IMG/VR virus record: IMGVR_UViG_3300027751_000029
Span: 1 to 38,258 of that record
Source of the DNA: a virus
Lineage: Duplodnaviria > Caudoviricetes
Strand: one strand, 5' to 3'
Length of the DNA stretch: 38,258 nucleotides
Notes under the pieces: model-generated
The model's database searches: none
The model's input: the letters and a program-made list of their open reading frames with translations, nothing else
What the model was told of the DNA's origin: nothing
Made by a program: the position numbers and the translations under genes
Part shown: positions 1 to 38,258 of the stretch, one piece after another
Layout of the letters: each line of letters opens with the position of its first letter
Numbering within the stretch: position 1 is the stretch's first letter

Positions 1-129
1 GCGTGGAACTCATTTGCTTGGGGTGATGCCTCAACAGTTAAAAAAGACTGGCAGGGTGTGACGGGCATAGGTTATGCGGCAGCACTGCACATGCGCATCG
101 TGAACAACCAAAGTTATGTGCAATGGCAA
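1..129. repeat. Terminal direct repeat (assembly circularisation overlap), copy 1
   Basis: 1-129 equals 38130-38258 except position 3 (gcg vs gcc); the tail-hub ORF reads in frame across the junction. Confidence 0.95.
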
Positions 130-168
130 TCAATCGACTACGTTTTTGAAATGGGCGGCGTTCTTTGA
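1..168 (+). CDS. 3' end of tail hub / DNA stabilisation protein (continues from 36717 across the circular junction)
   Basis: Frame 1 reads AWNSFAWGD...YVFEMGGVL, TGA at 166-168; same frame as ORF starting at 36717. Confidence 0.85.
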   Translation, partial: AWNSFAWGDASTVKKDWQGVTGIGYAAALHMRIVNNQSYVQWQSIDYVFEMGGVL

Positions 169-572
169 TCACGTTAAAACAAGATCGTGATTTATTGCGG
201 TGGGCTGGCGATGTAATCGGCGCGACTTATAACCCTGATTTGTCAGCATGGATCAGTAGATTAAATCCAGATGGTACGCCCTTGGTGGTGGTTGTGTTTG
301 ATCGATTCGATGAACATAACTGCCAGATGCATATCGCCAGCGATGGCACTAAACGATGGTTCTCGCGTGAGTTTGTGTCTACCTGCTATCGCTACGCGTT
401 CAATCAAATGAATCTGCGACGTGTCACGGTGGTTATACGTGAGGACAACAGGCAATCTCTCAAAGCTTGTAGGCAATTAGGCCACACACAAGAGGCAGTA
501 TTAAAAGCGTGGTTTGGCGACAAAGACGGCGTATTGATGCGCATGACAAAAGACGAATGCAAATGGTTATAA
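165..572 (+). CDS. GNAT-family acetyltransferase-like virion assembly protein
   Basis: YAFNQMNLRRV...N..S...LG..E..L pattern of RimJ/RimL-type GNAT; usual position between tail hub and ejection genes in podoviruses. Confidence 0.75.
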   Translation: MITLKQDRDLLRWAGDVIGATYNPDLSAWISRLNPDGTPLVVVVFDRFDEHNCQMHIASDGTKRWFSREFVSTCYRYAFNQMNLRRVTVVIREDNRQSLKACRQLGHTQEAVLKAWFGDKDGVLMRMTKDECKWL

Positions 573-581
573 GGGGAAATA

Positions 582-1769
582 ATGGGTAAGAGTTCACCAA
601 AAGCGCCTGCGGCACCTGACCCAGTCGTGACAGCAAAAGCGCAAACTGAAAGCAACATTGCGACAGCGAATAATAACGCAGCATTAAACCGCGTCAATCA
701 ATTCACCCCATGGGGCAGCAGCACATACACCAAAAACGCGGGCGCGGATGGTGATTACGATTCGTGGACGCAGAATGTAGATTTAGCGCCAGAACAAAAG
801 GCATTACTGGACGCACAAAACAGGTCTTCCCTCGCATTAAGTCAGACTGGTGAAAACATGCTAGGCACTGTTAATGGCGCCATGAGTAAGCAAATGGACT
901 ATTCAGGGTTAACCAAGATCAACAACGGACTTTTGCAAAGCAGTGCAAGCCAATCATTGCCGCAAATGGCAGGCGCATTTGATAACCCGGGCATACAGAG
1001 TGGCGTTGATATGTCCGGTGTTTCTGCATTGGTCGGGGGTGATAAATTGTATGACGCCATGCGGCAAGCGCAGGACGCCTCATACAATCAAGCGCAATCA
1101 AGGCTTGATCCTCAATGGAGCCAGCAGCAGCACGACCTAGAGAATAAGCTTGTCCAACAGGGCATCATGCAAAACTCTGATGCATGGAACCGCGCAACTG
1201 AGAGTTTCGGGCGCAACCGCAATGATGCATATCAATCCGCAAGAAATTATGCGGTAGGCGAAGGCAACACAGCACAGGCTCAACTATTTGGGCAAGGGCT
1301 CGCCGTCAATCAAAATGCTTACGGTCAAGCGTCAAACAATATGGCAATGCGCAATTCAGCACAGGCGCAAGGGTTCGGCCAATCGATGCAAAACGCAGCG
1401 CTGCAAAACTCTGTGAATGCGCAAAAATACAGCCAGAATTTATCTGATGCGCAACTGGCAAACCAAGCGGCGGGGCAAGGTTTTTCTCAATCAATGGCAG
1501 AACGTCAGCAGGGCATTAATGAGCTGATGGCGCAACGCCAGAACCCATTAAACGAGCTAAACGCCTTGCGCACAGGCTCGCAGGTCACGAACCCGACATT
1601 TGGCGCAACACCACAAGTCAATCAGGGTGGCGTTGATGTTGCAGGCATCACAAACAACGCCTACAACAACCAATTAGGGCTTTATAACGCGCAGGTTGGC
1701 TCAAATAATTCGACTATGGGAATGCTTGGTCAATTGGGTGGCGCGGCTATGATGGCGACTAAGTTCTAA
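582..1769 (+). CDS. DNA ejection/pilot protein (P22 gp7-like)
   Basis: MGKSSPKAPAAPDP start, NRVNQFTPWGS motif, Q/N/A/G-rich, glycine-rich hydrophobic C-terminus; RBS AAGGGG. Confidence 0.7.
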   Translation: MGKSSPKAPAAPDPVVTAKAQTESNIATANNNAALNRVNQFTPWGSSTYTKNAGADGDYDSWTQNVDLAPEQKALLDAQNRSSLALSQTGENMLGTVNGAMSKQMDYSGLTKINNGLLQSSASQSLPQMAGAFDNPGIQSGVDMSGVSALVGGDKLYDAMRQAQDASYNQAQSRLDPQWSQQQHDLENKLVQQGIMQNSDAWNRATESFGRNRNDAYQSARNYAVGEGNTAQAQLFGQGLAVNQNAYGQASNNMAMRNSAQAQGFGQSMQNAALQNSVNAQKYSQNLSDAQLANQAAGQGFSQSMAERQQGINELMAQRQNPLNELNALRTGSQVTNPTFGATPQVNQGGVDVAGITNNAYNNQLGLYNAQVGSNNSTMGMLGQLGGAAMMATKF

Positions 1770-2080
1770 TGGAAAAATTAAACGTCACTCAATTATCATG
1801 TTTTAACGAACCAGCCATTGGCGTATGGAGCAATCAAGATTTTTACGCAGCAGCTTTTCAAGAAGATCATGCAATAAGGCTTGATATTGTCAGGCACGAT
1901 TGCAAAGACGGTGTTACATGGGATGAATTACGCGAGGTTAAAAAGAATTGCGGTTTTGGTGATTATGACGCAGTCGAATTTTATCCACATGAAAAAGATG
2001 TAATCAACACTGGCAACGTCCGGCATTTATATATTTTTACTAACCCATTGCCAATAGTTCGCAGGGTAAATAATGACTAA
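1769..2080 (+). CDS. Hypothetical phage protein (DUF7694-like)
   Basis: TWDELREVK...AVEFYP...VIN..NVRHL motif seen in a widespread small phage family; TAATG coupling to upstream gene. Confidence 0.6.
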   Translation: MEKLNVTQLSCFNEPAIGVWSNQDFYAAAFQEDHAIRLDIVRHDCKDGVTWDELREVKKNCGFGDYDAVEFYPHEKDVINTGNVRHLYIFTNPLPIVRRVNND

Positions 2081-3605
2081 AAATTTCGTACAGCAAGCGC
2101 CTCAAATGACGCAAATGATTGCGCCTGATATTGCGTCTCAACAGGTAGCGCTACAGCGTCAACAACAATTGGCTGACCTGCTGAAACAACAAGGCATGGC
2201 CGCGCCAGAACAAACGCAAGTTATTTCTGGCGTCGCAGTCAAACAAAGTCCATTAATCGGCCTGTCTAAGATGCTGCAGGCTTACATGGGCGGGAAGATG
2301 CAAGATGATAACGATGCTAAAGGCTTGGAGCTTGGCAAGGCACTGCAAGGGCGCATGGGCGAATCGTTTAACAATGTCTGGGGGGGCGGCTCATCGCAGA
2401 CATTTGAGCCAAACGGCGAAATTGCAGTAACGCAAAAAAGTATGGGCACGCCTGAAACGCAGGCAAGAAATGCGGCGCAAGCGGCGTATCTAAGCGGCGA
2501 CATGGAGACCTACAGAAAATTGCTGGCAAATCGGTTTGAGCTTACGCCAGATCAGAAAAATAACATGGGGATGGGCATCACTCAAGACCAAGCAAGAGCG
2601 GCTACGTTGGCAAAAATGCAGAAAGAAGGAACATTAGAAGTCCAGCCAAATAATACCGCCATTAATCTGGCGACAGGTGAAAGAACCGTTGGCGCTGATT
2701 TTAAATCCGGTATTGCAGGCGGCTACGGCGCAAACGGACAGCCTACAATGAACCGCATCAATGGCAGTGGCGCAATTGCGGATATGGCCGGTGATATTAA
2801 GGGCGCAGAGGCTAGAGCAAATGCGGCTTATGACTTGATTCCACTTGAAACGCCAAACGGCACCATTATGGTAACGAAAGAGCAGGCGGCGCAAATGGCT
2901 AGGCAGAATCAGCAAAATATACCTGCTACCGCTCCTCGTAATCAATCTGGCGCTATTCCGCCACCAAGACAACCATCAAGCAATTTAACTGTTCCACCAT
3001 TTCCAAGTGCCAATAACAATTGGCCTCAATTGCCAAGTGGAGCGCCAACCGGAACGCCATCACAAGGCATACAAATAAAAACAGCAGCAGAAAAGTTGGC
3101 CGATTCAAAACGTGCAGAGTTGGGCGTCAACAAAGAATTTGATCAGCCAAAGGAACAATTCTCTTTATCTTCCGCTATTGGGTCAATTGATAATTCACTG
3201 AAGCAAATAGAGTACTTAAGAAAACATGAGGGCTTATCTCATATTACGGGGACTATTGCAGGTAGGACGCCAAATGTCTCTAATTACGCGACAAATGCAC
3301 AGGCCGATTTGGATACGCTTAAATCACAAATTGGCGCGCAAGTCTTGAACGAAATGCGGAACGCATCAAAAACAGGCGGCGCGGTTGGTAATGTCACTGA
3401 AAAAGAATGGCCGATTTTACAAAATCAATTGGGCGCTCTACAGCAAGCACAATCTACCCCACAATTCAAAGAAAGACTGAAAGACGTTGAGACGACTTTG
3501 AACAGGGTTAAAAATGCATACTCAACAGAGTACACCTCAAAGTATAAGCAGCCTGATGCGCCAAAAGTGCGTAGGTATAACCCATCGACCGGAAGGATTG
3601 AATAA
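2073..3605 (+). CDS. DNA ejection protein (P22 gp20-like)
   Basis: 510 aa Q/A-rich, C-terminal GGAVGNVTEKEW motif, position in ejection module. Confidence 0.65.
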   Translation: MTKNFVQQAPQMTQMIAPDIASQQVALQRQQQLADLLKQQGMAAPEQTQVISGVAVKQSPLIGLSKMLQAYMGGKMQDDNDAKGLELGKALQGRMGESFNNVWGGGSSQTFEPNGEIAVTQKSMGTPETQARNAAQAAYLSGDMETYRKLLANRFELTPDQKNNMGMGITQDQARAATLAKMQKEGTLEVQPNNTAINLATGERTVGADFKSGIAGGYGANGQPTMNRINGSGAIADMAGDIKGAEARANAAYDLIPLETPNGTIMVTKEQAAQMARQNQQNIPATAPRNQSGAIPPPRQPSSNLTVPPFPSANNNWPQLPSGAPTGTPSQGIQIKTAAEKLADSKRAELGVNKEFDQPKEQFSLSSAIGSIDNSLKQIEYLRKHEGLSHITGTIAGRTPNVSNYATNAQADLDTLKSQIGAQVLNEMRNASKTGGAVGNVTEKEWPILQNQLGALQQAQSTPQFKERLKDVETTLNRVKNAYSTEYTSKYKQPDAPKVRRYNPSTGRIE

Positions 3606-5512
3606 TGGTGCAGCGTATCCATGTTGACGGTATGGGGGAGGTTGAATTTCCTGATGGGATGAGTGACGCGGAAATTGTTTCAGCAATACGTCGATCATCA
3701 CAACCACAGCCTAAGCCTATCAATCCAACTGATGGGATGAGTACAGCAGATAAGCTATTATCCGGCGTTGGCAAGGCGTTTTATGATGTAGGGCGTGGTG
3801 CTGGCGCATTGGTTACTGACGCATTCCCTTCTACTGCGAAATATGGACTAAGCACCAGAAAAGATATTGACGAAGCAAAGAAGATAGACGCGCCTTTAAT
3901 GAATACGGGTGCTGGCTTTACAGGTAACTTGATCGGCAATATAGCGGCGTTTGCGCCTACTGCAGCAATACCAGGTGCAAATACAATCACAGGTGGCGCG
4001 TTAATAGGCGCGGCAACTGGAGCGCTGCAGCCAGTGGGTACAGATGACAGCCGCATGATGAACTCTACCACTGGCGGCTTGTTTGGTGCTGCGTTGCCTG
4101 CTGTGGTTAGTGGAGCAAAGGCAGCAAAAGCGGCATTAGTCGAGCCATTTACAAGCAAAGGGCAAACAGCAATTGCTTCACGCGTGATCAACAAGGCGGC
4201 GGCTAACCCTGAAATGCTTGCAAAGAAATTACTTGAAACAAAAGGCGCTACCGCTGGTTTTGTGCCAACAGTCGGGCAAGCTGCTGATGATGCTGGTGTT
4301 GCGGCACTTGAACGCTCTGTTCGAGCAAGTCAGCCGAATATGTTTGACTCAGTTGACAAATCGCAGCGTGGGGCGCTTGTTGATGCTTTGCGTAATATTG
4401 CCAAAACGCCAGAAGAAAGAGCAGCGGCAGTGCAAGCGGTAGAAAAACAAGCCAAGGATTTGTACGGCAGGGCATTGCAAGAAAATGTACAGGTAACGCC
4501 TCAATTGTCCAGATTATCAACTCGGCCGTCTATGCAAAAGGCGCAAGCTCGCGCAATCGCTTTATCTGAAGAATTAGGTTTGCCGTACAGGGCAAGGCTT
4601 GATGATATGCGACCAAAATCAATACCAATTGATGCGCCAACCGGAACGCCATCGTCAGTGTTGGGCGATCTGCAAACAGATTCATTGGGTATGATCAAAG
4701 GGCAGCCAGAAAAATATATTCCATCTCAACCAAGTGGCGGCGCTTTTTTTGATTTGCCACCCGTTGAGTCAGTGCCTGTTCGAGATATGCACACTCTAAA
4801 AATGGGCATGGATGCGTTGCTTACTGACCCCAGTATGGGCATTGCAGGCACGGAGGCATCGGCAATCAGGCGCACGCGTGAGGCATTGCTTGATCAACTG
4901 CCTGAGTCTTATCAAGTGGCGCGGCAAGGCCATATAGAAATTAATAAACCAGTGCATCAAATGGATATAGGAACCGAACTTTATAATAGGTTCACGCCTG
5001 CACTTGCAGACCAAGGCGGCCTACCATTTAAAAGCACGGCGCAATCGTATGCTAACGCGTTGCGTAACGGCGATGATTTAGCAAAGAACGTCACAGGCTT
5101 AAAAAATGCCACCCTAGAAGGCATCATGACCCCTGAGCAATTACAAGTATTGCGCGGGGTTGCCCAAGATTCAGCGATGAAAGCGGCTGCAGAAAATGCA
5201 GGGCGCGGCGTTGGATCAGATACATTTCAAAAATTATCCATGTCAAACATCGCATCACAGGCGGGTGTTCCTGAGTTCGTGTCAAATCTTGCTAGGGTTC
5301 CTGCGGGGTGGATTAAGCGCGTAGGTGATGCGGCTTATGGTGGTTCAGATGATGCAATCAGAGCAAAGCTCGCAGAGTTGTTGCTTGATCCTCGAATGAC
5401 TGGGGAGGCTTTGGCTACTGGGATGCCAAGTGTTCTTGGCAACAAGCTAAAATCAGCCGCGCAAGGTGTTTTAATGTCACTTCCAGCTATTTTTAACGCG
5501 CAACAACAATAA
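3605..5512 (+). CDS. DNA ejection protein (P22 gp16-like)
   Basis: N-terminal VEFPDGMSDAEI motif, glycine-zipper hydrophobic segments, 635 aa, last gene of ejection module. Confidence 0.65.
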   Translation: MVQRIHVDGMGEVEFPDGMSDAEIVSAIRRSSQPQPKPINPTDGMSTADKLLSGVGKAFYDVGRGAGALVTDAFPSTAKYGLSTRKDIDEAKKIDAPLMNTGAGFTGNLIGNIAAFAPTAAIPGANTITGGALIGAATGALQPVGTDDSRMMNSTTGGLFGAALPAVVSGAKAAKAALVEPFTSKGQTAIASRVINKAAANPEMLAKKLLETKGATAGFVPTVGQAADDAGVAALERSVRASQPNMFDSVDKSQRGALVDALRNIAKTPEERAAAVQAVEKQAKDLYGRALQENVQVTPQLSRLSTRPSMQKAQARAIALSEELGLPYRARLDDMRPKSIPIDAPTGTPSSVLGDLQTDSLGMIKGQPEKYIPSQPSGGAFFDLPPVESVPVRDMHTLKMGMDALLTDPSMGIAGTEASAIRRTREALLDQLPESYQVARQGHIEINKPVHQMDIGTELYNRFTPALADQGGLPFKSTAQSYANALRNGDDLAKNVTGLKNATLEGIMTPEQLQVLRGVAQDSAMKAAAENAGRGVGSDTFQKLSMSNIASQAGVPEFVSNLARVPAGWIKRVGDAAYGGSDDAIRAKLAELLLDPRMTGEALATGMPSVLGNKLKSAAQGVLMSLPAIFNAQQQ

Positions 5513-5635
5513 GCGCTTTAGTTTTCCTTCTGGCATCTTGCGTTGTACAAGAAGTCGAGCTGGCAGGCAAACAAGGCCAAGCACGGCAAGCACCACAAAA
5601 GGCCGAAGTAGTATTGCAAGAAGCCAAGGACTCAT
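5477..5635 (-). CDS. Small membrane protein (52 aa), convergent moron
   Basis: MSPWLLAILLRPFVVLAVLGLVCLPARLLVQRKMPEGKLKRLLL; one TM helix then basic tail; GTGGA upstream of ATG 5635. Confidence 0.55.
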   Translation of the reverse strand: MSPWLLAILLRPFVVLAVLGLVCLPARLLVQRKMPEGKLKRLLLLRVKNSWK

Positions 5636-5644
5636 AATTTCCAC

Positions 5645-5668
5645 AAACCACCCTAGAGGTGGTTTTTT
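5645..5668 (+). terminator. Rho-independent terminator
   Basis: AAACCACC-ctaga-GGTGGTTT followed by T run. Confidence 0.75.
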
Positions 5669-5686
5669 CATTTAAGGGGTTAATCA

Positions 5687-6727
5687 ATGCCATTCAACGG
5701 TACAGGCACGTTTACGAGAATTTACAACTTTGTTACTGATGCAGCAAACGGGGTATTAGTCCGCGCTGATCGAATGGATACAGAAATGGACGGTTTAGCA
5801 ACCGGACTATCGAACTGTATCACAAGAGACGGGCAAGGTGGTGCGGCTGCAAACATACCTTTTAATACGTATAAAATCACCGGCCTTGGTGTTGGCGCTG
5901 CATCAACTGATTCAGTGAATTACGGGCAGGTGTTTTCCAGTCCTACGTTTTCCAGTCCTACATTTACAGGCACGGTTACAGGGAGCGGGGCAACGACTTT
6001 TACCGTTCCAACGGTTGCGGCTGGCGATAACTCAACCAATGCAGCATCAACCGCATTTGCCACTGCCTTGGCGTTTGCTGCAGCGTTGCCAGCTCAGACG
6101 GGGAATAGTGGAAAATACGTTACGACAAACGGCACCACCGCATCATGGGCGCTGCCAATTGCAGATCAATCTGGTAATAGCGGCAAAGTTCTAGGGACGA
6201 ACGGCACCACTACTGCATGGGAGTCTGGCGGATTAAAACTTCTTGCGACACTGACGCCAACTGCGGCGGCAAACGTGGATTTTTTGAGCACGTTCTCATC
6301 GACTTACGACAGTTATTTAATTGAATGCATTGGCCTTAAGCCTGCATCAAATACGACTCTTGCGCTAAGAGTGGCAATCGCAGGCGCTGCGAGTTCAGCA
6401 AATACCTATTTTTATACAACGGTCAACACAACCGCAAGCACTGCAGCGACCTACGCGGAATTATGCAACGGAACAAATGTACTCGCGGCTGGCATTGGGA
6501 TCAATACTTCAATCATCATTCGTAACGCCAACTCTTCATCTGGCATCAAAACCATTTCAAACCGTGGCGAATTTCAAGACGCAGCTACGCCTACATATGT
6601 TGTGAATGCATCCTCTGCGGTTTTCACAACTGCGGGCGTTTTGACAGGCTTCAGATTGTTTTGGTCGGGCGGGGCAAACTTCGCAGCCGTTGGTACGGTA
6701 CGAGTGTACGGCATTGCAAATTCATAG
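5687..6727 (+). CDS. Tail fibre/tailspike protein
   Basis: MPFNGTGTFTR...LATGLSNCITRDGQ anchor typical of podovirus fibres; T/A/S-rich; duplicated GNSGK...TNGT..W knob motif. Confidence 0.75.
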   Translation: MPFNGTGTFTRIYNFVTDAANGVLVRADRMDTEMDGLATGLSNCITRDGQGGAAANIPFNTYKITGLGVGAASTDSVNYGQVFSSPTFSSPTFTGTVTGSGATTFTVPTVAAGDNSTNAASTAFATALAFAAALPAQTGNSGKYVTTNGTTASWALPIADQSGNSGKVLGTNGTTTAWESGGLKLLATLTPTAAANVDFLSTFSSTYDSYLIECIGLKPASNTTLALRVAIAGAASSANTYFYTTVNTTASTAATYAELCNGTNVLAAGIGINTSIIIRNANSSSGIKTISNRGEFQDAATPTYVVNASSAVFTTAGVLTGFRLFWSGGANFAAVGTVRVYGIANS

Positions 6728-6735
6728 GTGATCAC

Positions 6736-7080
6736 ATGACATACAAAACAACATACTGGGACGAGCAAGCCAAAGAGCAAAAAGAACGCGATTGCACAGT
6801 TGAAGAGATAGCGGAAATTGAGGCAAGGAAGGCGGCGGCGCAATTGCCTGTTGTGCCTGAAGAGGTCACGATGTACCAAGCACGAAGAGCGCTGGCGGCG
6901 GCTGGCCTACTTGCAGCGGTTGAGGCTGCAATCTCTGCTGCGGGGACAGTGGCGCAAATTGAATGGGATACAAAAAACCTCGTCCATCGTAGCTACGGCA
7001 TGGTGTCAGACATGGGGCAGGCGCTAGGTATGACTGACGCGCAGCTTGACGCGTTGTTCATTTCTGCTGCTACGTTCTAA
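6736..7080 (+). CDS. Tail fibre assembly/chaperone-like protein
   Basis: VPEEVTMYQARRAL...IEW...LGMTDAQLDALFISAA motif commonly downstream of fibre genes; AGGTG RBS, ATG 6736. Confidence 0.6.
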   Translation: MTYKTTYWDEQAKEQKERDCTVEEIAEIEARKAAAQLPVVPEEVTMYQARRALAAAGLLAAVEAAISAAGTVAQIEWDTKNLVHRSYGMVSDMGQALGMTDAQLDALFISAATF

Positions 7081-7550
7081 TGGGAAACGTCACAATTCGT
7101 TTTTCCACTCGCTGGCCTCCGAATCCGACAAGTCTCATTATTGCCCGGCTAGGCGGGTCAAAACGGTTTAGTCATTGCATGATCATCATAGATGACCTAG
7201 CCTACGAATCCACAATGCTTCACGGTTGCCGTGTTGTGCCTGTCAGTGTCGCAATGCAGGGCGTTAGCTCGTATCAAGATATGGAAGTCGCGATTGCAGA
7301 CAAGGCGGCGGCTATCCGTTTCGGGCTGCTGCAAGATGGCAAAGGGTACGACTACGCGGGGGCATTCGGCCTGCCATTCCTCGCGTCTGAAGACTGGTCA
7401 GATGATTCAAAATGGTGGTGCTCAGAGCATAATTTTATGATGCTTGGTGCTGGCGGAACATGGCTACTCGATCCAGAAGTACATAAGCGAATCACACCAG
7501 AACATCTTCGAATGTGTAATTACCCGAAATCTAAAATCATCAAACTGTAG
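7080..7550 (+). CDS. Permuted papain-like (YiiX/YebB, NlpC/P60-related) protein
   Basis: N-terminal FSHC, central GKGYDY, C-terminal KWWCSE and RITP motifs. Confidence 0.7.
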   Translation: MGNVTIRFSTRWPPNPTSLIIARLGGSKRFSHCMIIIDDLAYESTMLHGCRVVPVSVAMQGVSSYQDMEVAIADKAAAIRFGLLQDGKGYDYAGAFGLPFLASEDWSDDSKWWCSEHNFMMLGAGGTWLLDPEVHKRITPEHLRMCNYPKSKIIKL

Positions 7551-7569
7551 CCGCCTAGCGGCTTTTTTT
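7549..7569 (+). terminator. Rho-independent terminator
   Basis: AGCCGC-cta-GCGGCT then T run. Confidence 0.7.
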
Positions 7570-7688
7570 ACGCCCAAAAGAAAATCCCCTGACATTTGCG
7601 AGATGGAAGGGGATTAATACATGCACAACACACAGGGGATTCTACATCACACCGTAAAAATTATGCACAACTTTTTTCATGTGCGTAA

Positions 7689-7704
7689 CTGTCAACTTTT
7701 ACAG
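7689..7704. promoter_or_regulatory. Possible LexA (SOS) box
   Basis: CTGT-caactttt-ACAG matches CTGT-N8-ACAG, immediately before the RBS of the first lysis gene. Confidence 0.35.
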
Positions 7705-7716
7705 TGAGGTGGGATC

Positions 7717-8088
7717 ATGGTTTTTAAGCATAAAGAGGACGATGACGAGATGACGCAGAAAACGAAAGAGTGGCTCGCTCAATTTTCAGACTGGGCGATC
7801 AAGTTGATGATCGTTGGTATTTTTGGTTTTGGTTATCACGTATCGAAGACGCAAGATGAAATGCTGATGCAATTTGCACTACAGAAGCAGCAAGAACAGG
7901 CGCACATTGAGGGATTGAAGGCGGCGTTTGATTCGAGAATGATTGCAGCAGAAAAAGATATTCAGGTGATCAAGTCAAATATGGTTTCTCTGGATGTTTT
8001 GAAACGCGTAGAGCAGCAATTAACAATTATTTTATTGCAGTCTGGCATTAAACACAAAGTTGATTTAACGTCCGAGAGTCAAAAATGA
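7717..8088 (+). CDS. Holin/antiholin-like membrane protein
   Basis: Single TM segment (WAIKLMIVGIFGFGY) plus coiled-coil; directly upstream of endolysin. Confidence 0.5.
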   Translation: MVFKHKEDDDEMTQKTKEWLAQFSDWAIKLMIVGIFGFGYHVSKTQDEMLMQFALQKQQEQAHIEGLKAAFDSRMIAAEKDIQVIKSNMVSLDVLKRVEQQLTIILLQSGIKHKVDLTSESQK

Positions 8089-8513
8089 TTAACTCGCGAG
8101 ACATCGGAGAGCTAGAGCCGGTCGTTGCGAACATGACTAGATCGTTTATTGCCAAATGCAAAGAATCCGGCATTGATGTGATCGTGTCATCGACTTACAG
8201 AGATGCAGAATCGCAAAACGCACTCTACGCGCAGGGCAGGACGACGGCAGGCAAGATCGTCACGAATGCAAAAGCGGGGCAGTCGTTCCATAACTATAGA
8301 TGCGCCTTCGACTTCGTGCCTATCGTGAATGGTAAGGCGCAATGGAATGACCTTGCTACGTTCCAGCGATGCGGGGAAATAGCGGAATCCGTGGGCTTGG
8401 AATGGTCAGGTAGATGGAAGGGCAAGCTGCGAGAAATGGCGCATTGTCAGCACACGGGCGGGTTGAAATTAGCGGATTTACAGGCAGGCATTAGACCTTG
8501 GGGCGGGATATGA
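8085..8513 (+). CDS. Endolysin, M15 family L-Ala-D-Glu peptidase
   Basis: YR...Q..LYAQGRT..G.IVTNAK.GQSFHNY..AFD...GLEW.GRW...E..H motifs. Confidence 0.9.
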   Translation: MINSRDIGELEPVVANMTRSFIAKCKESGIDVIVSSTYRDAESQNALYAQGRTTAGKIVTNAKAGQSFHNYRCAFDFVPIVNGKAQWNDLATFQRCGEIAESVGLEWSGRWKGKLREMAHCQHTGGLKLADLQAGIRPWGGI

Positions 8514-8722
8514 AACTCATCAACGAATGGCGCAAGTGCTGGAAGTTCTTCAGCGTGCAGGCCAATGCGCTTGGCGGTGCAATCACAGTCGGCTATGTGA
8601 GTCTGTACGACAAGCTAAAAGACAATTTCCCAGCTAAATATATGGTTGCAATCACTGCTGCCGTGTTCATCCTTGGGATTATCGGGCGTTTGGTGTCGCA
8701 GCAGCCGAAAGATAAGCCGTGA
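8510..8722 (+). CDS. Holin
   Basis: MKLINEWRKCWKFFSVQ...two TM segments...GRLVSQ, a common phage holin pattern. Confidence 0.7.
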   Translation: MKLINEWRKCWKFFSVQANALGGAITVGYVSLYDKLKDNFPAKYMVAITAAVFILGIIGRLVSQQPKDKP

Positions 8723-9222
8723 TTGCGCTCGTGTGGTCTTTCCTTCGCAGTATTAATACTCGCGTATATCTTGGGATAGGCTTGTGTATTGCCACGCTAT
8801 ACGGCTTCCATATTCTCAAAACGCGATATATAGAAGAGGGTAAATCGCTTATATATCAGGAATGGAAAATAGCAGATGCCGAACGCGAGGAAAAAGCAAA
8901 CGATGCACGAATAGCAGAGCAACAGAAACAGGCCTCAATCAACGAATCAATCAAAAAGGGACATGCCCATGAACTCGCTAAAATACATACTTCCTACGCT
9001 ACTGCTAACCGCTTGCGCTTACCCTCAACAGTCTGTGATCAGTTTGCCGCCTCCGGCAAAGGCACAAGCGCCAGCGGAGGCGATGCAGCCGTTACCGGCA
9101 CCGTTGCACTTCCTGAACCGATTGAGCGCGATCTTCGGGGTTTAGCAATGGAGGCAGACACGATGCTTGCTAATTACAGAGCGCTGCAGGAGTTCGTTAA
9201 ACAAAACAGACTAGCGCCATGA
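8719..9222 (+). CDS. Rz-like inner-membrane spanin
   Basis: N-terminal TM, coiled-coil, RLRLP and EAD...RALQ motifs, follows endolysin/holin. Confidence 0.75.
   Translation: MIALVWSFLRSINTRVYLGIGLCIATLYGFHILKTRYIEEGKSLIYQEWKIADAEREEKANDARIAEQQKQASINESIKKGHAHELAKIHTSYATANRLRLPSTVCDQFAASGKGTSASGGDAAVTGTVALPEPIERDLRGLAMEADTMLANYRALQEFVKQNRLAP
8963..9145 (+). CDS. Rz1-like outer-membrane lipoprotein spanin (embedded in Rz)
   Basis: Signal peptide with lipobox LLLTAC, proline-rich mature part, nested out of frame in Rz. Confidence 0.7.
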   Translation: MPMNSLKYILPTLLLTACAYPQQSVISLPPPAKAQAPAEAMQPLPAPLHFLNRLSAIFGV

Positions 9223-9425
9223 TCAGCCTAATCCCGCTTTCAATATTCATCCTTGGCCTCGTGATGTTTTTTGACCGCGATGCATCATTTGCTCAGTGTT
9301 TCCGTGGTCTTTTCCTTATCCTCGTTGCCGTCGTGCTATTCGTCGGAATCGGACTATCTCAAATAATCCCACATGAAAAAACTAATTGTCCTCCTATTAC
9401 TCCTGCCATCCATCGCGTTATGTGA
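9219..9425 (+). CDS. Two-TM hypothetical membrane protein
   Basis: Two hydrophobic helices; ATGA coupling to Rz. Confidence 0.55.
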   Translation: MISLIPLSIFILGLVMFFDRDASFAQCFRGLFLILVAVVLFVGIGLSQIIPHEKTNCPPITPAIHRVM

Positions 9426-9696
9426 AATTGTCACTGTCGATAGTGTTACCTGCGATCTAAAACGTGACAAGCAGGGGCGCATTGCTCGAAGCAGTAAAGC
9501 GGTCAACGAGTTCAAGCGTGCTAATCCTTGCCCAGCAACAAAAAAGATTGAAAAGTCTTGCAAAGGTTATGTAGTCGATCATATCCGACCGCTTTGCGCA
9601 TGTGGTGCCGACAATACACGCAACATGCAATGGCAATTGCTTGCAGAGTCGAAGATTAAGGACAAGTTGGAACGGAAGTTATGCGGCGGTGATTAA
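9373..9696 (+). CDS. HNH endonuclease with N-terminal signal peptide
   Basis: MKKLIVLLLLLPSIALC signal; NPCP...GYVVDHIRPLCACGADNTRNMQWQ HNH core. Confidence 0.75.
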   Translation: MKKLIVLLLLLPSIALCEIVTVDSVTCDLKRDKQGRIARSSKAVNEFKRANPCPATKKIEKSCKGYVVDHIRPLCACGADNTRNMQWQLLAESKIKDKLERKLCGGD

Positions 9697-10061
9697 TCTG
9701 GAAAATTGCCAATTTCCAATCCGTAAGGCAGGTTTTCAATAGCCTGTTTTTTCCCTTCCTCCCTCCCTTGGTCTCGCGCAATCGGCAGCCATTTCTCATA
9801 TCTGCCACGATCATTTATTGATAATTCAAGTCTAACAACGGCACCATCTTTAAAAATTTACGGGAACTCAATTACTTGGCATTTATCAACAATATGATTT
9901 GCTAAATCTCGCGACAAGTCTCTCTTTATTTTTTCTCGCAGAATATGTAAATTGCCTTCAAACGTAATAATATCCCACCTAGAAATAACTCTTTCCACGC
10001 AGAGAGTCATTGGCCTAGGGCGAAAAGTTGGTTCCTCGTGAAAAAGTTCATTGTGTATCAT
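9693..10061 (-). pseudogene. Hypothetical gene interrupted by an in-frame TAA at 9858-9860
   Basis: ATG 10061 with GGGAG RBS; frame continues 54 more codons after the TAA (IFKDGAVV...QGREEGKKQA...FPD). Confidence 0.55.
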
Positions 10062-10095
10062 GCTGTTGTTCTCCCTTTCTTTGTGCGCGTGAAAT

Positions 10096-10279
10096 CCTGT
10101 GTAAATCCTGTGTAAATTGATGCGGTTTTTAGCGGTTTTAAGCGCATTCCTTCGCATCACTATCTAGCATTCATGCGGGTTAGCGGGGATTGCAGCATGT
10201 ATACCTGCCTTCACACGGCGGTGTTAAATCGTTATTTCATGCGGTTTTCCGGCTGCCCTGTGTAAATGCTAGTGTAAAT
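10096..10279. mobile_element. attP: attP site: arm-type repeats flanking a core
   Basis: CCTGTGTAAAT at 10096-10106, 10107-10117, 10257-10267 and CTAGTGTAAAT at 10269-10279 flank CTGCC-TTCACAC-GGCGG (10205-10221); downstream of int. Confidence 0.7.
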
Positions 10280-10291
10280 CATTTTAAAATT

Positions 10292-10366
10292 GGGCGGTTA
10301 ATTCAGCGGTAGAATGTCCGCCTCACACGCGGAATGCCAGTGGTTCGACTCCACTACCGCCCACCA
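10292..10366 (+). tRNA. tRNA-Val (anticodon CAC)
   Basis: GGGCGGT/ACCGCCC acceptor, ATTC/GAAT D-stem, TCCGC-CTCACAC-GCGGA anticodon arm, AGTGG-TTCGACT-CCACT T-arm, A discriminator, encoded CCA. Confidence 0.95.
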
Positions 10367-11295
10367 AATACTTTGTTTAATGCGTCTCTTTGTTTATCCA
10401 CTTTGATATGCGCGTAACGCTCACTCATGCGCGTTGTCGAGTGGCCTAGTATCTTGCTGATCGTGTGCAGGTCAACGCCTGCATGTGCCAATAAAGAGGC
10501 CGTAGAGTGTCTTAAATCGTGGAAGTGAACGTGTGGCATCCCTGCTGCCTCACGTGCGCGCCTAAAGCCTGATTTAAGCCCCTCAATATTGATCGTCATC
10601 GGTACGTACTCAAGCCACGGCAATAATTGATCGATTATCGGCACAGAGCGCATTTTAAGCGTCTTGGTATTTCCTGCTGGTATGGTGATCAAGTCGCGGC
10701 TTATATGCTCCTTGCGTAGCTTGATAATTTCCCCGCGCCGCATCCCTGTGTAAATCGCTATCCAAATTGCGGCTTTCACGTTGTCGCTGGCCTTGTCTGC
10801 GATCTCGCTTACTTGGTCAATCGAAAGATACACTTCACGCGCATTGTTCTCGACTAGCCGTTTAATTTTCTCACCGTAATTAATCGGGATCATCTCGCGT
10901 TCCCATGCTAACGATAATCCTTTCTTTAGCGTCCCAAGCGTTCGGTTGATAGTTGCTGGCTTGAGAGTAGGGGAGAGGTCACGAATCATGTTCATTGCTA
11001 CCGTCTTGGCCTCGCTTGCCTTGCGCCCTGATATGTAAGGCGCTATCCTTACCGCATGTTCTTTTGCAGACTTCGGGCTGCGTAGAGTGTCAGCGTGGAT
11101 CATGTAAAGCGCCATTACTTCGGATAATGGCGGGTCGTTCGTATATTCAACAGTTGAAACTGACTTCTTTAACTCTGCTTCGAGTGTTTCAGCGTCCTTT
11201 TTTGTTGAACCTGGTGGTAATATTCTGTGAATGCGTTGGCCGTGGATGCATACTTCCGCGTGCCAGCGCCCTTCTTTGTCTTTTCTTGTAGGCAC
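10354..11295 (-). CDS. int: Tyrosine integrase
   Basis: TGMRRGEI (R), TKT (K), HDLRH (HxxR), LGH, ERY catalytic motifs; N-terminal arm-binding beta domain. Confidence 0.95.
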   Translation of the reverse strand: MPTRKDKEGRWHAEVCIHGQRIHRILPPGSTKKDAETLEAELKKSVSTVEYTNDPPLSEVMALYMIHADTLRSPKSAKEHAVRIAPYISGRKASEAKTVAMNMIRDLSPTLKPATINRTLGTLKKGLSLAWEREMIPINYGEKIKRLVENNAREVYLSIDQVSEIADKASDNVKAAIWIAIYTGMRRGEIIKLRKEHISRDLITIPAGNTKTLKMRSVPIIDQLLPWLEYVPMTINIEGLKSGFRRAREAAGMPHVHFHDLRHSTASLLAHAGVDLHTISKILGHSTTRMSERYAHIKVDKQRDALNKVFGGR

Positions 11296-11471
11296 GATTC
11301 CCTCGATTTAAACCAATTTAATACTGATTGATAATTGTACATTTTCTTACGAATTCCTAGCGGCACAAACGGCATCCCTTCGTGCAGCAATTTTTCAAGG
11401 TGCCTTAAACTGCATTGAAGTTTATTTGCTAATGCTTGTTTAGTTAATAGGTCGTCGTTGGTTGAGCTCAT
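11169..11471 (-). CDS. xis: Excisionase-like HTH protein
   Basis: LLTKQALANKLQCSLRHLEKL..EGMP winged-HTH, overlapping the int start. Confidence 0.7.
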   Translation of the reverse strand: MSSTNDDLLTKQALANKLQCSLRHLEKLLHEGMPFVPLGIRKKMYNYQSVLNWFKSRESCLQEKTKKGAGTRKYASTANAFTEYYHQVQQKRTLKHSKQS

Positions 11472-11824
11472 CCCTTCGCCTCCACAATTATTGAGTCAGT
11501 GCGAGATCGTGCGGATCGAGCTTTCCACGCTTGCCAATTATTATGAGCAGAACTTAATGCGTATGAATCGCCCAATCTTTTTAATTCAAAATCACCGCCA
11601 GTGAACCAATTTTCAAACGCCTTACGTTCTTCCTCGTCGCTCAACTCCTGCTCTTCTTGCCCTGCTTTGACTGCTGCAAGTGCATTGGTCGCATAGTCGC
11701 GCATGTCGTCGTCCGTGAAGAGATCACAGTCAGCAAAACCGCAATTTATAAACTGCACAGCCTCACCACGTTTTATTGTCGGCTCTGGTAGTTGTGGCAG
11801 TTTTACTTGTGTTGCATCAGTCAT
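11468..11824 (-). CDS. Hypothetical protein
   Basis: LPQLPEP, LFT.D.MRDYA, ER.AFE.W...WQAWKAR motifs common in phage early genes; AAGGTG RBS. Confidence 0.7.
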   Translation of the reverse strand: MTDATQVKLPQLPEPTIKRGEAVQFINCGFADCDLFTDDDMRDYATNALAAVKAGQEEQELSDEEERKAFENWFTGGDFELKRLGDSYALSSAHNNWQAWKARSARSRTDSIIVEAKG

Positions 11825-11844
11825 CGCTCACCTTTAAATTAACA

Positions 11845-12060
11845 CTACGAAAAACACGCCCTTAGCTCGTCTATTTCATCTTGCATGTACTGCCTGACAA
11901 TTTCCGTGGTGACTATTTGATCATCGCTAATGTCACGCTCTAGACGTTCTGTATATGGCAAAATTCGCCCAAATCTAGCAACGATTGTGTCTCTGTCGTG
12001 TTTAATACAATCAGGCCTTTCGCAGTGATGGCCGCATGAATGGATGTGGTCGGTCATCAC
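11845..12060 (-). CDS. Hypothetical protein with HSC..HCERP.C motif
   Basis: Cys/His cluster; coupled to upstream gene. Confidence 0.6.
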   Translation of the reverse strand: MMTDHIHSCGHHCERPDCIKHDRDTIVARFGRILPYTERLERDISDDQIVTTEIVRQYMQDEIDELRACFS

Positions 12061-12335
12061 TCCCCCTTATATGGTTGCTCTGCAACATATTCTGGTGATG
12101 CTGCAATAGCTTTTTTAACTGCATCCCATGCATCATGTTTGCGATCACTAATACGTACAACTTCCTCTAGCTCTTTACGAGGAACGCACACAACATCTGC
12201 ACTATGAAAAGGCACTTCTAATAGCAGAGCTTGTATTTGATCCATATCTTTTTCGTACTCATACAATATATTGCAGTCGGATATAGTACGAATTCGACTT
12301 AGCACTTCCTCTAACCATTGCTCACGAGTTTTCAT
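12057..12335 (-). CDS. Hypothetical protein
   Basis: ISDRKHDAWD motif; coupled in early operon. Confidence 0.65.
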   Translation of the reverse strand: MKTREQWLEEVLSRIRTISDCNILYEYEKDMDQIQALLLEVPFHSADVVCVPRKELEEVVRISDRKHDAWDAVKKAIAASPEYVAEQPYKGE

Positions 12336-12544
12336 TATTCTGCCCTTTTAGCCGGTTTGATTTTTTTACGCAGCATTTCAGCATCTGCGGCATCCTTCTG
12401 CCCTTGCTCGTATGCTTCGGCTAATTTGCCGTCTATGTAATCAAACAAAGTTTTTATTTTTTTACCCATTTTGTTTTCATCACATAGCTTAAAATCCGCT
12501 AACAACAATGCAAATTCGCGACTATCAATCGTTGGCTTTGTCAT
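12335..12544 (-). CDS. Hypothetical protein
   Basis: TIDSREF..LL and AYEQG motifs; GAGG RBS. Confidence 0.65.
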   Translation of the reverse strand: MTKPTIDSREFALLLADFKLCDENKMGKKIKTLFDYIDGKLAEAYEQGQKDAADAEMLRKKIKPAKRAE

Positions 12545-12874
12545 TTATTCCTCAACTAAAATTGCTTGAACGTCACCGGCGGGGCGGGGGAAATTTTTCT
12601 TGACTATTTCAGCTTCATCCATTGTGTCGCATGGCGTGGATGTGTATATCACTCCATCTAAGCTGTAAGGAAATATCCACATTTCCCGCTGCTTTGGTTT
12701 CATGCGTAGATTTGGTGAATCGCTGGGCGTGTCATAAATAACTGTGTCGATCTCAGCCAATACAAGATACCCGCTTTTGCTTGCCCCAATGAAATAGCAG
12801 TCTTGCCATATACCAGAAATTTTTGATTGCACAGCCTCGCCACGTTTCGCAGCTTCTAAATCAAATTTGCTCAT
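12545..12874 (-). CDS. Hypothetical protein
   Basis: FDLEAAKRGE N-terminus typical of a phage family; GAGG RBS. Confidence 0.7.
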   Translation of the reverse strand: MSKFDLEAAKRGEAVQSKISGIWQDCYFIGASKSGYLVLAEIDTVIYDTPSDSPNLRMKPKQREMWIFPYSLDGVIYTSTPCDTMDEAEIVKKNFPRPAGDVQAILVEE

Positions 12875-13080
12875 TTATTCCTCCTCTCCAGCATTGCATC
12901 TGCTGCGTTATATGCATAATCCGCCACCAAATCTATATTTGGCGCATCCTCACTAAAAGATGCAATTGCATTTGGAGATAATGAATCGTCTTCATACCCG
13001 CCATGTGCTGAAATAAGCGCCTGCATCGCTTTAGCTGCAAAATAATCTCGCAACGTAATTTCGGTAATGTCTTCGCTCAT
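12871..13080 (-). CDS. Hypothetical phage protein (TLRDYFAAKAMQ family)
   Basis: TLRDYFAAKAMQAL...AY..ADAML..R motif; GAGG RBS, ATG 13080. Confidence 0.8.
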   Translation of the reverse strand: MSEDITEITLRDYFAAKAMQALISAHGGYEDDSLSPNAIASFSEDAPNIDLVADYAYNAADAMLERRNK

Positions 13081-13084
13081 GTTG

Positions 13085-13393
13085 TTACCTCTCTTTGCTC
13101 GGCCATGCAATTGAACGCAAATCATCTTTCTGCTGCGCGAGTGATGTTATTCGTGCTGCTGTTTGCTCCATCTCCGTAATCGTCCATCTTGCAAGCTCTA
13201 GCAAATCCGATTGACTGGCTGGCACATCATCAAAATCAGGCTGCATCTTGCGTAATATCTGAGACGCGCACGAAGTTAATTTACCGACTAGCTGCGATAG
13301 TTCTTTTTTTGCTTGCTCGTGTTCCTTGCGTATCGTTGAGTATTTTCCGCGAGCAAGTAACATGGCGTCGTCGTATTTTTCAAAGTTGATCAT
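13085..13393 (-). CDS. Hypothetical coiled-coil protein
   Basis: ATG 13393 with AGGT RBS; helical. Confidence 0.65.
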   Translation of the reverse strand: MINFEKYDDAMLLARGKYSTIRKEHEQAKKELSQLVGKLTSCASQILRKMQPDFDDVPASQSDLLELARWTITEMEQTAARITSLAQQKDDLRSIAWPSKER

Positions 13394-13397
13394 TTTT

Positions 13398-13562
13398 TTA
13401 CCTATAAAAACAAATCCAAATTCCAAGTATTGTTAAATCTATTTGGTATTTTTGTTTCGCGAATACGCACCATTTAAAATCAAGCCAGAATCGACGATAT
13501 TTAAAAATATTCATCTCGAAATCGCCAAATTTAGGCCAGCAACTTATGAATTTAATTTTCAT
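13398..13562 (-). CDS. Small aromatic-rich hypothetical protein (54 aa)
   Basis: MKIKFISCWPKFGDFEMNIFKYRRFW...ICFYR fills the gap between neighbours; below ORF-track cutoff. Confidence 0.4.
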   Translation of the reverse strand: MKIKFISCWPKFGDFEMNIFKYRRFWLDFKWCVFAKQKYQIDLTILGIWICFYR

Positions 13563-13597
13563 TTTGTAAGCCGTCTGTTAGACGGCTCCCTAGTAAA

Positions 13598-14224
13598 TTA
13601 GAAATTAACGTCCCAGTCGTCAGGCATTGCCGCGCTTGTATTCCCGTAACTTTGCGAAGTGGGGCGCGCCCCTTTAAGTTTTTTAATCGGAACCAATTGC
13701 GCTTCCATTTTTTCAAGAATTTTAGCGTCGGAATTCTCGATTAACTCAATAGCGACTTGACCTGTCTTTGCATCAAAAAAACCAGCAAACGACGGTTTTT
13801 CGCCGATACTTCCGTCTTTTTTTGCGTACTCTTCCATTTGCAGCAAGACGCCTATCGGCTTATTCATTAGCGCTTGGTAAACATCTGCAGTACGCGTAAC
13901 CATGCCGTTAGCTGTTTTGTCATATTCTTCAATTTCGGCTTTTTGTGCGGTAAGTTCTTTAGCTCTGATGCAGCGCATTAATGACATTAATTGCTTGTAA
14001 CCGTAAATTTGCTCCCCTGCTGCATTCACTGTCCACATCGTCAAATAATCCGCATTTTTCCCATTTTCAGACTTGAAAGAAAACTCAATCCCGTTTGTTC
14101 CTTTTTGGCTCGTCACTTTCTTTGCAACGGTGAAAACGCCAATATATTTCCCTGTTTCGTTAATACGCCCATTGCCTGAGTCTGCCTGTTTTGCTGCTTC
14201 CGCGTCGAATGTGTAATCGCTCAT
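13598..14224 (-). CDS. Putative single-stranded DNA-binding protein (Sak4 partner)
   Basis: Acidic-aromatic C-terminus (PDDWDVNF), beta-rich body, directly after Sak4-like ATPase. Confidence 0.6.
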   Translation of the reverse strand: MSDYTFDAEAAKQADSGNGRINETGKYIGVFTVAKKVTSQKGTNGIEFSFKSENGKNADYLTMWTVNAAGEQIYGYKQLMSLMRCIRAKELTAQKAEIEEYDKTANGMVTRTADVYQALMNKPIGVLLQMEEYAKKDGSIGEKPSFAGFFDAKTGQVAIELIENSDAKILEKMEAQLVPIKKLKGARPTSQSYGNTSAAMPDDWDVNF

Positions 14225-14880
14225 TGCTCTGTTGCTCCTGTAAGTTGGTAATAATCTTGAATTTGCGCGTCTATTGCTGCTAAATCGTTCGGGACGCGCT
14301 CCGAATCAAATAAGCCAATCGGTGTTTTAACCGTGTCATGTCCGTTATTTCTTGTGCTGAACAGGTAGTCTTTATCTGTTACGACGGTGCGCAATACGAT
14401 TGTAAAAAGACCTTCAGGGGTGATCTTGTCGTCTAACATCTTCCCGATTGTCTTGATACGAATGTCGCCTTGGTCGCTTGTTTGCGTATGACTGAGTAGA
14501 TACACGCGCACATCATCAGCAAGCGTATTGGCACAGTTAAATAGCTCCCATGCGTGCTTGGCTATCTCTGTAAATTTGTCATAACCTCGCTCGTCAGAAC
14601 GGCGCATAAACTCGTTTGCTAACACGTACTGAAAATCATCAACAACAATCACTTTGCGCTTTGTGCGTCGCATGATCGTGCTCATCGCTTGCCAGTCGTC
14701 AGAAACAAAAATATTTCCCGTTTTGTTTTTCTCTGCGTCGAAATATGACCAGCCGTTAGAGCGGAAGGGGAGTGGCTTCTTTACAACTTGTATTAGTAGT
14801 GTTTCGGCTGGGTTCATATTGCGAAGACTTGCAGTTTTCCCGCTGCCACTCTCCCCCAGCACTACCGTCGATATACTCAT
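14221..14880 (-). CDS. Sak4-like AAA (P-loop) recombination ATPase
   Basis: Walker A GESGSGKT, Walker B VIVVDD, KTIGKMLD and KTP.GLF motifs. Confidence 0.85.
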   Translation of the reverse strand: MSISTVVLGESGSGKTASLRNMNPAETLLIQVVKKPLPFRSNGWSYFDAEKNKTGNIFVSDDWQAMSTIMRRTKRKVIVVDDFQYVLANEFMRRSDERGYDKFTEIAKHAWELFNCANTLADDVRVYLLSHTQTSDQGDIRIKTIGKMLDDKITPEGLFTIVLRTVVTDKDYLFSTRNNGHDTVKTPIGLFDSERVPNDLAAIDAQIQDYYQLTGATEQ

Positions 14881-15079
14881 TTTGCTTTCCTTTAATTTGC
14901 GATTCAATTTGCTCTAGATACTCTGCTGCTTCTGCTTGGTCTCGCTCAATCTGCAAGCAAGACATTTCCTCTGCACTGCTTTCGTCGTGGTCAATCATGT
15001 ACTCTCCACGCATTGCCGCATCTAAAATTGGCTTTGCCGCCTTTTCTAGCTGCCCGTACATTTCACTTAAATTACCCAT
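14756..15079 (-). CDS. Hypothetical acidic protein
   Basis: Coupled to upstream gene, GGGG RBS; 3' part overlaps ATPase gene. Confidence 0.5.
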   Translation of the reverse strand: MGNLSEMYGQLEKAAKPILDAAMRGEYMIDHDESSAEEMSCLQIERDQAEAAEYLEQIESQIKGKQNEYIDGSAGGEWQRENCKSSQYEPSRNTTNTSCKEATPLPL

Positions 15080-15311
15080 GATCCAATCCCCTTAACTTAA
15101 AACAAACATCGTCCAACTTTTCGCGTGTTTCTTTGTGCTGCTTGCTTAAAATCTTCATTGCCTCGTGATACTGCCTGCGCACTTCTGCAACTTGCTCCAG
15201 CTCGACGTAATGACGTGCTAGAAGAGTCGATTTTTTGTAGCGCAGGAACAAAACTTTCAGGCTTGGCAGGACGGGTGCAAACAGCTCATCCAACATAGTT
15301 TTATCAGTCAT
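15072..15311 (-). CDS. Hypothetical protein
   Basis: AGGAG RBS; helical. Confidence 0.6.
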   Translation of the reverse strand: MTDKTMLDELFAPVLPSLKVLFLRYKKSTLLARHYVELEQVAEVRRQYHEAMKILSKQHKETREKLDDVCFKLRGLDHG

Positions 15312-15314
15312 GAT

Positions 15315-15434
15315 CTAAGCTCCTAAGAAAGTAGCGATGCCTTCGACGAACCAGCCAGCAAATCCGAACAACAAGAAAATAAAAACAATTGCGGCAAAGT
15401 CTTCAAGCGTTGATTTCTTGTATTTCTTGTACAT
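15315..15434 (-). CDS. Small membrane peptide (39 aa)
   Basis: MYKKYKKSTLEDFAAIVFIFLLFGFAGWFVEGIATFLGA; GGGAG RBS. Confidence 0.55.
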   Translation of the reverse strand: MYKKYKKSTLEDFAAIVFIFLLFGFAGWFVEGIATFLGA

Positions 15435-15435
15435 G

Positions 15436-15567
15436 TCATCTCCCTTTGATTAATTTCCAGCCTAGTTGCCTGCGTATTTCTTCCAGCGTCTGTTTAACTG
15501 GGTCTTTCTTGCGATCCCTGTTCATCCAGTGCCTGACTGCTTCCTTGCTTGGTTTCGTCGTCTGCAT
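15436..15567 (-). CDS. Small hypothetical protein (43 aa)
   Basis: MQTTKPSKEAVRHWMNRDRKKDPVKQTLEEIRRQLGWKLIKGR; GGGGGA RBS. Confidence 0.6.
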   Translation of the reverse strand: MQTTKPSKEAVRHWMNRDRKKDPVKQTLEEIRRQLGWKLIKGR

Positions 15568-15598
15568 CTCATCCCCCGTCTTTAGGTTTTGAAACTTG

Positions 15599-16029
15599 CC
15601 AGCACTTACGCGGCTGGACTTACGTGTTGGTAGCAGGTCGTTACCCCTGCGCGGCTTTCTTCGATTTCGCCTTCCACGTCACCACCTCGCATTTCTGCCA
15701 CTGATTTGGTGTCCGCCTACTCTTCCTCTGGCATCGCAGCCAGTCTTTACAGTTGTTTGTGTTTCTCCGAATTCAACACCGCACCAACAAAAGACACGAC
15801 TTCCACAGAATCGAACTGCGTTGCACATCCGCTTTGCATCAGCGCATACACCAGCAAATCGCGTCTCTTGTTGCCCCTCTTGCGAAGGGCTTGCTCAATT
15901 CGGACTACGCTTTCGCGCATTGAGCTGCCGATTTAGGAGTGCTATCAAATACTCTTGCCGGTTGCGTCCGGCGCTATTTTCGACACACCGTTAGAAACTC
16001 ATTGGTGCTGGTCTATTCTTAGCCGCTTG
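15599..16029 (-). ncRNA. Putative structured RNA region in the PL transcript
   Basis: Several GNRA hairpins, a canonical T-arm CGCAG-TTCGATT-CTGTG (15820-15804) inside a long closing stem, no convincing long ORF. Confidence 0.5.
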
Positions 16030-16152
16030 TTAATCTCTACATGCTTCTGCGAGGTCTTCTGCTAGTTCCCTTTGCAGTGCTTCCTCTTCGTCTTCGTCCC
16101 AGTCCGGTTCCTGCCTGTCGTACTTGTCTTGTGCTGCGTCTAGTCCGTCCAT
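16030..16152 (-). CDS. Very acidic 40-aa protein, first gene of leftward operon
   Basis: MDGLDAAQDKYDRQEPDWDEDEEEALQRELAEDLAEACRD; AAGGTG RBS. Confidence 0.6.
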   Translation of the reverse strand: MDGLDAAQDKYDRQEPDWDEDEEEALQRELAEDLAEACRD

Positions 16153-16193
16153 CTCGTCACCTTTTGTTTTGTTTGCTGCTCCAGTGACTCCAT

Positions 16194-16232
16194 TAAACCA
16201 TGAGTTGAATTTAGTAGTCAACCTCAAGTTGA
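16194..16232 (-). promoter_or_regulatory. PL promoter with two operators (OL)
   Basis: TAAAC-catga-GTTGA (16194-16208) and TCAAC-ctcaa-GTTGA (16218-16232); minus-strand TTGACT-N18-TTTAAT with extended TG. Confidence 0.75.
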
Positions 16233-16390
16233 ATAAAAAATGAAAATAATTTTTCTGTTGTTTTTCGGCGCATAAAAACCCTCAATGACTGGCTATAAAA
16301 AACTGAATTAAACGCTCGTAATAATTATGGTTGTACTTTGAGTAATCGTGATATTATTTATTGTCTAGAACATCACAAACAGGGGTAGAG

Positions 16391-16555
16391 ATGACGGAGG
16401 AGAGACGCAAAGAGGCTGTTCAGCTACTAGATGAGTTGGCAAAAAAAGAGAGGAGGCGGCAGGGGGAAGAAGAGGTAATAATCACGAAAACAACGATAGT
16501 GATTCGCAATCCTAAAGATGTGAAGCAAATAATAGGTGACGCTCTGAAAGAATAA
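16391..16555 (+). CDS. Small hypothetical protein (54 aa) in immunity region
   Basis: AGGGG RBS, ATG 16391, ends at bidirectional terminator. Confidence 0.55.
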   Translation: MTEERRKEAVQLLDELAKKERRRQGEEEVIITKTTIVIRNPKDVKQIIGDALKE

Positions 16556-16558
16556 AAT

Positions 16559-16583
16559 AAAACCCGCACTAAGCGGGTTTTTT
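16559..16583. terminator. Bidirectional rho-independent terminator
   Basis: AAAACCCGC-actaa-GCGGGTTTT between convergent genes. Confidence 0.8.
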
Positions 16584-17010
16584 ATTTGCGTTTTCTTGTT
16601 GTGCGTGGTTTTGGTTCTGGTTTGGCGCTTGCTTGGTGTCTTGCAACAAGAACAGAAACAATGGATGCTAAGCCAGCGCCACAAATGCCGACACCCGCCC
16701 AATCGTGACCCTGTAAAATTAAATAAGTACCAAGGGCGAGGCCAACAACGGCGACAAAAGCGCCAGCTATAACACCAGATAACCTTTCGAGTAGAATAAA
16801 CCAGCTTACCTTGGTTTCCTCTCTTCTCCTGTGGGCGCCTTCTTTCTCTGTTTGCTCCACAACCCACCTAACAAGTGACGGGTCAATCTCTTTCAATTGA
16901 GCTAAATTTGCAGCAGGTAGGACGGGGCTATCTGTAGATGTATGTTGAAAACTTAATTGACTTCCGTTTGAGCTATGCGCTTGCACGTGTGTGTGGTTGC
17001 TTGCCGCCAT
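16582..17010 (-). CDS. DUF2335-like membrane protein
   Basis: SPVLP....L..L..IDP.....V....EKE..HRR..E followed by two TM helices. Confidence 0.7.
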   Translation of the reverse strand: MAASNHTHVQAHSSNGSQLSFQHTSTDSPVLPAANLAQLKEIDPSLVRWVVEQTEKEGAHRRREETKVSWFILLERLSGVIAGAFVAVVGLALGTYLILQGHDWAGVGICGAGLASIVSVLVARHQASAKPEPKPRTTRKRK

Positions 17011-17179
17011 ACTTTTTAATTGCCTTCCCCATGTCGTCGCCAATTATTCTGGTATCACCAGATAGTTTTTCCATATCACCACTAAAGCCGCGTGATTTTG
17101 GGTATACATACGATCTTGGCTCAACAATAGGATCAGCAATGGAAAGCAATCCATTCTTCAAAAATTGAATAATATCCAT
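16973..17179 (-). CDS. Small protein upstream of DUF2335-like gene
   Basis: F..GL.SI...D...L.GD...IG.DM.KAI pattern typical of the partner ORF; G-rich RBS. Confidence 0.6.
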   Translation of the reverse strand: MDIIQFLKNGLLSIADPIVEPRSYVYPKSRGFSGDMEKLSGDTRIIGDDMGKAIKKYGGKQPHTRASA

Positions 17180-17240
17180 AACCCCCCCCATGCTGTATGT
17201 TCATTTCACCAGTATATACAAAATCTAATCCGGCGTTCAT

Positions 17241-17681
17241 TTATCTACTATTCGCCACAAGCTTAATGATTCGCTCTGTTTTTTCAGGTGTTATATCTTC
17301 CCCTTTGTTGTCTACCAGCTCTTCATAAAAATACCAGATCAGCAGAGATAATTTACTCCCTTTGATTGCATCCTCTCTGAGCGCTAATGTGGCTTTAGTA
17401 GTAGCTAGATCGAGCCATTCAAACCGTGTTTGTGTAGGGCGCTTATAAATATTTGTGACGTTTGATGCGGCATGGGCAGCTCCTTTGCCATTTAAAAGCT
17501 CGTCTACTGAAATACCAAGCGCCAAAGCAATCACAGGGACATTTTTGCGCGCAATTTTCCCCGTTTTAGTCCATTTTGAAACAGCGTTAATTGAAACGCC
17601 TGTTTTTTCAGCAAGCCAAGCCTGTCCTTTTTTCAAATCAGCCAGTCGATTTGCTATTAGTTTTCCTGTTAATTCACTCAT
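17241..17681 (-). CDS. CI-like XRE repressor (no S24 peptidase domain)
   Basis: QAWLAEKTGVSINAVSKW..TG HTH; divergent from cro; 146 aa. Confidence 0.85.
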   Translation of the reverse strand: MSELTGKLIANRLADLKKGQAWLAEKTGVSINAVSKWTKTGKIARKNVPVIALALGISVDELLNGKGAAHAASNVTNIYKRPTQTRFEWLDLATTKATLALREDAIKGSKLSLLIWYFYEELVDNKGEDITPEKTERIIKLVANSR

Positions 17682-17684
17682 TTT

Positions 17685-17754
17685 TAAATCATCGGTTTAA
17701 TGCCTAAAAAATTCAATCAATCAACGGTTGAATTTAAAATCAACTTGTGGTTTA
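17685..17754. promoter_or_regulatory. OR operators with PR/PRM-like divergent promoters
   Basis: TAAAT-catcg-GTTTA (17685-17699), TCAAT-caacg-GTTGA (17717-17731), TCAAC-ttgtg-GTTTA (17740-17754); PR TTGAAT-N17-TTTAAT. Confidence 0.75.
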
Positions 17755-17762
17755 ATTGGCGT

Positions 17763-18026
17763 ATGGAAAAAATACATACATCACCACTGCATGAGGCCGT
17801 CTACATTTTGGACGGGGTTAAAAACATGGCGAGGGAATGCAAAGTTTCATTGAACGCCGTCTACAAGTGGCTAAGAAAAGGCTATCCGCCACTTGGTAGA
17901 TGCGAAGCCATTGAGGCGGCTGTGGGCGGAAAGATTACAAGATACGAGCTGTTGTCACCCTCGTTTAAATCAAAGCCAATCACAAAGAACGACGCGCATT
18001 CTACAACACCAAATCAATCTGCCTAA
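17763..18026 (+). CDS. cro: Cro-like repressor (YdaS-type)
   Basis: MARECKVSLNAVYKW...PP..RC.AIE.A.GGKITRYEL.P motif; recognition helix similar to CI (VSINAVSKW). Confidence 0.85.
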   Translation: MEKIHTSPLHEAVYILDGVKNMARECKVSLNAVYKWLRKGYPPLGRCEAIEAAVGGKITRYELLSPSFKSKPITKNDAHSTTPNQSA

Positions 18027-18048
18027 TTTTTAAGCAACGGAGAACGTC

Positions 18049-18354
18049 ATGACTGTATGGGAATTTGTGATTAAAACGCTGCGGCTCATGACTAAAAAAA
18101 AGAGTGTTCCAGAGCCTATTAAGCCAAAGCGCGGTAAAAATTCTTCCGAGTTACGAGCAGATGCAAACAGAGCTGAATTATTGAAGCGTTTTAAGCGTCG
18201 AGAATTTACAAAACACGATGTTGCAGAAAGTTTAAACATCACAGAGCAGTTGGCTAATACCTACATTACTCAGCTTCGCAAATTGGGGAAAGTGGTCATT
18301 ACCGTGCCGCAAAATATAAAGATTTGCGCCAAATACAGAGTAGCTAGTAAGTAA
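18049..18354 (+). CDS. Putative winged-HTH protein
   Basis: FTKHDVAESLNITEQLANTYITQLRKLG; GGAG RBS. Confidence 0.65.
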   Translation: MTVWEFVIKTLRLMTKKKSVPEPIKPKRGKNSSELRADANRAELLKRFKRREFTKHDVAESLNITEQLANTYITQLRKLGKVVITVPQNIKICAKYRVASK

Positions 18355-18398
18355 AAAAGTAGTTTTTGTCATAAGCAATACTAACTTCAGGCGAACAA

Positions 18399-18806
18399 AT
18401 GATTATCCCTTCGCAAACTCACGTAACTTACCTTCTTTGCCGTCACATCAAAAAACGTGGCGCTATGACTCGCGAAGAAATATCTACTTTTTTTATCGGC
18501 AAAAATTTTACGCAAACTCACGCCCTCGAATTCATCCGCAAGATGGCTTACAACGGTGTAATTCAACCAGTCGGCACTGAGTACGATATTACGCCGAAGA
18601 TGCGTGAGAATCTTGATCTAGCTCATCCTGAAGACGCGAGAGAAGAAAAAGAAGTTGTTGCGCATTATTTTCATAAATTTAAACCAATTTTATCAAAGCA
18701 TTTAATAAGCATGGCTCCACGTCGGCCAGATTCTGAGCCGCTGCGCGATATTTCATTCAAAAACGGCGGAATATCTATGTCGCCATTCAGGAATAACGAC
18801 AAATGA
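18399..18806 (+). CDS. Hypothetical (possible winged-helix) protein
   Basis: Basic ORF coupled to downstream gene. Confidence 0.6.
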   Translation: MIIPSQTHVTYLLCRHIKKRGAMTREEISTFFIGKNFTQTHALEFIRKMAYNGVIQPVGTEYDITPKMRENLDLAHPEDAREEKEVVAHYFHKFKPILSKHLISMAPRRPDSEPLRDISFKNGGISMSPFRNNDK

Positions 18807-19264
18807 GCGAAATCATGCTCATGAAAACGCAATCCGGTGCGTTGGTCGCTGCTGACGCGCAGGCGGCTGAGTACATCACAAAACTAAAGCTTGGTGCAGG
18901 TGTTCGCGCAAAAGTCACGCGAGTAAATAACCCTGCATTTCATAGAAAAATGATGGCGCTATTCAATCTAGCGTTTGATGCGTGGGAGCCTGCAGAAAAA
19001 GAATATAAGGGTATCAAAGTACAGAAGGAATTTGACCGTTTTCGCAAGGATGTAACGATCCTCGCAGGATTCTATGAAACGTCTTTGGACTTCCACGGCA
19101 ACGTTCGCTTGCAAGCCAAAAGCCTGAACTTCGCAAGCATGGATCAAGACGAGCGCGAGAGCGTCTACAGCGCAGTGATTAACGTTGTCCTGTCTCGCAT
19201 TCTCACGAACTACACCCGCGACGATCTAGACCGCGTAATCGATAGAGTGTTGGGGTTCGCATGA
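18803..19264 (+). CDS. DUF1367-like (NinB-related) protein
   Basis: N..FHRK..AL, F..FRKDVTI.AGFY, AKSL.FASMD motifs. Confidence 0.8.
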   Translation: MSEIMLMKTQSGALVAADAQAAEYITKLKLGAGVRAKVTRVNNPAFHRKMMALFNLAFDAWEPAEKEYKGIKVQKEFDRFRKDVTILAGFYETSLDFHGNVRLQAKSLNFASMDQDERESVYSAVINVVLSRILTNYTRDDLDRVIDRVLGFA

Positions 19265-19572
19265 AAGGCCGCACCCCGAACGCTGTAGAACATAAGTTTA
19301 TGGACGCCATAGGCTCACTAGGCTGCCTAGCTTGCAGAAAAGACGGGCGCGTAAATCCTTGGATAAGCCTGCACCACATAGATGGTCGTACTAAGCCTGA
19401 CGCGCATTACAAAGTGATAGGGCTTTGTGCGGGACATCATCAAGACGGCACAGGACAAGATAAGAGTTTGATAGCAGTACACCCGTACAAGGCTCGTTTC
19501 GAGGCTAAGTACGGGACGCAATACGAGTTGTTGGAAGAAGCAAAAAAAATGCTCGGCATCAGCAGCAACTGA
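19261..19572 (+). CDS. Ref-like HNH recombination nuclease
   Basis: GCLAC...LHHIDGR...LC..HHQ...H..KARFE..YGTQ.ELL. Confidence 0.8.
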   Translation: MKGRTPNAVEHKFMDAIGSLGCLACRKDGRVNPWISLHHIDGRTKPDAHYKVIGLCAGHHQDGTGQDKSLIAVHPYKARFEAKYGTQYELLEEAKKMLGISSN

Positions 19573-19647
19573 TCCAAGCACAGTCATTAACTTATGAAGG
19601 AAGCTAACGATGAGCAGAACTATATCACAAGTTGGGCGGGGTGCGTA

Positions 19648-20616
19648 ATGCGCGATTACAGCAAAATAAGTCCAAAATTCTGGATTGGACCTACTGGTAA
19701 AGCTATAAAAAAGAAAGGTATTGAGTCTGTGGTTGTCGCGGTTTATCTAATGACATCACCGCACGCAAACATGCTTGGATTTTATTACCTGCCAGATATG
19801 TACATTGCGCACGAGACCGGCATGGGCTTCGAAGGGGCTTCGAAGGGGCTTCGAGGGTGCATCGAAGCTGGTTTTTGCGGCTACGACGCAGAAGCTGAGG
19901 TTGTCTGGGTCTATGAAATGGCTGCTTATCAAATTGCAGAGCAATTAAAGCCTGATGATAAGCGATGCATAGGCATACAAAATGAGTACAACGATCTGCC
20001 TGAGAACAAGCATTTAAGCGGGTTTTACGAGAAATATAGGTCTGCATTTCACATGAATTTAAAGCGTGATTGCAAGGAAGTTTTGCAATTAAATTTAAGC
20101 CCCTATGAAGCCCCTTCGAAGCCCCTTCGAAGCCAAGAACAAGAACAAGAACAAGAACAGGAGCAGAGAACAGGAGCAAGAACAGAACTGCTTGCGCCAG
20201 CTAACGCCGACGCGGGCAAAAAAAATTCTGAGCCGAAAGATGTTCCTAATCCTTTGAACCTAGAGACATGGCAGTCCTACAAGCACGCCTACGCTAACCG
20301 CTACGGTGTTGATCCGATACGTGACGCGGCTACAAACGCAAAGATCAAAGCAATTGTGAAAGCGCTAGGCGGTGAGGCTCCTGCAGTTGCTGAATTTTTC
20401 GTTTCCCACAACGGGGGGCGATACGTCGCTGGTATGCACCAGATCGGGCTACTTTCGATGGACTACGCAAAACTTCGGACGGAATGGGCTACAAACTCAC
20501 GCATGACGCAAACCAAAGCGCTTCAATCCGACAAGACGCAAACAAACTACGACGCATGGGCGCCATTGATTGCAGCAGCAGAAGAACGCGAAAGGATGGA
20601 AGCAAATGGCAACTAA
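19648..20616 (+). CDS. Replication initiator protein
   Basis: MRDYSKISPKFW...YLMTSPHANMLG.YYLP motif; internal iteron repeats and QEQEQE linker. Confidence 0.8.
   Translation: MRDYSKISPKFWIGPTGKAIKKKGIESVVVAVYLMTSPHANMLGFYYLPDMYIAHETGMGFEGASKGLRGCIEAGFCGYDAEAEVVWVYEMAAYQIAEQLKPDDKRCIGIQNEYNDLPENKHLSGFYEKYRSAFHMNLKRDCKEVLQLNLSPYEAPSKPLRSQEQEQEQEQEQRTGARTELLAPANADAGKKNSEPKDVPNPLNLETWQSYKHAYANRYGVDPIRDAATNAKIKAIVKALGGEAPAVAEFFVSHNGGRYVAGMHQIGLLSMDYAKLRTEWATNSRMTQTKALQSDKTQTNYDAWAPLIAAAEERERMEANGN
19824..20190. repeat. Putative replication origin: 11-bp iterons in two inverted clusters plus purine-rich tract
   Basis: (GGGGCTTCGAA)n at 19824-19857, (TTCGAAGCCCC)n at 20097-20134, (CAAGAA)n from 20134. 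Confidence 0.65.
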
Positions 20617-21253
20617 AGCACTTTTGCAAGCTATCGCGGCGACTGCTGAACTTTGCGGGAAGGTCTACACCCCTGCGGCTGCGGCGATGTTCGCGCAAGA
20701 CTTAGCTGGATTTAATGAATCTGCTGTGATGGCAGCGTTGACACGTTGCCGTAAGGAGTTGGACGGCAAGCCATTCAACGTGGCGGCGGTAATTTCACGG
20801 ATTGACGATGGCCGGCCAAGCGTTGAGCAGGCTTGGGCGATGCTGCCACACGACGAGGAAACCTCCGCGGTGCTGACTGAGGAAATGGCGCAGGCGTGGG
20901 GAGTTGCAAGGCCTTTGCTAAACGATGGCGACAAAATTGGTGCGCGGATGGCATTCAAAGAGGTCTACGCGAAATTATTGGCCGATGCACGAGACCAAAA
21001 AGTGCCGCCGAAGTGGTTTCCTTCTTTGGGTCGTGATGTGGGAGGCCGTCAAACCGCTTTAATGGACGCTGTAAGGCACAACAGACTATCGCTAGGGCAT
21101 GCGGTAGGGTTGCTTCCAAATGAAGCCGCTGAGGGGCTTTTAATGTCTTTAGGTGTTAAAGAGCATCCGCTACTTGCGGCACCAAGCAAAGACGGGAAAA
21201 AACGCGTTGGTGAATTACTTTTATTGCTTAACAAAAAGGTGCCGCATGAGTGA
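20606..21253 (+). CDS. Helicase-loader-like replication protein
   Basis: DGRP...QAWA..P.DE...V.TEEM..AW...D..GARMAF.E.Y family, directly after initiator. Confidence 0.65.
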   Translation: MATKALLQAIAATAELCGKVYTPAAAAMFAQDLAGFNESAVMAALTRCRKELDGKPFNVAAVISRIDDGRPSVEQAWAMLPHDEETSAVLTEEMAQAWGVARPLLNDGDKIGARMAFKEVYAKLLADARDQKVPPKWFPSLGRDVGGRQTALMDAVRHNRLSLGHAVGLLPNEAAEGLLMSLGVKEHPLLAAPSKDGKKRVGELLLLLNKKVPHE

Positions 21254-21908
21254 CTTTAGCCAATTTTTAGCAATCAGAAAAGCCTACGCGAAAATTTTGC
21301 CAAGCTGGCTAGAGGAATACGAGAAAACGGGAGAAATGCGACAAGACCCGTATTTTATGGATTGGATATTCACGCCAATTGAACAAAACGTCTGGTCGGA
21401 TATTCGTTCCCTTGGATTGCCGTTCTACCCACAAATACCAGTGCTGAATTACTTCATTGATTTTGGTTGTCCATTCCTAAAAATTGGAATCGAGTGCGAT
21501 GGTAAAGCGTGGCATGACCATGATCTTGATAAGGCGCGTGATGCAAGGTTGGCGGCAGAAGGTTGGATGATATTTCGCATCGAAGGACATGAATGTAAGC
21601 GCGTTATTGATCCTTGGGAGCAGTGCGTAACTGATGGTGATGAAGAAGAAGATTTTAACCTTGTGAGTAGGTATTTTTTAACTACATCTGAAGGCGTTTT
21701 AAGTGCAATCAAACGCAAATATTTTGATGCAAATGGCGATAACAAATTTTCTTCAGAAATTTATTCAACATTGTTCGAGCACAGGTCAACGCCAGAAACG
21801 TACCCAGTACGTCGAACGGCTAAGGAAAAAGCGCCTGCAATAGTTGGTGATTTATTAAAAGACTACTTGGAGCTCGTTTTAATAAGAGCGCGTAAGGCTG
21901 CAGCATGA
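21246..21908 (+). CDS. DUF559 / Vsr-like endonuclease-domain protein
   Basis: TPIE...Q.PV..YFIDF......IECDG..WH....D..RD..L...GW.IFR. Confidence 0.8.
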   Translation: MSDFSQFLAIRKAYAKILPSWLEEYEKTGEMRQDPYFMDWIFTPIEQNVWSDIRSLGLPFYPQIPVLNYFIDFGCPFLKIGIECDGKAWHDHDLDKARDARLAAEGWMIFRIEGHECKRVIDPWEQCVTDGDEEEDFNLVSRYFLTTSEGVLSAIKRKYFDANGDNKFSSEIYSTLFEHRSTPETYPVRRTAKEKAPAIVGDLLKDYLELVLIRARKAAA

Positions 21909-22099
21909 CTTGCAAACCTTGCGGATCTGGATCTGGCGGAACTTACAACCTCAAATGTACGAAATGCTGCGCAAGGCTGGTGCGCAACAGTAGGCCGAGT
22001 AAGCAGAGGCAAGAAGCAATGCTTGAGGTGATTCGCAAGACAAAGGGCGCACCGGAACGTGAAGAAATTTTAAACGAATTAAAGCGAAAAAATGACTAA
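21905..22099 (+). CDS. Small Cys-rich (zinc-binding) protein
   Basis: CxxC...CxxCCARLV motif; ATGA coupling. Confidence 0.65.
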   Translation: MTCKPCGSGSGGTYNLKCTKCCARLVRNSRPSKQRQEAMLEVIRKTKGAPEREEILNELKRKND

Positions 22100-22436
22100 A
22101 CCACTAAGAAAATACCGAAACATCAAATGCGAATGGCAGGGTCAGAAGTTCGACTCCAAAGCCGAGTTGAAGCGGTTTTTAGAGCTTTTTGCACTTTTTG
22201 AGGCAGGCGAAATTATTGAATTGACGCGGCAACCTAAATTTGAATTAGTTAAAAAAATTGAGCTTGATGGCCGTACAAAACCCGCTATTCGATACGTAGC
22301 AGATTTTGAGTATTTAACAAAGTCAGGGCAAAGAATTATTGAGGATGTTAAGGGGATGATAACGCCAGTGTATCGAATGAAACGGCATTTGATGAAAGCG
22401 GTTCTTGGTTTAGAAATTAAGGAGATTAAAAAATGA
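22092..22436 (+). CDS. DUF1064 family PD-(D/E)xK nuclease / resolvase
   Basis: KY.N......FDSKAE...Q..FEL...Y.ADF.Y......EDVKG. Confidence 0.85.
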   Translation: MTKPLRKYRNIKCEWQGQKFDSKAELKRFLELFALFEAGEIIELTRQPKFELVKKIELDGRTKPAIRYVADFEYLTKSGQRIIEDVKGMITPVYRMKRHLMKAVLGLEIKEIKK

Positions 22437-22621
22437 CGCCACAAATTAGGGAGTTATTGCAAAAAATGACCGACTTTAGGCAAGAAGTCACACATATGGA
22501 CAGGGTGTTAGTTGCAAATGAAATATCAAGATTAGAAGGGCAATTAGCTGAGGCGCAAGGGTATTTGGACATGCACGCACTCGATATTTTTAAAGTGCCG
22601 GTTGGATCGCGGTTTAACTGA
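22433..22621 (+). CDS. Hypothetical protein
   Basis: AAGGAG RBS; coupled. Confidence 0.55.
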   Translation: MTPQIRELLQKMTDFRQEVTHMDRVLVANEISRLEGQLAEAQGYLDMHALDIFKVPVGSRFN

Positions 22622-22622
22622 T

Positions 22623-22817
22623 ATGAAGCCCGACGCACTGGAAGAAATGATGGAAATTCTACTGGCAGGCGGGAGGCTGACTAATGAAAAATCGAGCGCG
22701 CTAGAGTCGAGGAAATACGGCGATCCTGCAAAGTCGTTTGAATTTCCAGCGGAGCGGGAGCGTAAGAAGAAATTGCAGCAGCAGCAAAAACCATATTTCA
22801 AAATTAAGGGGCGATGA
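22623..22817 (+). CDS. Hypothetical protein
   Basis: YGDPA...E..E motif typical of the gene preceding Q-like regulators. Confidence 0.5.
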   Translation: MKPDALEEMMEILLAGGRLTNEKSSALESRKYGDPAKSFEFPAERERKKKLQQQQKPYFKIKGR

Positions 22818-23231
22818 ATGAATGATAAAGAGCTGCATCAATATTGTCAGGATTGGTCATGGTGGTGTTACACGCGAAAGTATTACATTGCACCTGGGGC
22901 GTTAAACATTCTGGCTCGTATGCAGCCAAGGAAAATAGGGAACCCTCCCGATGCTCGAATCAATCCAGATATGCAGTTTTTTAACATGGCGATTCATTTT
23001 CTCGCTGACATGCAAGAGCACAAAGAGGCGCTTGTGTGCTTCAATCTCTTTTATGTAGAGCACGCGGCAAATATAAAGCGTGAGGCCGGTAGGCTGGGTA
23101 TCAGTCGCCCGACTTACTACAACCGAGCAAAAGCATTTGCACGAAAAGCCTATTCGCTATCAGTGAGTTTAAAGAAAGTGCACGAATCAATGGCAGGTCA
23201 AGCTCAAGAGGAAATGCACGAGGAAGTGTAA
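22818..23231 (+). CDS. Q-like antiterminator / late regulator
   Basis: W..W N-terminus, C-terminal HTH IKREAGRLGISRPTYYNR; last early gene, followed by promoter-like region and terminator. Confidence 0.6.
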   Translation: MNDKELHQYCQDWSWWCYTRKYYIAPGALNILARMQPRKIGNPPDARINPDMQFFNMAIHFLADMQEHKEALVCFNLFYVEHAANIKREAGRLGISRPTYYNRAKAFARKAYSLSVSLKKVHESMAGQAQEEMHEEV

Positions 23232-23323
23232 AGGTAAAGTTAGACAAAATAGGCAGTGCAATGCCTTTACACTTTGCGTAAAATTAGCGTCATATTAGAT
23301 AGTCTGAACAACTGTCACCAAAG

Positions 23324-23351
23324 AAAGCCCCGCATAAAAACGGGGCTTTTT
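23324..23351 (+). terminator. Rho-independent terminator (tR'-like)
   Basis: AAAGCCCCG-cataaaaa-CGGGGCTTT + T run. Confidence 0.8.
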
Positions 23352-23366
23352 GCATTGGAGCGCCAC

Positions 23367-23507
23367 ATGTACATCACAAAGCAGCAGCGTGAAAAGTACG
23401 AGCGTGAAGCGCAGAAAGTACGCAAGCCTGAGCCGTCGCGCAAGCAGATAATGCGCGAACTAGGCCGCGACTTGATCGACGCACAGCGCAATAAAGATTG
23501 TAAGTAA
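23367..23507 (+). CDS. Small basic protein (46 aa)
   Basis: GGAG RBS, MYITKQQREK...PSRKQIMRELGRDLI. Confidence 0.55.
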   Translation: MYITKQQREKYEREAQKVRKPEPSRKQIMRELGRDLIDAQRNKDCK

Positions 23508-23508
23508 A

Positions 23509-23640
23509 TCTGTAAATTCCCATGGGGTTCATAATTATCTGTGAATCTGTACGGGGTTATATTTCTGTAAATCCCTACGGGGTAGGAAAATATGTGTAAA
23601 TTCCCATGGGATTGGGTAACGTACAAATCCCCATGGGGCT
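23509..23640. repeat. Five imperfect 21-bp direct repeats, period 26-29 bp
   Basis: Units at 23509, 23538, 23564, 23593, 23620; consensus TCTGTAAATYCCYAYGGGGTT. Confidence 0.85.
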
Positions 23641-23654
23641 AACACGCATGACGT

Positions 23655-23864
23655 TCAGTCGGACACTGACAGTTTATTTTGCTGTAGTTTGATCAAGAAC
23701 AGCTCAAAAAGAGCCGCATCCATTTGACGATGTTCTTTTGACGTCGTGGGCTGCTCCCAATTTTGCCAACATCGCAACGACTTGCCGATAAGCGCAGCCG
23801 CTGCGGTTTGAGATAGGGGGCCACGCGCGGCGCGGATTTGGTCTGGTGTGGGTGATGTGGCCAT
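23655..23864 (-). CDS. XRE-HTH regulator resembling anti-CRISPR-associated (Aca) proteins
   Basis: PTPDQIRAAR..LSQTAAAALIGKSLRCWQNWE...RQMDAALFELFLIK; last gene of a 3-gene operon. Confidence 0.7.
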   Translation of the reverse strand: MATSPTPDQIRAARGPLSQTAAAALIGKSLRCWQNWEQPTTSKEHRQMDAALFELFLIKLQQNKLSVSD

Positions 23865-23866
23865 GA

Positions 23867-24130
23867 TTAGCCGCGATCTGCTTGAGCTACATTTCTTTCA
23901 TAGTCAATCAGTTTGTTGATGTTTGACTCGATGATTTCTGCTGCGTCTTCAGCAGTGTCCATGTCAAACAACTGCGGCATACCAAGCGCGCGAGTTACCT
24001 GCCTGAAATTTACAAGCTTCGTTTGAATTTCGCGTGATGTAACTTTTACTGCGTCGCTTGGGATTACGCCGTTGATGAACCAGTCTTTTTGAATCGCGTC
24101 CGCTAATTGTTGCGCGTTTAATGTAATCAT
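23867..24130 (-). CDS. Hypothetical protein, candidate anti-defence factor
   Basis: Strong RBS TAAGGAG; 87 aa; upstream of Aca-like HTH. Confidence 0.7.
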   Translation of the reverse strand: MITLNAQQLADAIQKDWFINGVIPSDAVKVTSREIQTKLVNFRQVTRALGMPQLFDMDTAEDAAEIIESNINKLIDYERNVAQADRG

Positions 24131-24176
24131 GTGTATCTCCTTAGTTAAGCCGCATGTTCGGCAGTATATTTAATTA

Positions 24177-24398
24177 TTAAGCTTTTACGCTGTATTTTTC
24201 GTTAAGTTCTTCAAAAATTGACTTGCTGGATTCATCAAAAAAAGTTGTGATTGTTTCGCCTTGATCGAGCCCGTCAAGATAGTCAGCAAAGAATCGAGGC
24301 GCGCTAACTTCAATCGTTGAATCTTCGAGAGTCGCGCCAACAAAAGTAATTCCATTGATGCAATCGGCTTGATAGTACCCATGTTGAAATGTAGTCAT
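24177..24398 (-). CDS. Acidic hypothetical protein, candidate anti-defence factor
   Basis: AAGGA RBS, ATG 24398, 73 aa D/E-rich; first gene after promoter. Confidence 0.7.
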   Translation of the reverse strand: MTTFQHGYYQADCINGITFVGATLEDSTIEVSAPRFFADYLDGLDQGETITTFFDESSKSIFEELNEKYSVKA

Positions 24399-24448
24399 GA
24401 TAGTTTCCTTGTTTTCGTTGCCGCTGAATTGCTGCATCCGATAACTGA

Positions 24449-24476
24449 ATTATATACTCATTGAGTGCATAAGCAA
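24449..24476 (-). promoter_or_regulatory. Sigma70-like promoter with palindromic operator
   Basis: TTGCTT-N16-TATAAT; palindrome TTATatACTCAtTGAGTgcATAA (24450-24472) spans the spacer. Confidence 0.7.
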
Positions 24477-24540
24477 GCACTTTATGAATTATTTTGCAGA
24501 GATGCAGAAAAGATACATCTACCCTGCGTAATGCAGATTC

Positions 24541-24569
24541 GCCCACTCATGCAGTGGGCTTTTTTATTT
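24541..24569 (+). terminator. Rho-independent terminator upstream of terS
   Basis: GCCCACT-catgc-AGTGGGC + TTTTTTATTT. Confidence 0.75.
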
Positions 24570-24609
24570 GTAACTAATGCTTGGGCTACCCCATGCAGGA
24601 GTAAAGAAA

Positions 24610-24939
24610 ATGTCACACGTAGGAGCGCCAGAAGGAAATAACAATTCCAATAAAAACAATAGGTTATGGGCGAATACAATTAAGCGTGCTATTGCACAAT
24701 CAGATGGAGAGCGCTTAAGAAAAATAGCTGAGGCCTTATTAGATAAAGCAGAGCAAGGCGACATGGCTGCGATCAAAGAGCTTGGCGACAGAATCGACGG
24801 TAGGGCGCATCAAGCTATTGAGCAGACCACAGAACACAAAGGCACGATAGAACATAACCACGTGCATGTGCCAGATTTAACACCTGAACAATGGATGGAA
24901 GCGCATGGGCTGGGAACCGCAAGCCGGGCCACAAAGTAG
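24610..24939 (+). CDS. terS: Terminase small subunit
   Basis: GAPEGNNN start, A..GDMAAIKEL.DRIDGR..Q motif, AGGAG RBS, precedes terL. Confidence 0.75.
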   Translation: MSHVGAPEGNNNSNKNNRLWANTIKRAIAQSDGERLRKIAEALLDKAEQGDMAAIKELGDRIDGRAHQAIEQTTEHKGTIEHNHVHVPDLTPEQWMEAHGLGTASRATK

Positions 24940-26299
24940 CGCGATAACTGCGAAGTTTATCGATGAGCTTTTTTTCGGTGGTGCGCGTGGCGGCGGAAAG
25001 TCGGATTATCTATTGGGCGACTTTCTTGAGGGTATAAGGCACGGCGCGGCATGGCGCGGGATCATCTTCCGAAAGACATACAACGAACTAGAAGAATTGC
25101 AGATCAGGGCGCGTGAAATATTCCCCGAGTATGGTGGTCAATATAAATCTGCGACAAGCTCAGAATTTCCGTTCTCTAATTGCTGGTATTTCCCCGGTGG
25201 CGCTACTTTAAAGATGCGCTACCTTGAGCATGAGCGCGATGCAGACGGCTATCAAGGTCATCAATACACATGGATCGGCTTTGATGAGCTAACCAACCAT
25301 GCAACGCCATACGGGTACAACAAACTGAAAGCATGTTTGCGCAACCCAAGCGGATTGCATGGGCGTATTAGATCAGGGGGCAACCCCGGGGGTAAGGGTC
25401 ATATTTGGGTTAAGGCGAGGTTTATTGATGTTGCGCCGCCATATATGCCATACACAGACCCAGAAACAGGGTTGACGCGTATTTTCATACCATCAAAAAT
25501 TACGGACAACAAGTTTTTGAAAGACAACAAACAGTATGTGGCATTACTGAAGTCATCCGGTTCTACTGAGTTAGTGAAAGCTTGGCTGGATGGTGATTGG
25601 GATGTTATTGCAGGCGCGTTCTTCGATTGTTGGAATCGCGATAAGCACGTTATTACGCCATTTGAAATACCGAAGAGTTGGCCGCGATTTAGGTCATTCG
25701 ATTGGGGCAGCGCAAAACCGCATAGTGTTGGTTGGTGGGCGATTGCTGAGGGCGACACAGACCACCCTCGTGGGGCATTGATTCGTTACCGTGAGTGGTA
25801 CGGAGCGAGGGAGCCAAACGTAGGTTTAAAAATGACGGCGGAAGAAGTGGCGGACGGTATTAGGCGGCGTGACGCTGGAGAGAAGTTCGCGTACTCAGTG
25901 GCTGATCCAAGTTGCTGGAAAGTTGATGGTGGTCCATCTATTGCAGAGCGCATGTTGAAATTAGGTGTGTTGTGGCGTAGGGCAGACAATCAGCGCATCA
26001 ACGGGTGGGATCAAATGCGACAACGGTTTGTTGGTATGGATGACGTGTCAATGATTTACTGCTTTAACACTTGCACCGACAGCATTAGAACAGTGCCATT
26101 GTTGCAGCATGATGAAGTGCATCCAGAAGACATTGATACGGACATGGAAGACCATGCGGCCGATGACTGGCGTTATGCATGTATGTCGAGGCCGTGGCAA
26201 AAACCAATGCCATCAAACGCGCCCACACGCTGGCCGCAAGATCGAACAATTAACGAAATAATCAGGCGTCAAACACGACGCAATCGGGGTGATGAATGA
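24905..26299 (+). CDS. terL: Terminase large subunit
   Basis: PQ.GPQ, GGARGGGKS Walker A, IGFDE Walker B, GNPGG, RSFDWG and EDHAADDWRY nuclease motifs. Confidence 0.95.
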   Translation: MGWEPQAGPQSSAITAKFIDELFFGGARGGGKSDYLLGDFLEGIRHGAAWRGIIFRKTYNELEELQIRAREIFPEYGGQYKSATSSEFPFSNCWYFPGGATLKMRYLEHERDADGYQGHQYTWIGFDELTNHATPYGYNKLKACLRNPSGLHGRIRSGGNPGGKGHIWVKARFIDVAPPYMPYTDPETGLTRIFIPSKITDNKFLKDNKQYVALLKSSGSTELVKAWLDGDWDVIAGAFFDCWNRDKHVITPFEIPKSWPRFRSFDWGSAKPHSVGWWAIAEGDTDHPRGALIRYREWYGAREPNVGLKMTAEEVADGIRRRDAGEKFAYSVADPSCWKVDGGPSIAERMLKLGVLWRRADNQRINGWDQMRQRFVGMDDVSMIYCFNTCTDSIRTVPLLQHDEVHPEDIDTDMEDHAADDWRYACMSRPWQKPMPSNAPTRWPQDRTINEIIRRQTRRNRGDE

Positions 26300-26541
26300 G
26301 CCAAGTGACAGCACAGACATATAACGGGGTTGCAGCAATAACGCCAAGTGATACCACGTTAATCAATTGCCGCGCTATCTATGTCGGTGGCGCTGGTGCG
26401 GTGGCAATATCACCCAATCCGACTGGTGCGGCTGTGACCTTGTCCGCTGTACCTGTCGGCACAATTTTGCCAATCTCGCTTGATCAAGGCCGCATCATGT
26501 CAACAGGCACGACAGCAACTTTGTTAGTGGCGCTTGACTAG
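26296..26541 (+). CDS. Head spike base-like protein (RcGTA rcc01079-like)
   Basis: AAITPSD......RAIYVGGAG.V...VPVGTILPI...RI.STGTTAT.LVAL. Confidence 0.7.
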   Translation: MSQVTAQTYNGVAAITPSDTTLINCRAIYVGGAGAVAISPNPTGAAVTLSAVPVGTILPISLDQGRIMSTGTTATLLVALD

Positions 26542-26542
26542 T

Positions 26543-28981
26543 ATGACGTCAGATGTAGGCGCTAACGCGTCGAGCTTAGAGTTAAAAGACGATCTGGGGC
26601 AATCACCCGAGGCCGTTGCACGTCGCTGGAAACTTGAGCTTAAACTTGCTGATAAGCGTGAGCAAGAGTGGCGCAAGAAGGCCACGGCGATCTATAAGCA
26701 ATACACACCAGAATCGCCCAAGGCGAATAGTTTCAATATCTTGTGGTCGAACACTGAAACGCTGCGCCAGTCCGTCTATAACTCACTGCCTGAGCCGGAT
26801 GCACGTCGTCGCTATTCTGATGATGACGAGTTAGGCGAAAAGGTGGGCGAGGTAATTACACGTGCTCTAGAGTTCGCGCAAGACACATATGATTTTGATG
26901 CGGTGCTTAAGGGTGATGTGTTGAGCATGTTGTTAGCTGGTCGTGCAGTGTCACGCGTTCGTTATGTGCCTGACATTCGCACCATTGGCGGTGAAGACAG
27001 CGGGCAGGACGACGACACGCAAGAATCTGACACATACGAGGAAATCGAGTGGGAGCAGGTCATTTGCGAGCGTGTGCAATGGGATGATTTTCGTATAAGC
27101 GCAGGCAAGATATGGGATGAAGTGTGCTGGATTGCGTTCCGGCACAGACTGACACGTGAGGATTGCATCGAGAAATTCGGTGAGCAAGTCGGTAAAGCTA
27201 TCCCGTTGGATTCAGTCGATGACGACGACGTCAAGAAGTCCAAAGACAATGGCGACCTGTTCAAGACCGCTGAAGTCTGGGAAATCTGGGATAAAGACAA
27301 AAAACAAGTGCATTGGATATGTCCCACCTATCCCACACCATGCAAGACGCAAAATGACCCGCTGAAACTGAGCGGGTTTTTTTGTGTCCCTCGTCCGCTC
27401 TATGCAATAGAAAACGATCAAACGCTTGTTCCTACAGCGTTATTTTCGCAGTACGAGCAGCAGGCATTAGAGCTTAATCGCATCTCAACGCGCATTAATA
27501 AGCTGATCTCGGCGTTAAAAGTGCGTGGCGTCTACGATTCGACACTGACAGAGTTGTCGGAGTTAATGAAGGGCGATGACAACGACCTGATACCAGCGGC
27601 AAACGTCACGGCATTGCTTGACCGGGGCGGTCTGGATAAAGCCATCTGGATGATGCCAATTGACACCGCTGCGATGGTGCTCAAAGAGTTGTACGCACAA
27701 CGTGACGCAACCAAGCAGGTGATCTACGAGATTACGGGCATTAGCGACATCATGCGCAGTGCCAGTGATCCTAACGAGACATACGGCGCACAGAAGATTA
27801 AGACGCAGTGGGGCACACAACGATTGCAGCGTATGCAGCGTGAGACACAGCGTTATATCCGCGATTTGATCAGGCTGAAGGCTGAAATCATAGCGGAGAA
27901 GTTCCAGCCTGAAACGCTTGAAGCAATGACTTTGCTCAAATACCCGCATCAATCTGATGTTGACGCGCAGATGATGCAGTACCAGCAAGCAGCAATGCAA
28001 GCTCAAATGCAAGGGCAACAGCCACCACAGCCGCCACAAACTCAAATCACATGGGAACAGGTCATTGAGGCCATGCGCAGTGATGCAACACGCACGTACC
28101 GCATTGATATCGAGACAGATAGCACACTATCCGCAACGCAAGACAGCGACATGCAGGGCATGAAGGAGCTATTGACCGGCCTCTCTCAGATCATGCAAGG
28201 GTTCGCGCCTGCAGTGCAAGAAGGTGCAATGAGTGTTGATGTGCTCAAGGAGTTGATGCTGGTAGTCACACGTCGCGCAAGGATGGGAACGGCTGTCGAG
28301 GATGTGATTAACAAGATAGCACAGCCGCAAATCAAGGGCGACCCAGAGCAAGCCAAGGCACAAGCAGCAGCACAACAGCAGCAAGCACAGCAGCAGCATG
28401 AAGCACAACTAGAACAATTCAAATCGCAGCTACAAGACCAACAGCATCAACGCGAGCTACAGGCCAAAGCGCAAGCAGAGCAATTCAAAGCGCAGACAAC
28501 AATGGAAGTTGAGCGTCACAAGCAGCAGATGCAAGACGCGCAGATTCAGCGACAGAACGACATGGAAGCACAACGCAACGCACAGTTGGCAGAGCTTGAA
28601 CATGCGCGTGAGGTGCAGCGTATGCAATTGGATGCTGAGTCCGAAGCCAGAAAACTAGAGTTTGACCGCTGGAAGACTGACATCGAAGCGAGTACAAAAA
28701 TCACTGTCGCGCAGATAGCCGCTCAATCTGCCATGGATCAAACATTGGCCAAGGCAGAGCAATCAGCAAATGAGCGAGTTGCGCAAGAGGTCAAGCCAGA
28801 TAACAGTGAAACAATGAACGCTATTGCAGAGCTGGGTGGACGTGTAGAAGAGATTTTGAAGCACATGCAAGCGCCTCGCAAGATTGTGCGTGATGCAAAC
28901 GGCAAGGCTGTCGGCGTGGATGTGGGCGGCGTGGTGAAAACAATTAATCGCGGCGCAGATGGCCGTATGGAGGGTGTGTAA
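26543..28981 (+). CDS. Portal protein with long coiled-coil barrel
   Basis: FNILWSN..., YEITGISDIMR, ET.GAQ.IK, YRIDIETDST; Q-rich C-terminal helix as in P22-like portals. Confidence 0.9.
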   Translation: MTSDVGANASSLELKDDLGQSPEAVARRWKLELKLADKREQEWRKKATAIYKQYTPESPKANSFNILWSNTETLRQSVYNSLPEPDARRRYSDDDELGEKVGEVITRALEFAQDTYDFDAVLKGDVLSMLLAGRAVSRVRYVPDIRTIGGEDSGQDDDTQESDTYEEIEWEQVICERVQWDDFRISAGKIWDEVCWIAFRHRLTREDCIEKFGEQVGKAIPLDSVDDDDVKKSKDNGDLFKTAEVWEIWDKDKKQVHWICPTYPTPCKTQNDPLKLSGFFCVPRPLYAIENDQTLVPTALFSQYEQQALELNRISTRINKLISALKVRGVYDSTLTELSELMKGDDNDLIPAANVTALLDRGGLDKAIWMMPIDTAAMVLKELYAQRDATKQVIYEITGISDIMRSASDPNETYGAQKIKTQWGTQRLQRMQRETQRYIRDLIRLKAEIIAEKFQPETLEAMTLLKYPHQSDVDAQMMQYQQAAMQAQMQGQQPPQPPQTQITWEQVIEAMRSDATRTYRIDIETDSTLSATQDSDMQGMKELLTGLSQIMQGFAPAVQEGAMSVDVLKELMLVVTRRARMGTAVEDVINKIAQPQIKGDPEQAKAQAAAQQQQAQQQHEAQLEQFKSQLQDQQHQRELQAKAQAEQFKAQTTMEVERHKQQMQDAQIQRQNDMEAQRNAQLAELEHAREVQRMQLDAESEARKLEFDRWKTDIEASTKITVAQIAAQSAMDQTLAKAEQSANERVAQEVKPDNSETMNAIAELGGRVEEILKHMQAPRKIVRDANGKAVGVDVGGVVKTINRGADGRMEGV

Positions 28982-29379
28982 TGGCTTTAGCATATGACGT
29001 AACAAGTATCCGCAATGCAATGCTCGACGCAATCACAACACGCGCAGGAGCTTCGGCACTACTGCGTATTTATGACGGCTCACGACCAGCCACAGGCGGT
29101 ACAGCAACAACGTTACTTGCTGAGTTGACCTGCAACGCCACATTTGCCCCTGCTGCGTCGGCTGGCGTTCTCACGCTTAACGCCATCACGCAAGACTCAA
29201 GCGCAAATGCATCGGGTACAGCAACATGGTTTCGCATCGTTAAATCTGACGGCACAACATTTGTTTTGGACGGCAACGTCGGTACATCGGGCAGCGATTT
29301 AAATTTGACGACAACAACAATCGTGATTACGCAACCTGTAAGCGTGACGTCGTTTGTAATAACTGAAGCGAATGCTTAA
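28981..29379 (+). CDS. Virion structural protein (head fibre/spike module)
   Basis: RNA.LDAI...LRIYDG.RP...A.ASGTATWFRI...DG.VG.SG.DLNL family. Confidence 0.7.
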   Translation: MALAYDVTSIRNAMLDAITTRAGASALLRIYDGSRPATGGTATTLLAELTCNATFAPAASAGVLTLNAITQDSSANASGTATWFRIVKSDGTTFVLDGNVGTSGSDLNLTTTTIVITQPVSVTSFVITEANA

Positions 29380-29381
29380 TC

Positions 29382-29828
29382 ATGGACTACGTAGAGTTAC
29401 GCGCAGAGATAGACAACGATCCAGAGTCATTAGGCTATGCATCTCATCTACCTGACGCCCCTGGCAGTGTAGTTGACTTGCTAAACGGCTATACAGGCAC
29501 GATGGTCAAGGCAATCAAAGCATCGACGGCCATGATGTGGGCGGCTGGCGGCGCGTACTCCACGATTGTAGACGCGAGTAATGATGTAAATCATCCGGCT
29601 CGTGCATCGTGTTTAGTTGTGCGTGAGGCGTTCGCATCAAGTCAAGAAATACATCTAGAGCTGCAGGCGATGCGCGACATGCTGACCGCGTGGGTATCAA
29701 CAAACGTAATCACGCAAGCACAGCATAACGCATTGATAGCTCTAGCCACGCAGCCAGCAAGCAGGGCTGAGGTACTGGGATTTAGCCGCGTCACAGAGCA
29801 AGACCTACGCGCAGCATTGGAGTTATAA
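29382..29828 (+). CDS. Hypothetical protein
   Basis: L.AEI..DP..LGY start and SRAEVLG end. Confidence 0.7.
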   Translation: MDYVELRAEIDNDPESLGYASHLPDAPGSVVDLLNGYTGTMVKAIKASTAMMWAAGGAYSTIVDASNDVNHPARASCLVVREAFASSQEIHLELQAMRDMLTAWVSTNVITQAQHNALIALATQPASRAEVLGFSRVTEQDLRAALEL

Positions 29829-29831
29829 AAA

Positions 29832-30290
29832 ATGGCAACGATTAAACAGATTGTAGGCACGCGCACATCGCTGGCATTCACCAGCACGTCATTATCTGCA
29901 TTAGCAAGCGCAACATATGTGCAAAACACTACTGCATATGATTGCACGACAAATCAACCTGTTGATGTGATTGTTGAGCTAAATGTTGCGACCACAAACA
30001 CGCCAGCAGGCAATAAACAAGTGGTTGTATTTTTACAGGAATCGTTAGACGGTACAAACTATCGATCTGGTCCGACTTCTGGCACTACAACGACACGAGA
30101 GCCTAACCTTTTATTCTTGGGTAGTGTGCCACTCACAACAGCCAGCACAACAGAAATAGGCACGTTTAGCGTGTTGCAGGCATTGGGCTATGTGCCGAAC
30201 AAGTTTTTCATTGTCGTTAAAAATGATTTAGGTGTTGCGCTTACATCTGGCACTGCCTTTACTAGCGAAATATCTAGCACGGTTGCGTAA
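29832..30290 (+). CDS. Putative virion beta-sandwich protein
   Basis: T-rich, SLDGTNY, P.KF.IVV.N..G.AL; GGAG RBS. Confidence 0.65.
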   Translation: MATIKQIVGTRTSLAFTSTSLSALASATYVQNTTAYDCTTNQPVDVIVELNVATTNTPAGNKQVVVFLQESLDGTNYRSGPTSGTTTTREPNLLFLGSVPLTTASTTEIGTFSVLQALGYVPNKFFIVVKNDLGVALTSGTAFTSEISSTVA

Positions 30291-31735
30291 TGGCGCTGAT
30301 TCTGCCAAACAGGTTTTACCGGCAACCAACAACGACACTGATAGATCAGGGCAACCCGATATCACGTGGGCTAAATAGCGGATATTTAGCATCAACTCGG
30401 TCATTTTTTGGCACTACAACTGCAGGTCAGACATCTCCAAACAGCACGTATCGCTATGACCAGCGATTCGGTATTGCTACGATGGGAACAATCGGCGCGA
30501 CAGCACTAGCAACAGTGTTTGCACCTGTGTCCGGTAGTAGCGACATGACGCTACTGAGTGTCTTTTTCCCTGCAACAGGTGTTAGTGAAACTTTTCCTGG
30601 GAACGTTGGGCAAACAAGTAACGCGATCTCGTTCGGTTTGTCGGTCGGTAATGGTACGACAAATGTCATACGCGGCAGATGCTACCTAAGTGGCACGCGG
30701 TATTTCGGCGGCAGCACGACAATTACGGATTTTAATAAGCCAATTGTCGCGGTGACGCGCCAAAAAGTTGGCGTAGAGCAGGCCTTATTTGTCAACGGTG
30801 TCAAAGACCCTACCACAACCGCGTTTGCAGGTGCCACGTTTAACACACAAAATATTGGCGTGGTTGGCGCAGGTGCTAATCAAGCACAATTTCTAGTCGG
30901 CTTGTGGGGCAGGGCGTTAAGTGACACTGAAATATGGGACTTAGCGCAAGACCCGTACCAGATATTTCATAGACCGAATCGCAGAATATGGGTTGATGTA
31001 ATTTCTTCTGGCGTTAGCGGCACATTAGCCACCACAAACGCCAACGACACAGTATCAGCAAGCGGCACGACTACGATAGTAGGCACGTTAGCTAAGACCA
31101 ACGCGGCAGACACAGTATCAGCTAGTGGCACCACAACGGTTACGGGCACGCTCGCAAAGACAAATGCCAATGATTCAGTTGTTGCTAGTGGTGCGGTTGG
31201 CAGCAGCATTACCGGCACAGTCGCTACGACCAATGCTAACGATACAAGCGCGGCGAGTGGGACAACAACAGTCACTGGCTCACTAGCCAAAACAAACACA
31301 AACGACAGCGTAAGCGCGAGCGGCACTACAACGATTGTCGGATCACTTGCCACAACTAACGCCAATGATAGTGTTGTTGCGAGTGGTGCGGCTGGTGCGG
31401 TTACGGGCACGGTTGCATACACAAACGCAAACGACACTGTAAGCGCAAGTGGAACGGCTGGCAACGAATCGACCAAAGTTGGCGGCGATGACGTACCGGA
31501 ACGCGTCGAGATATACGAGAAACGCAAAAAGCGCAAGAAAAACGACGATGCGCTTGATAGCGTTCTGCGCGATGCGATGGATAAAGCAATGGGGCGTGAG
31601 CCAGTTGCAAAGCCAGTCAAGCAAAAGCCTGTTGAAGTTATTGCAGAGCCTGAAGCGTTCGAATTCAAGGTTGAAAAGCCTTCTTCATATGATGATGAGG
31701 AAGACGAAGAATATTTATTGTTAATGATGGTGTGA
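30290..31735 (+). CDS. Head fibre-like protein: LamG/ConA-like domain + 7 tandem repeats + acidic/hydrophobic tail
   Basis: LFVNG and WGRALS..EI..L..DP LamG-like motifs; GxLAxTNANDxVxASG repeats; GGDD...DDEEDEEYLLLMMV. Confidence 0.65.
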   Translation: MALILPNRFYRQPTTTLIDQGNPISRGLNSGYLASTRSFFGTTTAGQTSPNSTYRYDQRFGIATMGTIGATALATVFAPVSGSSDMTLLSVFFPATGVSETFPGNVGQTSNAISFGLSVGNGTTNVIRGRCYLSGTRYFGGSTTITDFNKPIVAVTRQKVGVEQALFVNGVKDPTTTAFAGATFNTQNIGVVGAGANQAQFLVGLWGRALSDTEIWDLAQDPYQIFHRPNRRIWVDVISSGVSGTLATTNANDTVSASGTTTIVGTLAKTNAADTVSASGTTTVTGTLAKTNANDSVVASGAVGSSITGTVATTNANDTSAASGTTTVTGSLAKTNTNDSVSASGTTTIVGSLATTNANDSVVASGAAGAVTGTVAYTNANDTVSASGTAGNESTKVGGDDVPERVEIYEKRKKRKKNDDALDSVLRDAMDKAMGREPVAKPVKQKPVEVIAEPEAFEFKVEKPSSYDDEEDEEYLLLMMV

Positions 31736-31737
31736 CG

Positions 31738-32124
31738 ATGCCAATATATGAAGCGGTGTGTATGAAATGCGGCGACTATCATGAGTACGTTGCCACAATT
31801 GCCAATTGCTTAGATACGCCTATTTGCTGCGACACAAAGACAGAGAAGCGCATACTTTCTTCACCGATGGGCATAGTCGATATTCCGGCTTATGAGTCAC
31901 CGGCAACCGGCAAGTGGATCACATCCAGAAGCGAACGCAGGGAAGATTTGAAACGCTCAGGCTGCAGGGAATGGGAAGGCATCGCAACAGAGCGGCAAGA
32001 ATCTGAGAAACGCAAGGAGGAAGACGCAAAGAAAGCTGATGCTGCACTAGATCACACAGTAAGGAAAGCTTGGCAAGACCTACCGCAAAGCAAAAAAGCA
32101 GCAGCATTGGCAGCGACTAAATAA
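31738..32124 (+). CDS. FmdB-like zinc-ribbon phage protein
   Basis: MPIYE..C.KC...CC; Y.SP.TGK.ITSRS.RREDLKR.GC. Confidence 0.75.
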   Translation: MPIYEAVCMKCGDYHEYVATIANCLDTPICCDTKTEKRILSSPMGIVDIPAYESPATGKWITSRSERREDLKRSGCREWEGIATERQESEKRKEEDAKKADAALDHTVRKAWQDLPQSKKAAALAATK

Positions 32125-32134
32125 GGGGTAAATC

Positions 32135-32353
32135 ATGGCATGGACAGAAGCAGGCGTAAAAGCACAATCAACCGCAACAGCTCCTTTGGGGACAATAACA
32201 CTTTTTCGGTTGATAGGCGGGGAATATATTACTGATGTTTTTGCAATTGGAAATTCAGTCCCATGTCAAGGCCGTGTTAGATGGGTGCAGGTGTTGAACT
32301 CTGAGAATGATGCAGGGGCATACGCTGCCATTATCTCTGGGTTGTCGGCGTAA
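32135..32353 (+). CDS. Hypothetical protein
   Basis: AAGGGG RBS, 72 aa. Confidence 0.6.
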   Translation: MAWTEAGVKAQSTATAPLGTITLFRLIGGEYITDVFAIGNSVPCQGRVRWVQVLNSENDAGAYAAIISGLSA

Positions 32354-32443
32354 TGAACGCTGTTGGTTGCTGCATGGCTGTAAAAAATGGGCGGTAGGCT
32401 GGGCGCGTGGCAAATGAATTAGTTGTTGGGCAATCGACTAAGT

Positions 32444-32468
32444 AGGCACCTTCGGGTGCTTTTTTATT
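32444..32468 (+). terminator. Rho-independent terminator (cUUCGg)
   Basis: AGGCACC-TTCG-GGTGCTT + T run. Confidence 0.8.
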
Positions 32469-32535
32469 GCCTGAATCTTAACGCTGCGAAGCGCTGGGAG
32501 TCGGTGGAAATCCGGCTCATTGACGGGAGAAATAA

Positions 32536-33558
32536 ATGATCGAAAACGAAGGCGCTACCGCCGAAGTTGAAGAGCAAGTAATTGAAGAGCAGCCTAAGTC
32601 GATGGATGACACCATCCGTGAAACATTGCGGGGGCTGAAGGAAAGCGGTATTGAGCCAGTCGCAGAAGAAGCACCATTAGCGCCAGAAGAAAAGGCGCAA
32701 AAGCTGCGTGACGAGCAAGGTAAGTTCAAGGCAGAGCAAACGGAAGAAGTCGCTCCAGAATTACAAGAGCAACAGCCCGTAGACATTCCTAAAGCGCCGA
32801 ACACATGGAAGAAAGAAGCACAAGAGAAGTGGGCGACCGCTGACCCTGTAATCCGCGCAGAAGTAGAGCGGCGCGAGGCTGACTTCTTTAGAGGAATTGA
32901 GCAATACAAATCAGCCGCGCAGTTTGCGCAATCAATCGAAAAAGTTTTAACGCCTCACCTGCAAACAATCCAGTCACTGGGCATCACGCCAGATGTGGCG
33001 ATTGGTGAGCTGATGGCGGCTGACCACAAGCTGCGTTACGGATCACCAGAAGAGAAGAACGCGTATTTCGCGAGTCTAGCGCAGTCCTACGGCATTGACC
33101 TTGGCAACGTCCAAGCAATGCCAGCAGTAGACCTAAACATTAGCGCTTTGCAGAGGCAAGTTCAGCAGCTGCAAGGCCACATCCAAAACCAGCAATTAAT
33201 GGGGAAGCAGAAGGAAGAGGAATCGTACATCAACGAAATCAACTCTTTCAAAGCTGACCCGAAACATAGTCATTTCGAGAGTGTTAGAGGCCATATGTCC
33301 GCGCTACTACAAGCGGGGCACGCCAAAGACCTAGCAGATGCCTATGAGCAAGCCATCTATGCAAACCCAGCGACTAGAGCGGCAGTGCTTGCAGAACAGC
33401 AGGCAGCGGCAAAAGCGGAGGCAGCAAAGAAGGCGCAAGCGGCAAAAGAAGCGGCAAGCGTGAATGTTCGCGCACGTCCTTCCATGCCTGTATCGCAGCC
33501 CATAGGAACTATGGACGAAACCATTAGAGCAACCTTGCGCAGGATGCAGGGCGCTTAA
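32536..33558 (+). CDS. Capsid scaffolding protein
   Basis: Acidic N-terminus, RDEQGKF and AP.TW motifs, DL.DAYEQA; directly upstream of capsid gene. Confidence 0.8.
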   Translation: MIENEGATAEVEEQVIEEQPKSMDDTIRETLRGLKESGIEPVAEEAPLAPEEKAQKLRDEQGKFKAEQTEEVAPELQEQQPVDIPKAPNTWKKEAQEKWATADPVIRAEVERREADFFRGIEQYKSAAQFAQSIEKVLTPHLQTIQSLGITPDVAIGELMAADHKLRYGSPEEKNAYFASLAQSYGIDLGNVQAMPAVDLNISALQRQVQQLQGHIQNQQLMGKQKEEESYINEINSFKADPKHSHFESVRGHMSALLQAGHAKDLADAYEQAIYANPATRAAVLAEQQAAAKAEAAKKAQAAKEAASVNVRARPSMPVSQPIGTMDETIRATLRRMQGA

Positions 33559-33579
33559 ACATATTAAGGAGCATGAAAA

Positions 33580-34575
33580 ATGGCATCACCAGGACAAGGA
33601 TATTCATCCGGCAACTTTGGTGTGTTTTCGGAATTGGTCACAACCACATACCGCAATCACAGCAAGGACATTACGGACAACGTAACAAAACACAATGCGC
33701 TTTTTCGTCGTTTATCTGAGGGCGGCAATGTCCGTCTGGAAGATAGCGGCTTAAGCATCGTTCAACCTTTGGAATATGCAGCAAATAGCACATACCAACG
33801 CTATTCAGGCTACGACGTCCTGAACATTGGCGCGGTCGATGTGTTGTCAGCCGCTGAATTCCCATGGCGTCAAGTCGCCGTGAATCTTGCGGTTTCCGGC
33901 TTGGAAATGCGCACGAACAGCGGTGAGAATCGCATCATTAACTTTGTCAAAGCCAAGGTTAAGAACGCGCAGCACTCCCTCGCAAACGGCTTATCCACTG
34001 ATATTTATTCGGATGGCACGGCATCGAACCAGATCAACGGCTTGCAAGCGCTTGTAGCTGATGCAGGAACGGGCACAGTGGGCGGCATTAACAGCTCCAC
34101 TTACTCATTCTGGCAAAACGTTGTGCAATCGGCTGCGGCTCCATTGCAAGGCGGTTCCGCAATCACGCCATCTGCAACGACCATTGAATCATTGATGTTG
34201 CCGTTGTGGATTCGCCTAACTCGCGGCATGGACACACCGGATTTAATTGTCATGTCTGATGATTATTTCACGATGTTCGAGCAGTCACAATCAAGCTTGA
34301 AGCGCTACACCAGCGATGAAGGCGGTAGAGGCGGCATGATGTCAATGAAATACAAATCGGCTGATGTGTTCTTTGACTCGTCTGGCGGCATTCCTTCAGC
34401 TCACGCCTATTTCCTCAATACTAAATACATGAATCTCGTTGTGCATCAAGACGCCAACATGACCATGTTAGATGACGTTGAGTCCATCAACCAAGACGCG
34501 CTTGTGAAGACGATTATTTGGCAGGGTAACCTGACAGTTGGTAATCGCTCATTGCAAGGCGTGATGAAAGCTTAA
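33580..34575 (+). CDS. Major capsid protein
   Basis: DNVTKHNAL..RL, YSGYD.L, YSDGT....I.GL, YFLNT.Y motifs; TAAGGAG RBS; 331 aa. Confidence 0.9.
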   Translation: MASPGQGYSSGNFGVFSELVTTTYRNHSKDITDNVTKHNALFRRLSEGGNVRLEDSGLSIVQPLEYAANSTYQRYSGYDVLNIGAVDVLSAAEFPWRQVAVNLAVSGLEMRTNSGENRIINFVKAKVKNAQHSLANGLSTDIYSDGTASNQINGLQALVADAGTGTVGGINSSTYSFWQNVVQSAAAPLQGGSAITPSATTIESLMLPLWIRLTRGMDTPDLIVMSDDYFTMFEQSQSSLKRYTSDEGGRGGMMSMKYKSADVFFDSSGGIPSAHAYFLNTKYMNLVVHQDANMTMLDDVESINQDALVKTIIWQGNLTVGNRSLQGVMKA

Positions 34576-34587
34576 GGAGAATAAATA

Positions 34588-35301
34588 ATGTTTTCAGCTA
34601 TTACAGGTTTTGCTGGTACGCAGCCATTTAATGATTGGTTTGCGCCTGATACAACACAGCGCCATGTTTTAGGAACCCGCGTTCCTGCGGTGGACCCTTT
34701 CTGGGGCATGGGTGTATTTGTCTACATTAAATCAAACGATGCGATTCTAAAAGGTTCGCTGGTAATGATTGATGAGACATTCCAATGTGCTTTATTGCCA
34801 TCAACTGCTGGCCAAGGTTTTCCATTTGGCGTTGCTATGGCTCCAATGGCGTCAGGAACTTATGGTTGGATACAAGTTGAAGGCCGTGTTGTCTACAAGA
34901 CAAACGCAACCGTTGCAGCAGATACCGCAATCGCAGTTGCGGCGGCTGGCATCGCTGGCACCCTTGCCAATGGTAAGCAGTTATGCAATGTGCGTAACCG
35001 CATAGCTGCTACTGGCACAAAGACATTTACAGCACAAACCTATTCCGGTCTTGGATATGTGGATGTTAAAGCAGGATATGACGGGGCTTTCCTTGGTATG
35101 GCGCTGTCAGGAACTGGTATCCCTGCATCTACTTTTGTGGCGGGGCTAGACCCAGACGGTAAGCGTATTTATCTCGGTTCAGCAATCGCCACATTTGATA
35201 AGACGGCAACTGCAACAGGCAATATTACCTTAACAGGTACATATACCGGCTATGGTTCTGGAATTGTCAATAATCCTTTTGCCCAAGGTCAAGTAGTTTA
35301 A
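34588..35301 (+). CDS. Capsid decoration/cement-like protein
   Basis: LG....A.DP.WG.G.F.Y, GVAMA.......YGW.Q..G; follows capsid gene. Confidence 0.6.
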   Translation: MFSAITGFAGTQPFNDWFAPDTTQRHVLGTRVPAVDPFWGMGVFVYIKSNDAILKGSLVMIDETFQCALLPSTAGQGFPFGVAMAPMASGTYGWIQVEGRVVYKTNATVAADTAIAVAAAGIAGTLANGKQLCNVRNRIAATGTKTFTAQTYSGLGYVDVKAGYDGAFLGMALSGTGIPASTFVAGLDPDGKRIYLGSAIATFDKTATATGNITLTGTYTGYGSGIVNNPFAQGQVV

Positions 35302-35307
35302 CCTTTA

Positions 35308-35332
35308 GATGCCCCATTCGTGGGGCGTTTTT
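35308..35332 (+). terminator. Rho-independent terminator
   Basis: GATGCCCCA-TTCG-TGGGGCGTT + T run. Confidence 0.75.
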
Positions 35333-35390
35333 CATTGTGCTCACTCGAACACAATGCAAAACGAACGCTACCGTTCATTAAGGAGATTCA

Positions 35391-36002
35391 ATGGCTTACG
35401 ATCCAATGTCACGCGTACCTTTTTTCATGTTTGTAGACCGTGAACACGGTGCTGACCCTGTTAGATCACAAGAGGCAGGTTATGAAGTACCAAAGCTGGT
35501 CACTTTTATTTTGATCACGCCACACGGACACAAAGGCGATCCAATCGAGTTTTTCGCTGATGAGTTCATCGAGCGCAAAGGCAAAGAAGCCAAAGAAGGG
35601 CGTTATGACCACACGTGGGTGGCTGAATTTAAAGCAGGTTTGGCCGCATATCGCGAAGGACGTTCTATCCCGCGCCACGGTACACCATTGATCACATGGG
35701 AACGCATCCTGAAGACAAGGCGCGAACAGTTAGTCTCGAAATATCCAACAGTAGAAGACTTGGCCGCCGTGCCTGATTCGTCGATTGGTGAAATCGGTCT
35801 AGATGGCCGCGTATTGCGCGACATGGCAAAGGCTGACATCCAAGCAAAGAAAGACCTTTCGCCAGTCGTCAAAGAATTAGCAGACGCCAAAGAAGACAAC
35901 CGCCGATTACAAGACCAGATTGAAGCGCTCACTAAGCGGCTGGATTTAATGGACGGGGACAGGCAAAAGCGTCGTGGTAAATCAGAGTTAGAAACAGCGT
36001 AA
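35391..36002 (+). CDS. Conserved phage head-module protein
   Basis: S.EAG, GTPL..W, TVE.LA.V.D motifs, C-terminal coiled coil; TAAGGAG RBS. Confidence 0.7.
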   Translation: MAYDPMSRVPFFMFVDREHGADPVRSQEAGYEVPKLVTFILITPHGHKGDPIEFFADEFIERKGKEAKEGRYDHTWVAEFKAGLAAYREGRSIPRHGTPLITWERILKTRREQLVSKYPTVEDLAAVPDSSIGEIGLDGRVLRDMAKADIQAKKDLSPVVKELADAKEDNRRLQDQIEALTKRLDLMDGDRQKRRGKSELETA

Positions 36003-36012
36003 AGGAAAATAA

Positions 36013-36717
36013 ATGGCGCTTACGTGCTTGCAAATCATTCAGTCGGTATGTAAGCGTGTGGGCATCGCTTCGCCTTCTTTCGTCGTTGCTTCTAGCGATT
36101 TACAGATATTGCAAATATTAGAGCTGGCGAACGAGGAGGGGCAGGAACTTGCCAATCGTTCGCCATGGCAGGCATTACAAACAGAAACGACGTTCACGAC
36201 GGTGGCAACGCAAGTGCAGGGCACGCTGGCAACCATTGCGCCTAACTGTGACTACATCGTAAATAACACAATCTGGAATAGGTCATTACGTAGACCGATT
36301 TACGGCTCAAAGACTGAGCAAGACTGGCAGCAGGCCAAAGCCTTGGCAAGCAATGCGCCGTACAGTTCTTATCGTGTTTTTGGCGACTCCATCAATTTTT
36401 ATCCCGTGCCAGTAGCGGGGCAAACGTGCGCATTTGAATACGTGACGCGCAACTGGGTAACGACCGCATCAAGCACTTCAGCGACATGGACGGCTGATAC
36501 TGACACGCCAAAGCTCAACGATCAGTTAATCATCCTTGGCACGATATGGCGCTGGAAACATGCCAAAGGCTTGGATTACTCGGAAGACTTCGCAAAGTAT
36601 GAGCGGCGCGTTGTGGATGCGGTGAACCGTGACGCAAGTAAGCCGATATTAAGCATGGAAGGCGGCGCAGGCTACGACATTAACCCTGTTGTGATTATTC
36701 CTGCGGGTAGCTGGTAA
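36013..36717 (+). CDS. Head-tail adaptor (tail tubular A-like)
   Basis: LTCLQII, W..L..E..F.T, FEY, LI.LG..WRWK..KGLDY motifs. Confidence 0.75.
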   Translation: MALTCLQIIQSVCKRVGIASPSFVVASSDLQILQILELANEEGQELANRSPWQALQTETTFTTVATQVQGTLATIAPNCDYIVNNTIWNRSLRRPIYGSKTEQDWQQAKALASNAPYSSYRVFGDSINFYPVPVAGQTCAFEYVTRNWVTTASSTSATWTADTDTPKLNDQLIILGTIWRWKHAKGLDYSEDFAKYERRVVDAVNRDASKPILSMEGGAGYDINPVVIIPAGSW

Positions 36718-38258
36718 TGCGCGTCGCACAAAAACGAACTGGCAAGACGCAATCTGCCAGAACACTCTCTACACCGGCACCGATAGGCGGGTTAAATGCG
36801 CGTGATGCACTGGCCGCGATGCCGCCGAATGATGCGGTCACACTGGATAATTTTTTTCCGACACCGACTAGCGTTAATTTGCGCAACGGCTACACCAATT
36901 GGGTGACGGGCTTCAGCACACACGTTGAATCCCTTATGCCGTACAACAAGCCAAACGGCTTATCATCGCTATTTGCTGCAGCGGGAACGGCAATCTATGA
37001 CGCAACCTCTCAAGGGGCGGTAGGTGCGGCGGTGGTATCTGGGCAGACCAATGCACGATGGCAGCATGTGAACTATGGCACGACTGGCGGCCAGTATCTC
37101 GTTGCGGTCAATGGTGCTGATTCCCTTCAGTTGTACAACGGCACGGCATGGCAGGCAGTCACGGCGGTTTCGGCACCTATTGCAATTACAGGCGTCACAA
37201 CCTCGACAATTATTCATATCAACGTCTATAAAAACCGCCTTTATCTCATACCGAAAGACAGCTTGAGCGTTTGGTATATGCCCGTTAATTCGTTGGGTGG
37301 CGCGGCTTCGCAATTAGACCTTACGCCATTGTTCCGGCTTGGCGGCTATCTGATGGCAATGGCAACGTGGACGATCGACAATGCATCGGGCGTTGCAGAA
37401 TATGCCGTGTTCATCTCGTCACAAGGGGAAGTAGTTCTATATTCTGGCTCTGACCCCTCATCCTCGACAGAATGGAATATTGTCGCCACGTTCAGAGTTG
37501 GCCGTCCAGTGGGAAGACGTTGTTTTGTTAAAGTCGGCTCTGACCTTATCATTTTGGGCGCTGACGGATTTTACCCATTGTCACGCGCACTACTGACAGA
37601 TAGAAGCCAGTCACAAGACGCAATCAGCAACAAGATTGTGAACCTCGTTAGTAACGACGTGCAGAACTACGGCGCTAATTTTGGATGGGAAGCAGTATTG
37701 CACCCAATCGGCTCGAAATTAATTGTCAATGTGCCGCAAGCAGCAAACGCAACACAATACCAATACGTACAGAACACGATTAGCGGTGCGTGGTGCAGGT
37801 TCACAGGGTGGAACGCCAATTGTTTTGCCGTGATGGGTGATTCTCTTTATTTCGGCGGCAATCTTGGCGCAACAGCGAATTCGGCGTATGTCGCAAAAGC
37901 TGACGTAGGCTATTCAGACAACGGCGCGTACATCTTTGGTGAAGTAAAAACGGCGTTCCAGTATTTCGGAAAAACTGGACAACTGAAACACATGAAAATG
38001 GTTCGCCCTGTCTTTAGCACGACGGGCACGATGAAAGCGGTCATTGGCATTGATATGGATTTTGCCGATAAGTACCCAGAAGGCACACCGACATTTTCAG
38101 GATCAGCGGGTACAGCGTGGAATACTGGCGCCTGGAACTCATTTGCTTGGGGTGATGCCTCAACAGTTAAAAAAGACTGGCAGGGTGTGACGGGCATAGG
38201 TTATGCGGCAGCACTGCACATGCGCATCGTGAACAACCAAAGTTATGTGCAATGGCAA
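36717..38258 (+). CDS. Tail hub / DNA stabilisation protein (P22 gp10 / tubular B-like), continues to 168
   Basis: PAPIGGLNARD.LA.M...DAV.LDNFFP start; absent from the ORF track because its stop lies across the junction; about 526 aa in total. Confidence 0.8.
   Translation, partial: MRVAQKRTGKTQSARTLSTPAPIGGLNARDALAAMPPNDAVTLDNFFPTPTSVNLRNGYTNWVTGFSTHVESLMPYNKPNGLSSLFAAAGTAIYDATSQGAVGAAVVSGQTNARWQHVNYGTTGGQYLVAVNGADSLQLYNGTAWQAVTAVSAPIAITGVTTSTIIHINVYKNRLYLIPKDSLSVWYMPVNSLGGAASQLDLTPLFRLGGYLMAMATWTIDNASGVAEYAVFISSQGEVVLYSGSDPSSSTEWNIVATFRVGRPVGRRCFVKVGSDLIILGADGFYPLSRALLTDRSQSQDAISNKIVNLVSNDVQNYGANFGWEAVLHPIGSKLIVNVPQAANATQYQYVQNTISGAWCRFTGWNANCFAVMGDSLYFGGNLGATANSAYVAKADVGYSDNGAYIFGEVKTAFQYFGKTGQLKHMKMVRPVFSTTGTMKAVIGIDMDFADKYPEGTPTFSGSAGTAWNTGAWNSFAWGDASTVKKDWQGVTGIGYAAALHMRIVNNQSYVQWQ
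38130..38258. repeat. Terminal direct repeat (assembly overlap), copy 2
   Basis: Matches 1-129 with one mismatch. Confidence 0.95.

What the first reader, a model, noticed from the sequence alone, without database searches (positions are those of the whole stretch)
10096..10366. attP that breaks a host tRNA-Val and carries a complete, recoded replacement tRNA
Seen: arm-type repeats (CCTGTGTAAAT x3, CTAGTGTAAAT) bracket an isolated anticodon stem-loop CTGCC-TTCACAC-GGCGG (10205-10221) with no D-arm before it and no T-arm after it. Seventy bases downstream, outside the arms, lies an intact tRNA-Val(CAC) whose anticodon arm differs (TCCGC-CTCACAC-GCGGA). Known: most tRNA-targeting tyrosine integrases restore the gene by duplicating its 3' half in attP; tRNA-dependent lysogeny has been reported in mycobacteriophages. 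Inference: crossover in the host anticodon loop would destroy the host gene and place the phage tRNA just downstream of the host tRNA promoter. The altered stem and loop would stop the phage copy acting as attB and might alter sensitivity to anticodon nucleases.
Basis: partly seen in the sequence, partly recalled or inferred. Interest (0 to 1): 0.8.

Follow-up and report, generated by a model that had tools for sequence, protein, structure and literature searches.

The report
Phage splits, replaces host valine tRNA
This phage's integration site keeps only the anticodon loop of a valine tRNA gene, so integrating would likely split the host gene, and a whole spare valine tRNA lies 70 bases further on, where the host's own promoter would likely drive it; it is a compact new layout of a trick published for other phages in 2024.

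Summary
Arm-type repeats bracket a bare anticodon stem-loop (10205-10221). A complete tRNA-Val(CAC) with a different stem follows (10292-10366), overlapping the stop of an intact tyrosine integrase. Relatives of this integrase (44-74% identical) all target tRNA-Val(CAC). Of 66 classifiable loci, 48 restore the gene in the usual way and 18 have this layout. Two relatives sit in host DNA exactly as predicted: host promoter region, broken 5' half, arm sites, spare tRNA, integrase. Three unrelated satellite-like elements show both split halves in chromosomes. The spares lose the conserved core bases (16 of 18) but mostly keep the loop (14 of 18). That fits escape from the integrase better than escape from anticodon nucleases. 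The target tRNA is probably dispensable, because Val-TAC is present. A co-occurring sister form lacks this cassette. No lysogen of this phage itself was found, and promoter capture is inferred. This is a variant of tRNA-dependent lysogeny (2024), and the scan has noted the same layout before on other DNA.

The parts
10096..10117 (+). Left pair of arm-type integrase sites (P1, P2), CCTGTGTAAAT x2
   Evidence: at -112/-101 from the loop start; the left pair sits at about -112 to -81 in most relatives with DNA on that side. Binding is inferred.
10168..10181 (+). Copy of a 14-nt repeat (others at 10115-10128 and 10234-10247), possible host-factor (IHF-like) sites
   Evidence: family D1. The copy at +25 lies where 7 of 18 relatives carry a perfect IHF consensus at +27 (consensus recalled). 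The window's copy matches only 6 of 9 positions, which is no better than background.
10203..10221 (+). attP core: bare tRNA-Val(CAC) anticodon stem-loop; likely 7-bp overlap TTCACAC at 10210-10216
   Evidence: Loop invariant in 56 of 56 phage-side cores (they were picked by a loop motif); A-7, G-3, C-2, G+2, C+3 conserved in 49-56 of 56. Junctions in relatives bound the crossover at about -3 to +3.
10257..10279 (+). Right pair of arm-type sites (P'1, P'2)
   Evidence: At +49/+62; about +49/+61 in most relatives with this layout, against about +81 to +129 in relatives that carry the tRNA 3' half.
10292..10366 (+). Complete spare tRNA-Val(CAC) with a non-target anticodon arm (TCCGC-CTCACAC-GCGGA)
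   Evidence: All four conserved core bases and the first loop base differ from the core. No promoter-like or terminator-like site on + between core and tRNA (best score 7 of 12).
10354..11295 (-). Tyrosine integrase P0001 (313 aa); its last codons and stop are the reverse complement of the tRNA 3' end
   Evidence: phrog_1 integrase, E 2e-54; PF00589. R186/R187, K211, H259, R262, H285 and Y294 invariant in 79 sequences.
10745..10755 (+). Fifth arm-like copy inside int; role unknown
8085..9222 (+). Context: endolysin, holin and Rz-like spanin on the left of attP, as in lambdoid phages

Best explanation
This is the attachment site of a temperate phage whose integrase likely crosses over in the 7-base anticodon loop of a host tRNA-Val(CAC) gene, which would split that gene, and whose spare tRNA-Val(CAC), lying right behind the right-hand arm sites, would then likely be transcribed from the host's tRNA promoter. 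Steps: (1) Arms, core, spare and integrase are in the sequence (shown). (2) The family targets the Val(CAC) anticodon loop (shown in relatives). (3) With no 3' half in attP, attL carries a dead 5' half and attR a dead 3' half (attL shown for 2 family prophages; both ends shown for 3 unrelated satellite-like elements; inferred for this phage, about 0.9). (4) The host promoter reads through 63-97 nt of arm DNA into the spare, which RNase P and 3' nucleases would cut out (inferred, about 0.65). (5) The spare's different stem keeps it from serving as a second attB or recombining with the core (inferred from conservation, about 0.7). (6) The spare is probably a borrowed natural allele, and it probably improves lysogen fitness rather than being strictly essential (inferred). 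The host is likely a betaproteobacterium of the Oxalobacteraceae/Burkholderiaceae group.
For: Arm spacing centres on the bare loop, not on the tRNA, and shifts by about 44 nt (the length of the missing 3' half) between the two layouts. Family census: 41 usual attP, 7 usual attL, 16 attP with spare and 2 attL with spare, among 66 of 82 integrases with downstream DNA. Provirus L171 (integrase 50% identical) reads host gene, promoter region, broken 5' half, arms, spare, int; L237 (48%) likewise. G934 holds both junctions of a usual-type family prophage, with shared sequence starting 3 bases before the loop. G184, G433 and G267 hold both split halves; in G184 and G433 the spare is the only intact Val-CAC found, and in G267 the two further matches are 3' halves. 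In G184 only 19 nt separate loop and spare. Control: second Val-CAC copies behind an intact first copy keep the host stem in 74 of 74 cases; behind a broken 5' half they differ in 9 of 9. 16 of 18 spares lose G-3/C-2/G+2/C+3 bases. 0 of 18 family spacers reach a promoter score of 8 of 12, against 13 of 17 housekeeping loci.
Against: No attL or attR of this phage was seen in 4 independent DNA runs, and no family prophage with a spare was found with both ends. The closest relatives with the spare (68-74%) were found only as unintegrated attP. The promoter test favours the result: spacers are shorter than the 110-nt controls, and only 5 of 13 true host regions ahead of broken halves scored 8 or more. 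One spare (G359) lies 258 nt behind the loop with its own promoter-like site. Two of 18 spares (L092, L146) keep all four conserved core bases. In 2 of 11 natural attL transcripts (L171, L237, the two family cases) ViennaRNA gave the spare's acceptor stem only 0.07 probability. A sister form without this cassette co-occurs and outnumbers it in some runs.
Confidence: 0.82

Rival explanations
1. The split-and-replace reading holds, but the spare has its own promoter (as in Fionnbharth) or is fed by phage transcription. Its position next to attP is only linkage that keeps the cassette together.
For: Fionnbharth's tRNA has its own promoter (PMC10865867, results). G359's spare has a promoter-like site of its own. 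The promoter scans are crude and miss many real host promoters.
Against: 19-nt spacer in G184. In L096, L123, L137 and L207 the spare starts 1-2 nt after the last arm site. No family spacer scores 8 of 12.
Confidence: 0.25
2. The spare is kept mainly for lytic growth (escape from an anticodon nuclease, or codon supply), and loss of the 3' half from attP is a neutral consequence.
For: The window's spare changes the first loop base. The nuclease-escape idea is published (PMC10264068, search listing only). With attP intact the tRNA lies downstream of the lysis genes on the same strand. The mBio paper raises both orders of events.
Against: 14 of 18 spares keep the loop and change the stem. GTG is only 25% of Val codons in 33 window genes. 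In all 18 loci with a spare it has the target's anticodon and sits directly behind the arms.
Confidence: 0.12
3. The full tRNA is the real attP core, or a host gene carried along by imprecise excision, and the upstream stem-loop is a decayed duplicate.
For: Host tandem Val-CAC genes have similar loop-to-loop spacing (95-125 nt), so such an excision could have started the layout.
Against: The arm pairs bracket the bare loop and no arm pair follows the tRNA. Natural junctions break at the bare loop. The bare loop keeps the conserved core bases and the tRNA does not.
Confidence: 0.04

Closest known systems
tRNA-dependent lysogeny of actinobacteriophages (Fionnbharth K4, Cain K6, cluster L, Gaia X, BrutonGaster/OneUp CQ2, Mollymur DL; Guerrero-Bustamante & Hatfull, mBio 2024, PMC10865867; parts 1-5 of 8 read)
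   Same: Tyrosine integrase with arm-type sites; short core (8-17 bp) at the anticodon region; host gene not rebuilt; phage tRNA of the same isotype and different sequence; close relatives use either strategy.
   Different: Betaproteobacterial host group and tRNA-Val(CAC). The spare lies inside the att cassette, right after the P' arms, with no promoter found; Fionnbharth's overlaps gene 37 and has its own promoter, and most cluster L copies lie in a separate tRNA region. The target is probably dispensable, whereas Lys-TTT was essential. Gaia's tRNA is described as 'downstream of Int'; I could not see the figure or supplements, so adjacency may already be shown there.
vB_MloP_Lo5R7ANS-like prophages at tRNA-Leu(UAG) in Sinorhizobium meliloti (PMC11476347, passages only)
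   Same: Proteobacterial host; att matches the middle of the tRNA; the gene is inactivated and replaced by a tRNA more like that of another species.
   Different: Different tRNA and phage. The passages seen give no attP anatomy, promoter argument or stem analysis.
Conventional tRNA-restoring attP of the same integrase family (for example the prophage in G934)
   Same: Same target loop, same arm motif, same left-arm spacing.
   Different: Carries the tRNA 3' half in attP, has the right arms further out and has no spare.
Lactobacillus johnsonii prophage Lj965 (only as cited in the discussion of PMC10865867)
   Same: Reported not to rebuild the tRNA and to encode a cognate tRNA.
   Different: Not examined here.

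Membership tests
tRNA-dependent lysogeny (PMC10865867) | Phage tyrosine integrase with attB overlapping a host tRNA gene | tested here: met
   Catalytic residues conserved; relatives integrated at tRNA-Val(CAC).
tRNA-dependent lysogeny (PMC10865867) | Short common core; host tRNA not rebuilt at attL or attR | tested here: met
   15 bp match to the commonest host allele and no T-arm; broken 5' halves at attL in L171 and L237. Not seen for this phage itself.
tRNA-dependent lysogeny (PMC10865867) | Phage encodes an intact tRNA of the same isotype | tested here: met
tRNA-dependent lysogeny (PMC10865867) | The disrupted host tRNA is essential | tested here: inconclusive
   Val-CAC is single-copy in most genomes that have it, and 122 of 401 sampled genomes gave no match, many of them incomplete. 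All 4 split-gene genomes keep Val-TAC and Val-GAC. That TAC reads GUG by wobble is recalled knowledge, so essentiality is doubtful.
tRNA-dependent lysogeny (PMC10865867) | Phage tRNA is required for lysogen survival (a deletion gives clear plaques) | not testable with these tools
   Needs a host and a mutant. The sister form without the cassette has 74 unseen letters, so it does not decide this.
Lambda-type attP with heterobivalent integrase | Paired arm-type repeats on both sides of the core, at conserved spacing | tested here: met
   right-arm positions fall in steps of about 10-11 nt across relatives.
Lambda-type attP with heterobivalent integrase | Host-factor (IHF) sites between core and arms | tested here: inconclusive
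   Perfect consensus at +27 in 7 of 18 relatives; 6 of 9 positions in the window (consensus recalled).
Conventional tRNA-restoring attP | attP carries the tRNA 3' half directly after the core | tested here: not met

The most novel reading that the evidence does not exclude
A swappable, promoterless 'trap' cassette lets phages and satellites exchange a host's tRNA allele for one that their integrase cannot use. It is gained and lost often within one integrase family, even between near-identical co-occurring phages. Decayed prophages leave the foreign allele behind, so mobile elements would be driving tRNA-Val(CAC) allele turnover across Burkholderiales, at a gene that is not even essential.
Probability: 0.3. 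Interest if true: 0.72.

Novelty: new variant of a known kind. Interest (0 to 1): 0.5.

Why it matters
It extends tRNA-dependent lysogeny to a betaproteobacterial integrase family in which both strategies can be compared side by side. It suggests a compact mechanism, promoter capture, that makes the spare's expression follow integration. It gives a testable reason why some phage tRNAs differ from the host's in the stem rather than the loop. It also warns that island finders relying on a duplicated tRNA 3' end, and tRNA annotators, may take the spare for the host gene. The core idea is published, and the scan has seen the layout several times, which limits the surprise.

Tried and rejected
Annotated phages hold no close integrase (best rows about 26-30% identity). 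P0001 found nothing at 1e-60 in 401 order-level genomes or at 1e-45 in 231 genomes of G271's family. The other end of provirus L171 is not in its record. False hits dropped: G229 is a chance match inside a coding region, G556 is a partial tandem duplication, and L321 is a contig-end fragment. Of 121 pattern loci, 11 (9 distinct) had a broken first tRNA with a spare; the rest were host tandem genes, single genes or cut ends. RNA-run contigs gave scattered short pieces; one in X17 covers 10266-10449, but contigs show neither strand nor start, so I draw nothing from them. The sister form's 74 letters could not be recovered. A single origin of the layout was not supported: 13 changes on the tree, at least 9 forced by starred branches; this was the quick tree, L012 was dropped, and the one-clade test did not finish. 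Origin by excision from tandem host tRNAs was considered: the spacing fits, but arm geometry explains it equally well. Literature searches with no result.

Full report
Setting. The window is the whole held record (G000), a lambdoid temperate phage with lysis genes, attP, integrase, recombination genes, a repressor pair, and replication, packaging and virion genes. Near-identical DNA occurs in marine, estuary and freshwater runs of several studies; four of the runs may be its source.

Observation. Four arm-like repeats lie at 10096, 10107, 10257 and 10269, and the motif occurs only once elsewhere in the 38 kb, inside int. A bare anticodon stem-loop lies at 10205-10221. One complete tRNA-Val(CAC) lies at 10292-10366. 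The integrase (10354-11295, minus strand) keeps its catalytic residues and ends inside the tRNA's 3' end.

The family has two layouts. Among loci L001-L171 plus L237, 82 distinct integrases scored 240 bits or more against P0001, and 16 had no usable downstream DNA. Of the other 66, 41 carry the loop plus the tRNA 3' half, and 7 carry a single host-type full tRNA (usual attL). Sixteen carry a bare loop plus a full spare: I moved 2 of these (L092, L132) by hand from another class, L001 is this phage itself, and L107 is cut at the core. Two carry a broken host 5' half plus a spare. Seven more came from 231 genomes of G007's family: 2 with a spare (73% and 68% identity), 4 usual attL and 1 usual attP-like site. 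Left arms sit near -102/-91 or -112/-101 in both layouts. Right arms sit at about +49/+61 with a spare and at about +81 to +129 without, in steps of roughly one helical turn. The arms therefore centre on the bare loop, and the shift equals the missing 3' half. On a quick integrase tree of 65 rows the layout changes 13 times, at least 9 forced by well-supported branches (shuffled mean 16), so it is swapped or re-evolved often.

Junctions in host DNA. Provirus L171 reads: a divergent host gene (gltX by my reading of its sequence; the matching genes at L230 and G433 scored as tRNA-synt_1c), promoter region, tRNA 5' half, loop, break, two arm sites, spare, int stop. L237 has the same order. Seven further distinct loci show a broken 5' half plus spare without a family integrase beside it; three of them (L207, L230, L238) retain family-type arm motifs and look like scars. 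G934 holds both ends of a usual-type family prophage, with shared sequence starting 3 bases before the loop. Three 8-12 kb satellite-like elements with unrelated tyrosine integrases show both dead halves: G184, G433 and G267. In G267 the two halves have complementary acceptor strands that differ from the spare's. No family prophage with a spare was found with both ends, and no junction of this phage itself appeared in 4 independent runs.

Why the stem differs. In 56 phage-side cores G-3, C-2, G+2 and C+3 are conserved (52, 49, 56 and 55 of 56). Sixteen of 18 spares lose at least two of them, while only 4 of 18 change the loop. The window's spare loses all four and the first loop base. As a control, second Val-CAC copies behind an intact first copy keep the host stem in 74 of 74 distinct cases, and those behind a broken half differ in 9 of 9 (the pattern fixed only the first stem). 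This fits selection against re-use by the integrase and fits nuclease escape less well. The stems are not necessarily phage inventions. About 30 of the 150 listed Val-CAC matches (of 296, in 279 of 401 genomes; counted by eye) have other stems. Of 20 inspected, 17 sit at ordinary loci, 2 behind a broken half and 1 was a fragment. Whether phages borrowed these alleles or left them behind is open.

Promoter. No promoter-like or terminator-like site was found on + between core and tRNA. A consensus score of 8 of 12 was reached by 0 of 18 family spacers, 1 of 11 other spacers (G359), 13 of 17 housekeeping loci, and 5 of 13 host regions ahead of broken halves. The test is crude and biased by window length. 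The strongest point is geometric: 19 nt in G184, and 1-2 nt between the last arm and the spare in several relatives. Predicted folding kept the spare's acceptor stem at 0.8 or more in 8 of 11 natural attL transcripts, but at only 0.07 in L171 and L237. Promoter capture is therefore likely, not shown.

Essentiality. All 4 split-gene genomes checked keep Val-TAC and Val-GAC. From recalled knowledge, Val-TAC reads GUG by wobble, so the spare may aid fitness rather than survival. GTG is 25% of Val codons in 33 window genes, which gives no case for codon supply. All 4 independent DNA runs also hold a sister form with the same left arm and core, in which 10222-10363 is replaced by 74 other letters; in X7 its depth is 345 against 16.7. 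Four cluster members 96-97% identical to P0001 end in FGAK instead of FGGR, which fits that joint. The 74 letters were not shown.

Host. Close relatives occur in the family of G007, a record titled Oxalobacteraceae, and P0022 (68%) is named from a Burkholderiaceae MAG. The two close bins hold an intact host gene whose loop and stem match the core, but the phage contigs there are unintegrated, so binning is weak evidence.

Comparison. It works like tRNA-dependent lysogeny (PMC10865867; abstract, introduction, results and discussion read; methods and supplements not read). Three defining features are met, essentiality is doubtful and requirement is untestable here, so I file it as a variant and not a proven member. 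A proteobacterial case with a foreign-like replacement is in PMC11476347 (passages); PMC12429752 (passages) reports none in its prophages. Searches for the att-adjacent, promoter-capture layout returned nothing or only these papers, but most subscription journals are not searched. Earlier unreviewed notes of this scan describe the same layout for Val, Ile, Thr, His, Arg and Leu tRNAs; I formed and tested my reading before seeing them.

Verdict. The feature is real. Split-and-replace about 0.9, host-promoter use about 0.65, integrase immunity of the spare about 0.7. New variant of a known kind; interest 0.5.

Noticed in passing
window 10222-10363: A sister form in runs X5, X6, X7 and X13 has these 142 nt replaced by 74 unseen letters and an integrase 3' part with many other letters. 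It is either a usual 3'-half attP or a core-only attP with no tRNA.
   Followed up: partly
window 10354-10366: The integrase stop lies inside the tRNA and no terminator-like site was found, so host-promoter read-through in a lysogen would run antisense into int. Usual-type relatives often abut int as well.
   Followed up: no
L158, about 113 nt from the int stop: Usual-type attP whose 3' half has the spare-type stem strand and a short duplication of the loop; possibly a reversion from the spare layout.
   Followed up: no
L207, L230, L238 at the pattern match: Broken host 5' half, family-type arm sites and spare, with no family integrase adjacent: likely scars that fix the foreign allele in the chromosome.
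   Followed up: partly
G184 C1 1504504-1513431; G433 C1 927001-934706; G267 C1 492135-504211: Satellite-like elements (primase or capsid genes, unrelated tyrosine integrases) use the same split-and-replace layout at Val-CAC. G267 has a second, 37.6-kb stretch ending in another tRNA 3' half, in tandem.
   Followed up: partly
L092 and L371 spares: These spares change the last loop base instead of the conserved stem bases, a second way to break identity with the core.
   Followed up: no
L110, L111, L116, L139, L142, L144, L162: The att site is inverted relative to the integrase gene in some family members.
   Followed up: no
window 9373-9696 and 9858-10160: Two small ORFs between lysis genes and attP with no PHROG or Pfam match. 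The first may be HNH-like by my reading of its Cys/His pattern; not tested.
   Followed up: no

What the first reader, a model, noticed from the sequence alone, without database searches (positions are those of the whole stretch)
23655..24476. acr-aca-like moron with two unrecognised candidate anti-defence proteins
Seen: a 3-gene operon inserted against the late transcription direction between the Q-like gene and terS, with a near-consensus promoter (TTGCTT-N16-TATAAT) whose spacer holds the palindrome ACTCA-T-TGAGT, two small ORFs with strong RBSs (73 aa acidic; 87 aa), each preceded by a short GC hairpin, and a terminal 69-aa XRE-HTH. Known: anti-CRISPR operons have this layout, with Aca repressors binding an inverted repeat in the promoter; the HTH resembles Aca3/Aca10-type proteins by eye. 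Inference: the two ORFs, which I do not recognise as any known Acr, are candidate novel inhibitors of CRISPR-Cas or other host defences.
Basis: partly seen in the sequence, partly recalled or inferred. Interest (0 to 1): 0.8.

Follow-up and report, generated by a model that had tools for sequence, protein, structure and literature searches.

The report
Aca10 cassette carrying two unknown cargoes
A temperate phage carries a swappable three-gene cassette whose last gene and promoter palindrome match the known anti-CRISPR regulator Aca10 and its binding site, so the two small acidic genes in front of it, which match no catalogued family or fold we searched, are likely inhibitors of host defences, possibly of CRISPR-Cas.

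Summary
The 69-aa HTH is an Aca10: its only PDB match is 7XI5 (E 2.8e-9), it is 50% identical to Pseudomonas citronellolis Aca10, and it keeps the three residues shown to bind DNA. The promoter palindrome matches the published Aca10 operator at 15 of 21 bases, in the same register. That motif lies upstream of 75 of 143 Aca10-like genes but downstream of only 2. Ten of 50 such cargo-bearing loci hold AcrIC6- or AcrIF11-like genes. The first slot is swapped for other small genes in a sibling phage and in the same populations. ORF1 (73 aa, pI 4.1) and ORF2 (87 aa, pI 4.6) give confident models with no family or fold match. They also occur apart, so they are not an obligate pair. No known acr was found beside either family or beside the 11 closest HTH relatives. 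Verdict: a real Aca10-type cassette (about 0.9); some anti-defence role for the cargo is likely (about 0.6), CRISPR inhibition less so (about 0.35), and neither is tested.

The parts
24449..24476 (-). sigma70-type promoter TTGCTT-N16-TATAAT (-35 at 24476-24471, 3 of 6; -10 at 24454-24449, 6 of 6)
   Evidence: sequence; 19 of 28 bases identical to, and same spacing as, the acrIC7-acrIC6-aca10 promoter
24451..24471 (.). Aca10-type operator, imperfect 21-bp inverted repeat filling the promoter spacer
   Evidence: 15 of 21 identical to the EMSA-tested IR2 of Aca10; single match in the window; motif upstream of 75 of 143 Aca10-like genes
24417..24438 (-). short 5' leader hairpin
   Evidence: weak here (z -0.9), stronger in sibling L013 (z -3.0); shared by 10 hand-picked leaders, 3 of 5 pairs with a compensatory change
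24177..24398 (-). ORF1, 73-aa acidic alpha/beta protein of a small unnamed family; candidate defence inhibitor; exchangeable slot
   Evidence: homologues at 46-78%; model pLDDT 90; no family or fold match; swapped in L013 and in runs X4, X16
24137..24162 (-). intergenic hairpin plus TAAGGAG RBS; near-copies precede two different genes in L013
23867..24130 (-). ORF2, 87-aa acidic three-helix protein of a small unnamed family; candidate defence inhibitor
   Evidence: 4 distant homologues at 43-52%; model pLDDT 87; no family or specific fold match
23655..23864 (-). aca10-family HTH repressor, 69 aa, with a 5-residue loop insertion
   Evidence: PDB 7XI5 E 2.8e-9, 7XI5 = Aca10; 30 of 60 identical to P. 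citronellolis Aca10; Q19/R31/Q34/R46/E54 = Q22/R34/Q37/R44/E52
24541..24569 (+). plus-strand intrinsic terminator-like site between the cassette and terS (flank)
   Evidence: also present beside the cassette in L013

Best explanation
This is an Aca10-family cassette in which the terminal HTH protein is predicted to bind the palindrome in its own promoter and shut off two small acidic cargo genes that likely disarm a host defence, most plausibly by binding a type I CRISPR-Cas complex. Shown: gene order, Aca10 membership by sequence, an operator matching the tested Aca10 site in sequence and position, accessory status, and exchange of the first slot. Inferred from Aca10 biochemistry: when the phage DNA enters a cell without repressor, host RNA polymerase fires the promoter and makes a burst of ORF1 and ORF2; Aca10 dimers then occlude the promoter and hold expression low in the lysogen. 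The reverse orientation keeps the cassette independent of Q-dependent late transcription. Inferred by association only: the cargo are stand-alone inhibitors. Their small size and negative charge fit DNA-mimic blockers of Cascade or of restriction enzymes. My odds: Aca10-type autorepression 0.9; at least one cargo is anti-defence 0.6; at least one is an anti-CRISPR 0.35.
For: HTH: only PDB hit is Aca10; the family profile gives 7XI5 1e-29 against Aca3 1.8e-5 and Aca2 5e-5 (the profile includes Aca10 itself); DNA-contact residues kept. Operator: 15 of 21, same register. A blind promoter-operator scan of viral contigs returned 14 loci, among them the published acrIC7-acrIC6-aca10 operon, 4 more Aca10-like operons and 4 copies or siblings of this phage. 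Motif upstream of 75 of 143 Aca10-like genes, downstream of 2 of 143, in 0 of 715 shuffles. 10 of 50 cargo-bearing loci hold AcrIC6-like (7) or AcrIF11 (3) genes between operator and HTH. Slot exchange in L013 and in runs X4 and X16. Related phages L009, L041, L048 and L070 carry different cargo before a close HTH, next to terS. Most type I-C Acrs are acidic DNA-binding blockers (PMC7913775, passages).
Against: No known acr lies beside any ORF1 or ORF2 homologue, nor beside the 11 closest HTH relatives (59-70% identity). 25 of the 75 operator-bearing loci have no cargo at all. 6 of the 7 fetched loci with a diverged ORF1 homologue (L010, L011, L031-L034) show no aca10 in the DNA held; in the seventh (L009) a second operator lies between the homologue and the HTH. 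In the founding screen only 7 of 27 aca-linked candidates were active. Only about 420 of nearly 1900 predicted Aca-regulated genes are annotated acr. G49 of the Aca10 dimer interface is Ala here. The host and its CRISPR content are unknown.
Confidence: 0.6

Rival explanations
1. An Aca10-regulated accessory cassette whose cargo is not anti-defence: for example lysogen-expressed superinfection exclusion, competition with other phages, or host-modifying factors.
For: No acr beside the nearest HTH relatives. The Q-to-terS interval of related phages holds mixed accessory genes. PMC13551039 section 23 notes that Aca-regulated genes may act against superinfecting phages.
Against: An autorepressed promoter gives a burst on entry and low steady expression, which suits counter-defence better than exclusion (established Aca logic). 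Both cargo models look soluble and acidic. No PADLOC match in 9 of 9 proteins.
Confidence: 0.27
2. ORF2 and the HTH, or ORF1 and ORF2, form a toxin-antitoxin or other obligate pair.
For: The HTH profile also matches HigA2 and MqsA antitoxins at 5e-6 to 6e-4. Toxin-before-HTH is the HigBA gene order (PMC9410906 passage).
Against: ORF1 occurs without ORF2 (L009-L011, L031-L034) and ORF2 without ORF1 (L013). Close HTH relatives sit behind many unrelated genes. ORF2 is all-helical with no toxin family or fold match.
Confidence: 0.06
3. The active agent is partly RNA: the repeated intergenic hairpin before each RBS acts as a CRISPR-repeat mimic (Racr) or Cas6 site.
For: Near-copies precede two genes in L013 and one here. 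One L013 copy folds as a 7-bp stem with a 5-nt loop, z -2.7. Racrs are known inside acr operons (PMC10651486 section 10). The likeness to a type I-F repeat is recalled and comes from no call.
Against: No CRISPR repeat family among 10 and 9 Rfam matches at E up to 10. No array hit in plasmids. The stem register differs between copies. Intergenic hairpins are already described in aca operons as regulatory motifs.
Confidence: 0.07

Closest known systems
acrIC7-acrIC6-aca10 operon of Pseudomonas citronellolis (PMC7913775, PMC9410881; PDB 7XI5; loci L017, L110, L145)
   Same: Two small acidic genes followed by aca10; HTH 50% identical with the DNA-binding residues kept; 21-bp operator (15 of 21) filling an N16 spacer in the same register.
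   Different: Cargo shows no similarity to AcrIC7 or AcrIC6 in the two pairings tested (ORF1 vs AcrIC7, ORF2 vs AcrIC6; hhalign probability under 1%) or in phmmer searches. The HTH has a 5-residue loop insertion, Q38 to N and G49 to A. The operator arms are imperfect. The leader lacks the second GC-rich stem of the P. citronellolis leader.
acrIF11-aca10-like and acrIC6-aca10-like viral operons (L073-L075; L058, L068, L072, L082, L096)
   Same: Same operator family and layout, showing that Aca10-type HTHs lead several Acr families.
   Different: Their HTHs are more distant (50% for L058; the others fall below the top 25 by score) and their cargo is unrelated.
Aca-regulated uncharacterised cargo and 5' UTR or intergenic RNA motifs (PMC13551039)
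   Same: Unannotated genes under Aca control proposed as anti-defence candidates; a hairpin right after the promoter and between genes; an Aca10-linked 5' UTR motif is predicted there.
   Different: These two families were not found in the one supplement held. Its figures and any tables not held could not be seen. That paper found no RNA binding by Aca10.
Aca3, Aca2, HigA2 and MqsA HTH domains
   Same: Same broad XRE-like HTH fold class.
   Different: Far weaker matches; the single-sequence search finds only Aca10.

Membership tests
Aca10 | Sequence homology to Aca10 above other Aca families | tested here: met
   Only PDB hit 7XI5, E 2.8e-9; 30 of 60 identical
Aca10 | DNA-binding residues Q22, Q37, R44 | tested here: met
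   Q19, Q34, R46 invariant in 10 of 10 aligned sequences; residues from PMC9410881 passages
Aca10 | Dimer-interface residues G49, E52 | tested here: inconclusive
   E54 kept, G49 is A51; only G49Y was shown to break the dimer
Aca10 | 21-bp inverted repeat within the operon promoter | tested here: met
   15 of 21, same register; enrichment 75 vs 2 of 143
Aca10 | Binds the operator and represses the promoter | not testable with these tools
   needs EMSA or reporter
acr-aca operon | Small genes upstream of a terminal aca under one promoter on a mobile element | tested here: met
   (integrase, CI/Cro-like repressors, terminase, portal)
acr-aca operon | Contains a homologue of a validated acr | tested here: inconclusive
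   No hit in Pfam, NCBIfam, PHROGs or PDB; but these libraries also miss AcrIC7 and AcrIC6 themselves, and no full Acr catalogue was on hand
Anti-CRISPR protein (ORF1, ORF2) | Inhibits a CRISPR-Cas system in vivo | not testable with these tools
   needs plaque or CRISPRi assay
Anti-CRISPR protein (ORF1, ORF2) | Homologues lie beside known acr genes | tested here: inconclusive
   None seen in 7 loci with a diverged ORF1 homologue or in the sibling with ORF2; few loci, several short; no context for P0002, P0004, P0005 or P0012-P0015
Type II toxin-antitoxin (HigBA-like) | Obligate linkage of a toxin gene to its HTH antitoxin | tested here: not met
   The three genes assort independently
Racr / solitary CRISPR repeat | Intergenic match to a known CRISPR repeat | tested here: inconclusive
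   No Rfam CRISPR repeat match and no array hit; the SRUFinder repeat set was not available

The most novel reading that the evidence does not exclude
ORF1 founds a new anti-CRISPR or other anti-defence family with a small alpha/beta fold that matches no solved structure searched, and ORF2 a second one. They ride an Aca10 sub-branch that serves as an exchange slot beside terS, where a shared hairpin-RBS spacer lets phages swap inhibitors within one population, so the alleles of that slot form a ready library of untested inhibitors.
Probability: 0.35. Interest if true: 0.75.

Novelty: new member of a known kind. Interest (0 to 1): 0.52.

Why it matters
The layout is known, so the cassette itself is no surprise. 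Its value lies in the cargo. Two unnamed protein families sit under an operator that can be tied to a biochemically tested Aca10 site, and one gives a confident model with no fold match. The operator also works as a bait: it recovered the published operon in a blind scan and marks 71 distinct cargo ORFs, most with no family match. If ORF1 or ORF2 inhibits Cascade or another defence, it adds a new inhibitor class from aquatic phages far from the usual Pseudomonas models, and the slot alleles give a short list for one screening experiment.

Tried and rejected
Family scans of ORF1 and ORF2 found nothing: Pfam, PHROGs, NCBIfam, PADLOC, PDB sequences, ESM Atlas (20: best 0.85, unnamed; 21: none), cultured phages. 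Fold searches: ORF1 had no Foldseek match at E 0.001 in PDB or BFVD and a best VIA Z of 2.6 (rmsd 3.2, 53 aligned); ORF2 had a best Z of 5.4 (rmsd 3.4, 59 aligned, baseplate helices, generic). A missing match does not prove a new fold. Six cargo and HTH peptides occur in 0 papers, and 3 occur 0 times in the PMC13551039 supplement. The search of PMC12248084 supplements was uninformative, as even 'AcrIC7' gave 0. Host assignment failed: the Q-like protein matched 2 of 401 genomes of one betaproteobacterial order, ORF1 and ORF2 profiles 0 of 401 each, and the integrase gave only matches under 30%. The HTH tree (123 rows, 70 columns, quick method, careful search unfinished) is poorly resolved and was not used for claims of descent. 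Four RNA runs gave 7 short contigs within 23319-24543 (3 over the HTH or the 3' end of ORF2, 1 over the promoter, 3 over the 46-aa ORF region); contigs show neither strand nor level and may be DNA, so expression is not claimed. The U6 Rfam match at 24464-24568 (27.7 bits, gathering 44) is taken as chance. The scan's earlier findings held nothing. No complex prediction was run, as no binding claim is made.

Full report
Setting. The window is a virus record rated 100% complete. It encodes an integrase, two opposed repressor-like genes, Sak4 and SSB, terminase, portal, head and lysis genes, so it is a temperate phage. DNA runs that hold this stretch are labelled marine, freshwater, estuary and crustacean metagenomes. 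The host could not be named; the Q-like protein has relatives in 2 of 401 sampled genomes of one betaproteobacterial order.

Observation. The -35 box is 3 of 6, so the promoter scan did not list it. The hairpins are real but weak in this copy. The cassette is 44% GC against 47% for the window, and ORF1 is 40%. Against its 76% homologue in L009, ORF1 differs at 16 synonymous and 18 non-synonymous codons, which fits a coding gene.

The HTH is Aca10. Its only PDB match at E up to 10 is 7XI5, which PMC9410881 deposits as Aca10 (passages read). It is 30 of 60 identical to the 65-aa protein in a P. citronellolis genome locus. That paper shows Q22, Q37 and R44 matter for DNA binding; the window has Q19, Q34 and R46, invariant across 10 aligned relatives. 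E52 is kept, G49 is Ala, Q38 is Asn, and a 5-residue loop is inserted.

The operator is the Aca10 operator. The paper's site is a 21-bp repeat in TTGCAA-N16-TATTCT. The window has a 21-bp imperfect repeat, 15 of 21 identical, in TTGCTT-N16-TATAAT, starting at the same base after the -35 box. A pattern built from these two sites returned 14 viral loci: the published operon, 4 other Aca10-like operons, 4 copies or siblings of this phage, and 5 with no HTH. Of 146 loci fetched with an HTH profile, 143 had a full HTH ORF. The motif (up to 2 mismatches) lay within 2 kb upstream in 75, downstream in 2, and in 0 of 715 shuffles. The set includes the loci that defined the motif and some near-duplicates. 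PMC9410906 (passages) reports repression for a representative pair of each Aca family. Repression here is therefore inferred with high confidence, not shown.

What Aca10-like genes carry. Of the 75 operator-bearing loci, 25 have no ORF between operator and HTH, and 50 do. Ten of the 50 hold a recognisable Acr homologue: 7 AcrIC6-like (two are the published operon) and 3 identical AcrIF11. One holds a cytosine methyltransferase. Of 67 cargo proteins scanned, 3 had a Pfam hit and 2 an NCBIfam hit; AcrIC7 and AcrIC6 themselves had none, so a blank does not rule out a known Acr. Against the reading: the 11 closest HTH relatives (59-70%) have no recognisable acr.

The cassette is accessory and its first slot is exchanged. 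None of 10 other phages with the Q-like gene carries ORF1, ORF2 or the HTH in the DNA held. Sibling L013 has a different terminase module but the same promoter, ORF2 (97%) and HTH, with two other small genes (65 and 84 aa) in place of ORF1. The L013 allele appears as a loose end at 24413 in 2 of 4 DNA runs, and 1 run has a joint that skips 24176-24388. Phages L009, L041, L048 and L070 hold other cargo before a close HTH, also next to terS on the opposite strand. The hairpin-RBS spacer before ORF2 recurs twice in L013; that it serves as the recombination handle is my inference.

The cargo. ORF1 has 4 database homologues at 76-78% and locus homologues down to 46%. Its model (pLDDT 90; three strands, two helices) matches nothing. 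In 6 of 7 loci with a diverged homologue no aca10 was seen; where checked, the gene has its own sigma70-like promoter, in L011 directly before terS (the two records searched whole are 53% and 10% complete). ORF2 has 4 distant homologues among 1.84 billion representatives and a three-helix model (pLDDT 87) with only generic matches. Each gene occurs without the other, so they are independent modules.

Mechanism and odds. The best reading is a burst of two inhibitors on entry, followed by Aca10 shut-off. [quoted passage not shown] In that screen 7 of 27 aca-linked candidates were active. PMC13551039 (abstract, passages, section 23 and one supplement) annotates about 420 of nearly 1900 Aca-regulated genes as acr and lists other anti-defence cargo. 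From these base rates, lowered for the lack of acr neighbours in this sub-branch, I put an anti-CRISPR role at 0.35 and any anti-defence role at 0.6.

Hairpins. The leader hairpin is shared by 10 hand-picked leaders with compensatory changes in 3 of 5 pairs but a consensus energy of only -2.5 kcal/mol. It also precedes ORF1 homologues that lack aca10. PMC13551039 predicts an Aca10-linked 5' UTR motif and found no binding; I could not see its figure to compare. A Racr reading of the intergenic spacer (PMC10651486, passages, section 10 and a supplement search) rests on a recalled likeness to type I-F repeats and had no support from Rfam or a plasmid search.

Verdict. A real Aca10-type cassette, a new member of a known kind. 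Its two cargo families are unclassified in every library searched and are good, untested anti-defence candidates. Interest 0.52.

Noticed in passing
window 23508-23640: Five imperfect 22-nt copies spaced 26-29 nt, each with a palindromic core, begin 15 nt after the aca10 stop. The minus strand folds well (z -3.5). Found only in this phage and its near-copies. Contigs in runs X17 and X4 continue from copy 1 with the sequence that follows copy 4, suggesting a shorter allele. It may be a protein-binding array or the end structure of the cassette transcript.
   Followed up: partly
L013 4440-4956 (same as L018 1881-2387): Two alternative cargo genes (65 aa and 84 aa, the latter acidic) occupy the ORF1 slot; no Pfam, NCBIfam, PHROG or PDB match.
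   Followed up: partly
L011 109-137, L033, L034: ORF1 homologues without aca10 sit behind promoters whose spacer holds a different GC-rich palindrome, suggesting another repressor.
   Followed up: no
L122-L124, L127-L131, L136-L139, L144, L146: Thiobacillus-like and other proteobacterial genomes carry a solo aca10-like gene about 93 nt after a perfect operator, with no cargo; possibly host- or ICE-encoded repressors of incoming acr operons.
   Followed up: no
L049 1551-2704: An Aca10-type operator leads a small acidic ORF and a C5 cytosine methyltransferase before the HTH, an anti-restriction-like cargo.
   Followed up: no
L016/L096 and L082: An unnamed family of about 80 aa sits beside AcrIC6-like genes under the operator in two different phages; a stronger acr candidate by association than this window's cargo.
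   Followed up: no
window 23367-23507 (+): A 46-aa basic ORF with a GGAG RBS follows the late-promoter region and a terminator-like hairpin; no family match; three short RNA-run contigs cover it.
   Followed up: partly
window 24158: Three of three DNA runs that cover this base, and the other assemblies, read G on the plus strand; the window's T is a minority allele or an error that weakens the intergenic hairpin.
   Followed up: yes
window 21153-21908 (+): A DUF559/REase_MTES_1575 nuclease-like gene lies in the nin region; sibling L004 has a different replication module there.
   Followed up: no
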